Shown here: piece by piece, positions 1-64,000 of the stretch
Layout: every line of letters starts with the position of its first letter
How positions within the stretch are numbered: the stretch's first letter is position 1
Origin: Candidatus Latescibacterota bacterium
GTDB lineage: Bacteria; Latescibacterota; UBA2968; UBA8231
DNA length: 64,000 bases
Direction of reading: 5' to 3'
Assembly (NCBI GenBank): GCA_965206595.1
Contig: OZ242214.1
Coordinates: 3,872,001 to 3,936,000, forward strand
The notes under the pieces: model-generated
The model's input: only the letters and a program-made list of their open reading frames with translations
Database searches by the model: none
Told to the model about the DNA's origin: nothing
Made by a program: the position numbers and the translations under genes

Positions 1-1
1 C

Positions 2-340
2 GCCCTCGTCGAGGAACACGCCGACAGCGTCATCGCAGTGCTCAGCGGCCACCTTCACGTCACCGGGCTGGTCTGCAGGCATTCGATCTTTCACATAACG
101 GTATCCGGCACCGCTTCGTTTCCCAGCGACTACGCTGTCTACTCCGTGTTCGAGGACCGCATCGAGGTGGAGGCGAAACAGCTGCCCCTCGAGCTCCTCG
201 ACCGGGTCACCGACCTGCACGCAGCCGGGCGCCACGGAGTCGACCTGGCCGACGACGTCCACCCCACCCATGCCGAGTACGTGATGGGCACCTACGACGA
301 GCGCCGCTTCGCCATGCCGATGAAACGGCCGCAGGCGTGA
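2..340 (+). CDS. Calcineurin-like metallophosphoesterase, C-terminal part (5' end outside the window)
   Basis: Frame is open from base 2 (ALVEEHADSVIAVLSGHLH). GHxH is the last metal-binding motif of the family. The stop overlaps the next gene's GTG (GTGA). Confidence 0.7.
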   Translation, partial: ALVEEHADSVIAVLSGHLHVTGLVCRHSIFHITVSGTASFPSDYAVYSVFEDRIEVEAKQLPLELLDRVTDLHAAGRHGVDLADDVHPTHAEYVMGTYDERRFAMPMKRPQA

Positions 341-2529
341 CGAAAGCGCTCGCGGGCAGGTTGCGGCCAGTCCTGGCCGCGGGGCTGTTTCTCCTTCCTT
401 CCCTTTCCGAGGCGGCAGCCGTCCCTTCCGCCGCGGGCGCTGCCCCGTCCGACACCACGGCCGTTGATTCAGAAACCCCCGTTCAGTTGCCCGCGGTGGA
501 GGTCACCGCCACCCGGGTGCCGTCGCCGCTGCAGGAGGTCCCGTTCAGCGTCGACCGGCTCGGCGCCGGCTCCTTTCGCGGAGAACCCGGGGTCTCCCTC
601 GACGAAGCCCTGCGGCAGCTTCCCGGAGTCGCGGTGAGCGACCGCGGCAACCTGTCGCAGGGGGACCGCGTCTCGATCCGCGGCATCGGCAGCCGCGCCA
701 GCTTCGGCGTGCGCGGCATCCGCGTCCTGCTGGACGACGTGCCCCTGACCATGCCGGACGGCCAGTCGCAGCTCAACAACCTCGACCTCCACGCCATCGG
801 GGAGGCCGAGGTGCTGCGCGGGCCGAGCTCCTGGCTCTACGGCAACGCCGCCGGAGGGGTCATCCATTTCCGCACCCGCCCCGCGGCCGCCGCGGCCGGT
901 TTCGAGCCGGGGGTGATCGTCGGCTCGGACGGCATGAGACAGGTGCGGGCGTCCGCTGATTTCTCGCCCTCCGGGCACGCTCTCCTTCTCAGCGCCGGCC
1001 AGCTGGAGCGGGAGGGGTACCGCGATCACGCAAGCGGCCTCTGGCGGCGCTTCAATTTCGCCGGCACCCACCCGGTCACCGGGTCGGTCGCGGTAACCTC
1101 GGTTTTCAATTTCGTCGACGCCCCCTACCTGCTGAATCCGAGCTCCCTGTCCCGCGAGGCCGCGGACAGCGACCCGCGCAGCGCCCGCTTCTTCGTTCGC
1201 TCCCAGGGCGCCTCCAAGCGGTTGCGACAGGGCCAGGGGGGGTTGACGCTGACCGCGGCCCGAGGCCGCAGCCATCTGCAGCTCACCCTCTACGGCCTGG
1301 CGCGCTCCCTCGACAACCCGATTCCCGGCCGCATCATCGAGCTCGACCGCCGCGGCGGCGGGGTGCGCTCGACCCTCACCCGGCCCCTGCGCCTGGCCGG
1401 CAGGGAGGCGCGCCTGACGGCAGGGGTCGACATCGAAGGCCAGTGGGACGAGCGCGCCGAGTTCGCCAACGAGGGGTTGCCGGAGGAGCGGATCGACGCC
1501 CTGCCTGCCTCCGAGGTGCTCGACGCCGTCGTCTACGGAGAGCGCTCGCTGCTGCAGGACGAGCAGGTGACCGGCCTCGGACCGTTCGCCGCCTTCGACC
1601 TCAAGCTGTCTCCGCGCTTGACCCTGTCGGCAGGCGGCCGTTTCGACCGCTACCGGTTCGAAGCCGGGGACCGCCACCTCGCCGACGGCAGCGACGACAG
1701 CGGGGAACGCACCATGAGCCGGTTCAGCCCCGCCATCGGGGTCGCCTTCTCCCCCCGGGAGCAGGTCACCGCCTTCGCCAACTACGCCACCGCCTTCCAG
1801 ACCCCGACCACCGTCGAGCTGAACAACCGCCCCGGTGGGGCCGGCGGCTTCAACCCCGACCTCGACCCGGAGCTGCTGCGCAGCCTGGAGGCCGGGCTCA
1901 GGGGAGCGTGGACCCGGCCGTCACTGGAGTACTCCCTGGCGCTCTTCCGCTTCACCCTCGACGACATGCTGATCCCGTATCAGCTCGCCGGCAGCGACGA
2001 GATCTTCTACCGCAACGCCGGACGCACGGGCAACCGCGGCCTGGAGACGCGGTTCTCCTGGACGCCGCGGCCGCGGTGGAGGCTTTCGCTGAGCTACTCG
2101 TTCGGCGACTTCACCTTCGAGGAGTTCGCCGTCGAGAGAGACGGGAAACCGGTGCAGCTCGCCGGCAACCAGGTGCCCGGGGCGCCGCGCCACCAGCTCT
2201 GGTCGCAGCTGGAGTACCGCCTCTCCGCATTCACGGGCGGGCTCGAGCTGCGCCGGGTAGGGGAGTATTTCGCCAACGATTTCAACGGGCCGCCCCCGGG
2301 AGTCGACAAGCCTCGGGGCGACTACGTCAACCTCGCCTTCACCACCCTCGATCTCCGCTTCGCGCTGCGGTCGCGGTGGCCTCGCCCCCTGGAGCTGTTC
2401 GCCGGCGCCGGCAATCTCCTCGACGCCGCCTACAGCGGCTCGGTGGTGCCCAACGCCTTCGGCGACCGCTTCTTCGAGCCGGCCCCCGGGCGTTCCGCTG
2501 ACGCCGGGCTCTCGCTCCTGTTTGACTGA
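337..2529 (+). CDS. TonB-dependent outer-membrane receptor
   Basis: Signal peptide, TonB-box-like VEVTATR, plug motifs SIRGIG and EVLRGPSSWLYGNAAGGVI, barrel ending in NLLDAAY...PGRS...LLFD. Confidence 0.93.
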   Translation: MTKALAGRLRPVLAAGLFLLPSLSEAAAVPSAAGAAPSDTTAVDSETPVQLPAVEVTATRVPSPLQEVPFSVDRLGAGSFRGEPGVSLDEALRQLPGVAVSDRGNLSQGDRVSIRGIGSRASFGVRGIRVLLDDVPLTMPDGQSQLNNLDLHAIGEAEVLRGPSSWLYGNAAGGVIHFRTRPAAAAAGFEPGVIVGSDGMRQVRASADFSPSGHALLLSAGQLEREGYRDHASGLWRRFNFAGTHPVTGSVAVTSVFNFVDAPYLLNPSSLSREAADSDPRSARFFVRSQGASKRLRQGQGGLTLTAARGRSHLQLTLYGLARSLDNPIPGRIIELDRRGGGVRSTLTRPLRLAGREARLTAGVDIEGQWDERAEFANEGLPEERIDALPASEVLDAVVYGERSLLQDEQVTGLGPFAAFDLKLSPRLTLSAGGRFDRYRFEAGDRHLADGSDDSGERTMSRFSPAIGVAFSPREQVTAFANYATAFQTPTTVELNNRPGGAGGFNPDLDPELLRSLEAGLRGAWTRPSLEYSLALFRFTLDDMLIPYQLAGSDEIFYRNAGRTGNRGLETRFSWTPRPRWRLSLSYSFGDFTFEEFAVERDGKPVQLAGNQVPGAPRHQLWSQLEYRLSAFTGGLELRRVGEYFANDFNGPPPGVDKPRGDYVNLAFTTLDLRFALRSRWPRPLELFAGAGNLLDAAYSGSVVPNAFGDRFFEPAPGRSADAGLSLLFD

Positions 2530-3497
2530 GCCTCGGCACCTTCCGCCTTGCGCAGGCGGGCGACGAAGAACCCCTCCATGACGCCGTCGGGCCAGATCCG
2601 CAGGGCCCGCTTCAGGCCCGGGTCCAGCTCCTTCTTGCGCCAGCGCGTGATTCCCGCGGACCCGGAGGCCAGCGCAAGCTCGATCCCCTCCAGGCGCAGG
2701 CAGCCGAAGCGCCGCAGGGCCCACTCGACGACGAGCTCGTTCTCTTCCGGGGCGAAGGTGCAGGTGCAGTAGACGAGCAGACCGCCCGGCCTCAGGGCCC
2801 GGACCGCGGAGTAGAGCAGCCGCCTCTGCCGGCGGCCCATCTCCCCGATCTTCCTCCCGCTCCAGCGCGCCAACGGCCGGGGGTCCGTTGTCGTGAAGCG
2901 GCCCTCCCCGGTGCAGGGGGCGTCGAGGAGGACGCGGTCGAAATGCTCCGGCCGCACCCTCCAGACCCCGGCCCCGTCCCTGTGGTAGGTGTCGGCGTTC
3001 TCCACTCCGAGCTGCTCGAGGGTACCCCGCAGGCGGAAGAAGCGCGGCCGCGACGATTCCACCGCGGCGATGCGGCCGCTGTTTCCCATCAGGGCGGCGA
3101 TGTGGGAGGTCTTGCCGCCGGGTGCCGCGGCGAGGTCGAGCACCTCTTCCCCTGCCCGCGGATCGAGCGCCAGGGCTGGGATCATGCTCGAGGGGTTCTG
3201 GATGAACAGCCGGCCCTCGGCGTTCGCCCGGGTCTCGGTCAGGGCGCGCCGCTGCTCTTCGCCGACCGCGAAGGCGCCGGAGATCCCGGGCACGGGACGC
3301 AGCGCGAACCCCTCGGACTCCAGCTCGGCCTGAAGCGAGGCGGGGTCGGTTTTAAGGCTGTTGCAGCGGAAGGCGGTAGCCCGCTCCCGCTCGAAGGCGG
3401 ACCAGTCGACCTCGACCCCGGCATGGGAGCCGATTTCCGTCAGGCGCTCGACGAAGGCCGGCGGCAGCGCGGTCCCGGATTCGGACAGATTCTCCAT
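2430..3497 (-). CDS. RsmB/RsmF/NOP2-family RNA m5C methyltransferase
   Basis: Motifs QNPSSM, VLDLAAAPGGKT, FDRVLLDAPCTG, YCTCTFAPEENE and GFFVARLRK. Start placed at MENLSES (3497), although the ORF extends to 3740. Confidence 0.9.
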   Translation of the reverse strand: MENLSESGTALPPAFVERLTEIGSHAGVEVDWSAFERERATAFRCNSLKTDPASLQAELESEGFALRPVPGISGAFAVGEEQRRALTETRANAEGRLFIQNPSSMIPALALDPRAGEEVLDLAAAPGGKTSHIAALMGNSGRIAAVESSRPRFFRLRGTLEQLGVENADTYHRDGAGVWRVRPEHFDRVLLDAPCTGEGRFTTTDPRPLARWSGRKIGEMGRRQRRLLYSAVRALRPGGLLVYCTCTFAPEENELVVEWALRRFGCLRLEGIELALASGSAGITRWRKKELDPGLKRALRIWPDGVMEGFFVARLRKAEGAEAQSNRSESPASAERPGAGSKKRSPKALGTTEPL

Positions 3498-3821
3498 GTA
3501 TCTCCATGCCGCCTCCGCCGGATGGACCGGCGCCCGTTTCCCGTTCGACGCCGGGAGCCGCACGGGACGCTCGAGTCCCGGCTGCTCCGGCATGCGTTTC
3601 GGCTGGTCCGTTTGCTGCGGGGCTGGCGTGCTTTCAAGGTCGTCCTCTCCTGCTTTAGGTGCCATGTAACCGCGCTTGGAGTAGTTTGTGCGCGGCACTG
3701 TGTGGGACACCGGAAACCCGGTCGAGGACCTGACACCCACGGCAGGTCCGAGCCCTCACAGGCCGCAGCTTAGGTATATTGCCCGCCCGACTGTACCGGC
3801 TTTGTGCCCGAGGAGAATGAG

Positions 3822-4841
3822 ATGGCGAGGATTCTGCGACAGGCCACCGTCGTGCGTGACGGAAATCACAACGCCTTTACCGATCTTCAGTACTGGCAGG
3901 GATGCTACTGGGTAGCGTACCGCAAGGGCGCGGGACACGTATCCATGGATGGCGCCGCGACCCTTTCCGTGTCCTGCGACCGCACCCGATTTCGCGAAGT
4001 CGCGCACGTTCACACGCCCGGCGACAATCGCGACCCCAAGCTTCTGCCGGTGAGCGAGGACCGGATGGCCCTGTACTTCCCGAGCTGGACACGCGGCTAC
4101 GAGGCCCGGGAACTGCAGCAATACATCACCTTTTCGGGTGACGGACACGATTGGGAGAAACCCGCTCCCATCCTCTCCCCCGGGAACTGGCTCTGGCGCG
4201 TCCGGCGACACGACGATCGCTACTACGGACTGATCCAGAACCTTACCGGGGAGTGGGACCGCGAGGGCATGCCGCACCAGCTCGACCTGGCAGTGAGCGA
4301 CGACCTGCTCGAGTGGGAGGTCATCGCCCGGGTTGGCGAGGAGTACGGGCTGAACGAAAGCGACATTTTCTGGCGGGACGACGGCGAAGCCTGGATCGTC
4401 TCGCGCAGCGTGGTCAGGCACTTCGGCAGCTGCTTCTGCTCGGCGCAGCCGCCCTACACCGAGTGGCAGGTTACCGAGCTGTCGCCGATGGTGCATGCAC
4501 CCGTTTTCCTGCACTGTGAAGGAGAGCTCTATGTCGCCGGCCGCAACATGCCTTCGGTCGAAGGGGACGCCACCTTTCCGTTCAAGTCCGCCAGCGTGGG
4601 CATCTGGCGGGTCCAACGCGAAGAGCTCGTACCCGTCCTGCGCATTCCCGCCACCGGCGATTGCTCCTACCCCGGCATGATCCTGGACCCCGAAGGCCGA
4701 GTCTGCTTGAGCTACCACTCTCAGCACGCATATCACATGGGGGTGCTGCCCCTCCCGTCGCGCGTCCGGCCGCATCCCGACAACGACGCCTCCCTGCTGG
4801 AGGCGGATGACGTGTACTTCGCCGAACTCGAACTGCCGTGA
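3822..4841 (+). CDS. Sialidase/BNR-like beta-propeller protein
   Basis: Motifs HNAFTDL, DNRDPKL, Asp-box-like SGDGHDW and SDDLLEW, and GDCSYPG. AGGAG lies upstream of ATG 3822. Confidence 0.65.
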   Translation: MARILRQATVVRDGNHNAFTDLQYWQGCYWVAYRKGAGHVSMDGAATLSVSCDRTRFREVAHVHTPGDNRDPKLLPVSEDRMALYFPSWTRGYEARELQQYITFSGDGHDWEKPAPILSPGNWLWRVRRHDDRYYGLIQNLTGEWDREGMPHQLDLAVSDDLLEWEVIARVGEEYGLNESDIFWRDDGEAWIVSRSVVRHFGSCFCSAQPPYTEWQVTELSPMVHAPVFLHCEGELYVAGRNMPSVEGDATFPFKSASVGIWRVQREELVPVLRIPATGDCSYPGMILDPEGRVCLSYHSQHAYHMGVLPLPSRVRPHPDNDASLLEADDVYFAELELP

Positions 4842-4917
4842 GCCGCGCACTCACACCACAGCCGCCGGGGATTGAACGACGGCCAGGTCGTCGGCGCCCG
4901 GAAACCGAGCCGGAAAA

Positions 4918-5709
4918 ATGACACCGGAACAACGCTACTGGTTCGATCTGACCGGGTACCTCCACCTGGAGCGGGTACTGCAGGGTGAGGAGCTGGCGCG
5001 GGCCCAGGAGGCCGTGGACCGTTACTTCGACACGCCGCCGGAGAATCTGCCGGAGGGGTACCGGATCTTCGAAAAGGAGTACCATCACGCCATCGGCTTC
5101 GACCCGGCCCTCGACGCCCTCGCCGTGCACCCGAAGACCTGGCCGATCGTCCGCGAGCTCACCAACGGAAGGCCGCAGATGTCGGGCAGCGGGGTCATCT
5201 GCAACAGGCAGGGAGAAGGGGGGCTTTCCCTGCACTGCGCGCGCGAGGACTACGGCTTCGAAGCGACGCGCTACGAGTCCCGCGACGGGCGCGTCTACTG
5301 CAACGACTTCGTCATCTTCTTCTACCTCACCGAAGTACAGCCCGGCGACGGCGGTCTCGTCCTCGTTCCCGGCTCCCACAAGAGCGCCTTCCCGCGGCCG
5401 CAGGAGTCGTTCCACAACGGCGTGATCGGCGACGAGCTTCCCCCCGGGGTCGTCAACCTAACCCCGGCCGCCGGCGACGCCGTCCTCTTCACGGAGCTGA
5501 CCACCCACGGGGTCATCCCCTGGCAGCCGGTGGACCGAGAGCGGCGCATGGTCAACTACCGCTACAAGACCCAGAGCCGCGGCTGGGAGCACCGCTTCAC
5601 CGGCGGCCTGAAGGCCCTGCTGCCGCCGCCGCTGGTCGAGCTCGTCAGCGACGAGGACTACATGCACCGCAAGGAAATCGGCCGCACCGACACCGTCGAG
5701 CTGGGCTGA
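4918..5709 (+). CDS. Phytanoyl-CoA dioxygenase (PhyH)-family Fe(II)/2OG enzyme with an atypical HxA motif
   Basis: N-terminal MTPEQRYWFDLTGYL, DGGLVLVPGSHK, and AGDAVLFTELTTHG...W...ERR. The first metal motif reads LHCA. Confidence 0.85.
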   Translation: MTPEQRYWFDLTGYLHLERVLQGEELARAQEAVDRYFDTPPENLPEGYRIFEKEYHHAIGFDPALDALAVHPKTWPIVRELTNGRPQMSGSGVICNRQGEGGLSLHCAREDYGFEATRYESRDGRVYCNDFVIFFYLTEVQPGDGGLVLVPGSHKSAFPRPQESFHNGVIGDELPPGVVNLTPAAGDAVLFTELTTHGVIPWQPVDRERRMVNYRYKTQSRGWEHRFTGGLKALLPPPLVELVSDEDYMHRKEIGRTDTVELG

Positions 5710-5737
5710 CCCCGCAAACCCGCACCGTCCGTCTCCG

Positions 5738-7393
5738 TTGACGCGACCCAGGTCGCCCTTCACTGCCAAGGGGTTCATCGTCGGGACCGTGTTCTCGGTC
5801 GCGGTGAGCCTGTGCGCGCCGTACGTCGTCTTCGTGCTCCAGGCCTCGGCCATGGGGATCAACAGCTCCTCGCCGGGGGCCATCTTTTTTCTCCTCGTCT
5901 TCGCCGTCAACGCCCTGCTCGGCCTGGTCGGGAGATGCTTCTCCCTCGGCCGGGGGGATCTCGTCCTCGTCTACGCCATGCTGATGATGGCGGTGACCGC
6001 GCCGACCTACAACTTCCTCAACTTCCTCATCGTCATAATCACCGGGCCGTACTACATGGCCACCGCGGAGAACGAGTTCGCCGAGATCTACCACCCCTAC
6101 ATCCCCGACTGGATGGTTCCGCAGGACCGCTACGCGATCTTCCATCTCTACGAAGGCCTGCCCCGCGGCGAGTCGATTCCCTGGGGAGCCTGGATCGAGC
6201 CGCTCGGCCACTGGTTCCCCTTCTACCTCGCGCTGAGCTTCATGATTTCTGCATGGCCGCGATCATGCACCGGCAGTGGTCGCGGCACGAGCGCCTCAGC
6301 TATCCGATGGTGCAGCTGCCGGCGCGCATGCTCGACGGGGCCGACTCCCCCGGCGGCCGCATCCTGCCCTTCTTCAGGAAGAGGGGGATGTGGCTGGGTT
6401 TCGCGATCCCCTTCACGCTTTTCAGCCTCACCGGGCTGAACCACTACTACCCGAGCATACCGGAGTTCCCCTTCTACCTCGGCTGGGTGAACTGGTTTCG
6501 AAGTATCGATGCCTGGGGCGAAGGAATCGCCCTGAGCTACGCCTGGCTCGGCTTCTTCTACCTCGTCGACCTCGACATCTCCTTCAGCATCTGGTTCTTC
6601 TACCTCGTGACTCAAGCTGCAGGGCGGGCTGTTCCGCCGTGTCGGGATCGCCAGCACCGAGCGGCTCAGCTATTTCGAGTACTCGCAGACCGCGGACTTC
6701 TCCCACCAGGCCGCCGGGGCCGTCTTCGTCTTCGTCCTCTACGGCCTGTGGATCGCCCGCCGCCACCTGCGCGACGTCGTCGTCAAGGCCTGGCGGCCCT
6801 CGCAGGGAGTGGACGACAGCGAAGAGCTTATGCCCTACAGGCTGGCCTTCTTCGGCACGATCGGCTCGGGGATCTTCGTCTGCGCCTGGCTCTGGCGGTC
6901 GGGCATTCCGCTGGTCGTCCTGCCGCTCTTCTTCGGCGTCTGCCTCGCGGCAACCTGGATGAACCTGCGCATGGGCTACACCTACGGCGGCAACAACCTC
7001 GGCACCTATCCGGGGTTCGCCTACAGCTGGAACTATCTGCTGTCGTGGATGCACAACCCGACCGCACCCGACCTCCGCGGCTGGGTGTTCACCGGCATCG
7101 GCGGGACCGTGGAAGGGCTCCTGCTCCTGGCGCAGAAGCGCTGGTTCTGGTGGCCACTTCATCCGCTGGGGTTCACCGTCGCCGTCGGCTGGCTCACCAG
7201 CGAGATCTGGTTCCCCGCCTTCCTCGCCTGGGGCCTCAAGGCGGTCATCTTGGGGTATGGCGGGATACGGGTCTACCAGTTCTTCAAGCCGCTCTTCCTC
7301 GGCATGATCCTCGGAGAGGTGAGCGTGGGCGGGTTCTGGGCCGTCGTCGATGCCATCGCCGGGGGCACGGGGAACGTCATCACCTACATGTGA
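5738..7393 (+). pseudogene. DUF6785/DUF6784-like polytopic membrane protein, frameshifted
   Basis: Conserved-looking segments lie in pieces separated by frame changes: IPWGAWIEPL, HRQWSRHERLSYPMVQLP, WWPLHPLG and YQFFKPLFLGMILGE. Frameshifts near 6247 and 6611; possible internal deletion near 6945. Confidence 0.75.
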
Positions 7394-7733
7394 GGGCGGG
7401 GGCCGGCACACTGAGAGAGATAGCCAAGCTCGGAGATCAATCTGCTCCTCGAGGCGTTTGCGCGAGCAATCAAGGCGCTGAACGCACCCACAGGGGCAAA
7501 GGTCCCTGAAGATCGTTTGCAGATCCTTCGGCAGGACTCTCAGTACGGTTAGTTAGGTTGCCGTTGGGCACGTATCCGCCCGGATCAGGATCCACCGCTC
7601 GTCTGCATGAGGACGCCCCGGAAGCCGGCGCCTAGGTCACGGACCTGGACGGGCCAACTCGTCCGCACGCGGACGGCCCCTGTCCAACAATCCGGGACCA
7701 CCTCATACAGCCAAGGCACTCCGCTGCGCTTTG

Positions 7734-8354
7734 TCAGCCCGCTTCTTCACCGAGCGTCTCCAAACAAGTCACCCATGCGTTAAATCGCTTACACTCCTGG
7801 CGTATCTTCGCCAGCGTGATCCATTTTGCCAAGACTGCGCCGTTCACCACCTTCTGGTATGTCGGGATCACTTTTTGGATTCTCTTGCTTGGTGCCGAAG
7901 TGTCGCTGTCGTTAATGTCCTCAGGCGTTACAAACCGATCTCTAATTCTTTTCAGCTGTTGTACGTTCGCGGGAGTCACACTTGGTATCTGCTCGAATGC
8001 TTCCACGTTTGAGAACAATAGCCCCTCAAATTCGTGCCTCTGTACGTATGGGTAGATCTTACAGCCGCCGCTGCTCGGCATCCTGTTCCCGACTTCCGCG
8101 CATACTCGCTGCTCAAGCTTAGCTACAGTCGCACCTTCCTTACCCTGGAATCCATAATAGTCGACCAGCGACGTGACCACGTCGTACGATCTGCATAAAA
8201 GACGCATCTCTCGGGCTATCTTATGCTCATTCACTCCGCCCCCAAGGTTGTGCGCATTCGCCAATACGCCTTTTTGACAAAGATGGCTGGCCAGAATTCG
8301 TTTGACGAACTCCTCTTCGGTCGGCCCCTCCACCAGGATCGCAACCCGGATCAA
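7734..8354 (-). CDS. DUF4276-family (TOPRIM-like) protein
   Basis: Motifs ILVEGPTEEEF, TSLVDYYG, HEFEGLLFS and PEDINDS..SAPSKRI. Likely TTG start at 8354 overlaps the ATPase stop (TTGA). Confidence 0.85.
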   Translation of the reverse strand: MIRVAILVEGPTEEEFVKRILASHLCQKGVLANAHNLGGGVNEHKIAREMRLLCRSYDVVTSLVDYYGFQGKEGATVAKLEQRVCAEVGNRMPSSGGCKIYPYVQRHEFEGLLFSNVEAFEQIPSVTPANVQQLKRIRDRFVTPEDINDSDTSAPSKRIQKVIPTYQKVVNGAVLAKWITLAKIRQECKRFNAWVTCLETLGEEAG

Positions 8355-10324
8355 GGGCGCCCTCCAAGCAGGTTCTTTTGCCACAGTTCGCTGGGCAGAA
8401 AACCTTCATCAAGCCATTCTATATAATCATCCGAGGCGAGCGAGCGTGCCCGTGTGCCGTTGTTGTCCGCTTCCAGTACTACCACTTCATCCAGCTCGAA
8501 AGCGTCTATGAGCAACGGCGACTGCGTCGCGACCACGATCTGCCTCTCGTACGACAACGCCTTGATCATCCCTCCAACCAGTGCAATACCCGCCGGATGA
8601 AGTCCGAGCTCGGGCTCGTCGAGAAGTACGAGAGTCGGCAGAATTTCGGACGGGAGGTTCAACATAGTAACCAGCGCGAACAACCGTAACGACCCGTCCG
8701 ACGTCAGATGGGCGCCCAAGGTCTTGTCGCCGTACGTGGACACCCATCGCAACGCGACCTTCCCCCGGACCTCTTGAAGATCGAACCGATCAAACCCCGG
8801 CAATACGCGACCAATGTGATCGCAAATCAGCTCGTATCGCCGCCGGTCCCTTCGCTCCAGGTGCAACAGCACCGCAGCCAGATTGCGGCCGTCACTCGCC
8901 AACCGTTGATAGTCCTGAATATCACAAGGTTTCTTGAATCCCGAGTCTTTTGATGTGTCATGGAATTGGTACACCCGACACTCTCCGAGCAGACGCACGA
9001 TATTTCCTGCCACGCGCGAGTGGATTGTCGCGGGGCGGGGCCGATGGCCGACCTCGACTAACCCCGCCTCGACGCCCCCCGTGCTGCTCTCGATCGGCTG
9101 CCAGTCCGCATTTTCGTGCTCCTCATGTCGCAAGCGGCAGGCTTCGTCCGCAAACAACAGCCGATCTTCGCTTCCGTATTTGAGCGAAAACCGATAGTCG
9201 TAGTAGTCCGCTTCTCCGACCCGTAGGGTAACTTCAACCTCAACGCGCGGCGTTGCCTTGCTGCCGTTGAATAGCTGATCGTCCCCGCCGCCGTGTTCGC
9301 CCACAAAATTTGCCAAACGGCGGGATCCCAGCATGCGATGCATCATCTCGAAGAGCCGGATGACGTTCGACTTGCCGCACCCGTTAGGTCCGATCATGGC
9401 CACCAAGTGCCCCAGCCCGCCCAGTTCCACACACCTAAGAGAGCGGAACCCTCGCACCCGAACAGACTCCACGCACGCGCCCCCGCCGAAGTCGTCCGTG
9501 CCATCGGCTTGAATGATGTATCGAAAGCGCAGTTCGTCGATGTCGTCCTCCCGCGTACTATCCTTCACGTCCAGCACCTGCACTGCGGCGTAGCAGCCGT
9601 TGACGTTACGCAATACGACAATCTCACCCTCGCGGGGTGTCCGTGTACGGCCCCTGTAATCGAGGAACCGCGCGTCAATGATCTGCTCTATCGACGTATA
9701 TCCTGAGGCCAGAGCCACCCCTTCGATCGACGGCGCGTCATTGTAGACATGGATGCTGGTGGAATTGCATTTACTCCACATCGTCTCGAACTTCAGTTCG
9801 CCTCGCCCGATAACGAAATGCTCGACACTGTCGTAGTCCAACTCCGCCTCGCCCACCAGCGCCGTCAGCTGCGGATATTTGGCTCCGCCAGCGCCCCCAC
9901 CTTGCGCCCGATGGTCAAAGAGCTTTTCGCCGATGCCTTCGGCTATTTGCGTAAGCGCGTATTCGTCGGCTCCTTTGCAATCAGTGCCCGAGGGTAATCC
10001 ATCCGGAACGGGAGTGTCATCGAAGCGCAACGGCACCACAGCGCCACTCCGTTTTGAAATCTCAGAGAGGATCAAGCCCCTTTCGTCTCGTTCCCATGCC
10101 CGGTCAAGGTATTGTCTGGATAACAACAAGACGACGAGCTCCGCTCGTTCCAGACCCGCATTCCGGTCTGCATCCGCGATGCGCGGCGCCAACTCGGAGT
10201 TCTCGAAGTAGTCGCAAAAGACCGCTACCCCCTTACGTTGCAGCTCTCGCGTCAGCGTCTCAGCGACGGCGCGTTGTTCGCGAACAAACAAGAGCGCTAC
10301 TTCATGGACCTTGGTAGCGGCCAT
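8351..10324 (-). CDS. Fusion of a TIR domain, an unknown beta-rich domain and an ABC-type (AAA_21-like) ATPase
   Basis: TIR-like N-terminus (VAETLTRELQRKGVAVFCD...LSRQYLDRAWERDE...VPLRFDDTPVP). ATPase motifs: Walker A GPNGCGKSN, signature TSDGSLR, Walker B/D-loop LLDEPELGLHP, and VATQSP. GGAG precedes ATG 10324. Confidence 0.85.
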   Translation of the reverse strand: MAATKVHEVALLFVREQRAVAETLTRELQRKGVAVFCDYFENSELAPRIADADRNAGLERAELVVLLLSRQYLDRAWERDERGLILSEISKRSGAVVPLRFDDTPVPDGLPSGTDCKGADEYALTQIAEGIGEKLFDHRAQGGGAGGAKYPQLTALVGEAELDYDSVEHFVIGRGELKFETMWSKCNSTSIHVYNDAPSIEGVALASGYTSIEQIIDARFLDYRGRTRTPREGEIVVLRNVNGCYAAVQVLDVKDSTREDDIDELRFRYIIQADGTDDFGGGACVESVRVRGFRSLRCVELGGLGHLVAMIGPNGCGKSNVIRLFEMMHRMLGSRRLANFVGEHGGGDDQLFNGSKATPRVEVEVTLRVGEADYYDYRFSLKYGSEDRLLFADEACRLRHEEHENADWQPIESSTGGVEAGLVEVGHRPRPATIHSRVAGNIVRLLGECRVYQFHDTSKDSGFKKPCDIQDYQRLASDGRNLAAVLLHLERRDRRRYELICDHIGRVLPGFDRFDLQEVRGKVALRWVSTYGDKTLGAHLTSDGSLRLFALVTMLNLPSEILPTLVLLDEPELGLHPAGIALVGGMIKALSYERQIVVATQSPLLIDAFELDEVVVLEADNNGTRARSLASDDYIEWLDEGFLPSELWQKNLLGGRP

Positions 10325-10549
10325 ATTGCTCCCTTTCCCTGACTGGATTTCCGGCACGTCGGGACGAACAACGCAGTCATAGCGAATTGCAAACCCCTAT
10401 AGCTGTCAGCACGTCTTTGGCTCCCAGATCCTCGTTCCCGAGGGCAAACAGCCCCTCAACCAATGGTAACATGTAGGTGGCAGCCCTGCCGGTCCTGCGA
10501 GAACACCAGCCGGAAGATGAACAGCACTATCAACCACGTGTTCAGCACG

Positions 10550-10593
10550 TGCGGGCCGAATTCGAACCTGCGACCTTCAGGTTCTGAGCCCGA
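10550..10593 (-). other. Degenerate 3' half of initiator tRNA-Met (att-like remnant)
   Basis: Minus strand reads TCGGGCTCAGAACCTGAAGGTCGCAGGTTCGAATTCGGCCCGCA. This closely follows the tRNA-fMet anticodon and T arms (TCGGGCTCATAACCCGAAGGTC..GGTTCAAATCC). The 5' half and CCA are absent. Confidence 0.7.
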
Positions 10594-10706
10594 ACCCTAC
10601 CCCTCAAAGACCGTACAGCCGCGCACAGTAATCCCCACAGGATCTTCCGCTTCGCCTCCTTGGAGACGCCTTCGACCTCCAGGAACTCTTCCACGGCGTG
10701 GGAGAG

Positions 10707-10759
10707 TATAGGCAAAACAAGGCATCTCTTTGACTATAGGCAAAACAAGGCACCTCTTT
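10707..10759. repeat. Tandem direct repeat, 25-bp unit with 28-bp period
   Basis: TATAGGCAAAACAAGGCA(T/C)CTCTTT at 10707-10731 and 10735-10759. Confidence 0.9.
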
Positions 10760-11229
10760 TTGCCCTCCATCAAGGCGCATTCAGTAGTCCTGTACATGTG
10801 AGTATGCGGGGACTTGGCCTGCAAGATGACCCAGGGCAGGAGATCAGATCGACCTGCTCTTCGCAGTGCTGCGCGAACTCTCAGGCGAGACAAAATCAAC
10901 TCAGTACGGGACGGAGCACTGGTCGGTGCCGTGTTGGCTGTGTTCCTGCGAGTCGTCTACGGCTGATATCGCCGTCCGGCACGGGAGCAGTGCTACGCCA
11001 ATGGCCGCTGCGTGTCGGTGCGAGGTGCAGGCCGAGCTGCCGAATCGCTGTATCTGGTAATGGAAACCGAATTCTGATCGTGGCGGGCCATGCCCCGGTA
11101 AACCGCCGACCTCCGCAACGGCGAAATCGAGTGGCAACACGAACCTGGATGGCTAGATTATTGCCTGCGCCACCCCAGGGTGGTTGCCAGTGACGCGCAG
11201 AGGATTCACACCCCCCGCTGTTTAAAGAC

Positions 11230-11850
11230 GACAGGAACGCTCCTGCTTGTCTTGATTGCTTCCGCTCTCGGTGTGGGTGACGCCTGGGGGTTATCGTCCA
11301 CCGCATCGGAACGCCCTTCTCTGCCACGGAAAGGGACAGCCTGGAGCGCCTCGGCATCGACTTCCGCGAAATCGACTGGACGGCGTCGCTGCTACTCGCT
11401 GCGGTGGAGCAGGATCACTGCAAACCGGTTCATTGCAACCCAACTTTTTCGCCGCTGACAAAGATATCGCCGCCACGCTTCTGATCAGAGACGGTTTCGT
11501 GGGAGTCAGCGCTCCCAGGTTGATCCGGGACCACCGGGTCCTGGTGATGGTCGATCAGGATCCGACCACGGCTTTTTCGTGGCCGGTCATAGCTCCAGAG
11601 AGCTTCGACCAAACCGTCGATCGAACCCCATGGGCTGTGTATCTGGATCTGGGCGGACCTTTCCTCGTGAGAGAAATAAGGCTGCGCCATCTGGCGGACA
11701 GGCCGGACCATTTCCTGGAGGGGTTCACACTTGCCATCAGTGACATGCACGGTGGCGCAGGTCAAAGAAACCACTTCGCGTGAGATCCGCGTGGTCCCGG
11801 CGGAGAGTCCATCCGGGCCGCGGCCTGCCGTGGCTCGCCTGCGGGGCAAC
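11230..11850 (+). pseudogene. Fragment of a secreted protein, frameshifted and truncated
   Basis: A signal-peptide-like LLLVLIASALGVGDAWG and protein-like segments (MVDQDPTTAFSWP...VYLDLGGPFLVREIRLR) lie in different frames. There is no complete ORF. Confidence 0.4.
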
Positions 11851-11877
11851 TATATCAACGGGCTGTCAGACGGGCAC

Positions 11878-12399
11878 TCACTCCTCGTCTCTGGCGCAGA
11901 AGCGAAGCGCATACAGGTCGGCGTCGTACATGACAAACCGCAGACGCACCGGCCGCCCGGCCAGGGGACCCACACCGGCCCCCGATTTCCACTGCACCGC
12001 CAGGTCCGTCTGGTCCTGAAACAGCTCCGCCGAATCCGCTAGCGACAGCCCTGGGAAGGGCCTGCCGTTTTCGTCCTGGACCTCGACGCGGATGCTGCCG
12101 GCCGCGGAGGTGGACATGTTGAGCCGCAGCTGATCGCCGCTGAAGATCAGGGGTTTTGTGATGAACCGGCCGCCGCCGTAGGGCGCCTGCACCGAGGCGA
12201 AGCCATCGAGGCGCAGCGTCAGGCGGCGGATGCAGGAGGTGGGCAAGCGCCAGTGCTCGGTCATGTAGAGCGACAGCTCGGCCGGTCCGGTGCGCACCGG
12301 TTGGTGGAGGACCTGGCGGGCGTCCTGCAGCTCGTCGATGAGGCGGCGGTCGAGCAGCAGCTGGCGGTCGCAGCCGATTGATATGGGTGTTTCCTGCAT
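11878..12399 (-). pseudogene. Glycosyl-hydrolase-like propeller protein with its central domain deleted in frame
   Basis: AGGAGG RBS. The N-terminal PISIGCDRQLLLDRRLI...VLHQPV is joined directly to the family's C-terminal part (ELSLY...LRLDGFASV...GRPVRLRFVMYDADLYALRF). Only 173 aa long. Confidence 0.65.
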
Positions 12400-12478
12400 G
12401 GAGGCCTCCTGGTCGGCAGGTAGTTTGATTTGCACGACATTAAGCACGAACCAGAACCGTAGAGAAGAGAAGACACCC

Positions 12479-13351
12479 ATGGACCGGAACTGCCTGCAGT
12501 ACTGCATGACCGATGAACAGCGGGATCACTTCGAGGATCGGGGATACCTGGTCGTAGAGGATGCCCTCGACGACGACATGCTGGGAAAGCTGCTGGAAGC
12601 CGGCGATCGCGTCGATGCCCGGGAACGGGCTGCGCGGGCTCTGGCCCCGGATTCCCTGATGATGAAGTTCAGGACCATCGTCGAGGACGATCTGTTTCTC
12701 GAACTGCTCGATTGGCCGAAGACCTTCCCGTTGATCTGGGACATTCTCGGCTGGAACGTCCAGCACTACATCTCGCACTTGATCTACTACCCACCCGAAT
12801 CCGGGGATGACGTCGATCCCAAGCCGGGCGCATGGCACCAGGACGGCGGGCGGCCGATCCCCGAAATGGAGCGTCCCCATCCCAGGCTGTCGCTGAAGGT
12901 CGGATTCTGGCTGACCGACATCAGCGCCCCGGACAGCGGGGGGATCAGGATCGTCCCCGAAAGCCACAAACGGGATCAGGCCTCCGATTTTGCCGATGGG
13001 ATGCAGATCCGGGTGAAGGCGGGAACGGCCGTGCTGTTCGACCGGCGGATGTGGCATTCCCGCGGGATCAACACCTCGGAGAGGACCCGGAAAGTGCTGT
13101 TCCTGGGGTACAGCTATCGTTGGCTGCGCGGCCTCGACTACAACCTGATTCCCGGTGAGATTCTCGAGAAGTGCGGTCCGATACGACGGCAGCTGCTCGG
13201 CGACGGGGTGGACGTCAAAGGGTGGTGGCAGCCGACAGAGGAGGACGTTCCCCTGAAGGGCTGGCTGGCCGAGCACATGGGAGAAGAGTACGTCGAGCGG
13301 ATCGGGCAGAAGCAGTGGGAAAGGAAGAAGTGGGAAGTACCTGCCGGCTGA
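12479..13351 (+). CDS. PhyH-family Fe(II)/2OG dioxygenase
   Basis: Motifs MTDEQRDHFEDRGYLVV, WHQDGG, IVPESHK and AGTAVLFDRRMWH...R. Confidence 0.9.
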   Translation: MDRNCLQYCMTDEQRDHFEDRGYLVVEDALDDDMLGKLLEAGDRVDARERAARALAPDSLMMKFRTIVEDDLFLELLDWPKTFPLIWDILGWNVQHYISHLIYYPPESGDDVDPKPGAWHQDGGRPIPEMERPHPRLSLKVGFWLTDISAPDSGGIRIVPESHKRDQASDFADGMQIRVKAGTAVLFDRRMWHSRGINTSERTRKVLFLGYSYRWLRGLDYNLIPGEILEKCGPIRRQLLGDGVDVKGWWQPTEEDVPLKGWLAEHMGEEYVERIGQKQWERKKWEVPAG

Positions 13352-13489
13352 CTGCAAACAGCCGGGCAGCGTCCCTCCCCCGGGATCGGCGACAGGCAAA
13401 GGAGGGCCGGACCCGGAATATTTGCACCGGAGTTCTGACCTGGGCTGAATCAGCCGGCACACGAAAAGCCCGCAAAGGAAGCAAAGAGC

Positions 13490-16030
13490 ATGACCAACGC
13501 GAAGATACTGATCGTCGAAGGGGACAAAGCCGTTGCCGCACACCTGCAGGAGTGCCTGCAAAACCTCGGATACACGGTGTGCGCCGCGGTTTCCCGCGGC
13601 CGCGAGGCGGTAGAGAAAGCCGCGGCCTCGCCGCCCGACCTGGCCCTGGTCGACCTGGGGCTGGAAGGGGAGCTCACCGGCCCGGAAACAGGCGAGCGGA
13701 TCGGGAGCAGGTTCGGCGTTCCGGTGGCGTACCTGATCGACGAAGCCGGGGAAGACCTGCTGCAACGGGCTCAGGCGACCGCTCCCTTCGGCTACGTGCC
13801 GATGCCCTTCGACGAGCGCCAACTGCACCTGTCCATCCTGACCGCCCTCTCCCTGCACGAGAGGGAAAGCAGGCACAGGGAGACGGAGACCCGTCTGAAG
13901 CGAATCATCAGGAAATACAGGGACCTCACCCGGCTCTTGAAAACCGTGTTCGACGGCATGAGCGAGGGCGTGGTTGCCGTCAGCGAGAAGGGCGTGCCGC
14001 TGGTCAACAACGAGAGCGCGCGGAGAATGGCCGGAATCTATCCGAGGGAGGAAGACATCAGCAAATGGCCCGAGAAATACGGTGTCTTTCAACCCGATGG
14101 TAAAGCGGTCCTCAGCGCGGACCGGAATCCCCTGTTGCTGGCTCTGAAGGGCCAGGCCACGGACGGGGTGGAGCTGTTCATCCGCAACGAACTGAAGCCG
14201 GAAGGTTTTCACGTCAGCCTCAACGGCAGGCCCCTGCTGGGAAAAGCAGGGGTTACGAGAGGGGCCGTGGTCGTCCTCCACGATACCACCAGGCTCAAGC
14301 AGACGGAAGCCCAGCTGGAACAGACGATTGCCCGCCTGCAAAACCAGGCCCAACTCATGGACACCTTGTTGAACAGCATGGGAGAGGGCGTGGTCGCCAT
14401 GGGGGAAGACGGGACCCTCCTGTTCTACAATGAGAGCGGGCGGCAGATAGGCGGCGATCATCCGCTGGAGGAAGATATCGCCAAGTGGCCCACGACATAC
14501 GGCCTTTTTCAACCCGATGGAGAAACGATCCTCCCCGAGGAGCTGAATCCGCTGTGGCTTGCCGTGAAGGGCCGGGCCACGGACGATGTCGACCTGTTCA
14601 TACGCAACGAGCAGAGGCCGGATGGTGTCTACGTCAGTGTCACCGGCAGGCCCCTGGTGAGCAGTCCGGGCGCTCCGAAAGGGGGAATGGTCGTCATCCG
14701 CGACGTCACCCGGGTCAAGCTGGCGGAAGCCGAGCTCGAACGGACGCTTGCCCTGCAGCAGGAACAGACCCGGCTCATGGAGACCACCTTCAAAAGCATC
14801 AGCGACGGCATCGTCGTCGCCGACGCGGAGGGGAAATTCCTCTACGTCAATCCCGGTGCCGAACAGATCGTCGGCATGGGCATAGAGGACGGGCCGCCGG
14901 ACGAGTGGGCAGGGAAGTACGGTGTTTGCCATCCCGACCGGAAGACACCGATGAAGACGGAGGATCTGCCGCTGATCCGCGCCATCCACCGCGGCGAGTC
15001 CACCGACGAGGAGGACATCTTCATCCGCAATCCGAAGAATCGGAAGGGCGTCTACATCCGGGTGAGCGCGCGGCCGCTGCTCGACAAGATCGGCGGCATC
15101 CGGGGAGGCGTGATCATCTTCCGCGACGTCACCCGGCGCAGACTCGCCGAGGAGGCGCTGGCGAGGGCCTTCGCGCAGGGGCGGTCGGAGATCGTCGAAA
15201 CCATTCTCCACAACATCGGCAACGCCATCAACAGCGTCACCACGGGCATCGAGACCGTGCGCCGGAACCTGGTGAACGACCCGGTCGGCCGCCGTCTCTC
15301 CGCCCTGGCCGCGGCGGTGCGGGAGCACCGGGAGGACTGGCTCGACTACATCGCCAACGACCCGCAGGGCCGCAAGGTGATGCCCTTCATCGTCGAGCTC
15401 GCCGAAGGCTCTTCCAGGCGCAACGAAGAGCTGATGAAGACGGTGGGCCGCGTCCGCGACCGGGCCAACCATATCGCCGACATCGTCCGCACCCAGAAGG
15501 GGCTGGCCCGTCCCGGCAGCATGGATCGCAAGGACATCGACCTGCCCAAGGCGCTCGCCGGCGCCGTCAGGGTGTTGAGGGACTCGCTCGATCAGAGGGG
15601 CATCCAGGTCGCCATCGACTGCGACGGCGCGCCCCGGCGGATCCGCATCCAGGAGAGCCAGTTCCACCAGATGCTGGTCAACCTGGTCAAGAATTCCTTC
15701 GAAGCCATCGACGAGCTCGCCGCCGCGCAGGGACTCGACGACACCCCCCTCATCCGCATCAGGGCCAGCGCCGGGGAGGAATTCCTCGACCTCGAAGTGG
15801 CCGACAACGGCATCGGCATCGGCAACAAGGACACCAAGGAGCTTTTCTCCCCCGGCTACACGACGAAACAGTCGGGGAGCGGGCTCGGTCTCCATTCGGC
15901 CGCCAACTTCGTCATTGCCATAGGAGGGCGCATTCAGCCGTTGAGCGAGGGCACCGGAAAGGGAACGACCATGCGCGTGACGCTGCCGCTTTCCGCGGTC
16001 GCTCCCCACGCAACCGCGGGAGCCGATTAG
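13490..16030 (+). CDS. Hybrid sensor histidine kinase (REC-PAS-PAS-PAS-HisKA-HATPase)
   Basis: REC motifs ILIVE and DLALVD; three PAS repeats (M/IS.GVV..D); H-box ILHNIGN; N-box NLVKNS; VADNGIGI; GSGLGL. Confidence 0.92.
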   Translation: MTNAKILIVEGDKAVAAHLQECLQNLGYTVCAAVSRGREAVEKAAASPPDLALVDLGLEGELTGPETGERIGSRFGVPVAYLIDEAGEDLLQRAQATAPFGYVPMPFDERQLHLSILTALSLHERESRHRETETRLKRIIRKYRDLTRLLKTVFDGMSEGVVAVSEKGVPLVNNESARRMAGIYPREEDISKWPEKYGVFQPDGKAVLSADRNPLLLALKGQATDGVELFIRNELKPEGFHVSLNGRPLLGKAGVTRGAVVVLHDTTRLKQTEAQLEQTIARLQNQAQLMDTLLNSMGEGVVAMGEDGTLLFYNESGRQIGGDHPLEEDIAKWPTTYGLFQPDGETILPEELNPLWLAVKGRATDDVDLFIRNEQRPDGVYVSVTGRPLVSSPGAPKGGMVVIRDVTRVKLAEAELERTLALQQEQTRLMETTFKSISDGIVVADAEGKFLYVNPGAEQIVGMGIEDGPPDEWAGKYGVCHPDRKTPMKTEDLPLIRAIHRGESTDEEDIFIRNPKNRKGVYIRVSARPLLDKIGGIRGGVIIFRDVTRRRLAEEALARAFAQGRSEIVETILHNIGNAINSVTTGIETVRRNLVNDPVGRRLSALAAAVREHREDWLDYIANDPQGRKVMPFIVELAEGSSRRNEELMKTVGRVRDRANHIADIVRTQKGLARPGSMDRKDIDLPKALAGAVRVLRDSLDQRGIQVAIDCDGAPRRIRIQESQFHQMLVNLVKNSFEAIDELAAAQGLDDTPLIRIRASAGEEFLDLEVADNGIGIGNKDTKELFSPGYTTKQSGSGLGLHSAANFVIAIGGRIQPLSEGTGKGTTMRVTLPLSAVAPHATAGAD

Positions 16031-16140
16031 CTGGAAACCGGTCCGATGCGCCCGTTGCAGGCCGGGAGCGGGCCCGGTGAATTCCTTGCCTGTGCGAAGA
16101 ATGAATCGCTAATTTGTCGATGAGAAACAGGGGAGCTGCC

Positions 16141-16425
16141 ATGAGCCTGATCGTCTCGGAAGTCTACGATGCGCTGATCGAAGCGGGTACGTCCGAAGAG
16201 AAAGCCAAGGCCGCCGCCGGGGCCATACCCCTGGCCGAGCGGCTGGTCACCAAGGAGGACCTGGACGAGCTGAAAGCGAGCTTCGATGAGCGCTTTGGCA
16301 AAATCGATGAGCGCCTTGGCAAAATCGATGAGCGCTTTGGCAAAATCGAGCGCGACCTCGGCCTGCTCAAGTTCGGCTACGGCCCGGCCATCCTGGCCCT
16401 GCTCGTCAAGATCGCCTTCTTCTAG
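16141..16425 (+). CDS. Small head-neck-stalk-anchor coiled-coil membrane protein (DUF1640/CCDC90-like)
   Basis: Head EVYDALIEAG, neck LVTKEDL, heptad stalk (F/L)GKIDER and a C-terminal TM segment. GGAG RBS. Confidence 0.7.
   Translation: MSLIVSEVYDALIEAGTSEEKAKAAAGAIPLAERLVTKEDLDELKASFDERFGKIDERLGKIDERFGKIERDLGLLKFGYGPAILALLVKIAFF
16285..16353 (+). repeat. 21-bp coding tandem repeat, about 3 copies
   Basis: GATGAGCGC(T/C)TTGGCAAAATC repeated; each unit encodes one heptad. Confidence 0.9.
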
Positions 16426-16463
16426 CGCCGTCCTCACGGACGGACCCCCCGTGGCCGTTGATG

Positions 16464-16488
16464 GGCCGGTTCGCGCCGTGAACCGGCC
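16464..16488. terminator. GC-rich hairpin downstream of the small gene
   Basis: GGCCGGTTC-N7-GAACCGGCC. There is no U-tract, so terminator function is uncertain. Confidence 0.35.
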
Positions 16489-16684
16489 GGGGCGCCGGTA
16501 CCGAGGCCGCCGCCGCCAAGCCCCCCGCCGCCGCCAGGCCGCCGCCGCGGCCCTCCGGTTTCCCCCCACCCTGTAGCCTCATCTGGACGACACCCCCCTT
16601 CTCTTTCAAGATTACGCGGGCAGCACACGTACATCTGTGGTTGCTAACGTGTGTTGTTCCCGGGACCGGGGCGCCACTGCCGCT

Positions 16685-16933
16685 GTGTTGCAAAATGCGA
16701 CTTGAGTCTCAAATTGCCACACAGCCTCTGTCCCACCCTCGGATTTTCCCCATAACTCCTTTGTAGACATCCAGTTATACCCCCTGTTACTGCAAAAATG
16801 CGGCCTTTCGGCGGCTTTCCGTGAAGCATTTTGCAACACGCCGGCCGAAATCCAATCGTTCAGGAAAAGCGCTCCAACTCCTTTAACTACAATAAGTTGG
16901 ACCTTTTTATTCGAGAGCGGCACGGATTTTGCG
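16685..16933 (+). promoter_or_regulatory. Sigma54 promoter with upstream dyad boxes (kinase 2/bEBP operon)
   Basis: CGGCACGGATTTTGC (GG-N10-GC) at 16918-16932. Boxes GTTGCAAAATGCGAC at 16687, GTCTCAAATTGCCAC at 16706 and an inverted box at 16823-16837. YAACTCCTT-N7-ANNNAGTTR elements at 16753 and 16875. Confidence 0.75.
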
Positions 16934-17088
16934 GTTCATATACCGGTCATTTGCCCGATTTAGACTGATTTGCCCGATTTCCACGCTGGCACGGCGGCCG
17001 GCCGCCGTGCGCGGGGTCGTCGATTCTCGCGGAACGGCCGCTGCTGATACATCCGCCCCCGTGAGATGCCCGGAAAGGACGCAACCAG

Positions 17089-19209
17089 TTGACCAACGCC
17101 AGGGATACTGATCGTCGGATACTGATCGTCGACGGCGACGAGTGCGGCGCCGCGCACCTCGAAGAGTGCCTGAAATCCCGGGGATACACGGTGTGCGCCG
17201 CGGTTTCCAGCGGCCGCCGGGCCCTGGAAAGAGCCGGGGCCGCGCGACCCGACCTGGCCCTGGTCGATCTCGGGCTCGAAGGGGAGCTGACGGGCCCGGA
17301 AACGGGGGAGCGGATCGGCAGCCGGTTCGGAGTTCCCGTGGTCTACCTGACCGACGAGGCCGATGGAGAGCTGCTGCAACGGGGGCTGGCGACTGACCCG
17401 TTCGGCTACGTGCTGAGGCCGTTCGAAGAGGGCCAGCTGCACCTGAACATCCAGGCCGCCGTCTCCAGGAACGAAAGAGAACGCAGCCATGGAGAGGCGC
17501 GGGGGCTGGAACGGACGCTCGCCCTGCAGCAGGAACAGGCCGGCCTCATGGAGACCATCTTCAGCAGCATCAGCGACGGCGTGGTGGTCGCCGACGCAGC
17601 GGGCAGGTTCACCCTGTTCAACCCCAGCGCCGAACAGATCGTCGGCGTCGGCATGCTGGATCTGCCGCCCGAACGATGGACCGGGAGATACGGGGTCTTC
17701 TATCCCGACAAGACGACCCACGTGCCCACGGAACGGCTGCCCCTGGTGCGCGCCATGCGGGGCGAGGCGACCGACGGGATCGAGCTGTTCATCCGCAACG
17801 AGAAAAGGCCGGACGGGGTGTACATCAGCGTCAGCGGGCGGCCGCTGCAGGCCGAGGTGGAGGGGCACGGCGGCGGCGTGATCGTGTTCCGCGACGTCAC
17901 CCGCCAGAAGCAGGCGGAGGCGGAACTGGCGAAGACGATGGCGGAGCTGCGCAATCAGAACGAGCTCATAGATACCGCGTTCAGGAGCATCAGCGACGGC
18001 ATCGTCGTCGCCAACGCCAAGGGGGAATTCCTCTACGTGAACCCCGGCGCCGAGCAGATCGTCGGCATGGGCGCGACGGATGCGCCGCAGGGGGAGTGGG
18101 CCGAGAGGTACGGCACCTATCATCCCGACCGGGAAACACCGATGAAGACGGAGGATCTGCCGCTGATCCGCGCCATCCACCGCGGCGAGTCCACCGACGA
18201 GGAGGACATCTTCATCCGCAATCCGAAGAAGCCGAACGGCGTCTACATCCGGGTGAGCGCGCGGCCGCTGCTCGACAAGGTCGGCGGCATCCGGGGCGGC
18301 GTGATCATCTTCCGCGACGTCACCGAGCGCCTGCTGGCCGAGGAGGCGCTCGCCCGGGCCTTCGCGCAGGGGCGGCTGGAGATCGTCGAAACCATTCTCC
18401 ACAACATCGGCAACGCCATCAACAGCGTCACCACGGGCATCGAGACCGTGCGCCGGACCCTGATGAACGACCCGGTGGGCCGCCGTCTCTTCGCCCTGGC
18501 CGCGGCGGTGCGGGAGCACCGGGAGGACTGGCTCGACTACATCGCCAACGACCCGCAGGGCCGCAAGGTGATGCCCTTCATCGTCGAGCTCGCCGAAGGC
18601 TCTTCCCGGCGCAACGAGGAGCTGATGAAGACGGTGGACCGCGTCCGCGACCGGGGCAACCACATCGCCGACATCGTCCGCACCCAGAAGGCCCTCGCCG
18701 GTCCCGGCCTGGCTCGCAAGGACATCGACCTCCACGGGGCGCTCTCGGGCGCCGTCAGGGTGTTGAGGGACTCGCTCGACCAGAGGGGCATCCAGGTCGC
18801 CATCGACTGCGACGGCGCGCCGCATCCAGGAGAGCCAGTTCCACCAGATGCTGGTCAACCTGGTCAAGAATTCCTTCGAAGCCATCGACGAGCTCGCCGC
18901 CGCGCAGGGACTCGACGACACCCCCCTCATCCGCATCAGGGCCAGCGCCGGGGAGGAATTCCTCGACCTCGAAGTGGCCGACAACGGCATCGGCATCGGC
19001 AACAAGGACACCAAGGAGCTTTTCTCCCCCGGCTACACGACGAAACAGTCGGGGAGCGGGCTCGGTCTCCATTCGGCGGCCAACTTCGTCATCGGCCTCG
19101 GAGGGCGCATGCAGCCGTTGAGCGAGGGCACCGGAAAGGGAACGACCATGCGCGTGACGCTGCCGCTTTCCGCGGTCGCTCCCCACGCAACCGCGGGAGA
19201 AGGGCCGTG

Positions 19210-19210
<1 letters not shown>
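17089..19210 (+). pseudogene. Second hybrid sensor kinase (REC-PAS-PAS-HisKA-HATPase), frameshifted by an 11-bp deletion
   Basis: Paralogue of 13490-16030 that lacks CCCCGGCGGAT (15632-15642 in copy 1) at about 18820. The HATPase continues in another frame (18848-19210). Confidence 0.85.
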
Positions 19211-21096
<1,886 letters not shown>

Positions 21097-21506
21097 GCCG
21101 GGCGCCGGCGTTCGTCAACCGGCGGCGGTCCTCGACCGGCCTTCATAGAGGATGATGACTCACTCGATGCCTGGGGCATAGGACGGCACAACGTCAAAGG
21201 CGATTACGAAGCCTATTGGCGGGACCTTCGCATCCTCGTAGAAGACCAGGACCCTCAAGTCGGAGGACTGTAACGGCTTGCGGAGGCTCAGACTGGTCGC
21301 TGTCATCGCCCTCGTTCGCCCGTTTTCCGGCTTTGTCGTACCGACCCGGGGACCTGCCGGGACCGGCATTTCACACCACGGCCCTGAGCACACAGGGGCC
21401 ACCTCGGCGGCACTCGCCGAACGCTTGGCCTGAGCGAGCCTGCCGCCCGCAAATTGCTCCCCCGGGGCGAAGTCGTCCCTCCTGCCCGTGTAGCCAATTG
21501 ATACTC

Positions 21507-21781
21507 GTGTTGCAAAACGCTACTCGCGGCGCAATTGCGACAGATCCTTTGGTTTTCCGGCCTCGGCTTTCCCCTGTAACTCCTTCATAGACACCCAGTT
21601 GTAGTAGTCCCCCACCTGCAGTCCCTCCACCACCGCGCCGCCCGAGGCGGTTCGTCCGGGCGGTTCTGCGTCGCATTCTGAGACACTCCCGCAAGACCCC
21701 CCGGGCCTCCCACGAATGCTTCTAACTCCTTCATCTGCAAGGAGTTATCTCTTCGTCTCAACAGCCGGCATGGATAGTGCT
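21507..21781 (+). promoter_or_regulatory. Sigma54 promoter with upstream dyad boxes (giant adhesin)
   Basis: CGGCATGGATAGTGC (GG-N10-GC) at 21766-21780. Boxes at 21509, 21528 and inverted at 21670-21684. TAACTCCTT-N7 elements at 21577 and 21723; the latter is the perfect dyad TAACTCCTT-N7-AAGGAGTTA. Confidence 0.72.
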
Positions 21782-21964
21782 AGTAGTAGGCGATTCCCCG
21801 CGGCAGGATGACGCACAGGTGCGTTCCTGACCGCGGGTTTTTGCAGACCACGAAAACCGCCCGGCTCCTTGCCGTTTTCCAGGTCCTTGCGGCCGCCGCC
21901 GTGATCCCCGGCCCCGCCGCGCAGGCGCAGGAAAACGCAGGCCGCGCCAAGGCACTTACAGTCC

Positions 21965-24900
21965 ATGTACGATTCATACGATCCATTGTGCCCGGGTCCC
22001 GGCGCCCCGCGGCGCGCCCCGCCGCGGTTGCGTTCCCGGAACCCCGCCGTCGCGCTGGTGTACCTGATCGCCGCGCTCGTCCTCCTCGCACCGGCCGGCA
22101 TTTGGAGCCAGGTCAACAGGGACAACCACCTGCCCGAAGTGTCCGTGAGCCTGGTGGGCGGCGTGTTGGGAACCTATGAGGATTTTCCCGTTCTGGAGGG
22201 CAACGTCATCCGCTTCGAGCTGACCCGCACGGGCGCGTTGACCGCAGCGCTGGCGGTCGAGCTGGAGGTGACCTACAACGGCAGCCGGCAGACGCGTACG
22301 GCGACGTTCCCGGCCGGCGAGCAGACCGTCGCTGTAGACGTGGCCACGGACGAGAACGAGGTGGTCGACGCCGCCCACCACTCGCTGACCGTCGCCATCC
22401 AGCCCGCCGCCACGTACCAGGTCAGTTCCGAGTCCGGCAGGGTCAGCGTCGCGGTGCCGGACGACGACATCGAGATATTCGTGAGCCGCGCCTCCCTCAG
22501 CCCCGAGTCGGTGGTCGAAGGGGAGACGGACTACTACGTCTTCGAGGTATCGCGCAACGGCGATACCTCGCTGGAGCTGGTCTCCGTGTACATGTTTGCG
22601 CAATTCGGCGACGGGGCCGTCACGACGACGGGCAATGTGAATTTCGACGCGGGCAAGGCGTCGACGCAGGCGCGCCTCCGATTGCCGGCCGATGACGACC
22701 TCCACCAGGCCGACTTCACCGTGACGTACGGCGTCGCGGAGATCGTGGATCAGCAAGAGGCTCACAGCTACCGCCGGGGCGATCCGCATACCGCCACGTT
22801 CCGCGTCCTCGATGACGACCTGCCGGTCGTGGGAATCGCGGTGGCCCCCGAGAGCGGGGATGAGGGAACCGACTTCCAGATCACCGCGACCCGCGACGGG
22901 ACCACCGGGGAATTCCTCACCGTGCTGCTGAGCGTGACCAGCAGCGGCGACTTCGGCACAGTGGCGTCATCATCCGTCACCTTCCCTCTGGGTGCGGCAG
23001 ATACCACGCTGACCCTGCCGACGGACGACGACGATCTCGACGAAGCCGACGGGACGTTGACCGTGACGCTCGACGAGAACGATGCCTACCAGATCGACGC
23101 CGACGCCGGCACGCGGTCGGTGACCGTGCGCGACAACGACCTGGTGCAGGTATCGATCTCAGCGGATCACGACGACGGCGTCACCGAGGGCGAGACGCTC
23201 ACGTTCACGCTCGCGCGCGGAGCACACAACACGGACGCGCTCGACGTGACGGTGGAGGTGAGCGAGACCGGCGCGATGGTTGCCGACGGCCTGGAAGGCT
23301 CGCGGACCGTGAGCTTCGGATCCGGTCAGGCAAGCGTATCGTTCACCGTGCCGACGTCCAACGACCAGACCGTGGAAAGAGAGAGCACGGTATCGGCGCA
23401 GATCGAGGACATGGATGCCTATGCGCCGGGTTCGCCGTCAACGGCGTCGGTCACCGTGCGGGACGACGACCAGACCGTGATTCTGACCGTGGCCCCGGAC
23501 GCGGTGACCGAGGATGGGGGCGCGCAGACCGTGACGGTGACGGCGGCGCTGCACGACCACACCAGCACCCGCGACACGCCGATCGATGTGACCGTGTCCG
23601 TGGCCGGGGAGACGGCGACCGCGGGGACCGACTTCCAGGCGGTGGCGGACTTCCCGGTGACGATCCCGGCCAACGCGCGCTCGGGAGCAGGCACGTTCAT
23701 CCTGAACGCGATCGACGACGACGCATTCGAGGAAGACAAGACGCTCACCGTCGGCGGCGCCGCGACCGGACTGAAGGTGACCACCGCGACGCTGACGCTC
23801 ACCGATGAGGACGTAGAGACCCTGCTGCAGGCGGTCACTAGGGGCGGCGCCGAGACCAACGCGACGACGGTTCGGGATATCCTGATCATGCGGGTGTTCT
23901 TCAAGGGCGCCGAGACCGTCACGGGATTCGCGGCGGATGACATCGAGGTCACCGGCGGCGCCATCACCGAGTTTCGACGGACTGACCGCAGTAACGGCAC
24001 GATTGTCCACTTCGTCTGGATAGATGCCGCCGAGGACGCCGAGATGCTCACCTTCGTGGTGCGGAAGGATGCTATAGAAGAGGGCAATTTCCGCGCCGAG
24101 GCGACCTATACCGTTGTGCCGCCCTTCACCGTCACCCTGACCAGCGAGGCGACCGGGCCGGTGCAGGGCGACTTTGTCGTATTGGCGACGTTCAGCGAGC
24201 CGGTCAATTCAGGGACTGGCGGGTCGGAGTCCGTGGCGAACCTCTTCATCGTCGACGAGGACGTCGATGTCGTGCATGGGAGGCGGCTCTACTCCAACAA
24301 GGTGTCGGCGACGCAGTGGCGGATCACCATCAGACCGGACGCCGGCTTCTACGGCACCCTGCGGGTAACCATTGCGGAGAATGCCGCGTCGTTGCTGAAC
24401 AACTCTCACATCTTCAACCAGGCGGCGGAGTTCGAGATCCTGGTGGACACCGTCTTCGACGACGCCGCGCTCGCCTCGCTGAGCCTGAGCGACCCGCACG
24501 GTAGCGGCGTCGGTCTCGATCCGGCCTTCAGCTCGGGCCATACCGGGTACGAGGCCATCTTCGGCCGCGGCGTGACCGTGCGGGTACACGCGGCGGTGCG
24601 CGACCCCGGCGCCACCTTCGTCATCGAGCCGCGCTTCGACCAGAGCGACCAGTCTGCCGGTCACGACGTGTTGCTGACGCCCGGCCGGGCGACCGAGATC
24701 ACGGTGACCGTGACCGCGGAAGACCGCACGACGCGGCGCACCTATACCGTGCGGTTGGTCAACGCGATCGTGACACTGGCGGTGACGCCGTCGCGCATCG
24801 GCGAGGACGGCGGGTCGGCCACGGTGACGGCGACGATCGATCCCCCGTTCACTCAGGAGGTGCGCGTGACGGTGGCGCCGGAGGCGGTGGCGCCGGCCGC

Positions 24901-27900
24901 GAGGGCGGATTTCATCGTCAGCGACCACAATTGGCTGGACTTTCCCGCCAATGCCACGGCGGCCACGGGCACGGTGACGATCACCGCGGTCAGCAACGAT
25001 CTGCAGACGCTGGACAAGGAGGTCCGCGTCAACGGGACGACCCGCGCGGCCGGCGTGCCGGTGATCGGGACCACGCTGACGATCGAGGACGACGACCGCG
25101 TGGCGAAGTTGACGCTGAACCCCGAATCCGTGGGCGAGGAGGGGGGGGAGCAGACCGTGACGGTGACGGCGACGATCGATCCCCAAAGCAGCACCCGCGA
25201 CAAGGCGACCGCGGTGATCGTGTCCGTGGCTGGGGGCACGGCGACCGAGGGGACCGACTTTGAGGCGGTGCCGGACTTCCCGGTGACGATCCGGGCCAAC
25301 GAGCGCTCGGGAGCAGGCACGTTCAACCTGAACGCGATCGACGACGACGCATTCGAGGAAGACGAGACCATCATCGTGAGCGGCGCCCCGTTCACGCAGA
25401 CGTCGACCGGGGCGACGCTGACGTTGACCGAGAATGACGTGCCGTGGGTGACGATGGAGAGCACGGAGGCGTCGGTCGAGGAGGGCGGCTCGGTCACGTT
25501 GACGCTGACCCGCGAAGGGTCGGTGACGAACCCGCTGACCATCCCCGGCTCGCTGTTGCGAAGCAGGATCTCGCGCGGCGAGGAGTATCGCGAGCACCCC
25601 GTCACCTTCGAGGCGGGCGAAGCGACCGCGACGCTCACCGTGGGGCCGCCTGATGACGCGGTGTTCTACACGCACCGGCAATTCAATGTCGAACTCGATA
25701 CAAGCGATCCCCGGATGTTTCGCCTGCGGCGCACTCTTTCATCAGCGGCGTTTATCTCCATCGAGAGCCAGACCTATTTCGCCTTTCCCGTGGACGACGA
25801 CGACCCGGTGCGGGTTACGATCACGCCGCAGGATGACCCGGTATCCGAAGCGAGCCGGGCCTGCTTTACAGTGTCGACCGACATGGTCTTCAGAACAGGC
25901 GTGCCGGCCGAATTGACCTTTGCGGTGACCGCCAGCCAGCAGGGCGATTTCCTCTCGGGGGCGCCCGGCAGCCACACCGTGACCCTGTCGAACTCGACGG
26001 ATGCGAACGCCTCGGAGACGCCCACCCTGTGCCTGGATCTCGACGACGACGACGAGTTCGAAGGAGACGGCTCGGTCACCCTCCAGCTCGGCGAGGGTAC
26101 CGTCCGGTTGGTCGTGGAAGACCAAGAGAGACAGGCGCCCGTCGTGGTAGCGGCCGACGCCACCGTGACCGTGACCGTCTCCGACAATGACGTGCCGTGG
26201 GTGACGATGGAGAGCGCCGCGGCGTCGGTCGATGAGGGCGGCTCGGTCACCTTCACGCTGACCCGCGAAGGGCCGCTGACGGACCCGCTGACCATCCCCG
26301 GCACGCTGTTGCGAAGCAAGATCTCGTTCGGCCATGGGTATAGCGCGCACCCCGTCACCTTCGAGGCGGGCGAAGCGACCGCGACGCTCACCGTGGGGCC
26401 GCCTGATGACGAGGTGTTCTACACGCACCGGCAATTCAATGTCGAACTCGATACAAGACATCCCTGGATGACCGATCCCCGGATGTTTCGCCTGCGGCAC
26501 GCTTCTTCACCAGCGGTGTTTTCCACCGCCGAGAGCAGGACCCATTTCGCCTTTCCCGTGAACGACGACGACCCGGTGCGGGTTACGATCACGCCGCAGG
26601 AAGACCCGGTATCCGAAGCGAGCCGGGCCTGCTTTACAGTGTCGACCGACGTGTTCTTCAGATTAGGCGTGTTGGCCGAATTGACCTTTGCGGTAGCCGC
26701 CAGCCAGCGGGGGGATTTCCTCGCGGAGGCGCCCGGCAGCCACACCGTGACCCTGTCGAACTCGACGAGTGATCCGAACGCCTCGAAGACGCCCACCCTG
26801 TGCCTGGATCTCGACGACGACAACGAGTTCGAAGGAGACGGCTCGGTCACCCTCCAGCTCGGCGAGGGTACCGTCCGGTTGGTCGTGGACAACGAAGAGA
26901 GAGAGGCGCCCGACGTGGTAGCGGCCGAAGACGGAGCCGGCGCCGCAACGGTGGACGTTTTCGATAACGAGATTGCCCAGATGGTGGGGTATCGTCTTAC
27001 CAGTGATTTACGTGATGGTACCTTGCATGTTCCTGCTCCCGAAGAGCCAGGGAGAGTCCACTTAGCCGAAGACCACGGCGTGAGTTTCACCATTCAACGT
27101 TGGGGGACGGATGCATTGGGCAATGTCCGCGAGGGGGAGAACTATGTAAACGGTTTCGATATTCGGATTCCCATACCACCCCTCACGGTAAACATCGATG
27201 CCCGTATTATATGCTTCAACGGCTTCGACGCGCCTGACTTGCTCGCCGGCCCATTGCCGACAACGGTGGTGTTCCCTGCCGGCGACGAGGATGGCGTGGA
27301 GCAAGACGACCTGTTTGTGCAACAGACACTCATTGAGTTCGTCGATGACGACGTGCTTGAGTGCGGCAGTTACATTGACGTATCCATCGCTGACGGTCTG
27401 TACCGAAGGCGGCCAACTTCCGAATTGGCCGATCCTTCCCATAGGCCGCAGTCTCCATATGCCCTTCTCGAGGTCGCAATAAACGACAATGACCAGCCAA
27501 CGACTTCCATAACGACCAATAGCGAATCAGTGGAGGAAGGGGAAGACATTGTTCTTACCGTGACCCGGCGGGATAACGATATCGTAAGTCCGCTGAACAC
27601 GACTTTGCGAGTATTTAGAAGCAATAGTAGAAATGTAGGGTTTGACAGTTATGTCCCTGGGGGTGAGGAGGTTACCCTATTTCAATCTTCAATAGGAGTA
27701 CCATTTGGCCGCAATGTGACGACAGTGATCCGTAGCCTCGAGATACCGGACGACGACGTAGATGGCGATGATTTTTTTCTGCATTTTGGTTTTTCTCCAA
27801 TTTACGGGGATTACCATATTCCAGACGGGAGCCACCCGGTGGTGAGGGTGACGGACGACGACACGCGCGGGGTGACCGTCTCGCCGACGTCGTTGTCGAT

Positions 27901-30900
27901 CCACGAAGGCTCCGAGTCCAGCTACACGGTCAAGCTGGACTCGGAGCCGACCGCGAACGTGACCGTGGCGGTCGGCGGGATGGCCGGAACGGACGTGTCG
28001 GTGAATCCCGAATCGCTGACGTTCACCAGGAGCAAATTGAACGCGAACAACTGGAACGTGGCGAAGACGATTGTGGTGAGCACCAGGGAGGACGCCGACA
28101 AGCTGGCCGACGTGGTGCGCTTGACCCACACGGCCACGGGTGGGGACTACGGCGCCAACGGGGTGACGGTCGACCTGGAGGTGACGGTCGAGGAGGACGC
28201 GTCGATCAGGCTGACGCTCGACCCGACCTCCGTACCGGAGGACGCCGGCCACTACGGCCCGCCGCCGGGCGGGGGCGGTGTTTCCGCCTGGAGAGGCGCC
28301 ACCGTGACGGTGACGGCAACGCTGAATACGGCCGCGCGGACGGAGGACACGGTGGTGCGCGTGTCGGTGGACGGCAATACCGCGAGCACGAGCGACTTAC
28401 GTCAGGAGGTGAAGCGCTTCAACCTCACGATTCCGGCGAACGCGCAGAGCGGTGAGGCGCAATTCACCCTGATACCGTTGAACGACTATACCGCAGAGGG
28501 CGATGAGACGTTGACGGTGAGCGGAGTGTTGAAGGTTCCGGTGCCGTGGCTGACGGTGGAATCGGCGGAGTTGACGTTGGCCGACGACGACGAGGTCTCG
28601 GTACTCGTGGAGCCGACGACGCTGGAGATTGACGAAGGTAGCAGCGCGACCTACAGCGTGGCGCTGACCTCGGCGCCGACCGAGGACGTGACGATCAGCA
28701 TGACGGTGAGCGGCGACAGCGATATCTCCGTACAGCCGAGGTCGCTGACGTTCACGACAACAGACTGGCTCGTAGCGCGGGCGCGGCCTGTGACGGTGGA
28801 GGCGGCGGCGGATGCGGATGCGGCGGCAGGTACGGCGACCATCGCGCACGGTGTGACGACCAGTGGAGATTACCACGGGATCGTGGCCGCGTCGGTGACG
28901 GTGACCGAAAAGGACAACGATACGGCCTCGACGACCGCGACGCTGAGCGTGTCGCCGTCGTCGGTGGCGGAACGCGGCGGTGGCCAGGATGTGACGGTGA
29001 CCGCCACGCTCAATGCGGCGACGCGGACGGAGGACACGGTGGTGCGCGTGTCGGTGGCCGGCAATACCGCGGGCACCGGCGACTTCCAGGCCGTGGAGTC
29101 TTTTGACCTCATGATCCCGGCGAACGCGCCGAGCGGCGAGGTGCCATTCAGGCTGACGCCGGTGGCCGACGGCGTGATCGAGGAGGATGAGACGGTCACG
29201 GTGAGCGGCACGGTACCGGTGTCGTCTGGCCTGACGGTGGAGAGCGCGACGGTGACGATTATCGACGACGCGCGCGGGGTGACGGTGTCGCCGACCGAGC
29301 TGACGGTGGACGAGGGGGGCGACGGTACCTACACGGTGGTGCTGACCTCAGAGCCGACCGCGGACGTGACGGTGACGGTGACCACGGACCTGGCGGGCAC
29401 GGACGTATCGGTAGACAAGACCTCGCTGACCTTCACGGCGGACAACTGGGACGATGAGCAGACGGTGACGGTAAGCGCGGCCGCGGACAACGACGCGGTG
29501 GCGGACGAGACGGTAACGCTGACCCATTCGGTGAGCAGCACGGGCGACTACGCCAGCGAGACCGCAGACGCGGTGGCGGTGACGATCGCGGAGACCGACA
29601 CGCCGACCCTGTCCATGTCCGGCGTGCGTGCGGATGAAGACGTCGGCGACATGACGTTCACGGTGACGCTGAGCCTGGCCAGCAGCAACCAGGTGACAGT
29701 GGCCTATGCCACCTCGAACGGAACGGGCGCTGGAGCGGCGACCGCGGGCGAGGACTACACGCTGACCAATGGCACGCTGACGTTCCCTGCGAACAGCACG
29801 GCGTCCCGGACGATCGCGGTTCCGATCACCGACGACGCGGTGGACGAGCCGGATGAAGAGACCTTCACCGTGACGCTGAGCAGCGCATCCAATGCGACCC
29901 TGGCGGGTGGACAGTCGACGCTGGCGGCGACCGGCACGATCACCGACGACGACGAGCGCGGGGTGACGGTGTCGGAGACGGCACTGGACATCGACGAGGG
30001 GGAGAGCGGCACCTACACGGTGGTGTTGACCTCGCAGCCGACAGGCACGGTGACGGTGGCGATGACCACGGACCTGGCGGGCACGGACGTGTCGGTTGAC
30101 AAGACGAGGCTGACGTTCCCGGCGGACAACTGGGACGATGAGCAGACGGTGACGGTCAGCGCGGCCGGGGACGAGGATGCGGTGGTGGATGATGCGGTCA
30201 CGCTGACGCACGCGGTGACCGGCGGCGACTACGGGACCAACGGAGTGACCGCGGACCCGGTGGCGGTGACGATCGTCGAGGACGACACACCGACGCTGTC
30301 GATGGCGGATGTGCGCGCGGATGAAGACGTCGGCGAGACGGTGTTCACGGTGACCCTGAGCGTGGCCAGCAGCAACGAGGTGATGGTCCAATACCGCACC
30401 TCGGATGGCACGGCGGCCGCGGGTTCGGACTATACGGAAACGACCGGGACGCTGACGTTCGAGGCCGGGACCACGACGGCGCAGGAGATCCGCGTGGCGA
30501 TCACCGACGACGCGGTCGATGAGGAAGAGGAAGAGACCTTCACCGTGACGCTGCACAGCGCCGCGAATGCGACCCTGGCCGGGGCCCAGGCGACCCTGGC
30601 GGCGACCGGGACGATTGTCGATAACGACGACCCGGCGGTGACGGTGGCGTTTGCGACGGGGACCTACACCGCGACCGAGGGCGGTGCCGCGGCGACGGTG
30701 CAGGTGCAGTTGAGCGGGGACCCGGAGCGAACGGTGGATATTCCATTGACGCATACGCCGGGCACGGACGTGGCAGCGGCGGACTACTCGGGCGTGCCGG
30801 CGAGCGTGACCTTCGCCAGCGGCGAGACCGAAAAGACCTTCGCGGTGACGGCGACCGACGACGACGTGGATGAGGACGAGGAGACCGTGACGCTGGGCTT

Positions 30901-33900
30901 CGGGACGCGGCCCGACGGGGTGACGCTGGGCAGCCAGAGCAGTGCGACGGTGACGCTGGCCGACGACGACGAACGCGGGGTGACGGTGACTCCGACCGCC
31001 CTGACGGTGGACGAGGGGGGCGACGAGACCTACACGGTGGTGCTGGACTCAGAGCCGACCGCGGACGTGGCGGTGACGGTGGCGGTTCCGCAGGACACGG
31101 ACGTGTCGGTGGACAAGACGAGCCTGACGTTCACCGCGGGCAACTGGAGTACGGCGCAGACGGTGACGGTCAGTGCGGCCGGGGACGACGACGCGGTGGT
31201 GGATGATGCGGTGACCCTGACGCACACCGTCAGCAGCACGGGCGACTACGCCAGCGAGACCGCCGCGGACGTGGCGGTGACGATCGCGGAGAACGACACG
31301 CCGACGTTGAGCATCGCGGATGAGAGCGTGGCCGAGGATGCCGGCAGCGCGACGTTCACGGTGACGCTGAGCGTGGCCAGCAGCAATGCAGTGACGGTGG
31401 ACTACGCCACCTCGAACGGAACGGGTCCTGAAGCGGCGACCGCGGGCGAGGACTACACGCTGACCAATGGCACGCTGACGTTCCCTGCGAACAGCACGGC
31501 GTCCCGGACGATCGCGGTTCCGATCACCGACGACGCGGTGGACGAGGCGGATGAAGAGACCTTCACCGTGACGCTGAGCAGCGCATCCAATGCGACCCTG
31601 GCGGGCGGACAGCCGACGCTGGCGGCGACGGGGACCATCACCGATGACGACGCGCGCGGGGTGACCGTGACTCCGACCGCCGTGACGGTGGACGAAGGAG
31701 GCGACGAGACCTACACGGTGGTGCTGGACTCAGAGCCGACCGCAGACGTGGCGGTGACGGTGACGGTTCCGCAGGGCACGGACGTATCGGTAGACAAGAC
31801 CTCGCTGACCTTCACGGCGGACAACTGGGACGATGAGCAGACGGTGACGGTCAGTGCGGCCGGGGACGACGACGCTGTGGTGGACGCTACAGTCACGCTG
31901 ACCCATTCGGTGAGCAGCACGGGCGACTACAACGGCGAGACCGCCGCGGACGTGGCGGTGACGATCGCGGAGAACGACACGCCGACGTTGAGCATCGCGG
32001 ATGAGAGCGTGGCCGAGGATGCCGGCAGCGCGACGTTCACGGTGACGCTGAGCGTGGCCAGCAGCAACGAGGTGATGGTCGAATACCGCACCTCGGATGG
32101 CACGGCGGCCGCGGGTTCGGACTATACGGAAACGACGGGGACGCTGACGTTCGAGGCCGGGACCACGACGGCGCAGGAGATTCGCGTGCCGATCACCGAC
32201 GACGCGGTCGATGAGGAAGAGGAAGAGACCTTCACCGTGACGCTGCACAGCGCCGCGAGTGCGGATCTGGCCGGCGGCGGGACGACGCTGGCGGCGACCG
32301 GGACGATTGTCGATAACGACGACCCGGCGGTGACGGTGGCGTTTGCGACGGGGACCTACACCGCGACCGAGGGCGGTGCCGCGGCGACGGTGCAGGTGCA
32401 GCTGAGCGGGGACCCGGAGCGGACGGTGGATATTCCATTGACGCATACGCCGGGCACTGGTGCGACAGCGGCGGACTACTCGGGCGTGCCGGCGAGCGTG
32501 ACCTTCGCCAGCGGCGAGACCGAAAAGACCTTCGCGGTGACGGCGACCGACGACGACGTGGATGAGGACGAGGAGACCGTGACGCTGGGCTTCGGGACGC
32601 GGCCCGACGGGGTGACGCTGGGCAGCCAGAGCAGTGCGACGGTGACGCTGGCCGACGACGACGCGCGCGGAGTGACGGTGACTCCGACCGCCCTGACGGT
32701 GGACGAGGGGGGCGACCAGACCTACACGGTGGTGCTGGACTCAGAGCCGACCGCGGACGTGGCGGTGACGGTGGCGGTTCCGCAGGACACGGACGTGTCG
32801 GTGGACAAGACCTCGCTGGCCTTCACGGCCGACAACTGGAACACGGCGCAGACGGTGACGGTCACCGCGGCCGGGGACGAGGATGCGGTGGTGGACGGTA
32901 CGGTCACGCTGACGCACACCGTCAGCAGCACGGGCGACTACGCCAGCGAGACCGCCGCGGACGTGGCGGTGACGATCGCGGAGAACGACACGCCGACGTT
33001 GAGCATCGCGGATGAGAGCGTGGCCGAGGATGCCGGCAGCGCGACGTTCACGGTGACGCTGAGCGTGGCCAGCAGCAATGCAGTGACGGTGGACTACGCC
33101 ACCTCGAACGGGACGAGTCCTGAAGCGGCGACCGCAGGCGAGGACTACACGCTGACCAATGGCACGCTGACGTTCGAGGCCGGGACCACGACGGCGCAGG
33201 AGATCCGCGTGGCGATCACCGACGACGCGGTCGACGAGGCGGATGAAGAGACCTTCACCGTGACGCTGAGCAACGCATCCAATGCGACCCTGGCGGGCGG
33301 ACAGCCGACGCTGGCGGCGACCGGGACGATCACCGACGACGACGAGCGCGGGGTGACCGTGACTCCGACCGCCCTGACGGTGGACGAAGGAGGCGACGAG
33401 ACCTACACGGTGGTGCTGGACTCAGAGCCGACCGCGGACGTGGCGGTGACGGTGACCACCGACCTCGCGGGCACGGACGTGTCGGTGGACGAGACGAGTC
33501 TGACCTTCACCGCCGACAACTGGAACGATGAGCAGACGGTGACGGTCCGCGCCACCGAGGACGACGACGCTGTGGTGGACGCGACAGTAACGCTGACCCA
33601 TTCGGTGAGCAGCACGGGCGACTACGCCAGCGAGACCGCCGCGGACGTGGCGGTGACGATCGCGGAGACCGACACGCCGACGCTGTCGATGTCCGGCGTG
33701 CGTGCGGATGAGGACGTCGGCGAGATGGTGTTCGAGGTGACGCTAAGCCTGGCCAGCAGCAACGAGGTGACAGTGGCCTATGCCACCTCGAACGGAACGG
33801 GCGCTGGAGCGGCGACCGCGGGCGAGGACTACACGCTGACCAATGGCACGCTGACGTTCCCTGCGAACAGCACGGCGTCCCGGACGATCGCGGTTCCGAT

Positions 33901-36900
33901 CACCGACGACGCGGTGGACGAGGCGGATGAAGAGACCTTCACCGTGACGCTGAGCAACGCATCCAATGCGACCCTGGCGGGCGGACAGCCGACGCTGGCG
34001 GCGACGGGGACCATCACCGATGACGACGCGCGCGGGGTGACCGTGACTCCGACCGCCGTGACGGTGGACGAAGGAGGCGACGAGACCTACACGGTGGTGC
34101 TGGACTCAGAGCCGACCGCGGACGTGGCGGTGACGGTGACGGTTCCGCAGGGCACGGACGTGTCGGTGGACAAGACGAGTCTGACCTTCACCGCGGGCAA
34201 CTGGGACGATGAGCAGACGGTGACGGTCAGTGCGGCCGGGGACGAGGATGCGGTGGTGGATGATGCGGTCACGCTGACGCACACCGTCAGCAGCACGGGC
34301 GACTACGCCAGCGAGACCGCCGCGGACGTGGCGGTGACGATCGTCGAGACCGACACGCCGACGTTGAGCATCGCGGATGAGAGCGTGGCCGAGGATGCCG
34401 GAACTGTGACGTTCACGGTGACGCTGAGCGTGGCCAGCAGCAATGCAGTGACGGTGGACTACGCCACCTCGAACGGAACGGGCGCTGGAGCGGCGACCGC
34501 GGGCGAGGACTACACGCTGACCAATGGCACGCTGACGTTCCCTGCGAACAGCACGGCGTCCCGGACGATCGCGGTTCCGATCACCGACGACGCGGTGGAC
34601 GAGGCGGATGAAGAGACCTTCACGGTGACGCTGAGCAACGCATCCAATGCGACGCTGACGGGCGGACAGCCGACGCTGACGGCGACGGGGACCATCACCG
34701 ACGACGACGGGACGCCGACAGTAACGCTGTCGCTGTCGGAGGGTTCCATCGGTGAGGATGGCGAGACGAGCCGGGTGACGGCAACCTTGAGCGGCGTGTC
34801 GAGCGAGGCGACGACGGTGACGGTGAGCGCGATGGCAGTGTCCCCGGCGGCTGCCGGCGACTTCACGCTGAGCACGAACAAGGTGCTGACGATTACGGAG
34901 GGACAGACTGCGAGCACCGGGGACGTGACGATCACGGCGGTGAACAACGACGTGGACGCAGCCAACAAGACCGTGACGGTGTCGGGCGATGCAAGCAATA
35001 TCCTGGGCGCGACGGACCCCGCCGATCTGACGCTGACGATCACCGACGACGATGCGCGCGGGGTGACCGTTACACCGACGGCGTTGTCAGTTGGTGAAGG
35101 CGATAGTGAAGAATTTACAGTCGTGCTGACCTCACAGCCGACCGCGGACGTGACCGTGGCGATGACCACGGACCTGGCGGGCACGGACGTGTCGGTGGAC
35201 GAGACGAGTCTGACCTTCACCGCCGACAACTGGGACGATGAGCAGACGGTGACGGTCCGCGCCGCCGGGGACGACGACGCGGTGGTGGATGAGACAGTAA
35301 CGCTGACCCATTCGGTGAGCAGCACGGGCGACTACGCCAGCGAAACCGCCGCGGACGTGGCGGTGACGATCACGGAGACCGACACGCCCACGCTGTCGAT
35401 TGCCAACCGGAGCGTAACCGAGTCTGCCGGGACGATGGTGTTCACCGTGACGCTGAGCGTGGCCAGCAGCAACCAGGTGACAGTGGCCTATGCCACCTCG
35501 AACGGAACGGGCGCTGGAGCGGCGACCGCGGACGAGGACTACACGCTGACCAATGGCACGCTGACGTTCCCTGCCAACAGCACGGCGTCCCGGACGATCG
35601 CGGTTCCGATCACCGACGACGCGGTGGACGAGGCGGATGAAGAGACCTTCACCGTGACGCTGAGCAACGCATCCAATGCGACCCTGGCGGGCGGACAGCC
35701 GACGCTGGCGGCGACCGGGACGATCACCGACGACGACGCGCGCGGAGTGACCGTGACTCCGACCGCCCTGACGGTGGACGAAGGAGGCGACGAGACCTAC
35801 ACGGTGGTGCTGGACTCAGAGCCGACCGCGGACGTGGCGGTGACGGTGACCACCGACCTCGCGGGCACGGACGTGTCGGTGGACGAGACGAGTCTGACCT
35901 TCACCGCCGACAACTGGGACGATGAGCAGACGGTGACGGTCAGTGCGGCCGGGGACGAGGATGCGGTGGTGGATGATGCGGTGACCCTGACCCATTCGGT
36001 GAGCAGCACGGGCGACTACAACGGCGAGACCGCCGCGGACGTGGCGGTGACGATCGCGGAGAACGACACGCCGACGTTGAGCATCGCGGATGAGAGCGTG
36101 GCCGAGGATGCCGGCAGCGCGACGTTCACGGTGACGCTGAGCGTGGCCAGCAGCAATGCAGTGACGGTGGACTACGCCACCTCGAACGGGACGAGTCCTG
36201 AAGCGGCGACCGCAGGCGAGGACTACACGCTGACCAATGGCACGCTGACGTTCGAGGCCGGGACCACGACGGCGCAGGAGATCCGCGTGGCGATCACCGA
36301 CGACGCGGTCGACGAGGCGGATGAAGAGACCTTCACCGTGACGCTGAGCAACGCATCCAATGCGACCCTGGCGGGCGGACAGCCGACGCTGGCGGCGACC
36401 GGGACGATCACCGACGACGACGAGCGCGGGGTGACCGTGACTCCGACCGCCCTGACGGTGGACGAAGGAGGCGACGAGACCTACACGGTGGTGCTGGACT
36501 CAGAGCCGACCGCGGACGTGGCGGTGACGGTGACCACCGACCTCGCGGGCACGGACGTGTCGGTGGACGAGACGAGTCTGACCTTCACCGCCGACAACTG
36601 GAACAATGAGCAGACGGTGACGGTCCGCGCCACCGAGGACGACGACGCTGTGGTGGACGCGACAGTCACGCTGACCCATTCGGTGAGCAGCACGGGCGAC
36701 TACGCCAGCGAGACCGCCGCGGACGTGGCGGTGACGATCGCGGAGAACGACACGCCGACGTTGAGCATCGCGGATGAGAGCGTGGCCGAGGATGCCGGCA
36801 GCGCGACGTTCACGGTGACGCTGAGCGTGGCCAGCAGCAATGCAGTGACGGTGGACTACGCCACCTCGAACGGGACGAGTCCTGAAGCGGCGACCGCAGG

Positions 36901-39900
36901 CGAGGACTACACGCTGACCAATGGCACGCTGACGTTTCCTGCCAACAGCACGACACCGAAAACGATCGCGGTTCCGATCACCGACGACGCGGTCGATGAG
37001 GAAGAGGAAGAGACCTTCACGGTGACGCTGAGCAGCGCATCCAATGCGACCCTGGCGGGTGGACAGTCGACGCTGGCGGCGACCGGGACGATCACCGACG
37101 ACGACGAGCGCGGGGTGACCGTGACTCCGACCGCCGTGACGGTGGACGAAGGAGGCGACGAGACCTACACGGTGGTGCTGGACTCAGAGCCGACCGCGGA
37201 CGTGGCGGTGACGGTGACCACCGACCTCGCGGGCACGGACGTGTCGGTGGACGAGACGAGTCTGACCTTCACCGCCGACAACTGGAACAATGAGCAGACG
37301 GTGACGGTCCGCGCCACCGAGGACGACGACGCTGTGGTGGACGCGACAGTCACGCTGACCCATTCGGTGAGCAGCACGGGCGACTACAACGGCGAGACCG
37401 CCGCGGACGTGGCGGTGACGATCGCGGAGACCGACACGCCCACGCTGTCGATTGCCAACCGGAGCGTAACCGAGTCTGCCGGGACGATGGTGTTCACCGT
37501 GACGCTGAGCGTGGCCAGCAGCCAGACCGTGACAGTGGCCTATGCCACCTCGAACGGCACGGGCGCTGGAGCGGCAACCGCTGGCGAGGATTACACGGAA
37601 GCCAATGGCACGCTGACGTTCCCTGCGAACAGCACGGCGTCCCGGACGATCGCGGTTCCGATCACCGACGACGCGGTGGACGAGGCGGATGAAGAGACCT
37701 TCACCGTGACGCTGAGCAACGCATCCAATGCGACCCTGGCGGGTGGACAGTCGACGCTGACGGCGACGGGGACCATCACCGACGACGACGAGCGCGGGGT
37801 GACGGTGACTCCGACCGCCCTGACGGTGGACGAAGGAGGCGACGAGACCTACACGGTGGCGCTGGACTCGGAGCCGACGGCGAGTGTGACGGTGACGGTG
37901 ACCACGGACCTCGCGGACACGGATCTGTCATTGGACAAGACCTCGCTGACCTTCACCGCGGACAACTGGAGTACGGCGCAGACGGTGACGGTCACCGCGG
38001 CCGGGGACGAGGATGCGGTGGTGGACGCGACAGTCACGCTGACCCATTCGGTGAGCAGCACGGGCGACTACAACGGCGAGACCGCCGCGGACGTGGCGGT
38101 GACGATCGTCGAGACCGACACGCCGACCCTGAGCATCGCGGATGAGAGCGTGGCCGAGGATGCCGGCAGCGCGACGTTCACGGTGACGCTGAGCGTGGCC
38201 AGCAGCAATGCAGTGACGGTGGACTACGCCACCTCGAACGGGACGAGTCCTGAAGCGGCGACCGCAGGCGAGGACTACACGGAGGCCAACGGCACGCTGA
38301 CGTTTCCTGCCAACAGCACGACACCGAAAACGATCGCGGTTCCGATCACCGACGACGCGGTCGATGAGGCGGACGAGACCTTCACCGTGACGCTGAGCAG
38401 CGCATCCAATGCGACCCTGGCCGGGGCCCAGGCGACGCTGGCGGCAACCGGGACGATCACCGATGACGACGCGCGCGGAGTGACCGTGAGTCCGACCGCC
38501 CTGACGGTGGACGAAGGGGGCGACGAGACCTACACGGTGGCGCTGGACTCGGAGCCGACCGCGGACGTGACGGTGACGGTGACGGTTCCGACAGGGACAG
38601 ATGTATCCGTAGATAAAACGAGTCTGACATTCACATCGAGCACCTGGAACACAGCGCAGACGGTGACGGTCAGCGCGGTTGAGGACGCCGACGCGGCCAC
38701 GGATGCGGCCGTGACGATCACCCACACAGTCGGCAGCACGGGCGACTACAACGGCGAGACCGCCGCGGACGTGGCGGTGACGATCGCGGAGACCGGCACC
38801 CCGGCGCCCGCGTTGACGCTGGCGTTCGAAGCGGCGGCCCACAATGACGTGGATGCGTCGGGCGACGTGACGCTGAGCGATGTGCTGACCTACACGGCCA
38901 CGGCGACCAACAGCGGCAACGTGCCGCTGGCGGAGGTGACGGTCAGCGACCTGCTGGTGAACGCCGGCGGAGTGGAATGCGCCTCGCTGGACCTGGGCGG
39001 GGAATGCGAGCTGACCGGCGAGTACACGGTGACGCAGGCGGACGTGGACGCCGGCGAGGTGACCAACACGGCGGCCGCGGTTGCCAGTGGGGTGAGCGAA
39101 CAGACGGCGAGCCGGACGACCGAAGTGGCGCAGGAGAAGGCGTTGACGCTGGCGAAGACGGCGACGACGGGGAGTTTTGGCAGCGTCGGGGACCGGATCG
39201 CCTACAGCTACGAGGCGACCAACAGCGGCACCGTGACCTTGACGGGCGCATTGACGATCGCGGACGACAGGATTCCTGCTTCGGGGATCACCTGCCCCGC
39301 GGTTCCCGCGGCCGGTCTCGGTCCCGGGGCGAGCGTGACCTGCGCCGGTTCCTACACCGTGGTGCAGGCGGACGTGGATGCGTCGCAGGTGACGAACAAG
39401 GCCACGGCGATGCTCGACGGGATGCAATCGAACGAAGCGACGGCCACGGTGCAGCGGCCGCAGGTCGCAGGGGAGGCGCCGACGGTATCGGTGGGGGGGA
39501 TCTCCAGCCCGGAGGATGCGGGCCATCTGGATTTCGCGGTGACGCTGGACAAGGCGAGCGCGCAGACGGCGACGGTGGTGTTCGGGACGACGGATGGGAC
39601 CGCGGTAGCGGGCATCGACTATGCGGATACGACCGGTACGCTGACCTTCGCGCCCGGCACGACGTCGCGGACGGTTACGGTGCGGATCGAAGACGATGAC
39701 GTGGATGAAGAGAATGAGACGTTCACGCTGGTGCTGAGCGATGCGGTGAACGCGAACCTGCCGGCGTTGTCGGGGACGGGGTTGGGTACGATACGGGACG
39801 ACGACACCCGCGGGGTGACGGTCGCGCCGGAGGCGCTGTCGGTGACGGAGAACGGCAGTGCGACCTATACGGTGGCGCTGGACTCGGAGCCGACCGATGA

Positions 39901-42900
39901 GGTGACGGTGACCGTTTCGGTTCCGGCGAACTCGGAGTTGTCCGTCGATAAGCCATCCCTGACGTTCACCACCGGGAATTGGAACACGGCGCAGACGATG
40001 ACCGTGAGCGCGGACGACGATGACGATGCGGTGGCAGACGACGTGGTGACGATCGGCCATTCGGCGAGCGGGGGAGACTACAACGGGCAGACGGCCGAGG
40101 TCGAGGTGACCATCGTGGAGGACGATACCCCGACCCTGTCGATTGCCGACCGGAGGGCCGCGGAGTCCGACGGCACGATCGGGTTCTCGGTAACCCTGAG
40201 TATCGAGAGCAGCGAGCAGGTGACGGTCGACTACGTCACGTCGAACGGGACCGGCGCCGGGGCGGCGACCGCGGGTGAGGATTACACGGCCAGAAGTGCG
40301 ACCCTGCACTTCCCGGCCAACAGCACGACGCCGCAGACCATCAGTATCCCGATTACGGACGACTCCGTGGACGAGGAGGAGGAGACCTTCACGGTGACGC
40401 TGAGCAACGCGTCCAACGCGGCGCTAGCGGGTGGACAGGAGACGCTCGAGGCGACCGGGACGATTGCGGACGACGACGAGCGCGGGGTGACGGTCGCGCC
40501 GGAGGCACTGTCGGTGACGGAGAATAGCAGTGCGACCTATACGGTGGCGCTGGACTCGGAGCCTACCGCGGAGGTGACGGTTGGTGTGGCGGTTCCGCCG
40601 AACTCGGAGCTGTCCGTGGACAAGACGACGCTGAGGTTCACGGCGGATAACTGGAACACGGCGCAGCAGATTGAGGTGAGCGCGGCCGACGATGACGACG
40701 CGGTGGCCGATGCGGCGGCGACGGTCGGCCATTCGGCCAGCGGGGGGGACTACAACGGGCAGACGGCCGAGGTCGAGGTGACCATCGTGGAGGACGATAC
40801 CCCGACCCTGTCGATTGCCGACCGGAGCGCCGCGGAGTCCGACGGCACGATGGCGTTCGCGGTGACGCTGAGCGTGGCCAGCAGCAATGAGGTGACGGTG
40901 GCCTATGCCACCTCGAACGGAACGGGCCCTGAAGCGGCGACCGCGGGGGAGGACTACACGGAAGCCAATGGCACGCTCGCCTTCCCGGCCAACAGCACGG
41001 CGCCGCAGACGATCAGCGTGTCGATAGCGAACGACGCGGTGGACGAGGCGGTCGAGACCTTTGCGGTGACGCTGAGCAATGTGCAGCAGGCGTCGCTGGC
41101 GGGCGGAGGCAGCACCCTTTCGGCGGCCGGCACGATCACCGACGACGACGAGCGCGGGGTGACGGTGTCGGAGACGCAGCTGGATCTCGCGGAAGGCGGC
41201 AGCGGCATCTACACGGTGGTGCTGACCTCGGAGCCGACCGCGGACGTGACGGTGGATGTGACGGTTCCGCAGGGCACGGACGTATCGGTGGACAAGACGA
41301 GTCTGACGTTCACCGCGGACAACTGGGCTACGGCGCAGACGGTGACGGTCCGCGCGGCCGGGGACGCCGACGCGGTGGTGGATGCGGCGGTGACGATTTC
41401 GCACACGGTGAGCAGCCCCGGCGACTACGCCGGCGAGACCGCCTCGAACGTGGAAGTGAGGATCGCGGAGTCCGACACGCCGACGCTGAGCCTCGCGGAT
41501 GAGAGCGTGGCCGAGGATGCCGGGACTGTGACGTTCACCGTGACGCTGAGCGTGGCCAGCAGCAATGAGGTGACGGTGGCCTATGCCACCTCGAACGGAA
41601 CGGGCCCTGGAGCGGCAACCGCGGGCGAGGACTACACGGAGGCCAATGGCGCGCTGACGTTCCCTGCGAACAGCGCGGCGGCGCAGACGATCCGCGTGCC
41701 GATAACGGATGACGATCTGGACGAGGCGGACGAGGAGACCTTCACACTGACGCTGCACAGCGCTGCGCATGCGGATCTGGCCGGCGGCGGGACGACGCTT
41801 GCGGCGGCCGGCACGATCACCGACGACGACGATCCGCCGGCCGCCGGCATTGCGGACGCCGGTGCGTCGGAGGGCGACGGCGGGATCACCTTCACGGTGA
41901 GTCTGGAAACGGCCAGCGCCCGGGTGGTGACGGTGGACTGGGCCACGGCCGCGGACGCCGCCGCAGTCAACCCGGCCACCGCGGATGCGGACTACACCGC
42001 GGCGAACGGCACGCTGACGTTCCCCGCGCAGAGCACGGAGCGGACGATCCGCGTGCTGGTGGTGGACGACGACGCGGTCGAAGAGTCGGAGACCTTCAAG
42101 GTGGAGCTGAGCAACGCCCGGTACGCGACTCTGCAGGCGAGCGCCGCCGCCGCGGTGGGGACGATCGCCGACGACGACGTGGCGCCCCCGCCTGGGGAGG
42201 ATCCGCCCACCCCTGGGGAAGAGCCACCCACCCCTGGGGAAGAGCCGCCCACCCCTGGGGAGGACCCGCCCCCGCCGAAGGAGGACCCGCCCACGCCGGA
42301 GGATCCGCCCGTCACCAGGAATCCGGAGGTGATCGTCTTCTTCGGGGCCGCGGACTACGAGGCCGCGGAAGGCGGCAGCGCCGCGGTGACCGTGCGCCTG
42401 AGCGCCGACCCCGAACGCCGGGTGACGATTCCGCTGACCAGGACCCACGTGGAGGGTGCCGGGGCCGCCGACTATTCGGGAGTGCCGGCCAATGTCGCCT
42501 TTGCCGCCGGCGAGACCTCGCAGGAGTTCGCCGTGACCGCCGTGGACGACGCCGTGGACGACGACGGCGAGGCCGTCGTTCTCGGCTTCGGAGCCTTGCC
42601 GTCCGGGGTCGCAGCGGGGGAGCCGGCCACCGCCGCGGTGGCCTTGGCCGACGACGACGTGCGCGGCGTGACCGTGCGGCCGGAAGCCCTGAACGTGCCG
42701 GAGGGCGGCAGCGGCTCCTACACGGTGGTGCTGGACACGGAGCCGGCCGCTGAAGTGACCGTGTTGGTGGCGGCCCCGTCCGCTTCGGAGCTGTCCCTGG
42801 ACGAGACCTCGCTGACCTTCGCGCCGGCGATCTGGAGCAGGCCGCAGACCGTGACCGTGAGGGCGGCCGAGGACGCCGACGCGATGGCCGACGATCCGGT

Positions 42901-45900
42901 GACCTTGATCCACGCGGTCAGGGGCGGCGACTACGAGGGCGTGCCCGCGGCCCCTGTCGAGGTGACGATCATCGAGGACGACGCGCCGACCCTGGCCGTT
43001 GCCGGCGGGACCGCGGCCGAGGGGGAGGGAGCGATCGAGTTCGCCGTCACCCTGAGCCTGGCCAGCAGCAGCGCGGTGACGGTGGAGTACGCGACGTCGG
43101 ACGTCAGCGCCATGGCGGGGGCCGACTACCAGTGGACGGCCGGGATCCTGACCCTGCCGGCCGGAACGACGGAAGCGGCGATCCGCGTGCGGGTCGTCGA
43201 CGACGACATCGACGAGGCGGACGAGACCTTCAGGGTCCTGTTGAGCCATGCGGTGAACGCGGTCGTGGGGGACGGCGAGGCCGCCGGTGAGATCGCCGAC
43301 GACGACCTGCCGGTGGTGGAGATCGCCGCGGCCCGGGCCGCGGTGGAGGAAGGCAGTACCGCGGCCTTCACCCTGACCCGGGCCGGCGACCTGACCGGGC
43401 CGCTGACCGTGCCGGTGCGCGTCGCCGAGCGCGGCGTGTTCCTGTCGGACGGGATCCCGTCCGCGGCGACCTTTGCGGCGGGCGCGGCTACCGCGGCCCT
43501 CGAGGCGGCGACCACGGAGGACGCGGTCGACGAGGCCGACGGTGCCGTGACCGCGGCGATCCTCGGCGCCGCCTCGCACCGGGTGGGCGCCTCGGCCCGC
43601 GCCGTGGTGACGGTTGCCGACAACGACGTGCGCGGGGTCAGGGTTTCGACGACGGCCTTGACTCTGCCCGAGGGCGGGGCCGGCACCTACACGGTGACGC
43701 TGGAAACAGAGCCCACCGGCGAGGTGACGATCCGGATGAAGATGGTATCGGAGGACCTCACGGTGACTCCGCCGGTGCTGTCGTTCTCCCCGATGGCCTG
43801 GGATGCGCCGCAGACGGTGACGGTACGGGCCGCCGAGGACGCCGACGCGGTCCTGGACCCTGCGGTGACGTTGACCCACGCGGTCAGCGGCGGCGACTAC
43901 GGGGACGTGCCCGCGTCTCCCGTCGAGGTGAGGATCCTCGAGGACGACGCCCCGGTCCTGGCCGTGGCCGGCGGGGCCGCCGCGGAAGGGGACGGGGAGA
44001 TCGAGTTCGCCGTCACCCTGAGCCTGGCCAGCAGCAGCGAGGTGACCGTGGAGTACGCCACCGCGGAGGGCACGGCGAGGGCGGGCGAGGACTTCGAGCC
44101 GGCCACCGGGACCCTGACCTTCCCCGCCGGCGCCACCTCGGCGACGATTCGCGTGCCGGTCCTCGACGACGACGTCGACGAGGCGGACGAGACCTTCACG
44201 GTGCGGTTGAGCCATGCCGTGAACGCGGCCGTGGGCGACGGCGAGGCCGCCGGTGAGATCGCCGACGACGACCTTCCGGTGGTGGAGATCGCCGCGGAGC
44301 CGGCTGCGCTGAAAGAGGGTGGTACCGCGACCTTCACCCTGACCCGGGCCGGCGATCTGAGCGGGCCGCTGAGCGTGCCGGTGGGCGTGACGCAGGAGGG
44401 CGAGTACCTGTCGGGCACGGCGCCTTCTTCGGTGAGATTCGCGGCCGGGGCGGCGACCGCGGCGTTCGCCGTGGCCACCGAGAACGACGATCGCGACGAG
44501 GAGGACGGGGCGGTTGCCGCGGAGATCCTCGGCGCCGCCTCGCACCGGGCGGGCGCCTCGGCCCGCGCCGCGGTGCCGGTGGCCGACGACGACGTGCGCG
44601 GGGTGAGGCTGTCCGCGACCTCCCTGACCGTGGCCGAGGGTGGCCGCGCGACCTATACGGTGGTGCTGACCTCGGAGCCGGACGCGGCGGTGACCGTTGC
44701 GATGGCGGTGCCCTCGGGCACGGATCTGACCGTGGTTCCGTCGGAGTTGACCTTTGCCGCGGCGACCTGGGAGGCGCCTCGGACCGTGACCGTGCGCGCG
44801 GATCAGGATGCCGACGCCGTATCGGACGATCCGGCGGCGATCAGCCATGTGGTCGGCGGCGGCGACTACGAGGGTCTGTCCGCGGCCGGCGTCGAGGTGA
44901 CGATCGCCGAGGACGACGTCCCGGTCCTGGCCGTGGCCGGAGGGGCCGCCACGGAAGGGGACGGGGAGATCGAGTTCGCCGTCACCCTGAGCCTGGCCAG
45001 CAGCAGCGAGGTGACCGTGGAGTACGCCACCGCGGAGGGCACGGCTAGGGCGGGCGAGGACTTCGAGCCGGCCGCCGGGACCCTGACCTTCCCCGCCGGC
45101 GCCACGGCGGCGACGATTCGCGTGCCGGTCGTCGACGACGACGTCGACGAGGCGGCCGAGACCTTCACGGTGCGGTTGAGCCAGGCGGTGAACGCGGCCG
45201 TGGGCGACGGCGAGGCCGCCGGTGAGATCGCCGACGACGACCTGCCGGTGGTGGAGATCGCGGCGGAGCCGGCGGCGCTGAAAGAGGGCGGTACCGCGAC
45301 CTTCACCCTGACCCGGGCCGGCGACCTGGCGGTGCCGCTGAGCGTCCCGGTGCGCGTCGGCGAGCTCGGCGCCTTCCTGTCGGGTACGGCGCCTTCCCCG
45401 GTGGCCTTCGCGGCCGGGGCGGCGACCGCGGCGTTCGCCGTGGCCACCGAGGACGACGCGGTCGACGAGGCCGACGGGGCGGTGATCGCGGAGATCATCG
45501 GCGGGGACGGACACCGGGCCGGCGCGGCCGCCCGGGCCACGGTGGCGGTTGCCGACGACGACGTGCGCGGGGTGCGGATCCTGGAGACCGCCTTGACGAT
45601 CCGGGAGGGCGGCAGCGGCCTTTGTCCGGTGGTCCTCACCTCGGAGCCGACCGCTCCGGTGACGTTCTCCGCGGTCATGCCCGCGGGCGCGGAGATCACC
45701 ATGGCCCCGCCGGCGCTGAGGTTCACCCCGGCCAACTGGAGCCAGGTGCAGGTGGTGACGGTGCGCGCCCTCCACGATGCCGACGCGGTGGCCGACGATC
45801 CGCTGGTCCTGGCGCATACGGTGAAAGGCGGCGACTACGAGGGCCTGGCCGCTCCGGTGGTCACGGTGACGATCACTGAGGACGACGTACCGGGCGTGAC

Positions 45901-48900
45901 GATCTCGGAGACGGCCCTGACCCTGGCCGAGGGGGGCAGCGGTACCTACACGGTGGTGCTCGACACGGAGCCGGCTGCCGGGGTCACGGTCGCGGTGGCG
46001 GTGCCCGAGGGCGCGGACCTGACCGTGAGCCCCCAGGCGTTGCGGTTTACCGCCGCGGACTGGAACGAGGCGCAGGCGGTGACGGTGACCGCCTCCCATG
46101 ATGCCGATGCGGTGGCCGACGATGCGGTGACCCTGGCGCATGCAGTGCGCGGCGGCGATTACGAGGGCCTGGCCGCGGACGGCGTCGAGGTTACGATCAC
46201 TGAGGACGACGTACCGGGTGTGAAGGTCTCGGAGACCGCCCTGACCATCGCCGAGGACGACGTACCAGGCGTGAAGGTCTCGGAGACCGCCCTGACGATT
46301 GCCGAAGGGGATGCCGGTACCTACACGGTGGTGCTCGACACGGAGCCGGCCGCCGAGGTCACGGTGGCAGTGGCGGTGCCCGAGGGCGCGGACCTGACCG
46401 TGAGCCCCCAGGCGTTGCGGTTTGCCGCCGCCGACTGGAACGAGGCGCAGACGGTGACGGTGACCGCGGCCCAGGATGCCGACGCGGTCACCGACGATCC
46501 GGTGACCCTGGCGCATGCAGTGCGCGGCGGCGATTACGAGGGCCTGGCCGCGGCCGCGGTCGAGGTGACGATCACCGAGGACGACGTACCGGGCGTGACG
46601 ATCTCGGAGACCGCCCTGACCCTGGCCGAGGGGGATGCCGGTACCTACACGGTGGCGCTGGGCACGGAGCCGGCCGCCGGGGTGACGGTGGCAGTGGCGG
46701 TGCCCGAGGGTGCGGACCTGACGGTGTCGCCGCCGGAGTTGCGGTTTACCGCCGCGGACTGGAACGAGGCGCAGACGGTGACGGTGACCGCGGCCCAGGA
46801 TGCCGACGCGGTCACCGACGATCCGGTGACCCTGGCGCATGCAGTGCGCGGCGGCGACTACGAGGGCCTGGCCGCGGCCCCGGTCGAGGTGACCATCACC
46901 GAGGACGACGTACCGGGTGTGACGATCTCGGAGACCGCCCTGACCCTGGCCGAGGGGGATGCCGGTACCTACACGGTGGCGCTCGACACGGAGCCGGCCG
47001 CCGAGGTCACGGTGGCGGTGGAGGTACCCGAGGGTGCGGAGATCACGACGGCCCCTTCGCAACTGACCTTCACGACGGAGACCTGGAACAGCGAACAGAC
47101 GGTGACGGTGACCGCGATCGAGGACGCCGATGCCATAGCCGACCATCCGGTGACCCTGGCGCATGAGGTCAGCGGCGGCGACTACGAGGGCCTGGCCGCG
47201 GCCGGCGTCGAGGTGACGATCACCGAGGACGACGTGCCGGGAGTGACCATCGCCGACGCCGAGGCGCCGGAGAGCGCCGGACAGCTCCTCTTCACGGTGA
47301 CCCTGAGCGAGGCCAGCAGCAGGACGGTGACCGTCGACTGCCGGACCGCGGACGGCACGGCGCGGGCGCACGAGGATTACACCGCCGCGGCGAACTTGCT
47401 GACCTTCGCTCCCGGCCGCACCGAGGCGCAGATTGCCGTGCCGGTCGCCAACGACGGGCTGCGAGAAGGGAACGAGACCTTCACTGTGGTGCTGAGCAAC
47501 CCGGCCAACGCGACGGTGGCCGATGGCGCCGCGACCGGCACCATCGTCGACGACGACGCCTCGGCGGAAAAGGCGTGGCTGGCGCGGTTCGGGCGCACCG
47601 CGGCCGGGCAGGTGATCGAGGCCCTGGACGAACGCCTGACCCGGCCGCAACGGGGCGCTCACCTGACCATTGGGGGTCAGCGGCTGCAGCTGGGCGAGGC
47701 GCCCGAACCGGGGAGCCGGCCGCCGCATCGGAACATCCATCCTGACTACCGGGCCGCGGCCGGCGGCCGCGACCTGGTGGGGCCCTCGTTTCTGTCGTCA
47801 GACCTGCCCGGGCCCCTGCGGGCTCCCCGGACCGCGGGCGGACCGCTTTTAACCGGGAGGGACCTGACCGGGGTTTCCCCGTTCGACATCCTGACCCGGA
47901 GCTCCTTCTTCCTGTCCTCCGGGCCGGCGGCCGGGGAAGCGGGTGCCCGGTGGACCTTCTGGCGCCGGTGGGCGAAGTCGCATTTCAGGGGCGAGGAGGC
48001 CGGTCTGTCCCTCGACGGCGGCCCCTGGACCGGCCTGCTGGGCGTCGACCGCGAGCAGGGCCGCGCGCTGGCCGGCCTCGCCTTGTCCTATACCATCGGG
48101 GACGGCAGATACCACGTGCACACGGCCGAGGAGGCCCTCGCGCGAGGCAAGGCGAAAAGCTGGCTGATCAATGCGCATCCCTATCTGCGCGTCGCCCTCG
48201 ACGAGCGGGTGTCGGCCTGGGGCCTGCTCGGCCACGGGCGCGGCGAGATGTCGCTGGGTACCGGCCGCGAGCGCTCCGGTATCGTCATGAACATGGGCGG
48301 ACTGGGCCTGCGCGGGGCGCTGCTGGCGCCGGGCGGGCCGGGCGGTCTCGGCCTGACCATGCGGTCGGACGCCTTCCTGGTGCGCATGGGCTCGGACGCC
48401 GCCGGGCCTGCGGTGAGCCGCGTGCGTATGACGATGGATGGCACCCGCGCCGTAGTGACGGACTCGGGCCGCATCTGGACCCCCTCGCTGGAGCTGGGGG
48501 TGCGCCATGATGGCGGCGACGCCGAGACCGGGTTGGGGCTGGAGCTTGGCGGCGGCCTGGAGTACAGCGACCCGGCGGGCGGTCTGAACATAAAGACCAC
48601 CGGCCGCCGGCTGCTCATCCACCAGGACAGCGGCTACGAGGAATGGGGGGTGGGCGGTTCATTCGGTTTCAACATGGGCGCCTCCGGCCGGGGGCTCGCC
48701 CTGCGGCTGCGGTCCTCCTATGGGGACGCGGCGAGCGGCGTGGACCGCTTCTGGTCGCAGCACCGCACCCCCCAGGCCGGGAGCTACCCCGCCGGCCGGG
48801 ACGGCCTGTTCAACGCCGAGGTGGGGTACGGTCTGGGCGCCTTGGGCGGCCTGCTGACCCCGTACGCCGACGTGGCGTCGGGCCGGGGGAGGCGCACCTA

Positions 48901-49024
48901 CGGTCTGGGCGGGCGCCTGCGCGTGGAGCCCTCCATGCGCCTGGAGCTGGCGGGCGGCCGCCGCGAGACGACCGCGGCCCGCCCCGGGCACGAGCTCAGG
49001 CTGCGAGGCACCCTGCACTGGTAG
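21965..49024 (+). CDS. Giant (9019 aa) repetitive surface adhesin with Calx-beta/Ig-like repeats and a C-terminal autotransporter-like beta-barrel
   Basis: Extended signal peptide; dozens of Calx-beta-like units (ATAGEDY..GTLTF..ITDDAVDE.DEETFTVTLS); Ig-like units; a DUF11-like pair; a Pro-rich hinge; helix AWLARFGRTAA followed by a barrel ending LRGTLHW. Confidence 0.9.
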   Translation: MYDSYDPLCPGPGAPRRAPPRLRSRNPAVALVYLIAALVLLAPAGIWSQVNRDNHLPEVSVSLVGGVLGTYEDFPVLEGNVIRFELTRTGALTAALAVELEVTYNGSRQTRTATFPAGEQTVAVDVATDENEVVDAAHHSLTVAIQPAATYQVSSESGRVSVAVPDDDIEIFVSRASLSPESVVEGETDYYVFEVSRNGDTSLELVSVYMFAQFGDGAVTTTGNVNFDAGKASTQARLRLPADDDLHQADFTVTYGVAEIVDQQEAHSYRRGDPHTATFRVLDDDLPVVGIAVAPESGDEGTDFQITATRDGTTGEFLTVLLSVTSSGDFGTVASSSVTFPLGAADTTLTLPTDDDDLDEADGTLTVTLDENDAYQIDADAGTRSVTVRDNDLVQVSISADHDDGVTEGETLTFTLARGAHNTDALDVTVEVSETGAMVADGLEGSRTVSFGSGQASVSFTVPTSNDQTVERESTVSAQIEDMDAYAPGSPSTASVTVRDDDQTVILTVAPDAVTEDGGAQTVTVTAALHDHTSTRDTPIDVTVSVAGETATAGTDFQAVADFPVTIPANARSGAGTFILNAIDDDAFEEDKTLTVGGAATGLKVTTATLTLTDEDVETLLQAVTRGGAETNATTVRDILIMRVFFKGAETVTGFAADDIEVTGGAITEFRRTDRSNGTIVHFVWIDAAEDAEMLTFVVRKDAIEEGNFRAEATYTVVPPFTVTLTSEATGPVQGDFVVLATFSEPVNSGTGGSESVANLFIVDEDVDVVHGRRLYSNKVSATQWRITIRPDAGFYGTLRVTIAENAASLLNNSHIFNQAAEFEILVDTVFDDAALASLSLSDPHGSGVGLDPAFSSGHTGYEAIFGRGVTVRVHAAVRDPGATFVIEPRFDQSDQSAGHDVLLTPGRATEITVTVTAEDRTTRRTYTVRLVNAIVTLAVTPSRIGEDGGSATVTATIDPPFTQEVRVTVAPEAVAPAARADFIVSDHNWLDFPANATAATGTVTITAVSNDLQTLDKEVRVNGTTRAAGVPVIGTTLTIEDDDRVAKLTLNPESVGEEGGEQTVTVTATIDPQSSTRDKATAVIVSVAGGTATEGTDFEAVPDFPVTIRANERSGAGTFNLNAIDDDAFEEDETIIVSGAPFTQTSTGATLTLTENDVPWVTMESTEASVEEGGSVTLTLTREGSVTNPLTIPGSLLRSRISRGEEYREHPVTFEAGEATATLTVGPPDDAVFYTHRQFNVELDTSDPRMFRLRRTLSSAAFISIESQTYFAFPVDDDDPVRVTITPQDDPVSEASRACFTVSTDMVFRTGVPAELTFAVTASQQGDFLSGAPGSHTVTLSNSTDANASETPTLCLDLDDDDEFEGDGSVTLQLGEGTVRLVVEDQERQAPVVVAADATVTVTVSDNDVPWVTMESAAASVDEGGSVTFTLTREGPLTDPLTIPGTLLRSKISFGHGYSAHPVTFEAGEATATLTVGPPDDEVFYTHRQFNVELDTRHPWMTDPRMFRLRHASSPAVFSTAESRTHFAFPVNDDDPVRVTITPQEDPVSEASRACFTVSTDVFFRLGVLAELTFAVAASQRGDFLAEAPGSHTVTLSNSTSDPNASKTPTLCLDLDDDNEFEGDGSVTLQLGEGTVRLVVDNEEREAPDVVAAEDGAGAATVDVFDNEIAQMVGYRLTSDLRDGTLHVPAPEEPGRVHLAEDHGVSFTIQRWGTDALGNVREGENYVNGFDIRIPIPPLTVNIDARIICFNGFDAPDLLAGPLPTTVVFPAGDEDGVEQDDLFVQQTLIEFVDDDVLECGSYIDVSIADGLYRRRPTSELADPSHRPQSPYALLEVAINDNDQPTTSITTNSESVEEGEDIVLTVTRRDNDIVSPLNTTLRVFRSNSRNVGFDSYVPGGEEVTLFQSSIGVPFGRNVTTVIRSLEIPDDDVDGDDFFLHFGFSPIYGDYHIPDGSHPVVRVTDDDTRGVTVSPTSLSIHEGSESSYTVKLDSEPTANVTVAVGGMAGTDVSVNPESLTFTRSKLNANNWNVAKTIVVSTREDADKLADVVRLTHTATGGDYGANGVTVDLEVTVEEDASIRLTLDPTSVPEDAGHYGPPPGGGGVSAWRGATVTVTATLNTAARTEDTVVRVSVDGNTASTSDLRQEVKRFNLTIPANAQSGEAQFTLIPLNDYTAEGDETLTVSGVLKVPVPWLTVESAELTLADDDEVSVLVEPTTLEIDEGSSATYSVALTSAPTEDVTISMTVSGDSDISVQPRSLTFTTTDWLVARARPVTVEAAADADAAAGTATIAHGVTTSGDYHGIVAASVTVTEKDNDTASTTATLSVSPSSVAERGGGQDVTVTATLNAATRTEDTVVRVSVAGNTAGTGDFQAVESFDLMIPANAPSGEVPFRLTPVADGVIEEDETVTVSGTVPVSSGLTVESATVTIIDDARGVTVSPTELTVDEGGDGTYTVVLTSEPTADVTVTVTTDLAGTDVSVDKTSLTFTADNWDDEQTVTVSAAADNDAVADETVTLTHSVSSTGDYASETADAVAVTIAETDTPTLSMSGVRADEDVGDMTFTVTLSLASSNQVTVAYATSNGTGAGAATAGEDYTLTNGTLTFPANSTASRTIAVPITDDAVDEPDEETFTVTLSSASNATLAGGQSTLAATGTITDDDERGVTVSETALDIDEGESGTYTVVLTSQPTGTVTVAMTTDLAGTDVSVDKTRLTFPADNWDDEQTVTVSAAGDEDAVVDDAVTLTHAVTGGDYGTNGVTADPVAVTIVEDDTPTLSMADVRADEDVGETVFTVTLSVASSNEVMVQYRTSDGTAAAGSDYTETTGTLTFEAGTTTAQEIRVAITDDAVDEEEEETFTVTLHSAANATLAGAQATLAATGTIVDNDDPAVTVAFATGTYTATEGGAAATVQVQLSGDPERTVDIPLTHTPGTDVAAADYSGVPASVTFASGETEKTFAVTATDDDVDEDEETVTLGFGTRPDGVTLGSQSSATVTLADDDERGVTVTPTALTVDEGGDETYTVVLDSEPTADVAVTVAVPQDTDVSVDKTSLTFTAGNWSTAQTVTVSAAGDDDAVVDDAVTLTHTVSSTGDYASETAADVAVTIAENDTPTLSIADESVAEDAGSATFTVTLSVASSNAVTVDYATSNGTGPEAATAGEDYTLTNGTLTFPANSTASRTIAVPITDDAVDEADEETFTVTLSSASNATLAGGQPTLAATGTITDDDARGVTVTPTAVTVDEGGDETYTVVLDSEPTADVAVTVTVPQGTDVSVDKTSLTFTADNWDDEQTVTVSAAGDDDAVVDATVTLTHSVSSTGDYNGETAADVAVTIAENDTPTLSIADESVAEDAGSATFTVTLSVASSNEVMVEYRTSDGTAAAGSDYTETTGTLTFEAGTTTAQEIRVPITDDAVDEEEEETFTVTLHSAASADLAGGGTTLAATGTIVDNDDPAVTVAFATGTYTATEGGAAATVQVQLSGDPERTVDIPLTHTPGTGATAADYSGVPASVTFASGETEKTFAVTATDDDVDEDEETVTLGFGTRPDGVTLGSQSSATVTLADDDARGVTVTPTALTVDEGGDQTYTVVLDSEPTADVAVTVAVPQDTDVSVDKTSLAFTADNWNTAQTVTVTAAGDEDAVVDGTVTLTHTVSSTGDYASETAADVAVTIAENDTPTLSIADESVAEDAGSATFTVTLSVASSNAVTVDYATSNGTSPEAATAGEDYTLTNGTLTFEAGTTTAQEIRVAITDDAVDEADEETFTVTLSNASNATLAGGQPTLAATGTITDDDERGVTVTPTALTVDEGGDETYTVVLDSEPTADVAVTVTTDLAGTDVSVDETSLTFTADNWNDEQTVTVRATEDDDAVVDATVTLTHSVSSTGDYASETAADVAVTIAETDTPTLSMSGVRADEDVGEMVFEVTLSLASSNEVTVAYATSNGTGAGAATAGEDYTLTNGTLTFPANSTASRTIAVPITDDAVDEADEETFTVTLSNASNATLAGGQPTLAATGTITDDDARGVTVTPTAVTVDEGGDETYTVVLDSEPTADVAVTVTVPQGTDVSVDKTSLTFTAGNWDDEQTVTVSAAGDEDAVVDDAVTLTHTVSSTGDYASETAADVAVTIVETDTPTLSIADESVAEDAGTVTFTVTLSVASSNAVTVDYATSNGTGAGAATAGEDYTLTNGTLTFPANSTASRTIAVPITDDAVDEADEETFTVTLSNASNATLTGGQPTLTATGTITDDDGTPTVTLSLSEGSIGEDGETSRVTATLSGVSSEATTVTVSAMAVSPAAAGDFTLSTNKVLTITEGQTASTGDVTITAVNNDVDAANKTVTVSGDASNILGATDPADLTLTITDDDARGVTVTPTALSVGEGDSEEFTVVLTSQPTADVTVAMTTDLAGTDVSVDETSLTFTADNWDDEQTVTVRAAGDDDAVVDETVTLTHSVSSTGDYASETAADVAVTITETDTPTLSIANRSVTESAGTMVFTVTLSVASSNQVTVAYATSNGTGAGAATADEDYTLTNGTLTFPANSTASRTIAVPITDDAVDEADEETFTVTLSNASNATLAGGQPTLAATGTITDDDARGVTVTPTALTVDEGGDETYTVVLDSEPTADVAVTVTTDLAGTDVSVDETSLTFTADNWDDEQTVTVSAAGDEDAVVDDAVTLTHSVSSTGDYNGETAADVAVTIAENDTPTLSIADESVAEDAGSATFTVTLSVASSNAVTVDYATSNGTSPEAATAGEDYTLTNGTLTFEAGTTTAQEIRVAITDDAVDEADEETFTVTLSNASNATLAGGQPTLAATGTITDDDERGVTVTPTALTVDEGGDETYTVVLDSEPTADVAVTVTTDLAGTDVSVDETSLTFTADNWNNEQTVTVRATEDDDAVVDATVTLTHSVSSTGDYASETAADVAVTIAENDTPTLSIADESVAEDAGSATFTVTLSVASSNAVTVDYATSNGTSPEAATAGEDYTLTNGTLTFPANSTTPKTIAVPITDDAVDEEEEETFTVTLSSASNATLAGGQSTLAATGTITDDDERGVTVTPTAVTVDEGGDETYTVVLDSEPTADVAVTVTTDLAGTDVSVDETSLTFTADNWNNEQTVTVRATEDDDAVVDATVTLTHSVSSTGDYNGETAADVAVTIAETDTPTLSIANRSVTESAGTMVFTVTLSVASSQTVTVAYATSNGTGAGAATAGEDYTEANGTLTFPANSTASRTIAVPITDDAVDEADEETFTVTLSNASNATLAGGQSTLTATGTITDDDERGVTVTPTALTVDEGGDETYTVALDSEPTASVTVTVTTDLADTDLSLDKTSLTFTADNWSTAQTVTVTAAGDEDAVVDATVTLTHSVSSTGDYNGETAADVAVTIVETDTPTLSIADESVAEDAGSATFTVTLSVASSNAVTVDYATSNGTSPEAATAGEDYTEANGTLTFPANSTTPKTIAVPITDDAVDEADETFTVTLSSASNATLAGAQATLAATGTITDDDARGVTVSPTALTVDEGGDETYTVALDSEPTADVTVTVTVPTGTDVSVDKTSLTFTSSTWNTAQTVTVSAVEDADAATDAAVTITHTVGSTGDYNGETAADVAVTIAETGTPAPALTLAFEAAAHNDVDASGDVTLSDVLTYTATATNSGNVPLAEVTVSDLLVNAGGVECASLDLGGECELTGEYTVTQADVDAGEVTNTAAAVASGVSEQTASRTTEVAQEKALTLAKTATTGSFGSVGDRIAYSYEATNSGTVTLTGALTIADDRIPASGITCPAVPAAGLGPGASVTCAGSYTVVQADVDASQVTNKATAMLDGMQSNEATATVQRPQVAGEAPTVSVGGISSPEDAGHLDFAVTLDKASAQTATVVFGTTDGTAVAGIDYADTTGTLTFAPGTTSRTVTVRIEDDDVDEENETFTLVLSDAVNANLPALSGTGLGTIRDDDTRGVTVAPEALSVTENGSATYTVALDSEPTDEVTVTVSVPANSELSVDKPSLTFTTGNWNTAQTMTVSADDDDDAVADDVVTIGHSASGGDYNGQTAEVEVTIVEDDTPTLSIADRRAAESDGTIGFSVTLSIESSEQVTVDYVTSNGTGAGAATAGEDYTARSATLHFPANSTTPQTISIPITDDSVDEEEETFTVTLSNASNAALAGGQETLEATGTIADDDERGVTVAPEALSVTENSSATYTVALDSEPTAEVTVGVAVPPNSELSVDKTTLRFTADNWNTAQQIEVSAADDDDAVADAAATVGHSASGGDYNGQTAEVEVTIVEDDTPTLSIADRSAAESDGTMAFAVTLSVASSNEVTVAYATSNGTGPEAATAGEDYTEANGTLAFPANSTAPQTISVSIANDAVDEAVETFAVTLSNVQQASLAGGGSTLSAAGTITDDDERGVTVSETQLDLAEGGSGIYTVVLTSEPTADVTVDVTVPQGTDVSVDKTSLTFTADNWATAQTVTVRAAGDADAVVDAAVTISHTVSSPGDYAGETASNVEVRIAESDTPTLSLADESVAEDAGTVTFTVTLSVASSNEVTVAYATSNGTGPGAATAGEDYTEANGALTFPANSAAAQTIRVPITDDDLDEADEETFTLTLHSAAHADLAGGGTTLAAAGTITDDDDPPAAGIADAGASEGDGGITFTVSLETASARVVTVDWATAADAAAVNPATADADYTAANGTLTFPAQSTERTIRVLVVDDDAVEESETFKVELSNARYATLQASAAAAVGTIADDDVAPPPGEDPPTPGEEPPTPGEEPPTPGEDPPPPKEDPPTPEDPPVTRNPEVIVFFGAADYEAAEGGSAAVTVRLSADPERRVTIPLTRTHVEGAGAADYSGVPANVAFAAGETSQEFAVTAVDDAVDDDGEAVVLGFGALPSGVAAGEPATAAVALADDDVRGVTVRPEALNVPEGGSGSYTVVLDTEPAAEVTVLVAAPSASELSLDETSLTFAPAIWSRPQTVTVRAAEDADAMADDPVTLIHAVRGGDYEGVPAAPVEVTIIEDDAPTLAVAGGTAAEGEGAIEFAVTLSLASSSAVTVEYATSDVSAMAGADYQWTAGILTLPAGTTEAAIRVRVVDDDIDEADETFRVLLSHAVNAVVGDGEAAGEIADDDLPVVEIAAARAAVEEGSTAAFTLTRAGDLTGPLTVPVRVAERGVFLSDGIPSAATFAAGAATAALEAATTEDAVDEADGAVTAAILGAASHRVGASARAVVTVADNDVRGVRVSTTALTLPEGGAGTYTVTLETEPTGEVTIRMKMVSEDLTVTPPVLSFSPMAWDAPQTVTVRAAEDADAVLDPAVTLTHAVSGGDYGDVPASPVEVRILEDDAPVLAVAGGAAAEGDGEIEFAVTLSLASSSEVTVEYATAEGTARAGEDFEPATGTLTFPAGATSATIRVPVLDDDVDEADETFTVRLSHAVNAAVGDGEAAGEIADDDLPVVEIAAEPAALKEGGTATFTLTRAGDLSGPLSVPVGVTQEGEYLSGTAPSSVRFAAGAATAAFAVATENDDRDEEDGAVAAEILGAASHRAGASARAAVPVADDDVRGVRLSATSLTVAEGGRATYTVVLTSEPDAAVTVAMAVPSGTDLTVVPSELTFAAATWEAPRTVTVRADQDADAVSDDPAAISHVVGGGDYEGLSAAGVEVTIAEDDVPVLAVAGGAATEGDGEIEFAVTLSLASSSEVTVEYATAEGTARAGEDFEPAAGTLTFPAGATAATIRVPVVDDDVDEAAETFTVRLSQAVNAAVGDGEAAGEIADDDLPVVEIAAEPAALKEGGTATFTLTRAGDLAVPLSVPVRVGELGAFLSGTAPSPVAFAAGAATAAFAVATEDDAVDEADGAVIAEIIGGDGHRAGAAARATVAVADDDVRGVRILETALTIREGGSGLCPVVLTSEPTAPVTFSAVMPAGAEITMAPPALRFTPANWSQVQVVTVRALHDADAVADDPLVLAHTVKGGDYEGLAAPVVTVTITEDDVPGVTISETALTLAEGGSGTYTVVLDTEPAAGVTVAVAVPEGADLTVSPQALRFTAADWNEAQAVTVTASHDADAVADDAVTLAHAVRGGDYEGLAADGVEVTITEDDVPGVKVSETALTIAEDDVPGVKVSETALTIAEGDAGTYTVVLDTEPAAEVTVAVAVPEGADLTVSPQALRFAAADWNEAQTVTVTAAQDADAVTDDPVTLAHAVRGGDYEGLAAAAVEVTITEDDVPGVTISETALTLAEGDAGTYTVALGTEPAAGVTVAVAVPEGADLTVSPPELRFTAADWNEAQTVTVTAAQDADAVTDDPVTLAHAVRGGDYEGLAAAPVEVTITEDDVPGVTISETALTLAEGDAGTYTVALDTEPAAEVTVAVEVPEGAEITTAPSQLTFTTETWNSEQTVTVTAIEDADAIADHPVTLAHEVSGGDYEGLAAAGVEVTITEDDVPGVTIADAEAPESAGQLLFTVTLSEASSRTVTVDCRTADGTARAHEDYTAAANLLTFAPGRTEAQIAVPVANDGLREGNETFTVVLSNPANATVADGAATGTIVDDDASAEKAWLARFGRTAAGQVIEALDERLTRPQRGAHLTIGGQRLQLGEAPEPGSRPPHRNIHPDYRAAAGGRDLVGPSFLSSDLPGPLRAPRTAGGPLLTGRDLTGVSPFDILTRSSFFLSSGPAAGEAGARWTFWRRWAKSHFRGEEAGLSLDGGPWTGLLGVDREQGRALAGLALSYTIGDGRYHVHTAEEALARGKAKSWLINAHPYLRVALDERVSAWGLLGHGRGEMSLGTGRERSGIVMNMGGLGLRGALLAPGGPGGLGLTMRSDAFLVRMGSDAAGPAVSRVRMTMDGTRAVVTDSGRIWTPSLELGVRHDGGDAETGLGLELGGGLEYSDPAGGLNIKTTGRRLLIHQDSGYEEWGVGGSFGFNMGASGRGLALRLRSSYGDAASGVDRFWSQHRTPQAGSYPAGRDGLFNAEVGYGLGALGGLLTPYADVASGRGRRTYGLGGRLRVEPSMRLELAGGRRETTAARPGHELRLRGTLHW
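25433..26965 (+). repeat. Tandem duplication of an approximately 250-aa module inside the adhesin
   Basis: NDVPWVTMES starts at 25433 and again at 26186 (753-bp period), with high similarity between copies. Confidence 0.9.
29270..41830 (+). repeat. Core repeat array of the adhesin (684-bp unit, 1692-bp higher-order unit)
   Basis: Shadow ORFs recur at 35539/36223/36907/37591/38275 (684 bp apart) and at 30540/32232, 31030/32722 and 31453/33145 (1692 bp apart). Confidence 0.9.
42185..42310 (+). repeat. 21-bp Pro-rich coding minisatellite (PPTPGE[E/D])
   Basis: CCCACCCCTGGGGA(A/G)GA..C. units encoding PPPGEDPPTPGEEPPTPGEEPPTPGEDPPPPKEDPPTPEDPP. Confidence 0.9.
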
Positions 49025-49154
49025 GCGGAGATCGTATGCGGGTCGCATCCCTTTTCATCGGAACCGAAGCGTTCCTCCTGGCCATCCGGCACCGTCAGGG
49101 CGACGACCGGCCCTTCAATCCCACCACACCTCACCGGGAAGCAGGTGGACTACC

Positions 49155-49322
49155 ATGATAACAGAGGGTGATTCTATGGACGAGGCCCTGGAAAACGTCG
49201 CCGATGCGTTTGCTGCCGTTGTTGAGCTATATGAGGACCAAGGACGCTCACTGCCTCAGAATACCCGGATTCTCGATGCACATAGTCCAGTGTGGGTGGA
49301 AACTGTAGTATCCACCTCGTGA
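49155..49322 (+). pseudogene. hicB: HicB-family antitoxin, N-terminally truncated
   Basis: Reads MITEGDSMDEALENVADAFAAVVELYEDQGRSLP. The first beta-strands of HicB are missing or out of frame. Confidence 0.7.
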
Positions 49323-49531
49323 AATATCGCGAAGTTGTGAGGAAACTATCCGTCCTTGGGTGTCAAGAACGTGTGCGCAAAGGGGGCGGTTCCCATCGGA
49401 AATAGATTCACCCTGTTTCTTAAAAAGCCACTGTTATTCCGGATTGGGGCAATCGCGATCTGAAATCGGGGACGATTCGTGCAGCAGTTCGACAGTTACG
49501 AATCGATTGGCAACGCTTCTTGGATGCCTGG
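49319..49531 (+). pseudogene. hicA: HicA-family toxin with two in-frame stops
   Basis: MKYREVVRKLSVLGC...GGGSHRK*IHPVS*KATVIPDWGNRDLKSGTIRAAVRQL, with TAG at 49403 and TAA at 49421. GTGA overlap with hicB. Confidence 0.85.
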
Positions 49532-49702
49532 CAAATAGGAGTTGGCAATCAGGGAGAGTCGGCTCGAACGCCGACGAGAAAAGTGGTGAAATGACAGGCC
49601 CCGTTGTGGGAGCAATTCCGGAGCGGGGCCTTCGCCTGCCTGCCGGCACCGCCGCCGCGACCGGGGTCGGGCTGGAGGTTGGCGACTCGTTGGCTCCGGC
49701 CC

Positions 49703-51031
49703 CTACCGGCTCAGCCGGTCGAGGACGTTGCGGGTAATCCGGGCGACGGTCGCGTCTCCTTCGAGCCCGTGCGACCAGTCGGTGGTCCCGGCCGTGAACA
49801 CCGTGCCGCCGCGGGTGTACAGGCCCATGACCGCGGCGCCCTCCCTGCCCTTCTCCCAGCGCTCGTACCACTCGCTGTCGTTCGGGTGCCACCGCGCCGG
49901 TGCCGTGCACAGGATGATGAAGTCCTTGGGGGTGCCGTAAGTCCCCTTGGGTACCGGCAGGCCGTTTTCCAGCGCGTACTCGCAGCCGTCGCACTCGTAA
50001 CCGACGATGGTGTGCTCGCCACCGAAGCTGTCGCCGCGCCGAAGGCCCGTCCCCGCAAAAACCCAGTGCCCCGGACGATGGACCGAAAACGCCCCGGACC
50101 CGTCCATGTACTGCCCGTGGCTCAGGTGATAGCCCCCGTATAGAAACCCCACTCCGGTCAGCTCGTTTTCCGGCCGCCCGACGAGGTGGTGGCTCCACAA
50201 GGTCGACAGGTTCGCGAAATCTCCGGCGAAGTAGGCCGGGTCCATGTTGAACTGCTGCTTCCAGCAGACCAGCGCCCGGCCCTCGTCCTCGCTGCGCACC
50301 CGCCAGCACACGGAGTTGCCGCTGAAGAACGCGGCGTTGCCCCCGGCGGCGATCCAGGCTTCGAGGTGGTCGCGCATCGGCCCCGACCAGTATTCGTCGT
50401 GCCCCACGCTGAGCACCAGCCGGTAGTTGTCCAGCAGCTCGGGATGCAGCTCCAGGTCGGAATTGGCGCAGTAGTCGAGCGCGTATCCGGCGCCCTCCGC
50501 CCACTCGACGAAGTCGCGCTCCCAGCGGTCGAACAGCCCGGCCAGCGGACGGTCGAAGGAGACGCGATGCCCCTGAAGGCCACCGCGGCCGTGATAGCTG
50601 TAGAAGCTGTAGCCGCCCCAGTTGTTGTAGGCGCTGTAGGTATTGGTCGCCAACTGCAGGAGGATGCGGGCGTCGGTGGGGCCAGCGGGACGGACGATGA
50701 AAAAGCCCCGGCTCTCGGCGGTGCGCCGCCCCCGCCGCACGAACCTGCCGCCCTGGTCCCCGGCGCGCAGCGCGAACTCGTAGAACCCGCTGCGCCAGGA
50801 GGCCGGCACCTCCAGGGAGTGGGAAACCGGCCAGCCGCAGCCGTTGGAGGAGGCGTCTTCAGGCACCGGATGAGCCGCCCCGGGCAGTTGGTCCTGCCGC
50901 CACACCACTTCGCGCCCGGTACCGATCCGCGCCACTTCCAGCTCATACTCCTCCGCGCTGGTGGACACGTGAAAGCGCACCTTCTCGCCGGCCTTGTAGC
51001 TGAGCTGATCGGTATAGCCCTCGACGAACAT
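49703..51031 (-). CDS. N,N-dimethylformamidase beta-subunit-like protein
   Basis: Motifs EGYTDQLSY, TYSAYNNWGGYSFY, VSFDRP, VGHDEYWS, FFSGNSVCWRVR, VGYECD and VFTAGTTDW. Confidence 0.85.
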   Translation of the reverse strand: MFVEGYTDQLSYKAGEKVRFHVSTSAEEYELEVARIGTGREVVWRQDQLPGAAHPVPEDASSNGCGWPVSHSLEVPASWRSGFYEFALRAGDQGGRFVRRGRRTAESRGFFIVRPAGPTDARILLQLATNTYSAYNNWGGYSFYSYHGRGGLQGHRVSFDRPLAGLFDRWERDFVEWAEGAGYALDYCANSDLELHPELLDNYRLVLSVGHDEYWSGPMRDHLEAWIAAGGNAAFFSGNSVCWRVRSEDEGRALVCWKQQFNMDPAYFAGDFANLSTLWSHHLVGRPENELTGVGFLYGGYHLSHGQYMDGSGAFSVHRPGHWVFAGTGLRRGDSFGGEHTIVGYECDGCEYALENGLPVPKGTYGTPKDFIILCTAPARWHPNDSEWYERWEKGREGAAVMGLYTRGGTVFTAGTTDWSHGLEGDATVARITRNVLDRLSR

Positions 51032-51143
51032 TATTCCTGCCCTTTTTTAAGTTCCTGATCTTTAGGAGAGCCGACTTCTATTGCTTGAAGAGCCGGGGAA
51101 CAAAATCCCCAGGAGGGAAGGTCAGGCGCTGTTCTCTCTGATA

Positions 51144-51650
51144 TCAAACCCGGCGCGCGACGATCCGGATGAAAGTCAGATCCTTGTTCTTGTCGCGCGC
51201 CAGGAGCTCCAGATCGCCTGACCGCCCAGGCTTGCGAGGGGCGAAGTCCGACAGGAAGCCTTCCCAATCGAGCCACAGGCCGTGCCCATCCTCCATGTGG
51301 TTGCAACATTCCACGGCGACCGGACCCGATTTCTCAAGGTGCGCCACCAGTCAGCCGAGTGAAAGCTGTGCAGCTCGGGCGACCACACTTCCTTCAGGTG
51401 CGACGGCACACCATTCAGGAATTCCGCCCAGACCTGGACCCCGAACTCTCTGGCAAGGAAAATGGAACTCAGGGCCCTGCCGCAGCCCAGGTCCATGACG
51501 CGGTCGGCAGCGTTCAATGGAAGCATCTCCAGCAGGTATTCCGTGAGCCACAAGGCATTCGGACCCATTTCGTTTTCGAAGACCCACTTGGGATCATATT
51601 TGGAGGATAAAGGAAACCGTGGTCGAGAAAGGGAACTTCCACCTTCCGAC
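51144..51650 (-). pseudogene. SAM-dependent methyltransferase, internally deleted and frameshifted
   Basis: RFPLSSKYDPKW..MGPNALWL..VMDLGCGRALSSIFLAREFGVQVWA jumps to EFLNGVP..FHSADWWR, and the C-terminus is in another frame. Confidence 0.75.
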
Positions 51651-51730
51651 TCAATAGGGTCATTCTAGTGCTCCTTCCCTCCGATATCGTTTCGAAAAAC
51701 CGAAATCAAGAAAGACCTGGGGTTGAACTG

Positions 51731-52156
51731 ATGCTGACCTATCCCATTGTGCTCGAAGAGGACGACGGCACCCTGCTGGCCACGTCCCCGGATTTCCCCG
51801 AACTCACCACGTTCGGAATCGACAGAGACGAAGCGCTCGCACGGGCTGTCGATGCGCTGGAAGAGGCGATAGCCGCCCGCATACACGACGGCCGGGATAT
51901 TCCTCCACCTTCTCAGGGACCGGAAATCGCCGTGCTGCCGACCCTCACCGCCATCAAGGTGATGCTCTACCAGGGGATGCGGGAACAGGGCGTCGGCAAG
52001 GCGGAGCTGGCGCGCCGCCTCGGCTGGCACCTGCCGCAGGTGGACCGGGTGTTGGATATCCAGCACAACTCGCGAATGGATCAGCTGGACGCTGCAATGG
52101 CAGCCATAGGACGGCACCTGCACGTCGGGGCTTCAGCCCAAGGTTATCGCGACTGA
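51731..52156 (+). CDS. hicB: HicB-family antitoxin with C-terminal HTH
   Basis: YPIVLEEDDGTLLATSPDFPELTTFG...EALARAVDALEEAI, followed by HTH KAELARRLGWHLPQVDRVLD. Confidence 0.88.
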   Translation: MLTYPIVLEEDDGTLLATSPDFPELTTFGIDRDEALARAVDALEEAIAARIHDGRDIPPPSQGPEIAVLPTLTAIKVMLYQGMREQGVGKAELARRLGWHLPQVDRVLDIQHNSRMDQLDAAMAAIGRHLHVGASAQGYRD

Positions 52157-52267
52157 CCTTCCTGCGGGTTGCCTTGAAACCGGCTGTTTCCTGCCGGCCC
52201 CGTTCCGAAACCTCCGCAATCACCGGTCACTGATCATGCAAAGGGGCCGCGGTCCCCTGAAGACCTC

Positions 52268-53140
52268 TCAACCGCCGAGCCGGTGCTTGACCGTGAGGGC
52301 CAGCGACCAACCACGTGCCGCATCGAAACTGGTCTGGTTGGTGAAGGGAGGATCTCCCTCCTGTTGCATCGGGTGGCTGGAATAGACAGCCGTGTCGGAA
52401 ATCCCGCCGACCAGGGACCAGGTCAGCCTGGCGCCGAGCAGCATCCGGTCGTTCACCTCGTACTCGGCGCCGGCGTGCAGGCGGGCGGCCGGCACCGTGT
52501 CGGATAGATCGACATCCTGGATGCTGTTGTAGAACGACAGCGGCGGGTCGTACACAGGCGGCGACTCCGCGGTGTCCTCGTAGTCGTTGGAGTACTGCAG
52601 GTCGCTGACCTCGACGAAGGCCGCGCCCAGTCCGGCGCCGACGTAGGGGGTCAGACGATGGGTCGCGGCCAGGTCGCGGTACACGTTGAGCGCCAGGATC
52701 CTGGTAGTGACGGATCCGATGGAAGCCACGTCGTTGGACACAACCGTTCCTTCCCGTCCGATCCAGGGGCTGCCGTCGAAATACTCGAGAGAGGCGAATT
52801 CCTGGTCGATGTCGTTCCGGCTCTGCGAGAACGAAACCTCGAGGCGCTGGCGGCCGAGGCCGCGGCCCAGGGCGAATGCGAACCCGGCGCCGGCATCCGC
52901 GTCGATGTCGTAGCCCCAGCGGTAACCGGAAAGCTCCGGGACGGGATCGGCATCGAAACAGGGGTCCGTGGGATAGCACACACTGTCCCGATTCCAACCG
53001 GATTGGTCCATCCCCGAGCTCAGGGCAAGACCGGATGCGCCGCTGAAATACCAACCGGACCGTCCCGTTTCCGCATCGGCATCTCCCCCAGCCCCGGCGG
53101 TGCAGCCGATTGCCAGCATCACGACCAGCGATAATCGCAT
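52268..53140 (-). CDS. Outer-membrane beta-barrel protein (OmpA/opacity-like)
   Basis: Signal peptide, SGWYFSGASG, RLEVSFSQ, LNVYRDL and LTPYVGAGLG. GGAGG RBS. Confidence 0.8.
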   Translation of the reverse strand: MRLSLVVMLAIGCTAGAGGDADAETGRSGWYFSGASGLALSSGMDQSGWNRDSVCYPTDPCFDADPVPELSGYRWGYDIDADAGAGFAFALGRGLGRQRLEVSFSQSRNDIDQEFASLEYFDGSPWIGREGTVVSNDVASIGSVTTRILALNVYRDLAATHRLTPYVGAGLGAAFVEVSDLQYSNDYEDTAESPPVYDPPLSFYNSIQDVDLSDTVPAARLHAGAEYEVNDRMLLGARLTWSLVGGISDTAVYSSHPMQQEGDPPFTNQTSFDAARGWSLALTVKHRLGG

Positions 53141-53371
53141 AAAAAACCTCCTGCCAAGAGCGGTGGACGTTACGTCCGCCGGTTACTGAACCTCGACGCC
53201 GGTGTCGGGAAAAAGCTCCCGAACGCCGGTTCCTTTCAATCCCAATCCGATTTGCAGACAAAGTGGTTCCCCGGCCAATGGCTCCGCCTCGGATGTTCTT
53301 CGGCACAAATAAACGAAACCCCGCGTCCCGGCGACGCGGAACCTGAGGTTGCAGACCTGACGGCGGGCGGC

Positions 53372-54772
53372 TCAGCCGGCTCTGATGGAGGCCTTGACCG
53401 CGCGCAGCTGCTCCAGAGTCGCCTCGGACACGCTGCCGTCCTGATAGATCCCCACGTTCATGGACACCGGGATGCGTCGCTCGACCGCCTTCTTCAGGTG
53501 GTCGATCAATGCGGGGGTGTCGTAGAGCGGCCGGGGAATCTCGGTGTCGGGTTCTTCGTGAGTCCATTCATCGTCGAGGAAGAACCAGACGTGGGGCTGC
53601 AGTTCACCGTAGTGCTCGGGGGCGGGAAGGGCCAGGAACTCCCCGATCTCTCCCGCCCAGAAATCCTGGAAATCGCTCGGCTTGCGATTGATCCAGCTGT
53701 TCCAGGCGATGATGCGGCCGGAATGGCCGGTCCTGGCTGCCGCGTACAGCGGCTCGAAACGGTGCGAGACGTTGAAGGGACAGAAGTCGAACCAGAAGCC
53801 GGCGATCCCACGGCCGTAGCGCTGCCCGATCTCGGCGAGGATGTCGCAGAAATTGCGGTGGTACCGCTCCCTGTCCCCGGTCCATCCCGACGCCTGCCCC
53901 CACGGGATCTCGTCCGTATCATCCGTGCTTCTGCCGCCGGGATAGTAGAGGATCAGCGGCAGCCCGCGCCGGCACAGCGCCCGGGACAGATCGCCGATGA
54001 GATCGCGTTCGCAGGTGTTTCCGGGGAGGAGCCGCTCTATCGCCTGGATCGGCGCCGGGAAATAGTGCGGTGCGTGAGTCGACGTGAAGATGACGTAGCC
54101 CGCGCCGGTCTCTTCCGCCATCCCGGCGAAGCTCTCGACGTCGAAATCGCTGACAGCCTGGGAGAACGGTTTGCGTGCGCCGCGTCGCGGTTGAGTGAGG
54201 GGAGTCCAGTGAAAGGTCGCTCCGTAGCGGGCTTCGACGAACCAGTCGGTGCCGGCACGCAAGCGCCGGGCCCGCTCCGCTGCCGCGGTCAGACGACCGA
54301 GGGCGCTCACCGGAGTCAGCTCGAGCGTGTACAGGCGGAGGATCTCCGACCCGGACTCCTCCTTCGCGCGCAACTCGATCGAGTCGACGCCCGCGTCCAG
54401 TTGCAGCCGGCCTGCGAAGTCGACCTTGCCGAAGCTGCTCCATTCATCCCCCCACTCCGGTATCCAGCCCCGTGTGGGGGCGACCGCCAGAGGGATGCTT
54501 CTCTCTCCCGCGATTACTTCAACTTCGATGCTGCCGGGCTCGCCGGCGCGGGAGCAGGTCATCGACACGAGGTAATCCTGCGCCTCGGCGACCTCGATCT
54601 TCCAGCTGTGGTAGTCGGCCACTCTCTCCCAGCCCTCTGTCCACAGGTGCGGCCGCTCGCCCTGAGTTTCGTCTTCCTCCGATGTCGGTTTGAGATTCCC
54701 GTGAAGTTCCGCTTCGACCGCCCACAGAACAGTTACATCCGTCGAGCTCACCGCAGTTGTTTTCCCATCCAT
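53372..54772 (-). CDS. GH29 alpha-L-fucosidase-like protein with an N-terminal CBM-like domain
   Basis: Motifs WFVEARYGATFHW, FDVESFA...GAGYVIFTSTH, RDLIGDL, LILYY, RYG..IAGFWFD and AWN. Confidence 0.75.
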   Translation of the reverse strand: MDGKTTAVSSTDVTVLWAVEAELHGNLKPTSEEDETQGERPHLWTEGWERVADYHSWKIEVAEAQDYLVSMTCSRAGEPGSIEVEVIAGERSIPLAVAPTRGWIPEWGDEWSSFGKVDFAGRLQLDAGVDSIELRAKEESGSEILRLYTLELTPVSALGRLTAAAERARRLRAGTDWFVEARYGATFHWTPLTQPRRGARKPFSQAVSDFDVESFAGMAEETGAGYVIFTSTHAPHYFPAPIQAIERLLPGNTCERDLIGDLSRALCRRGLPLILYYPGGRSTDDTDEIPWGQASGWTGDRERYHRNFCDILAEIGQRYGRGIAGFWFDFCPFNVSHRFEPLYAAARTGHSGRIIAWNSWINRKPSDFQDFWAGEIGEFLALPAPEHYGELQPHVWFFLDDEWTHEEPDTEIPRPLYDTPALIDHLKKAVERRIPVSMNVGIYQDGSVSEATLEQLRAVKASIRAG

Positions 54773-54854
54773 CGATCGATTCCCCCGGCTCTGTTTCGCC
54801 TTTCCCTGGTTTTTCGCTCCAACCAATGCCCGACACAGGTTTCGACTACCCTTG

Positions 54855-54944
54855 GGCCGCCGCCAGGGCCAGCGGGAGCAGCAAGGAGCGGAGCTTCACT
54901 TCACATCTTCTTTCTTTCGCGGGAGATGGCATCGCGTGGCTTTC
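54855..54944. repeat. Diverged direct repeat, copy 1 (RBS plus signal-peptide remnant on the minus strand)
   Basis: Shares AAGGAGCGGAGCTT.ACTTCACA...CTTTCGC...GCATCGCG.GGCTTTC with 62100-62186. Confidence 0.75.
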
Positions 54945-54979
54945 TTTTGGGAATATAGATCCACGTTTGACGCAAGGCG

Positions 54980-55390
54980 TCACTCGGCGACGCACCGCCC
55001 ATCCCTGTGCGCCAACACCGGCACGTCGGCCAATAAGCAGTCCGAAGCATACTGATAGCGCTCGTTCATCCCGGCTTCAAAGGCGTTGTACGCTGTCAGC
55101 CGCTCGGCCAGTGCCATCGAATCGGTTGATGAAGTTGAGTAAATCACGTACTCCCAAGGACCGCCGCAGGGCTTGGCACCCAAGCCCGAGTAGCGGCAAT
55201 CCTCAATTGACGCGCCTGTTGCGTCGCCGGCGAGCGCGTCGATTTCCCGTCGCATCTCCGCCAGCTGGGCGCGGTCGCCTTCCTCGGTCCGCTGTTCGCC
55301 ATTACTGTTTCCTGCGACAGGATCCGAGTCGTCACAAGCAACGGAAACGGCGATCAGTGCCGCCGCACCTACCGATAAGTAGTATCGCAT
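54980..55390 (-). CDS. Putative lipoprotein, Cys-rich
   Basis: Lipobox-like MRYYLSVGAAALIAVSVA-C and the motif CRYSGLGAKPCGGPWEYVIYS...SDC...GRC. Confidence 0.75.
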   Translation of the reverse strand: MRYYLSVGAAALIAVSVACDDSDPVAGNSNGEQRTEEGDRAQLAEMRREIDALAGDATGASIEDCRYSGLGAKPCGGPWEYVIYSTSSTDSMALAERLTAYNAFEAGMNERYQYASDCLLADVPVLAHRDGRCVAE

Positions 55391-55430
55391 GGTCTTCCCC
55401 CCTGTTACCAAGAAAAAAGGAGCCTGAAGA

Positions 55431-55647
55431 ATGAGACGAAACGAGCGCTTCATCCATTCCTGGCTGCGTCGCCGGGCGATCGCTCTGCTTGTTGTCGTCC
55501 TGCCTCTTTTGGGGTGCGGACGGGGCAGCGGCACAGGCCGGCCGGCTGATTTACCGCTCTATCCCGGAGAAGGGCGACACGACTCACCTTGTTGTACCAG
55601 GCGGGCGATTCAAGGCCAACCGTTTGCACCGGTGGATCTACGGCAGC
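55431..55647 (+). pseudogene. 5' remnant of a paralogue of the adjacent kinase-like Omp85 gene
   Basis: GRLIYRSIPEKGDTTHLVVPGGRFKANRLHRWIYGS aligns with GSMIHRSIPPPGARTHVVIPGERFRVSPSNRWFYGS. The signal peptide is in a different frame. Confidence 0.75.
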
Positions 55648-55824
55648 CCGTTCCACGAAGCCGCCGCGGTCGGCGGCTCCGGCAACCTGCGGGGCTTCCG
55701 CAAGGATATTGTCGAGTCGACGCTTCAGGGTGCGGAGGTGGGTAGGGGACCCACCGACAGAGCGCAACGCAACGAGGCGGGATGCATCGGCGAACGAATT
55801 CACGCGAGACTGCGCGCGCAGGCA

Positions 55825-58536
55825 CTAGAACAGGAAACCGGCGCGCACGTACAGTCCCGTCATTTCAGCGCCATCCATGACCGCAACGCTCACGGACCGC
55901 CGGCGGTGGAGGAACGACAGCCAGAATCCACCCCCGGCGCCGGTGTGCCATTTGCCGGCGTCGGCCGGATCCCCCGCGAAGAATACCCGGCCGGTGTCAG
56001 CGCCAAGAAACACGCCGAACTCTCCCGGCATCAAGAGCTGCAAGGAGGCAACCGCCAAACGCAGTTCGGCATTTGCATACACCGAGGCGTCTCCCGCAAA
56101 CCGGTCCTTGCGAACACCGCGGACCTGACCGCCGGAGGTGCCGGCACCGGCAAAGCCGGGCCCGCCGAGGAAGGCGCTCTCGTGGAAGGGGAAGGTCCCC
56201 CACACCTTCTTCCCACCCGCTCTCAGGGCCAGGGTGGGGGTGGTCGGAATACGAGCCGTCAGGTAGGCATGCACCGCTCCCTCTGCGGTGCCGAAGGCCG
56301 ACTTCGCATCCCAGGCGCCGGGGTAGATGGCTCCGGCGCCTCGGACCAGGAGACCGCTCGTGGGGTACGCCGGATTGTTGCGGGTGTCGTACTCGACCCG
56401 TCCCTGCGCTCCTGCCTGGCCGAAGGAACCCATGCCGTACACCGGGTGATCCAGAGAAGCGATGTATTTGTCCTGGTTGGCAGCCAGTGGCGTGTTGGAG
56501 TACTTGACGATGGGCCCCAGACTGATCGCTGTTTCCGAGCGCCGTGGTTCCGTCCCCCCAGCATGCGCCTCTCCATGACGCTGTTCCCTTCTAAGCTCGA
56601 TGGCGGGCGAGAAGACAAAGTACTTCTGTTCCACCTTGTAGAAGTCGGACGAACCCAGAAGCTGCGTGTCGTTGCCGAAGCCGGTGAAACGGACCGTCTC
56701 GAAACCGGAGTACTCGGCGTGAACGGTGGCGTCGAGACCGCGGAGAAGGCGGCGAAAGGTGCCGCTATAGGAGGCAAAGGGCTTGAGACCGCTACTGGCG
56801 AACCCGAGGCTGAAGGAATGCCGTGCAGCGAACGGGTCTCGGCGATAGCCGAAATACTGCCGGCTGTGAGACAGGCTGAGGAACGCACCCAGATCCCGAT
56901 CCACCATCACGATCGGGATGGTTGACGTCAGCATGCCCCAATCCAGCGCGTACCTGGCATTGGGCGTGTGGGTGGCGGGCGGGCGTCGGTAGGGACGCTC
57001 GTCGGTTCGCGCTCCGTTGCCCTCGACGAACCGATTCTTCCCGCGAGAGTCGTAGAACGCCGTTCTGGAAGCGCCAACCCCGGACGCGTTGACGAAGGTG
57101 TCATCCCCGCCGCCACCATCGATGCGAACGGAAATCCGTCCGTCCGTCCCCGATACCTCCACGCTGTCGTCTCCCCCCCGGAGGGCTATGCGGACCTCCC
57201 GCGTTTCTTCGGCGTGGAACGTCCGCTCGAACCAGGGCGCCGTTCTTTCTCCCCCGGGTCCTTCGGCGAGACCTATACGGACGACGAGATTACCGTTCCG
57301 CAGGTGCTCGCAGTGGAGGTACTCGTCCCGGTCGGTCGCCCGGATTTCGGCCTGGCGAGTGATCGACTCGTAGTATCTGTCGGCAAAGTCAGGCAGCGCG
57401 TCGCGACGCGACTTGAGGGTCTTGGCAAGAGCTTCGCCGACGCCCTCGTAGTACGGCGGGGGGAGGCGGCGGACTGCATCTTCGATGACGGGATCCGGCA
57501 GGTCCTCACGAAATTCCGCTACCACCGCATCCCACGCCGTCCGGTCGAGTTCGGCCAGGAACTCGCGATCCAACTCCCAACCGGTCATGGTCAGGCCAAC
57601 CAGATTTGGATAGGTGTCCTCGAAGCGGATCTGGATGGGTATCGCTCGGCGCGCTAACGCCATCGCAAACCCGTCGAAGTCAATGAAGGCCTGGTCGCGA
57701 TCCTCTGGTATCGGGAGCCAGGTATGGCAATCCCCGTCGGGGAACCGCGCCCATCGCCACTGGCCGTGATGGCGGTCCTTGTCGCCGATGAGAAAGTCCA
57801 TGAGGCGCGCCTTGAGAAAGGCTCGGGCATCGACACGGTCGCAGGGGCCGTCTTCCAGGCGGTTCCGCATCTTGTCCGTGCCGCTCACCTTCCGCGAACC
57901 GGCGAAGCCGGGGGTATCGTCCGGGCCTTCGGAAGGATGTTCCTGCAGCAGTCCGATCAAGCCCGCAAAGGAAGCGCGGTACTCTCCGAGCCGGGGATCA
58001 TCCGGAATCACAACCAGCGTGTGCCCGGAATGGAGAATGCCGGTAGCTTCCATCAGGGGATCGGCCACGAGCGCCCCGGTGGGCAGCATCGCGCTGATCA
58101 GGTCCTGAAGGACTTCGCCCACGACCGTTTCCCTGACGATGTCCGGCACCCGCCGGGTGGCGTCCTTGTCCAGCGAACGGACCGTATAGCGGCGGCCATC
58201 CCGCCCGGTGAAGTGGAGGGAGATGGACTGTCCGAAACCGCCGGTGCGAAGCGGCGTCAGGCCGCCTCCCACCCGATCCAGGTCGAGGACCTCAACCTCG
58301 ATCGGCGTAGTCCAGAGGTCGCGGTAGTTGCTGCCGTAGAACCAGCGGTTGGACGGCGAGACCCGGAATCTCTCCCCCGGAATCACGACATGGGTCCTCG
58401 CGCCCGGAGGAGGAATGGACCGGTGGATCATGGACCCGGGAGCCGGTGGGTCTTCCTGGGACGCCGATGCCGCCGGAACGGAAAGAACGAGCACCAACGA
58501 GAGAAACATGGCGCGCCGCTTCGGAGGCGTCATCAT
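55825..58536 (-). CDS. Omp85/BamA-TamA-family outer-membrane protein with an N-terminal kinase-like domain
   Basis: Signal peptide; TGGFGQS, TVRSLDK, DFLIGDKDRHHGQWRW and PEDRDQAF. The barrel has DTRNNPAYPTSG, VRG..KDRFAGD, NAELR, DTGRV and a terminal F. Confidence 0.8.
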   Translation of the reverse strand: MMTPPKRRAMFLSLVLVLSVPAASASQEDPPAPGSMIHRSIPPPGARTHVVIPGERFRVSPSNRWFYGSNYRDLWTTPIEVEVLDLDRVGGGLTPLRTGGFGQSISLHFTGRDGRRYTVRSLDKDATRRVPDIVRETVVGEVLQDLISAMLPTGALVADPLMEATGILHSGHTLVVIPDDPRLGEYRASFAGLIGLLQEHPSEGPDDTPGFAGSRKVSGTDKMRNRLEDGPCDRVDARAFLKARLMDFLIGDKDRHHGQWRWARFPDGDCHTWLPIPEDRDQAFIDFDGFAMALARRAIPIQIRFEDTYPNLVGLTMTGWELDREFLAELDRTAWDAVVAEFREDLPDPVIEDAVRRLPPPYYEGVGEALAKTLKSRRDALPDFADRYYESITRQAEIRATDRDEYLHCEHLRNGNLVVRIGLAEGPGGERTAPWFERTFHAEETREVRIALRGGDDSVEVSGTDGRISVRIDGGGGDDTFVNASGVGASRTAFYDSRGKNRFVEGNGARTDERPYRRPPATHTPNARYALDWGMLTSTIPIVMVDRDLGAFLSLSHSRQYFGYRRDPFAARHSFSLGFASSGLKPFASYSGTFRRLLRGLDATVHAEYSGFETVRFTGFGNDTQLLGSSDFYKVEQKYFVFSPAIELRREQRHGEAHAGGTEPRRSETAISLGPIVKYSNTPLAANQDKYIASLDHPVYGMGSFGQAGAQGRVEYDTRNNPAYPTSGLLVRGAGAIYPGAWDAKSAFGTAEGAVHAYLTARIPTTPTLALRAGGKKVWGTFPFHESAFLGGPGFAGAGTSGGQVRGVRKDRFAGDASVYANAELRLAVASLQLLMPGEFGVFLGADTGRVFFAGDPADAGKWHTGAGGGFWLSFLHRRRSVSVAVMDGAEMTGLYVRAGFLF

Positions 58537-58617
58537 GGACTCCTTCGCTTTCGGGGTTGTCAACTGTACATCCTGCCCATCCAATGCGCCGGCAGATTGT
58601 CGCTCTTTTGCGCGCCG

Positions 58618-59646
58618 CTAGCGGCCCTTGGCAACGGGGTAGAAGCTCAGGCGCGCGCGCTTCCCCGCCCCTTCGTCGGCTATGACCAAGGTATTGTCGG
58701 AAGCAAAGGCAATGCCCTCGGCCTGCGGATGCCGGCGGGCGGCCAGTTCCGCTACGGCGAGGACCTGTCCCTGTGGGGTAATCTCGGCAACGGCGCCCTG
58801 GCGGGCAGCCACGACATAGTAGTTTCCCGATACCGGGTGCCGCTCGATGCCCGAAGGTTGGAACCGTTTGCTGCCGATGCGGCGCGCCAGCGCGGAGGCC
58901 TCCAGGAGGATACGGCCGACCTCGACGAGCTGTTTGGTATCGACGGACCAGCGATATATCGCTATCAGGCCCGCCTGCCCGGGGTTCCTGGGGTTTTTGC
59001 TGACGAGCAACAGCACTCGTTGGTCCGGGTCGTAGGCGAGTCCCTCTATTTCGTAATCTCGTCCAATGCCGGTTGCATACAGATTGTAGAGAACGGTTGC
59101 CCCGTCGGCGCCTTCGCCAAACTCGTACAACCGTCCTGAACTCGAGACAAGGTATAGGTGACCTTCAGCCGCGGCGATGCCTTCGAAGTCGTCGGCGACC
59201 GGATCGCGCCCGGCGCCGAGTGCGAACGCCTTTACAATCGAACCATCGCGATAACCGATCTCCACTACCACGCCCCTTTCGTCATCGTGCGCGAGGAGTC
59301 GGTTCCCGGCGAGCATGGCCAAGCCGGAAACCTCCCGCAACCGCTTCGGCAGCTTGAAATGCCGCGCCGGTTTTTCGAGGTCGTAACTCGCGAGGGTGAG
59401 ATGGTCCCCGCGCACCGTGCCTGAAGCGGATGTGGATGGCAAACTTTCCGCGGCGTTGGCCGCGGCGTCCACGCCGGAAGCGATCGCGGCGTCTTCCTTC
59501 GCATGTGCGCCGCCTGATGTGCCGTGATGCTGCACGTCCACGTCGGAATCGATCGCGGCGTCATGCCGAACGAGCAATGCCACCACAAAAAACAAAACAC
59601 TGAAGATAAAAAACCCTGTCAGGAAGTTGTTACCCGGACTGCTCAC
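58618..59646 (-). CDS. SdiA-regulated/YjiK-like beta-propeller protein with an N-terminal TM anchor
   Basis: Repeated blade motifs LREVSGL, HDDERG, DDFEGIA, EIEGLAYD, FQPSGI and PQAEGIAF. GTG start inferred from homology to the neighbouring SBP start. Confidence 0.85.
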   Translation of the reverse strand: MSSPGNNFLTGFFIFSVLFFVVALLVRHDAAIDSDVDVQHHGTSGGAHAKEDAAIASGVDAAANAAESLPSTSASGTVRGDHLTLASYDLEKPARHFKLPKRLREVSGLAMLAGNRLLAHDDERGVVVEIGYRDGSIVKAFALGAGRDPVADDFEGIAAAEGHLYLVSSSGRLYEFGEGADGATVLYNLYATGIGRDYEIEGLAYDPDQRVLLLVSKNPRNPGQAGLIAIYRWSVDTKQLVEVGRILLEASALARRIGSKRFQPSGIERHPVSGNYYVVAARQGAVAEITPQGQVLAVAELAARRHPQAEGIAFASDNTLVIADEGAGKRARLSFYPVAKGR

Positions 59647-59659
59647 AATCCATACCCCC

Positions 59660-59761
59660 TCAAGGTTGGAAGACCCCTGGAAACAACACCCAAAGGCCCC
59701 CGAACAAAAGCAATGTGGCAAGATAGTGAACCACGAGACGGACGATTATGTTGTCGCGCAT
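59660..59761 (-). pseudogene. 33-aa remnant of a second DUF4956 gene
   Basis: MRDNIIVRLVVHYLATLLLFGGLWVLFPGVFQP* compared with MLDNIIVRLVVHYLATFLFFGGLWELLPGIFQE at 61925. Confidence 0.85.
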
Positions 59762-59860
59762 ATTGCTTCTTTAATCAACTAAGTTCGCTGCGGGCAAAGA
59801 GAACCGGGCCGAGATCCTTCTACGGGATCGCGTCACACGAGCGCAGTGGACCCGCTCCCG

Positions 59861-60961
59861 CTACCACGTGAAGGTGAAGATTCTGACCGCGTGCCGGCGC
59901 CGCTCGGGTTTGCTGACCGGGGCCTTGTACTGCTCGGGCACGTTTGACCAGCCTTCGTAGATGACCCCGTCGAAGTAGAAGCGCTGCGTCGTGCCGGGCT
60001 TCGTGGTCGGGCTGCCCGTCGCCGAGAGCACGTAGGAACGCTCCGGCGGGCGCGGGCCGGTTTGATCGACGCGAGGCACGTACTCGCTGCTACCGTCGCC
60101 GTCGACGTCCGCTTGAATCCAGTCGAGGTGGAACAGGCGATGGTAGGTGCGGTCGGCGATCATGCCGCGCAGCCCGGCATTGAACCGCGAGATGATCGAC
60201 TCGGCGTCCGGAAGCGAGCGGCGGACGGCGAGGTGAAGCGAGCGTGTGAGCAGAGGCGTCGAGCCGAACGCCAGCCGCGTTCGAGCTTCTTCTCCGTAGT
60301 TGGTGATGATGTACTGGACGACCACGTCGTCCATCAGCGTGTAGTCCACCTCGCCGTTGAGGAGTTTTGCGACGCTGTCCTCTTCGCCGGTCGAGCCAAC
60401 GATGATCAGCCCGTCCGTCGTCTCGACTGCCTCGCCATACACGTACCCGGCGACCAGGGCGATCCGCTTGCCGGCGAGGTCGGCCAGCGAGGTCGCCGAC
60501 ACGTCGCTGCCCTGCCGCCCGACGAGGATCAACCGGTTCCAGAGATACGGCTGCGAGTAAATCAGCACCGGTTCGCGCTCCGCGTACTTCCACACGGCCG
60601 CGCTTCCGTCGAACTCGCCGCTCAGCAGTGAGGAAGTAAACCTGGCCTCGTCCACGATGACAGTTTCGGCGCTGATCCCCGCGCGTCGGAGAGCCTCGCC
60701 GACCAGATCGAGGGCGAACCGAGGCTCTCCTGGCGCGTTGGTGAACGGCGACCACACAGTCGACACGAGCCGCAACTGCCGACTCGCCAGGGTGAGACGG
60801 TCCCCGCGCGCGGTGCCTGAAGCGGATGTAGATGCCAGACTGTCCGCGGCGTCCACGTCGGAATCGACCGCGGCGTCTTTCCGCACGAGCGTTGCCACCG
60901 CAAAAAACAAACCGCTGAAGACCAGAAACCCTATCAGGAGTTTGTTACCCTGGCTGCCCAT
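59861..60961 (-). CDS. Family-3 solute-binding-domain protein with an N-terminal TM anchor
   Basis: Motifs WSPFT, GEFDGSAAVWKYAERE..YSQPY, DLAGKRIALVAGYVYG and KLLNGEVD, plus a DVDGDG motif. Confidence 0.8.
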   Translation of the reverse strand: MGSQGNKLLIGFLVFSGLFFAVATLVRKDAAVDSDVDAADSLASTSASGTARGDRLTLASRQLRLVSTVWSPFTNAPGEPRFALDLVGEALRRAGISAETVIVDEARFTSSLLSGEFDGSAAVWKYAEREPVLIYSQPYLWNRLILVGRQGSDVSATSLADLAGKRIALVAGYVYGEAVETTDGLIIVGSTGEEDSVAKLLNGEVDYTLMDDVVVQYIITNYGEEARTRLAFGSTPLLTRSLHLAVRRSLPDAESIISRFNAGLRGMIADRTYHRLFHLDWIQADVDGDGSSEYVPRVDQTGPRPPERSYVLSATGSPTTKPGTTQRFYFDGVIYEGWSNVPEQYKAPVSKPERRRHAVRIFTFTW

Positions 60962-61925
60962 GATCCATAATCCTTTCCAACTCCACTTTGTCGGTATGTC
61001 CCCCGGCGCTTTTTTCAAGCGCTGCGGTGAAGGCGGCCGGATCCGTTTTTTTCTTCAGCCGAACGTCAAACTCGACAATCGCAGCGCCCTCTTCATGTTT
61101 TACAATCCCAATCTGCTCCCAGCGCGTGGCATAGGTCGGCAGGAGCGCAACAGCGGCCTCCTGCGCCCCCTTGATCTGCGTCGTGTGTAGCCTGAGCCTG
61201 GCATTGTACGGTTTGGGGTCTTTACCCGCCTTTGCCCCGCTCGCACCTCGTCCTCGTGGCGGAGCCTGCACTTGACGGCGGTCTTTACCCGCCTGGGCAA
61301 AGCTCACACCGGTCGACCCCTCCTTGGCCGAACGCACCAACCTGAACCCGGACATGACCGCAGGCTCTGCTCCCCAGTTCATGCGCCAGACGCCGAGTGC
61401 AACGGTATTGAAAGCCACCGATGCCAGGATCGCCACTGAACCGTACTGGATACCGGCCGCCAACCCGATGCCAATGACGATGAACATGTAGGTGGCATCC
61501 ATGGGTTCGTTCAACGACGTGCGAAAGCGAACCGCAGCGACAATGCCCGCGAGACTGAAGGCGAGGGCGACACTGTCCTTGACGAGAAACACGACGAGGG
61601 CAATCGCAATGGGCACGACGAGGAGGGTCTGGGCAAAGGCCTGGCTGTATTTCTTGCGGGGCCGGGTCCAGCGATACACCCAGGTCACGGGCAGGGCGAA
61701 GAGAAACGAAAACAGCAGGGACGTCGACACTGGCACAAACATCTGGGTCAGTCCCGCATCAGGCTCGGGTTGCTCGAACTGCCGGGATGACAAAGGGTCG
61801 GATCCAATTCTCTCTGCCATGTCTTGTTCCTGGAAGATCCCTGGAAGCAACTCCCAAAGACCTCCGAAAAAAAGGAATGTGGCAAGATAGTGAACCACGA
61901 GACGGACGATTATGTTGTCGAGCAT
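60945..61925 (-). CDS. DUF4956-family (MgtC/SapB-like) membrane protein
   Basis: YSQAFAQTLLVVP...VKDSVALAFSLAGIVAAVRFRTSL.EP.DATYMF..IGIGLAAG. Confidence 0.88.
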   Translation of the reverse strand: MLDNIIVRLVVHYLATFLFFGGLWELLPGIFQEQDMAERIGSDPLSSRQFEQPEPDAGLTQMFVPVSTSLLFSFLFALPVTWVYRWTRPRKKYSQAFAQTLLVVPIAIALVVFLVKDSVALAFSLAGIVAAVRFRTSLNEPMDATYMFIVIGIGLAAGIQYGSVAILASVAFNTVALGVWRMNWGAEPAVMSGFRLVRSAKEGSTGVSFAQAGKDRRQVQAPPRGRGASGAKAGKDPKPYNARLRLHTTQIKGAQEAAVALLPTYATRWEQIGIVKHEEGAAIVEFDVRLKKKTDPAAFTAALEKSAGGHTDKVELERIMDHGQPG

Positions 61926-62099
61926 ATCAGCCCCTTTCATCACATGTTATGTTTCACTTTCAATGTTGACAAAGAGAATCTTGCTGAGTACCGGAACGGA
62001 CAGAATGGTGAATCACGGTGGGTGAAGCAAGCCCACCACGATGGCCACGCCAATAGAGGGGCCAAGCCCCTGCGTTCACTCTGCGCGGCCTGCGGCGGC

Positions 62100-62186
62100 G
62101 GCCGCCAAAGCCAGTGAGAACAGTAAGGAGCGGAGCTTTACTTCACACTTTCTCCTTTCGCATAACCCCCGCATCGCGGGGCTTTC
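62100..62186. repeat. Diverged direct repeat, copy 2
   Basis: Matches 54855-54944. The minus strand encodes KLRSLLFSLALAAAAAG here and KLRSLLLPLALAAAQG in copy 1. Confidence 0.75.
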
Positions 62187-62316
62187 GAAACCTGCGCGCC
62201 GAACCGCTCATACCGCCGCGCCAGCCGCCCCGGGTCAGGCTCCCACTCGTGTCGGTCGCCGCAGCTGGCCGGCTCACCTTGGCTCGATCTTTCCGTTGTA
62301 GATTGAAAACGGCAGG

Positions 62317-62625
62317 TCAGTCTCTGACGCCAAAGAGGATCTTGTACAGCACCGGCACGAACAACAAGGTGATCACCGTGGCAAAGAGCAGGCCCACCAT
62401 GATGGCCACGGCCATCGGCTCCCACATCAGGCCGCCGCCGAAGTAGAGGGGAACGAGCCCCAGGGTGGTGGTGCAGGTGGTCAACAGGATGGGGCGGAAA
62501 CGCTGTTGAGCCGCAGCGACAATCGCATCGACGCATGCCCGTCCCGACCGTTCCTGTTCGATTTGTATGCGGTCCAGGAGAACGATGGCGTTGTTGATGA
62601 CGATGCCCGCCAGGGAGATCAATCC
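62317..62625 (-). pseudogene. C-terminal fragment of an RND (AcrB-family) efflux permease
   Basis: GLISLAGIVINNAIVLLD...RFRPILLTT.TT.LGLVPL...PMAVAIMVGL. Only about the last 100 aa remain. Confidence 0.9.
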
Positions 62626-63974
62626 GTCGCCAGGTTCAGCACGACGTCCAGCGCCACCAGGTCGGCCCGATGGCGTGCGGCCTCGGCGAGGTACCGCTGG
62701 ATTTCCATGTTGGCCAGGACCGGCTCGGAAAACAGCACCTGCTGCACGCTACCGGTGCCCTTTCCGGTGCGCTCCGGCTGTTGGCCGAAGGCGCGCTCCG
62801 CGGCCTCCGGGTCGATCTGCAGCAGGGTGGCCGAAGTCTCCACGGCAGGCAGCAGGGACGACCTTGCCCGGCGCATCTCCTGGGCGGCCAGATCGACGTT
62901 GCTCCTTTCGATGCGCAGGTCGAGGTTGCTCCGCAGGCCCTCCGCGATGATCTCCTGCAAACTCAAGCGCCGATCCCCGGCCGGTTCGTCGGTTTTGAGG
63001 AAGCGGGCGGAAAAAAGCGTTTCGAAAGAGAGGTCGAGGCCGATCTTCCGGACCGTTGCCGCGTTCAGAACCCATTGGTCGTCGCGATTGCGCTGCACGG
63101 GCATCGCCGCCAACTCCTCCCCCAGGGCGACTCCCTCGACGGTCAGGGCAAGGCTGCGGACGATCTGGTCCCGGCCGTTCTGGTCGCCGATGCACCCCAT
63201 CATCCCCGCATCCACATAAGACCGGCTCATGGCAAAGGAGGGGAGCTTGCGCCCGGCAATGGCCGCGGCCAGCTGGGCGACTTCGTCGGACCGGCGCTCG
63301 AAAACCATCGTCAGGTAAACCGCGTCGACCGCGTCGCTCAGCACCGGGAGGGGGGCTTCCGCCCCCCAGAAAACCAGCTCCACCTCGGCTCCGTACGGTT
63401 CTGCCAGGCGTTGGAAGAAACCCTCGAAATCCAGCCTGCCTTTCAGGGTCTCACTGACGATGGCGGCGAGATGCGAAAAGGGATGGATGCGGTGGAACGC
63501 CTCCAGGTCCTTTTCGACCGCATGGGTACCGAGGACGTAGGTAAAGTTGGGCACCCCGGATACGCCGGGCTCGACCATCGGCATCCGCTGCAGTTCCACG
63601 TCGAGGATTCCCACGGCGATCGTCGGTTTGGGCAGTTCGTCCAGGGCGGCCAGCATCGCCGCGCTTGCCGGCCCCACGGAAATGATCAGATCGACCGCGG
63701 GATCGGTCGCCAGGGACAGGTAGTCCGCGCGCCCCGCGCCGAAACGCAGGTGCTCCGGGAGGAATTGAACCGACTTGCCGGCCCCCAGCACCTTGTGGAT
63801 TTCCTCCCTCAGGAAGTCCAGATCGCTTGCGGAATCGGTTTCACCGGGCTCGGAATCGAGCAACAGCCCGATGTAGAGATCGCTCTCCTCCCTCTGCGCG
63901 CACGCCGGCGCCACCGGCAGCGCCAGGCCGATTGCCAGAACCGCGGATACGGCTGTTCTCAGCATCCAGTCCAC
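62619..63974 (-). pseudogene. Substrate-binding-domain + TolC-like outer-membrane efflux protein, C-terminally truncated
   Basis: Signal peptide and an ABC-substrate-binding-like domain (VLNAATVRKIGL). The TolC start (LSLQEIIAEGLRSNLDL...ARSSLLP) ends abruptly at the AcrB fragment. Confidence 0.75.
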
Positions 63975-64000
63975 TCCAACGGGAACGCGGGAAGACGGAC

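Follow-up and report, generated by a model that had tools for sequence, protein, structure and literature searches.

HEC-01, which PADLOC lists as "Hma-embedded candidate 01", consists of an ABC ATPase (HEC-01A) and a TOPRIM-like protein (HEC-01B). The preprint in which it was described (bioRxiv 10.1101/2024.01.29.577857) defines it by its embedding in Hma systems and reports that a first test in E. coli gave no protection; in another study, E. coli B was protected by one HEC-01 from at least one of the phages T4, T5 and T7 (bioRxiv 10.1101/2024.09.26.614923). MADS of Pseudomonas aeruginosa contains a comparable pair, MAD3-MAD4. The solved complex of this pair (PMC13662399) is a 2:2 heterotetramer with ATPase activity and Mg2+-dependent DNA cleavage; MADS defence requires the pair, and in that work ATP hydrolysis could not be tied to cleavage. 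DUF4276, the family to which the partner protein described below belongs, has been assigned to the Toprim superfamily (PMC12065111). PARIS (AriA/AriB) and the OLD and Gabija systems also associate an ABC ATPase with a TOPRIM nuclease.

Results

The locus encodes a HEC-01 pair with an N-terminally extended ATPase

Within the window, by which we mean the whole 64,000-nt stretch of DNA that was analysed, the two genes and their parts are as follows:

7734..8354, minus strand: DUF4276 / HEC-01B TOPRIM-like putative nuclease partner (206 aa plus stop, TTG start)
8351..8354, minus strand: TTGA start/stop overlap of the ATPase and DUF4276 genes (from the sequence)
8351..10324, minus strand: TIR-X-ABC ATPase gene, HEC-01A with an N-terminal extension (657 aa plus stop; ORF and translation)
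8354..9472, minus strand: ABC ATPase core, residues 285-657 (Pfam AAA_21 and PADLOC HEC-01A)
9473..9877, minus strand: domain X, residues ~150-284, unnamed, all-beta, predicted HmuY-like fold (AF2 model and structure matches)
9890..10309, minus strand: TIR domain, residues ~6-145, with W77 and E81 at NADase-site positions (Pfam TIR_2, AF2 model and structure match)

Both proteins match the HEC-01 models strongly and share with HEC-01 the two-gene, same-strand, overlapping arrangement. PADLOC HEC-01A (PDLC04175) aligns to residues 285-657 of the ATPase over profile positions 6-362 of 363 (5.6e-101) and Pfam AAA_21 to residues 307-607 (5.9e-27), and the partner is matched by PADLOC HEC-01B (PDLC04188, 1.1e-56) and by Pfam DUF4276 at residues 8-199 (8.3e-43). 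An initial annotation, made from the letters of the DNA, had described complete ABC motifs and a TOPRIM-like DUF4276 partner, and both descriptions hold. The ATPase has an intact Walker A (G312..GKS319), signature (S542-D-G), Walker B (D569-E570) and T600-Q-S, each identical in 73-75 of 75 TIR-less relatives, and the partner keeps every invariant DUF4276 residue (E9, G10, T12, D65, E108, E110, P144, E145, P155 and K168), the Glu of its VEG motif (E9) being invariant in 44/44 aligned partners. The E-values of the domain and motif matches at this locus are far beyond chance, and its gene structure, domain identities and folds, and intact catalytic residues are direct observations.

As first annotated, the two minus-strand genes (ORFs 10324..8351 and 8354..7734) overlap by TTGA, in which the TGA stop of the ATPase gene and the TTG start of the partner gene share 4 nt, an arrangement that suggests translational coupling. 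GGGAG at 10333-10329 precedes the ATPase ATG (10324), and a promoter scan returned no sigma-70-like sites within 7300-12000. The partner ORF is also open from a GTG at 8384 (longer form), and the DUF4276 profile and the family alignment start only at residue 8 of the short (TTG) form. A same-strand DUF4276 ORF adjoins the ATPase in 70/80 genome loci; on the longest-ORF reading, 17 of these 70 relatives have the identical 4-nt overlap and another 17 the -33 form that this reading also gives for the window.

Unlike HEC-01, the window ATPase carries 284 additional N-terminal residues (TIR plus X) that lie outside every HEC-01A model, and Pfam and PADLOC scans of the neighbours found no Hma or RM system embedding the pair in the window, in contrast to the definition of HEC-01. 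All 25 listed PADLOC matches of the whole ATPase (HEC-01A and others) begin at residue 284 or later and leave the extension uncovered, and TIR-X on its own gave 0 PADLOC matches at E<=0.001, ThsB included. The initial claim that no named system has this architecture therefore stands for TIR-X and falls for the core: the locus coincides with an already named candidate in its core only, because the core is HEC-01, and TIR-X lies outside all PADLOC models, so that the three-domain ATPase is a new variant. The ATPase and DUF4276 core pair is not new, and the novelty resides in the N-terminal 284 residues of the ATPase.

Like MAD3-MAD4, the pair unites an ABC/P-loop ATPase with a DUF4276 Toprim-like protein (PADLOC mad3, 3.3e-25), and HEC-01 is a relative of this ATPase-nuclease module of MADS. 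With 97.8 bits, however, the window ATPase falls short of the cut-off (420) of the NCBIfam MAD3 equivalog (NF047739); the neighbours scanned include no mad1-mad8 operon, methylase or MADS match, and MAD3 has neither TIR nor X. The ATPase also matches AriA (1.2e-24), Old (1.2e-16) and GajA (4.8e-12) weakly. In contrast to PARIS, its partner is DUF4276 and not DUF4435, with no AriB among the 6 PADLOC matches of that protein, and in contrast to OLD and Gabija, ATPase and nuclease are separate genes with no OLD-TOPRIM and no adjacent GajB helicase. Neither the DUF4276 profile nor the ABC core found a counterpart when searched by sequence against the PDB.

On balance we lean towards a HEC-01-type two-gene anti-phage module that was acquired horizontally on a small island and whose ATPase captured a mobile cassette of TIR and HmuY-like X, which would have added an NAD+-degrading arm, regulated by X, to an ATPase2:nuclease2 complex. 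The anti-phage function, already proposed in the initial annotation, gains support from the HEC-01 identity, from the positive HEC-01 test and from the defence contexts of relatives.

The TIR domain keeps a glutamate at the NADase position

Pfam TIR_2 matches residues 9-108 of the ATPase (5.3e-10, 40 bits), and the AF2 model of the domain (pLDDT 85) gave VIA-align Z scores for the TIR fold of 12.7 (5for), 12.5 (TIR-1), 12.2 (PdTIR), 12.1 (SARM1) and 11.3 (AbTir). In the profile alignment with AbTir (E 6.4e-15), W77..E81 (W-E-R-D-E) falls on WTNYE, the glutamate of which we take to be the catalytic residue of AbTir, in agreement with the original description of an N-terminal TIR that retains this Glu. 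Among 22 fused homologues the E81 position is Glu in 19, Asp in 2 and a gap in 1, and W77 and R82 are invariant. The domain thus shares the TIR fold with the bacterial NADases AbTir, PdTIR and BtpA and with Thoeris ThsB, and the aligned Trp/Glu motif with AbTir. Unlike these proteins, it forms one chain with X and an ABC ATPase and has no ThsA-type partner nearby, no SIR2 or SLOG family being present among the window neighbours scanned with Pfam.

The fused clade has a divergent TIR, with a Pfam score of 40 bits where most free TIR-X relatives reach 55-69; another sequence takes the place of the LWGK that normally follows the second strand, and model quality is low around this region (pLDDT 46 at residues 41-50). 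NAD kinase rows that Foldseek returned for the two-domain model against the PDB (rmsd ~19, TM ~0.2) were rejected as a two-domain artefact.

Domain X has a predicted HmuY-like fold and recurs on defence effectors

The middle domain, annotated at the outset as an unknown domain of ~125 aa, has indeed about this length (residues ~150-284) and matches no Pfam, PADLOC or NCBIfam model. Its AF2 model (pLDDT 90.3, pTM 0.85) gave Z scores of 9.4 with BfrB (8b6a), 8.9 with PinO, 8.6 with HmuY and with BF2707, 8.5 with Tfo and 8.3 with DUF4466, the next being 6.7. Foldseek matched it to BfrB (E 9.6e-4, probability 1.00), and the nearest named clusters in the ESM Atlas, an independent source that we use as a lead only, were DUF4466 (0.81) and HmuY (0.75). 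X is predicted to share the all-beta fold of the HmuY-family haemophores, BfrB and DUF4466 of Bacteroidota over 106-117 aligned residues. It differs from them in sequence (11-16% identity, no Pfam HmuY match), in length (about 125 aa versus about 180) and in its setting, which is cytoplasmic and defence-linked. The X profile gave chance-level matches only against the PDB by sequence (E 0.13 and 0.35), and X gave nothing at E<=0.001 against the BFVD viral fold library. Haem binding of the HmuY type would use two His residues; when 35 X domains were compared column by column, no near-invariant position was a His and no conserved His pair was evident at that level.

X was found in 149/150 best representative matches, 51 of which are TIR-X and 98 X-only. 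The order is TIR then X in 51/51 TIR-X relatives, and in 74/98 X-only representatives X is a C-terminal appendage of enzymes. Without a TIR, X also occurs joined to domains of the SEFIR (bSEFIR-like), PD-T4-6-like kinase, AbiH, caspase and deaminase kinds, and both TIR-X and X accompany RM, CRISPR cas1/cas4 and known defence effectors. Free TIR-X genes of ~285 aa (many ~280-293 aa) are devoid of the ABC ATPase domain and show 28-50% identity over both domains; unlike the window ATPase, TIR-X relatives stand alone or are fused to other pieces, for example to unrelated N- or C-terminal pieces in P0025 and P0027-29. The five free TIR-X genes examined (5/5) sit in 4 loci, each of which also encodes type I HsdR and an HsdM-S fusion, and in two genomes (G012 and G029) another AAA_21 ATPase, paired with DUF3226, follows the free TIR-X at a distance of about 2-3 kb or less in the same RM-embedded locus.

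These observations bear on whether the TIR of the window ATPase is an effector at all. We think it unlikely that the TIR of this HEC-01 module is catalytically weak or dead and a scaffold, with TIR and X forming a sensor/regulatory head over the DUF4276 nuclease as sole effector: W77 and E81 fall on the AbTir site in the alignment, Glu or Asp occupies the Glu position in 21/22 fused homologues, and in free TIR-X proteins the TIR must be the effector because no other enzymatic domain is present. What speaks for the scaffold is the divergence of the TIR (40 bits, LWGK region replaced, low pLDDT at 42-49), a catalytic Glu that is kept in 19/22 and hence not invariant even though its neighbours W77 and R82 are, the sensor-like, mostly C-terminal place of X on enzymes (74/98 X-only) and the HmuY-like fold of X, which is a ligand-binding fold. 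Our preferred reading remains that of a TIR arm that would degrade NAD+.

The fusion is rare, recurrent and compatible with a single origin

The full TIR-X-ABC architecture is shared by 24 protein clusters, which come from several sources and have N-terminal identities of 46-94%. It is present in 3/41 related genomes (G000, G001 at 97% and G030 at 81%), in 1/80 GTDB loci, on a Verrucomicrobiae MAG chromosome, and in 0/80 metagenome loci; a metagenome scan with peptide words of the window TIR-X produced 93 pattern matches, of which 0 were confirmed. Among 9 loci from a viral-contig scan with the full ATPase alignment, 5 encode a full TIR-less HEC-01A (32-35% identity) and 0 carry TIR-X. No additional Pfam domain, and no other N-terminal fusion, was seen in the long ORFs that precede further HEC-01A genes (L050, L025, L049, L031 and L034). 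On the ABC tree, the fused ATPases fall inside the TIR-less HEC-01A, 23/24 in one clade (SH-aLRT 100%) with a long stem (0.6), and the fusion label requires only 1 change, compatible with a single origin of the fusion within TIR-less HEC-01A. The fusion is real and recurrent but rare, and appears to be selected rather than accidental.

Could a free TIR-X gene and a HEC-01 pair simply have merged into one frame by loss of a stop or intergenic sequence, leaving two independent, uncoupled halves? Such a history would suit the frequency of free TIR-X (51/150 best representatives), the TIR-X genes close upstream of an AAA_21 ATPase and DUF3226 pair in G012 and G029, and the joining of TIR-X to unrelated pieces in P0025 and P0027-29. 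It is nonetheless improbable in view of the linker of only about 5 residues (GGGAC) that joins X to the ABC core, the persistence of the fusion down to 46% identity and in at least two phyla, and the long stem branch of the fused clade (0.6), which suggests co-adaptation. We thus continue with a captured TIR-X cassette that would act together with the ATPase.

The pair resides on a small low-GC island

The DNA of the pair had been noted as visibly lower in GC, and the profile confirms this (0.54-0.62 across 7501-11500; 0.63-0.73 in the flanks on both sides). Together with synteny it delimits one further feature:

7407..11877, no strand: low-GC indel island carrying the pair (GC profile and synteny with G001, G002 and G030)

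This island of ~4.5 kb is present in G000 and G001, the latter collinear with the window at 97-99%, and absent from the same-genus genome G002, in which synteny breaks at window position 7406 and picks up at 11878 with ~110 bp between; G030 shares only 7743-10335 (83% nt identity). The pair was acquired horizontally on this small island. No direct repeats flanking the island were found. An ARAGORN "tRNA-Leu(CAG)" at 10547-10617 received no Rfam support at E<=1, and the idea of a tRNA-targeted integrative element or decoy tRNA was dropped for this reason.

Around the pair, the window encodes DUF6785, a histidine kinase and small ORFs without an assignment. Pfam identified no defence-type family among 19 neighbour ORFs within 1-21096, and PADLOC gave no defence-type match for the six neighbour ORFs within about 4 kb. 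Next to the G030 copy lie fragments of HmaA (2.5e-177) and DruE, a PD-(D/E)XK nuclease and IS elements, and the Verrucomicrobiae MAG copy adjoins a PDC-S24 Fic and transposases.

The solo island without defence neighbours in the window, the Pfam naming of AAA_21 for AbiEii/type IV TA and the negative HEC-01 test (bioRxiv 10.1101/2024.01.29.577857) would be in line with an addiction/stabilisation (toxin-antitoxin-like) module or a DNA-repair-type ATPase-nuclease on a small mobile island. We regard such a non-defence role as very improbable: HEC-01 is defined by Hma embedding (and an HmaA fragment lies beside the G030 copy), another HEC-01 test was positive (bioRxiv 10.1101/2024.09.26.614923) and MADS defence requires MAD3-MAD4 (PMC13662399); moreover, TIR-X and X recur alongside RM, CRISPR cas1/cas4 and effectors already known from defence. 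Finally, an assembly chimera or sequencing artefact joining unrelated genes, the one-off event against which the initial annotation had cautioned, is refuted by the uninterrupted architecture in 24 clusters, in G001 (97%), in G030 (81%) and in the Verrucomicrobiae MAG, and with nothing found in its favour we give it practically no weight.

Discussion

For the HEC-01-type anti-phage module that we favour, the published 2:2 MAD3-MAD4 complex is the best mechanistic template, and along the following lines we infer how the complex forms, what the nuclease cleaves, that the TIR is an NADase, what X does and what acts as the trigger. By analogy, two ATPase chains would form a head-to-head nucleotide-sandwich dimer that bears two DUF4276 subunits on top, and this assembly would be an assembly-dependent Mg2+ nuclease. 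TIR activity needs self-association, and the TIR could therefore report dimerisation or assembly of the ATPase: ATP-driven dimerisation, or an infection-triggered higher assembly, would pair the TIRs into a composite NAD+-hydrolysing site. The response to infection would then consist of nucleic-acid cleavage and NAD+ depletion, the two-effector scheme already proposed in the initial annotation. X, located between TIR and ATPase, would serve as a ligand- or target-binding element gating the TIR, and it probably gates the other effector domains to which it is fused likewise.

Prediction runs for a complex of the ATPase with DUF4276 gave 0.32, 0.00 and 0.00 and speak neither for nor against such a complex.

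A bolder proposal, which we make tentatively and with considerable doubt, is that X could be an undescribed, widespread sensor/regulatory module of bacterial immunity that gates TIR, SEFIR, PD-T4-6-type kinase, AbiH, caspase and deaminase domains. In the window ATPase it would link a TIR NADase to an ABC ATPase-TOPRIM nuclease, and a single ATP-driven sensor would set off two effectors of different chemistry. If true, this would be the first ABC-ATPase-gated TIR.

HEC-01 and MAD3-MAD4-type pairs are abundant, and a natural variant with a TIR and a binding domain on one chain offers a handle on their trigger and on the role of ATP. X is without a Pfam, PADLOC or NCBIfam model, and yet at least six kinds of defence effector carry it. 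To give it a name and identify its ligand would improve the annotation of defence systems and could account for the way in which a whole set of single-gene defence proteins senses infection.

A TIR-X-ABC ATPase and its DUF4276 partner are built on a HEC-01 core

The pair under study consists of two open reading frames:

10324 (ATG) to 8351 (TGA), minus strand: TIR-X-ABC ATPase gene, 657 aa
8354 (TTG) to 7734 (TGA), minus strand: DUF4276 partner gene, 206 aa

The ATPase ATG is preceded, at a distance of 4 nt, by GGGAG, and the genes overlap in a TTGA (8354-8351) formed by the TTG start of the partner and the TGA stop of the ATPase. A longer partner frame is also open, from GTG 8384; the Pfam DUF4276 match begins at residue 8 of the short form and conservation in the partner family begins at 'IR.AI.VEG'. 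The GC content is 0.54-0.62 across 7501-11500 versus 0.63-0.73 in the flanks. Pfam assigned ATPase residues 9-108 to TIR_2 (5.3e-10), residues 307-607 to AAA_21 (5.9e-27) and the partner to DUF4276 (8.3e-43), with no match for residues ~150-284 (domain X). Frames, GC content and Pfam matches thus upheld in every point the initial annotation of an overlapping gene pair in lower-GC DNA with these domains.

PADLOC-DB models identified ATPase residues 285-657 as HEC-01A (PDLC04175, 5.6e-101) and the partner as HEC-01B (PDLC04188, 1.1e-56), the runner-up models being far weaker (mad3 3.3e-25, AriA 1.2e-24, Old 1.2e-16, GajA 4.8e-12). Judged by these profiles, the ATPase plus DUF4276 core is already a named pair, HEC-01, and the new part of the ATPase is its N-terminal 284 residues (TIR and X). 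The earlier interpretation, a sensor ATPase controlling two effectors in a system without a name, is therefore partly supported: the claim of namelessness fails for the core and stands for the TIR-X part. HEC-01 is one of the 'Hma-embedded candidates' (bioRxiv 10.1101/2024.01.29.577857); it combines an ABC ATPase with a TOPRIM-like partner sharing the BpOLD metal site and gave no protection in an E. coli assay. In a later preprint (10.1101/2024.09.26.614923), a HEC-01 is reported to have protected E. coli B from one or more of T4, T5 and T7. DUF4276 has been assigned to the Toprim superfamily, with Mad4 named as its homologue (PMC12065111). In contrast to MADS, the window ATPase falls below the NCBIfam MAD3 equivalog cut-off (97.8 bits versus 420), and no mad operon surrounds the pair among the neighbours scanned with Pfam and the nearest ones scanned with PADLOC. 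A full-text literature search, with preprint supplements and most subscription journals outside its scope, returned no published TIR-fused HEC-01- or MAD3-type ATPase and no published description of domain X.

The catalytic equipment of the ATPase core and of its partner is intact. The ATPase keeps Walker A (G312, N314, G315, G317, K318, S319), the signature (S542-D543-G544..R547), Walker B (D569-E570-P-E), H576 and T600-Q601-S602, in agreement with the earlier report of complete ABC motifs, and these residues are identical to those in 73-75 of 75 TIR-less HEC-01A sequences. Likewise, the window DUF4276 protein retains every column that is invariant in 44 partners (E9, G10, T12, F16, G39, D65, E108, E110, P144, E145, P155, K168). 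The pair is a conserved unit: of 564 confirmed genome loci the best 80 were compared, and 70 of them have a same-strand DUF4276 ORF adjoining the ATPase, the other ten including cut contigs and partial ATPases. Seventeen of these 70 loci show the 4-nt overlap outright and another 17 the -33 longest-ORF form, seen also in the window.

The TIR domain and a proposed mechanism

Residues 1-288, modelled with AlphaFold2 from 42 aligned sequences (mean pLDDT 85.2), include a TIR domain that VIA-align superimposed on 5for (Z 12.7), C. elegans TIR-1 (12.5), PdTIR (12.2), the SARM1 TIR (12.1) and AbTir (11.3), with 118-136 residues aligned at 2.6-3.6 A. The TIR-X family profile matched 'NAD(+) hydrolase AbTIR' (1.1e-14 to 6.4e-15) and aligned the family W-t-n-h-E to W-T-N-Y-E of AbTir, whose Glu we take to be the AbTir catalytic residue. 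The corresponding window residues are W77 and E81, so the Glu that had been proposed within W-E-R-D-E is indeed kept. W77 and R82 do not vary among the 22 fused homologues; position 81 is E in 19, D in two (P0021, P0026) and gap-displaced in one (P0020).

TIR NADases (SARM1, AbTir, plant TIRs) form their active site by self-association. MAD3-MAD4, as described in the structural study (PMC13662399), is an example of ABC plus DUF4276 pairs forming A2B2 complexes: in the solved 2:2 heterotetramer two MAD3 chains dimerize head to head around two nucleotides and are straddled by two MAD4 subunits, ATPase activity and Mg2+-dependent plasmid cleavage are confined to the assembled complex, and ATP hydrolysis was not tied to cleavage. 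By analogy, we somewhat favor a model in which the ATPase dimer would carry two DUF4276 nucleases and would also bring two TIR-X heads together, with X binding a phage cue or regulatory ligand. Given the need for self-association, NAD+ hydrolysis could then be turned on when the heads engage in an ATP-dependent manner, or when a phage cue drives higher assembly, and would run alongside nucleic-acid cleavage.

A less probable alternative, still to be taken seriously, is that TIR-X acts as a sensor or scaffold and leaves the DUF4276 nuclease as sole effector. The fused-clade TIR is divergent, scoring 40 bits in Pfam versus 55-69 for most free TIR-X relatives (stand-alone genes of ~285 aa) and carrying 'LAPR' in place of 'LWGK' after strand 2, and residues 41-50 of the model have a mean pLDDT of 46; the aligned Glu is nonetheless kept in most fused homologues. 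It is improbable that the TIR-X half and the ATPase-nuclease half are uncoupled in action, although each half does occur apart from the other: here a linker of ~5 residues (GGGAC) joins X to the first ABC strand.

Genomic context and mobility of the pair

The window neighbors encode a TonB receptor, RsmB/F, PhyH, DUF6785, a PAS histidine kinase and a sigma-54 activator; no defence-type Pfam family was found among the neighbors scanned and no PADLOC match in the six nearest ORFs. Separately, the PAS histidine kinase gene (13490-16030, plus) and the PAS/sigma-54 activator gene (17089-21096, plus) share a ~1.1-1.4 kb stretch at 88-89% identity, which looks as if part of one sensor gene had recently been copied into the other. 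In G030, a genome of another family in the same class, the surroundings of the fused cassette consist of an HmaA fragment (PDLC00659, 2.5e-177), IS pieces, the C-terminal part of a DruE (2.6e-64), a PD-(D/E)XK nuclease gene and an IS110 transposase. In a Verrucomicrobiae MAG the cassette forms an insert of low GC3 (0.40 versus about 0.7), bordered by a PDC-S24 Fic protein (2e-191) and by transposases. All five free TIR-X genes inspected (two in G029, one each in G012, G115 and G110) lie in loci with type I HsdR and a fused HsdM-S gene, and in G012 and G029 one TIR-X gene overlaps the HsdM-S end directly. Their company includes PDC-S70, AbiLi/PDC-M38A with DUF3226/PDC-M38B, Fic, HigB/HTH, DUF4365, FRG-TPR and C5-methylase/HATPase. 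With such surroundings, and despite the plain window neighbors, a module other than a defence system seems very improbable. Within the type I RM loci of G029 and G012, an AAA_21 ATPase (AbiLi 1.2e-57, PDC-M38A) paired with DUF3226 (PDC-M38B), at 12628-14306 of L093 (G029) and 11282-12963 of L094 (G012), lies about 0.5-3 kb downstream of free TIR-X, a second ATPase-plus-small-partner pair accompanying TIR-X.

The window aligns collinearly to the same-genus genome G001, with 95-99% identity. G002, also of this genus, matches through 7406 and again from 11878 with ~110 bp between, and 7407-11877 is therefore an indel island. G030 shares only 7743-10335 (83% nucleotide identity), exactly the two genes, so that the pair moves as a cassette; the remainder of the island (10325-11877) holds small ORFs without family match.

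Other features of the island were recorded. A ~109-nt repeat at 7470-7578, just inside the left edge, has 10 further copies in the window's genome (71-77%) and copies in G012 (79-84%); its folding is unremarkable (z -1.3 and -1.8) and it may be a REP/MITE-like element. Tandem 28-nt direct repeats (10704-10759, 93% identical), placed ~400 nt 5' of the ATPase gene, may represent an operator or a recombination-site remnant. An ARAGORN tRNA-Leu(CAG) call at 10547-10617 (minus) is, at 71 nt, too short for a class II tRNA; Rfam gave no tRNA at E<=1 in 7300-12100, and the call is probably false or a fragment. About 330 bp (10943-11269) are absent from otherwise collinear G001, and ~11286-11494 has 70-75% matches at several G002 places; ORFs around 10943-11494 have no family match.

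The fusion is real, recurrent and rare

The same three-domain architecture was found elsewhere. Residues 1-288, used as query in a word-indexed search over 5.8 billion proteins, matched 28 clusters, of which 24 have TIR-X-ABC or a truncated form (46-94% identity) and four join TIR-X to an HsdS-like tail, DUF2513 or unknown regions. Three of 41 related genomes encode the full fused protein: the window's own, G001 (97%) and G030 (81%). The Verrucomicrobiae MAG is the one fused case among the best 80 GTDB loci; there was none among the best 80 of 567 metagenome loci or the nine viral loci. The fusion is real, and an artefact is scarcely credible. In a quick ML tree built from 99 ABC domains, 23 of the 24 fused proteins group in a single clade (SH-aLRT 100, stem 0.6). 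This clade nests among TIR-less HEC-01A from Chloroflexota, Acidobacteriota and other groups, with P0026 beside it in unresolved placement. The fused label maps as one change, the single branch separating all 24 having only 78% support, and the tree is compatible with a single origin.

G001 also encodes a plain TIR-less HEC-01A (C10:815561-816676, 55% identity), so both forms can coexist in one genome. Five IMG/VR viral contigs (L116-L120) carry TIR-less HEC-01A homologues (32-35% identity), which fits prophage carriage of this system type.

Domain X is a promiscuous module

The earlier proposal of an unnamed domain between TIR and ATPase holds, since residues ~150-284 have neither a model in Pfam, PADLOC or NCBIfam nor a source name. 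Modelled alone, X has eight strands (pLDDT 90.3, pTM 0.85). Only six of 48,161 representative chains reached Z >= 8: BfrB (8b6a; Z 9.4, rmsd 3.3, 117 aligned), PinO (8.9), HmuY (8.6), BF2707 (8.6), a T. forsythia HmuY analogue (8.5) and a DUF4466 protein (8.3), the seventh dropping to 6.7. Foldseek concurs (BfrB E 9.6e-4, probability 1.00; HmuY 9e-3), and the ESM Atlas gave 30 unnamed clusters, the nearest named being DUF4466 (0.81) and HmuY (0.75), as a lead only.

When 1.84 billion representatives were searched exhaustively with HMMER, residues 1-288 returned 1619 matches at E<=1e-3, of which 339 reached E<=1e-10; both counts include TIR-only matches. X is present in 149 of the best 150: 51 are TIR-X, always in that order, and 98 have X without this TIR type, C-terminal in 74. 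Ten of these proteins have 2-5 X copies, and one 864-aa protein has five in tandem. Scans of X proteins (55 with Pfam, 16 with PADLOC) revealed fusions to other TIR/SEFIR domains (bSEFIR model 1e-37 to 1e-77, X itself not covered), Ser/Thr kinases (PD-T4-6 model 1.1e-68), AbiH, AbiJ_NTD4, caspase, cytidine deaminases, FGE-sulfatase, pentapeptide repeats, and matrixin-type peptidases, PKD and cadherin/RTX proteins, the last three kinds looking secreted. Individual fusions to PD-T4-6-like kinases, AbiH, caspase, deaminases and matrixins are P0086, P0150, P0164, P0167, P0114, P0125, P0140, P0158, P0044 and P0045; a SEFIR-X protein in G030 adjoins cas1/cas4. Domain X is thus promiscuous, and the range of its partners is more in keeping with a general module for binding or sensing than with a catalytic one. 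Domain X, ahead of the fusion itself, offers the most promising lead.
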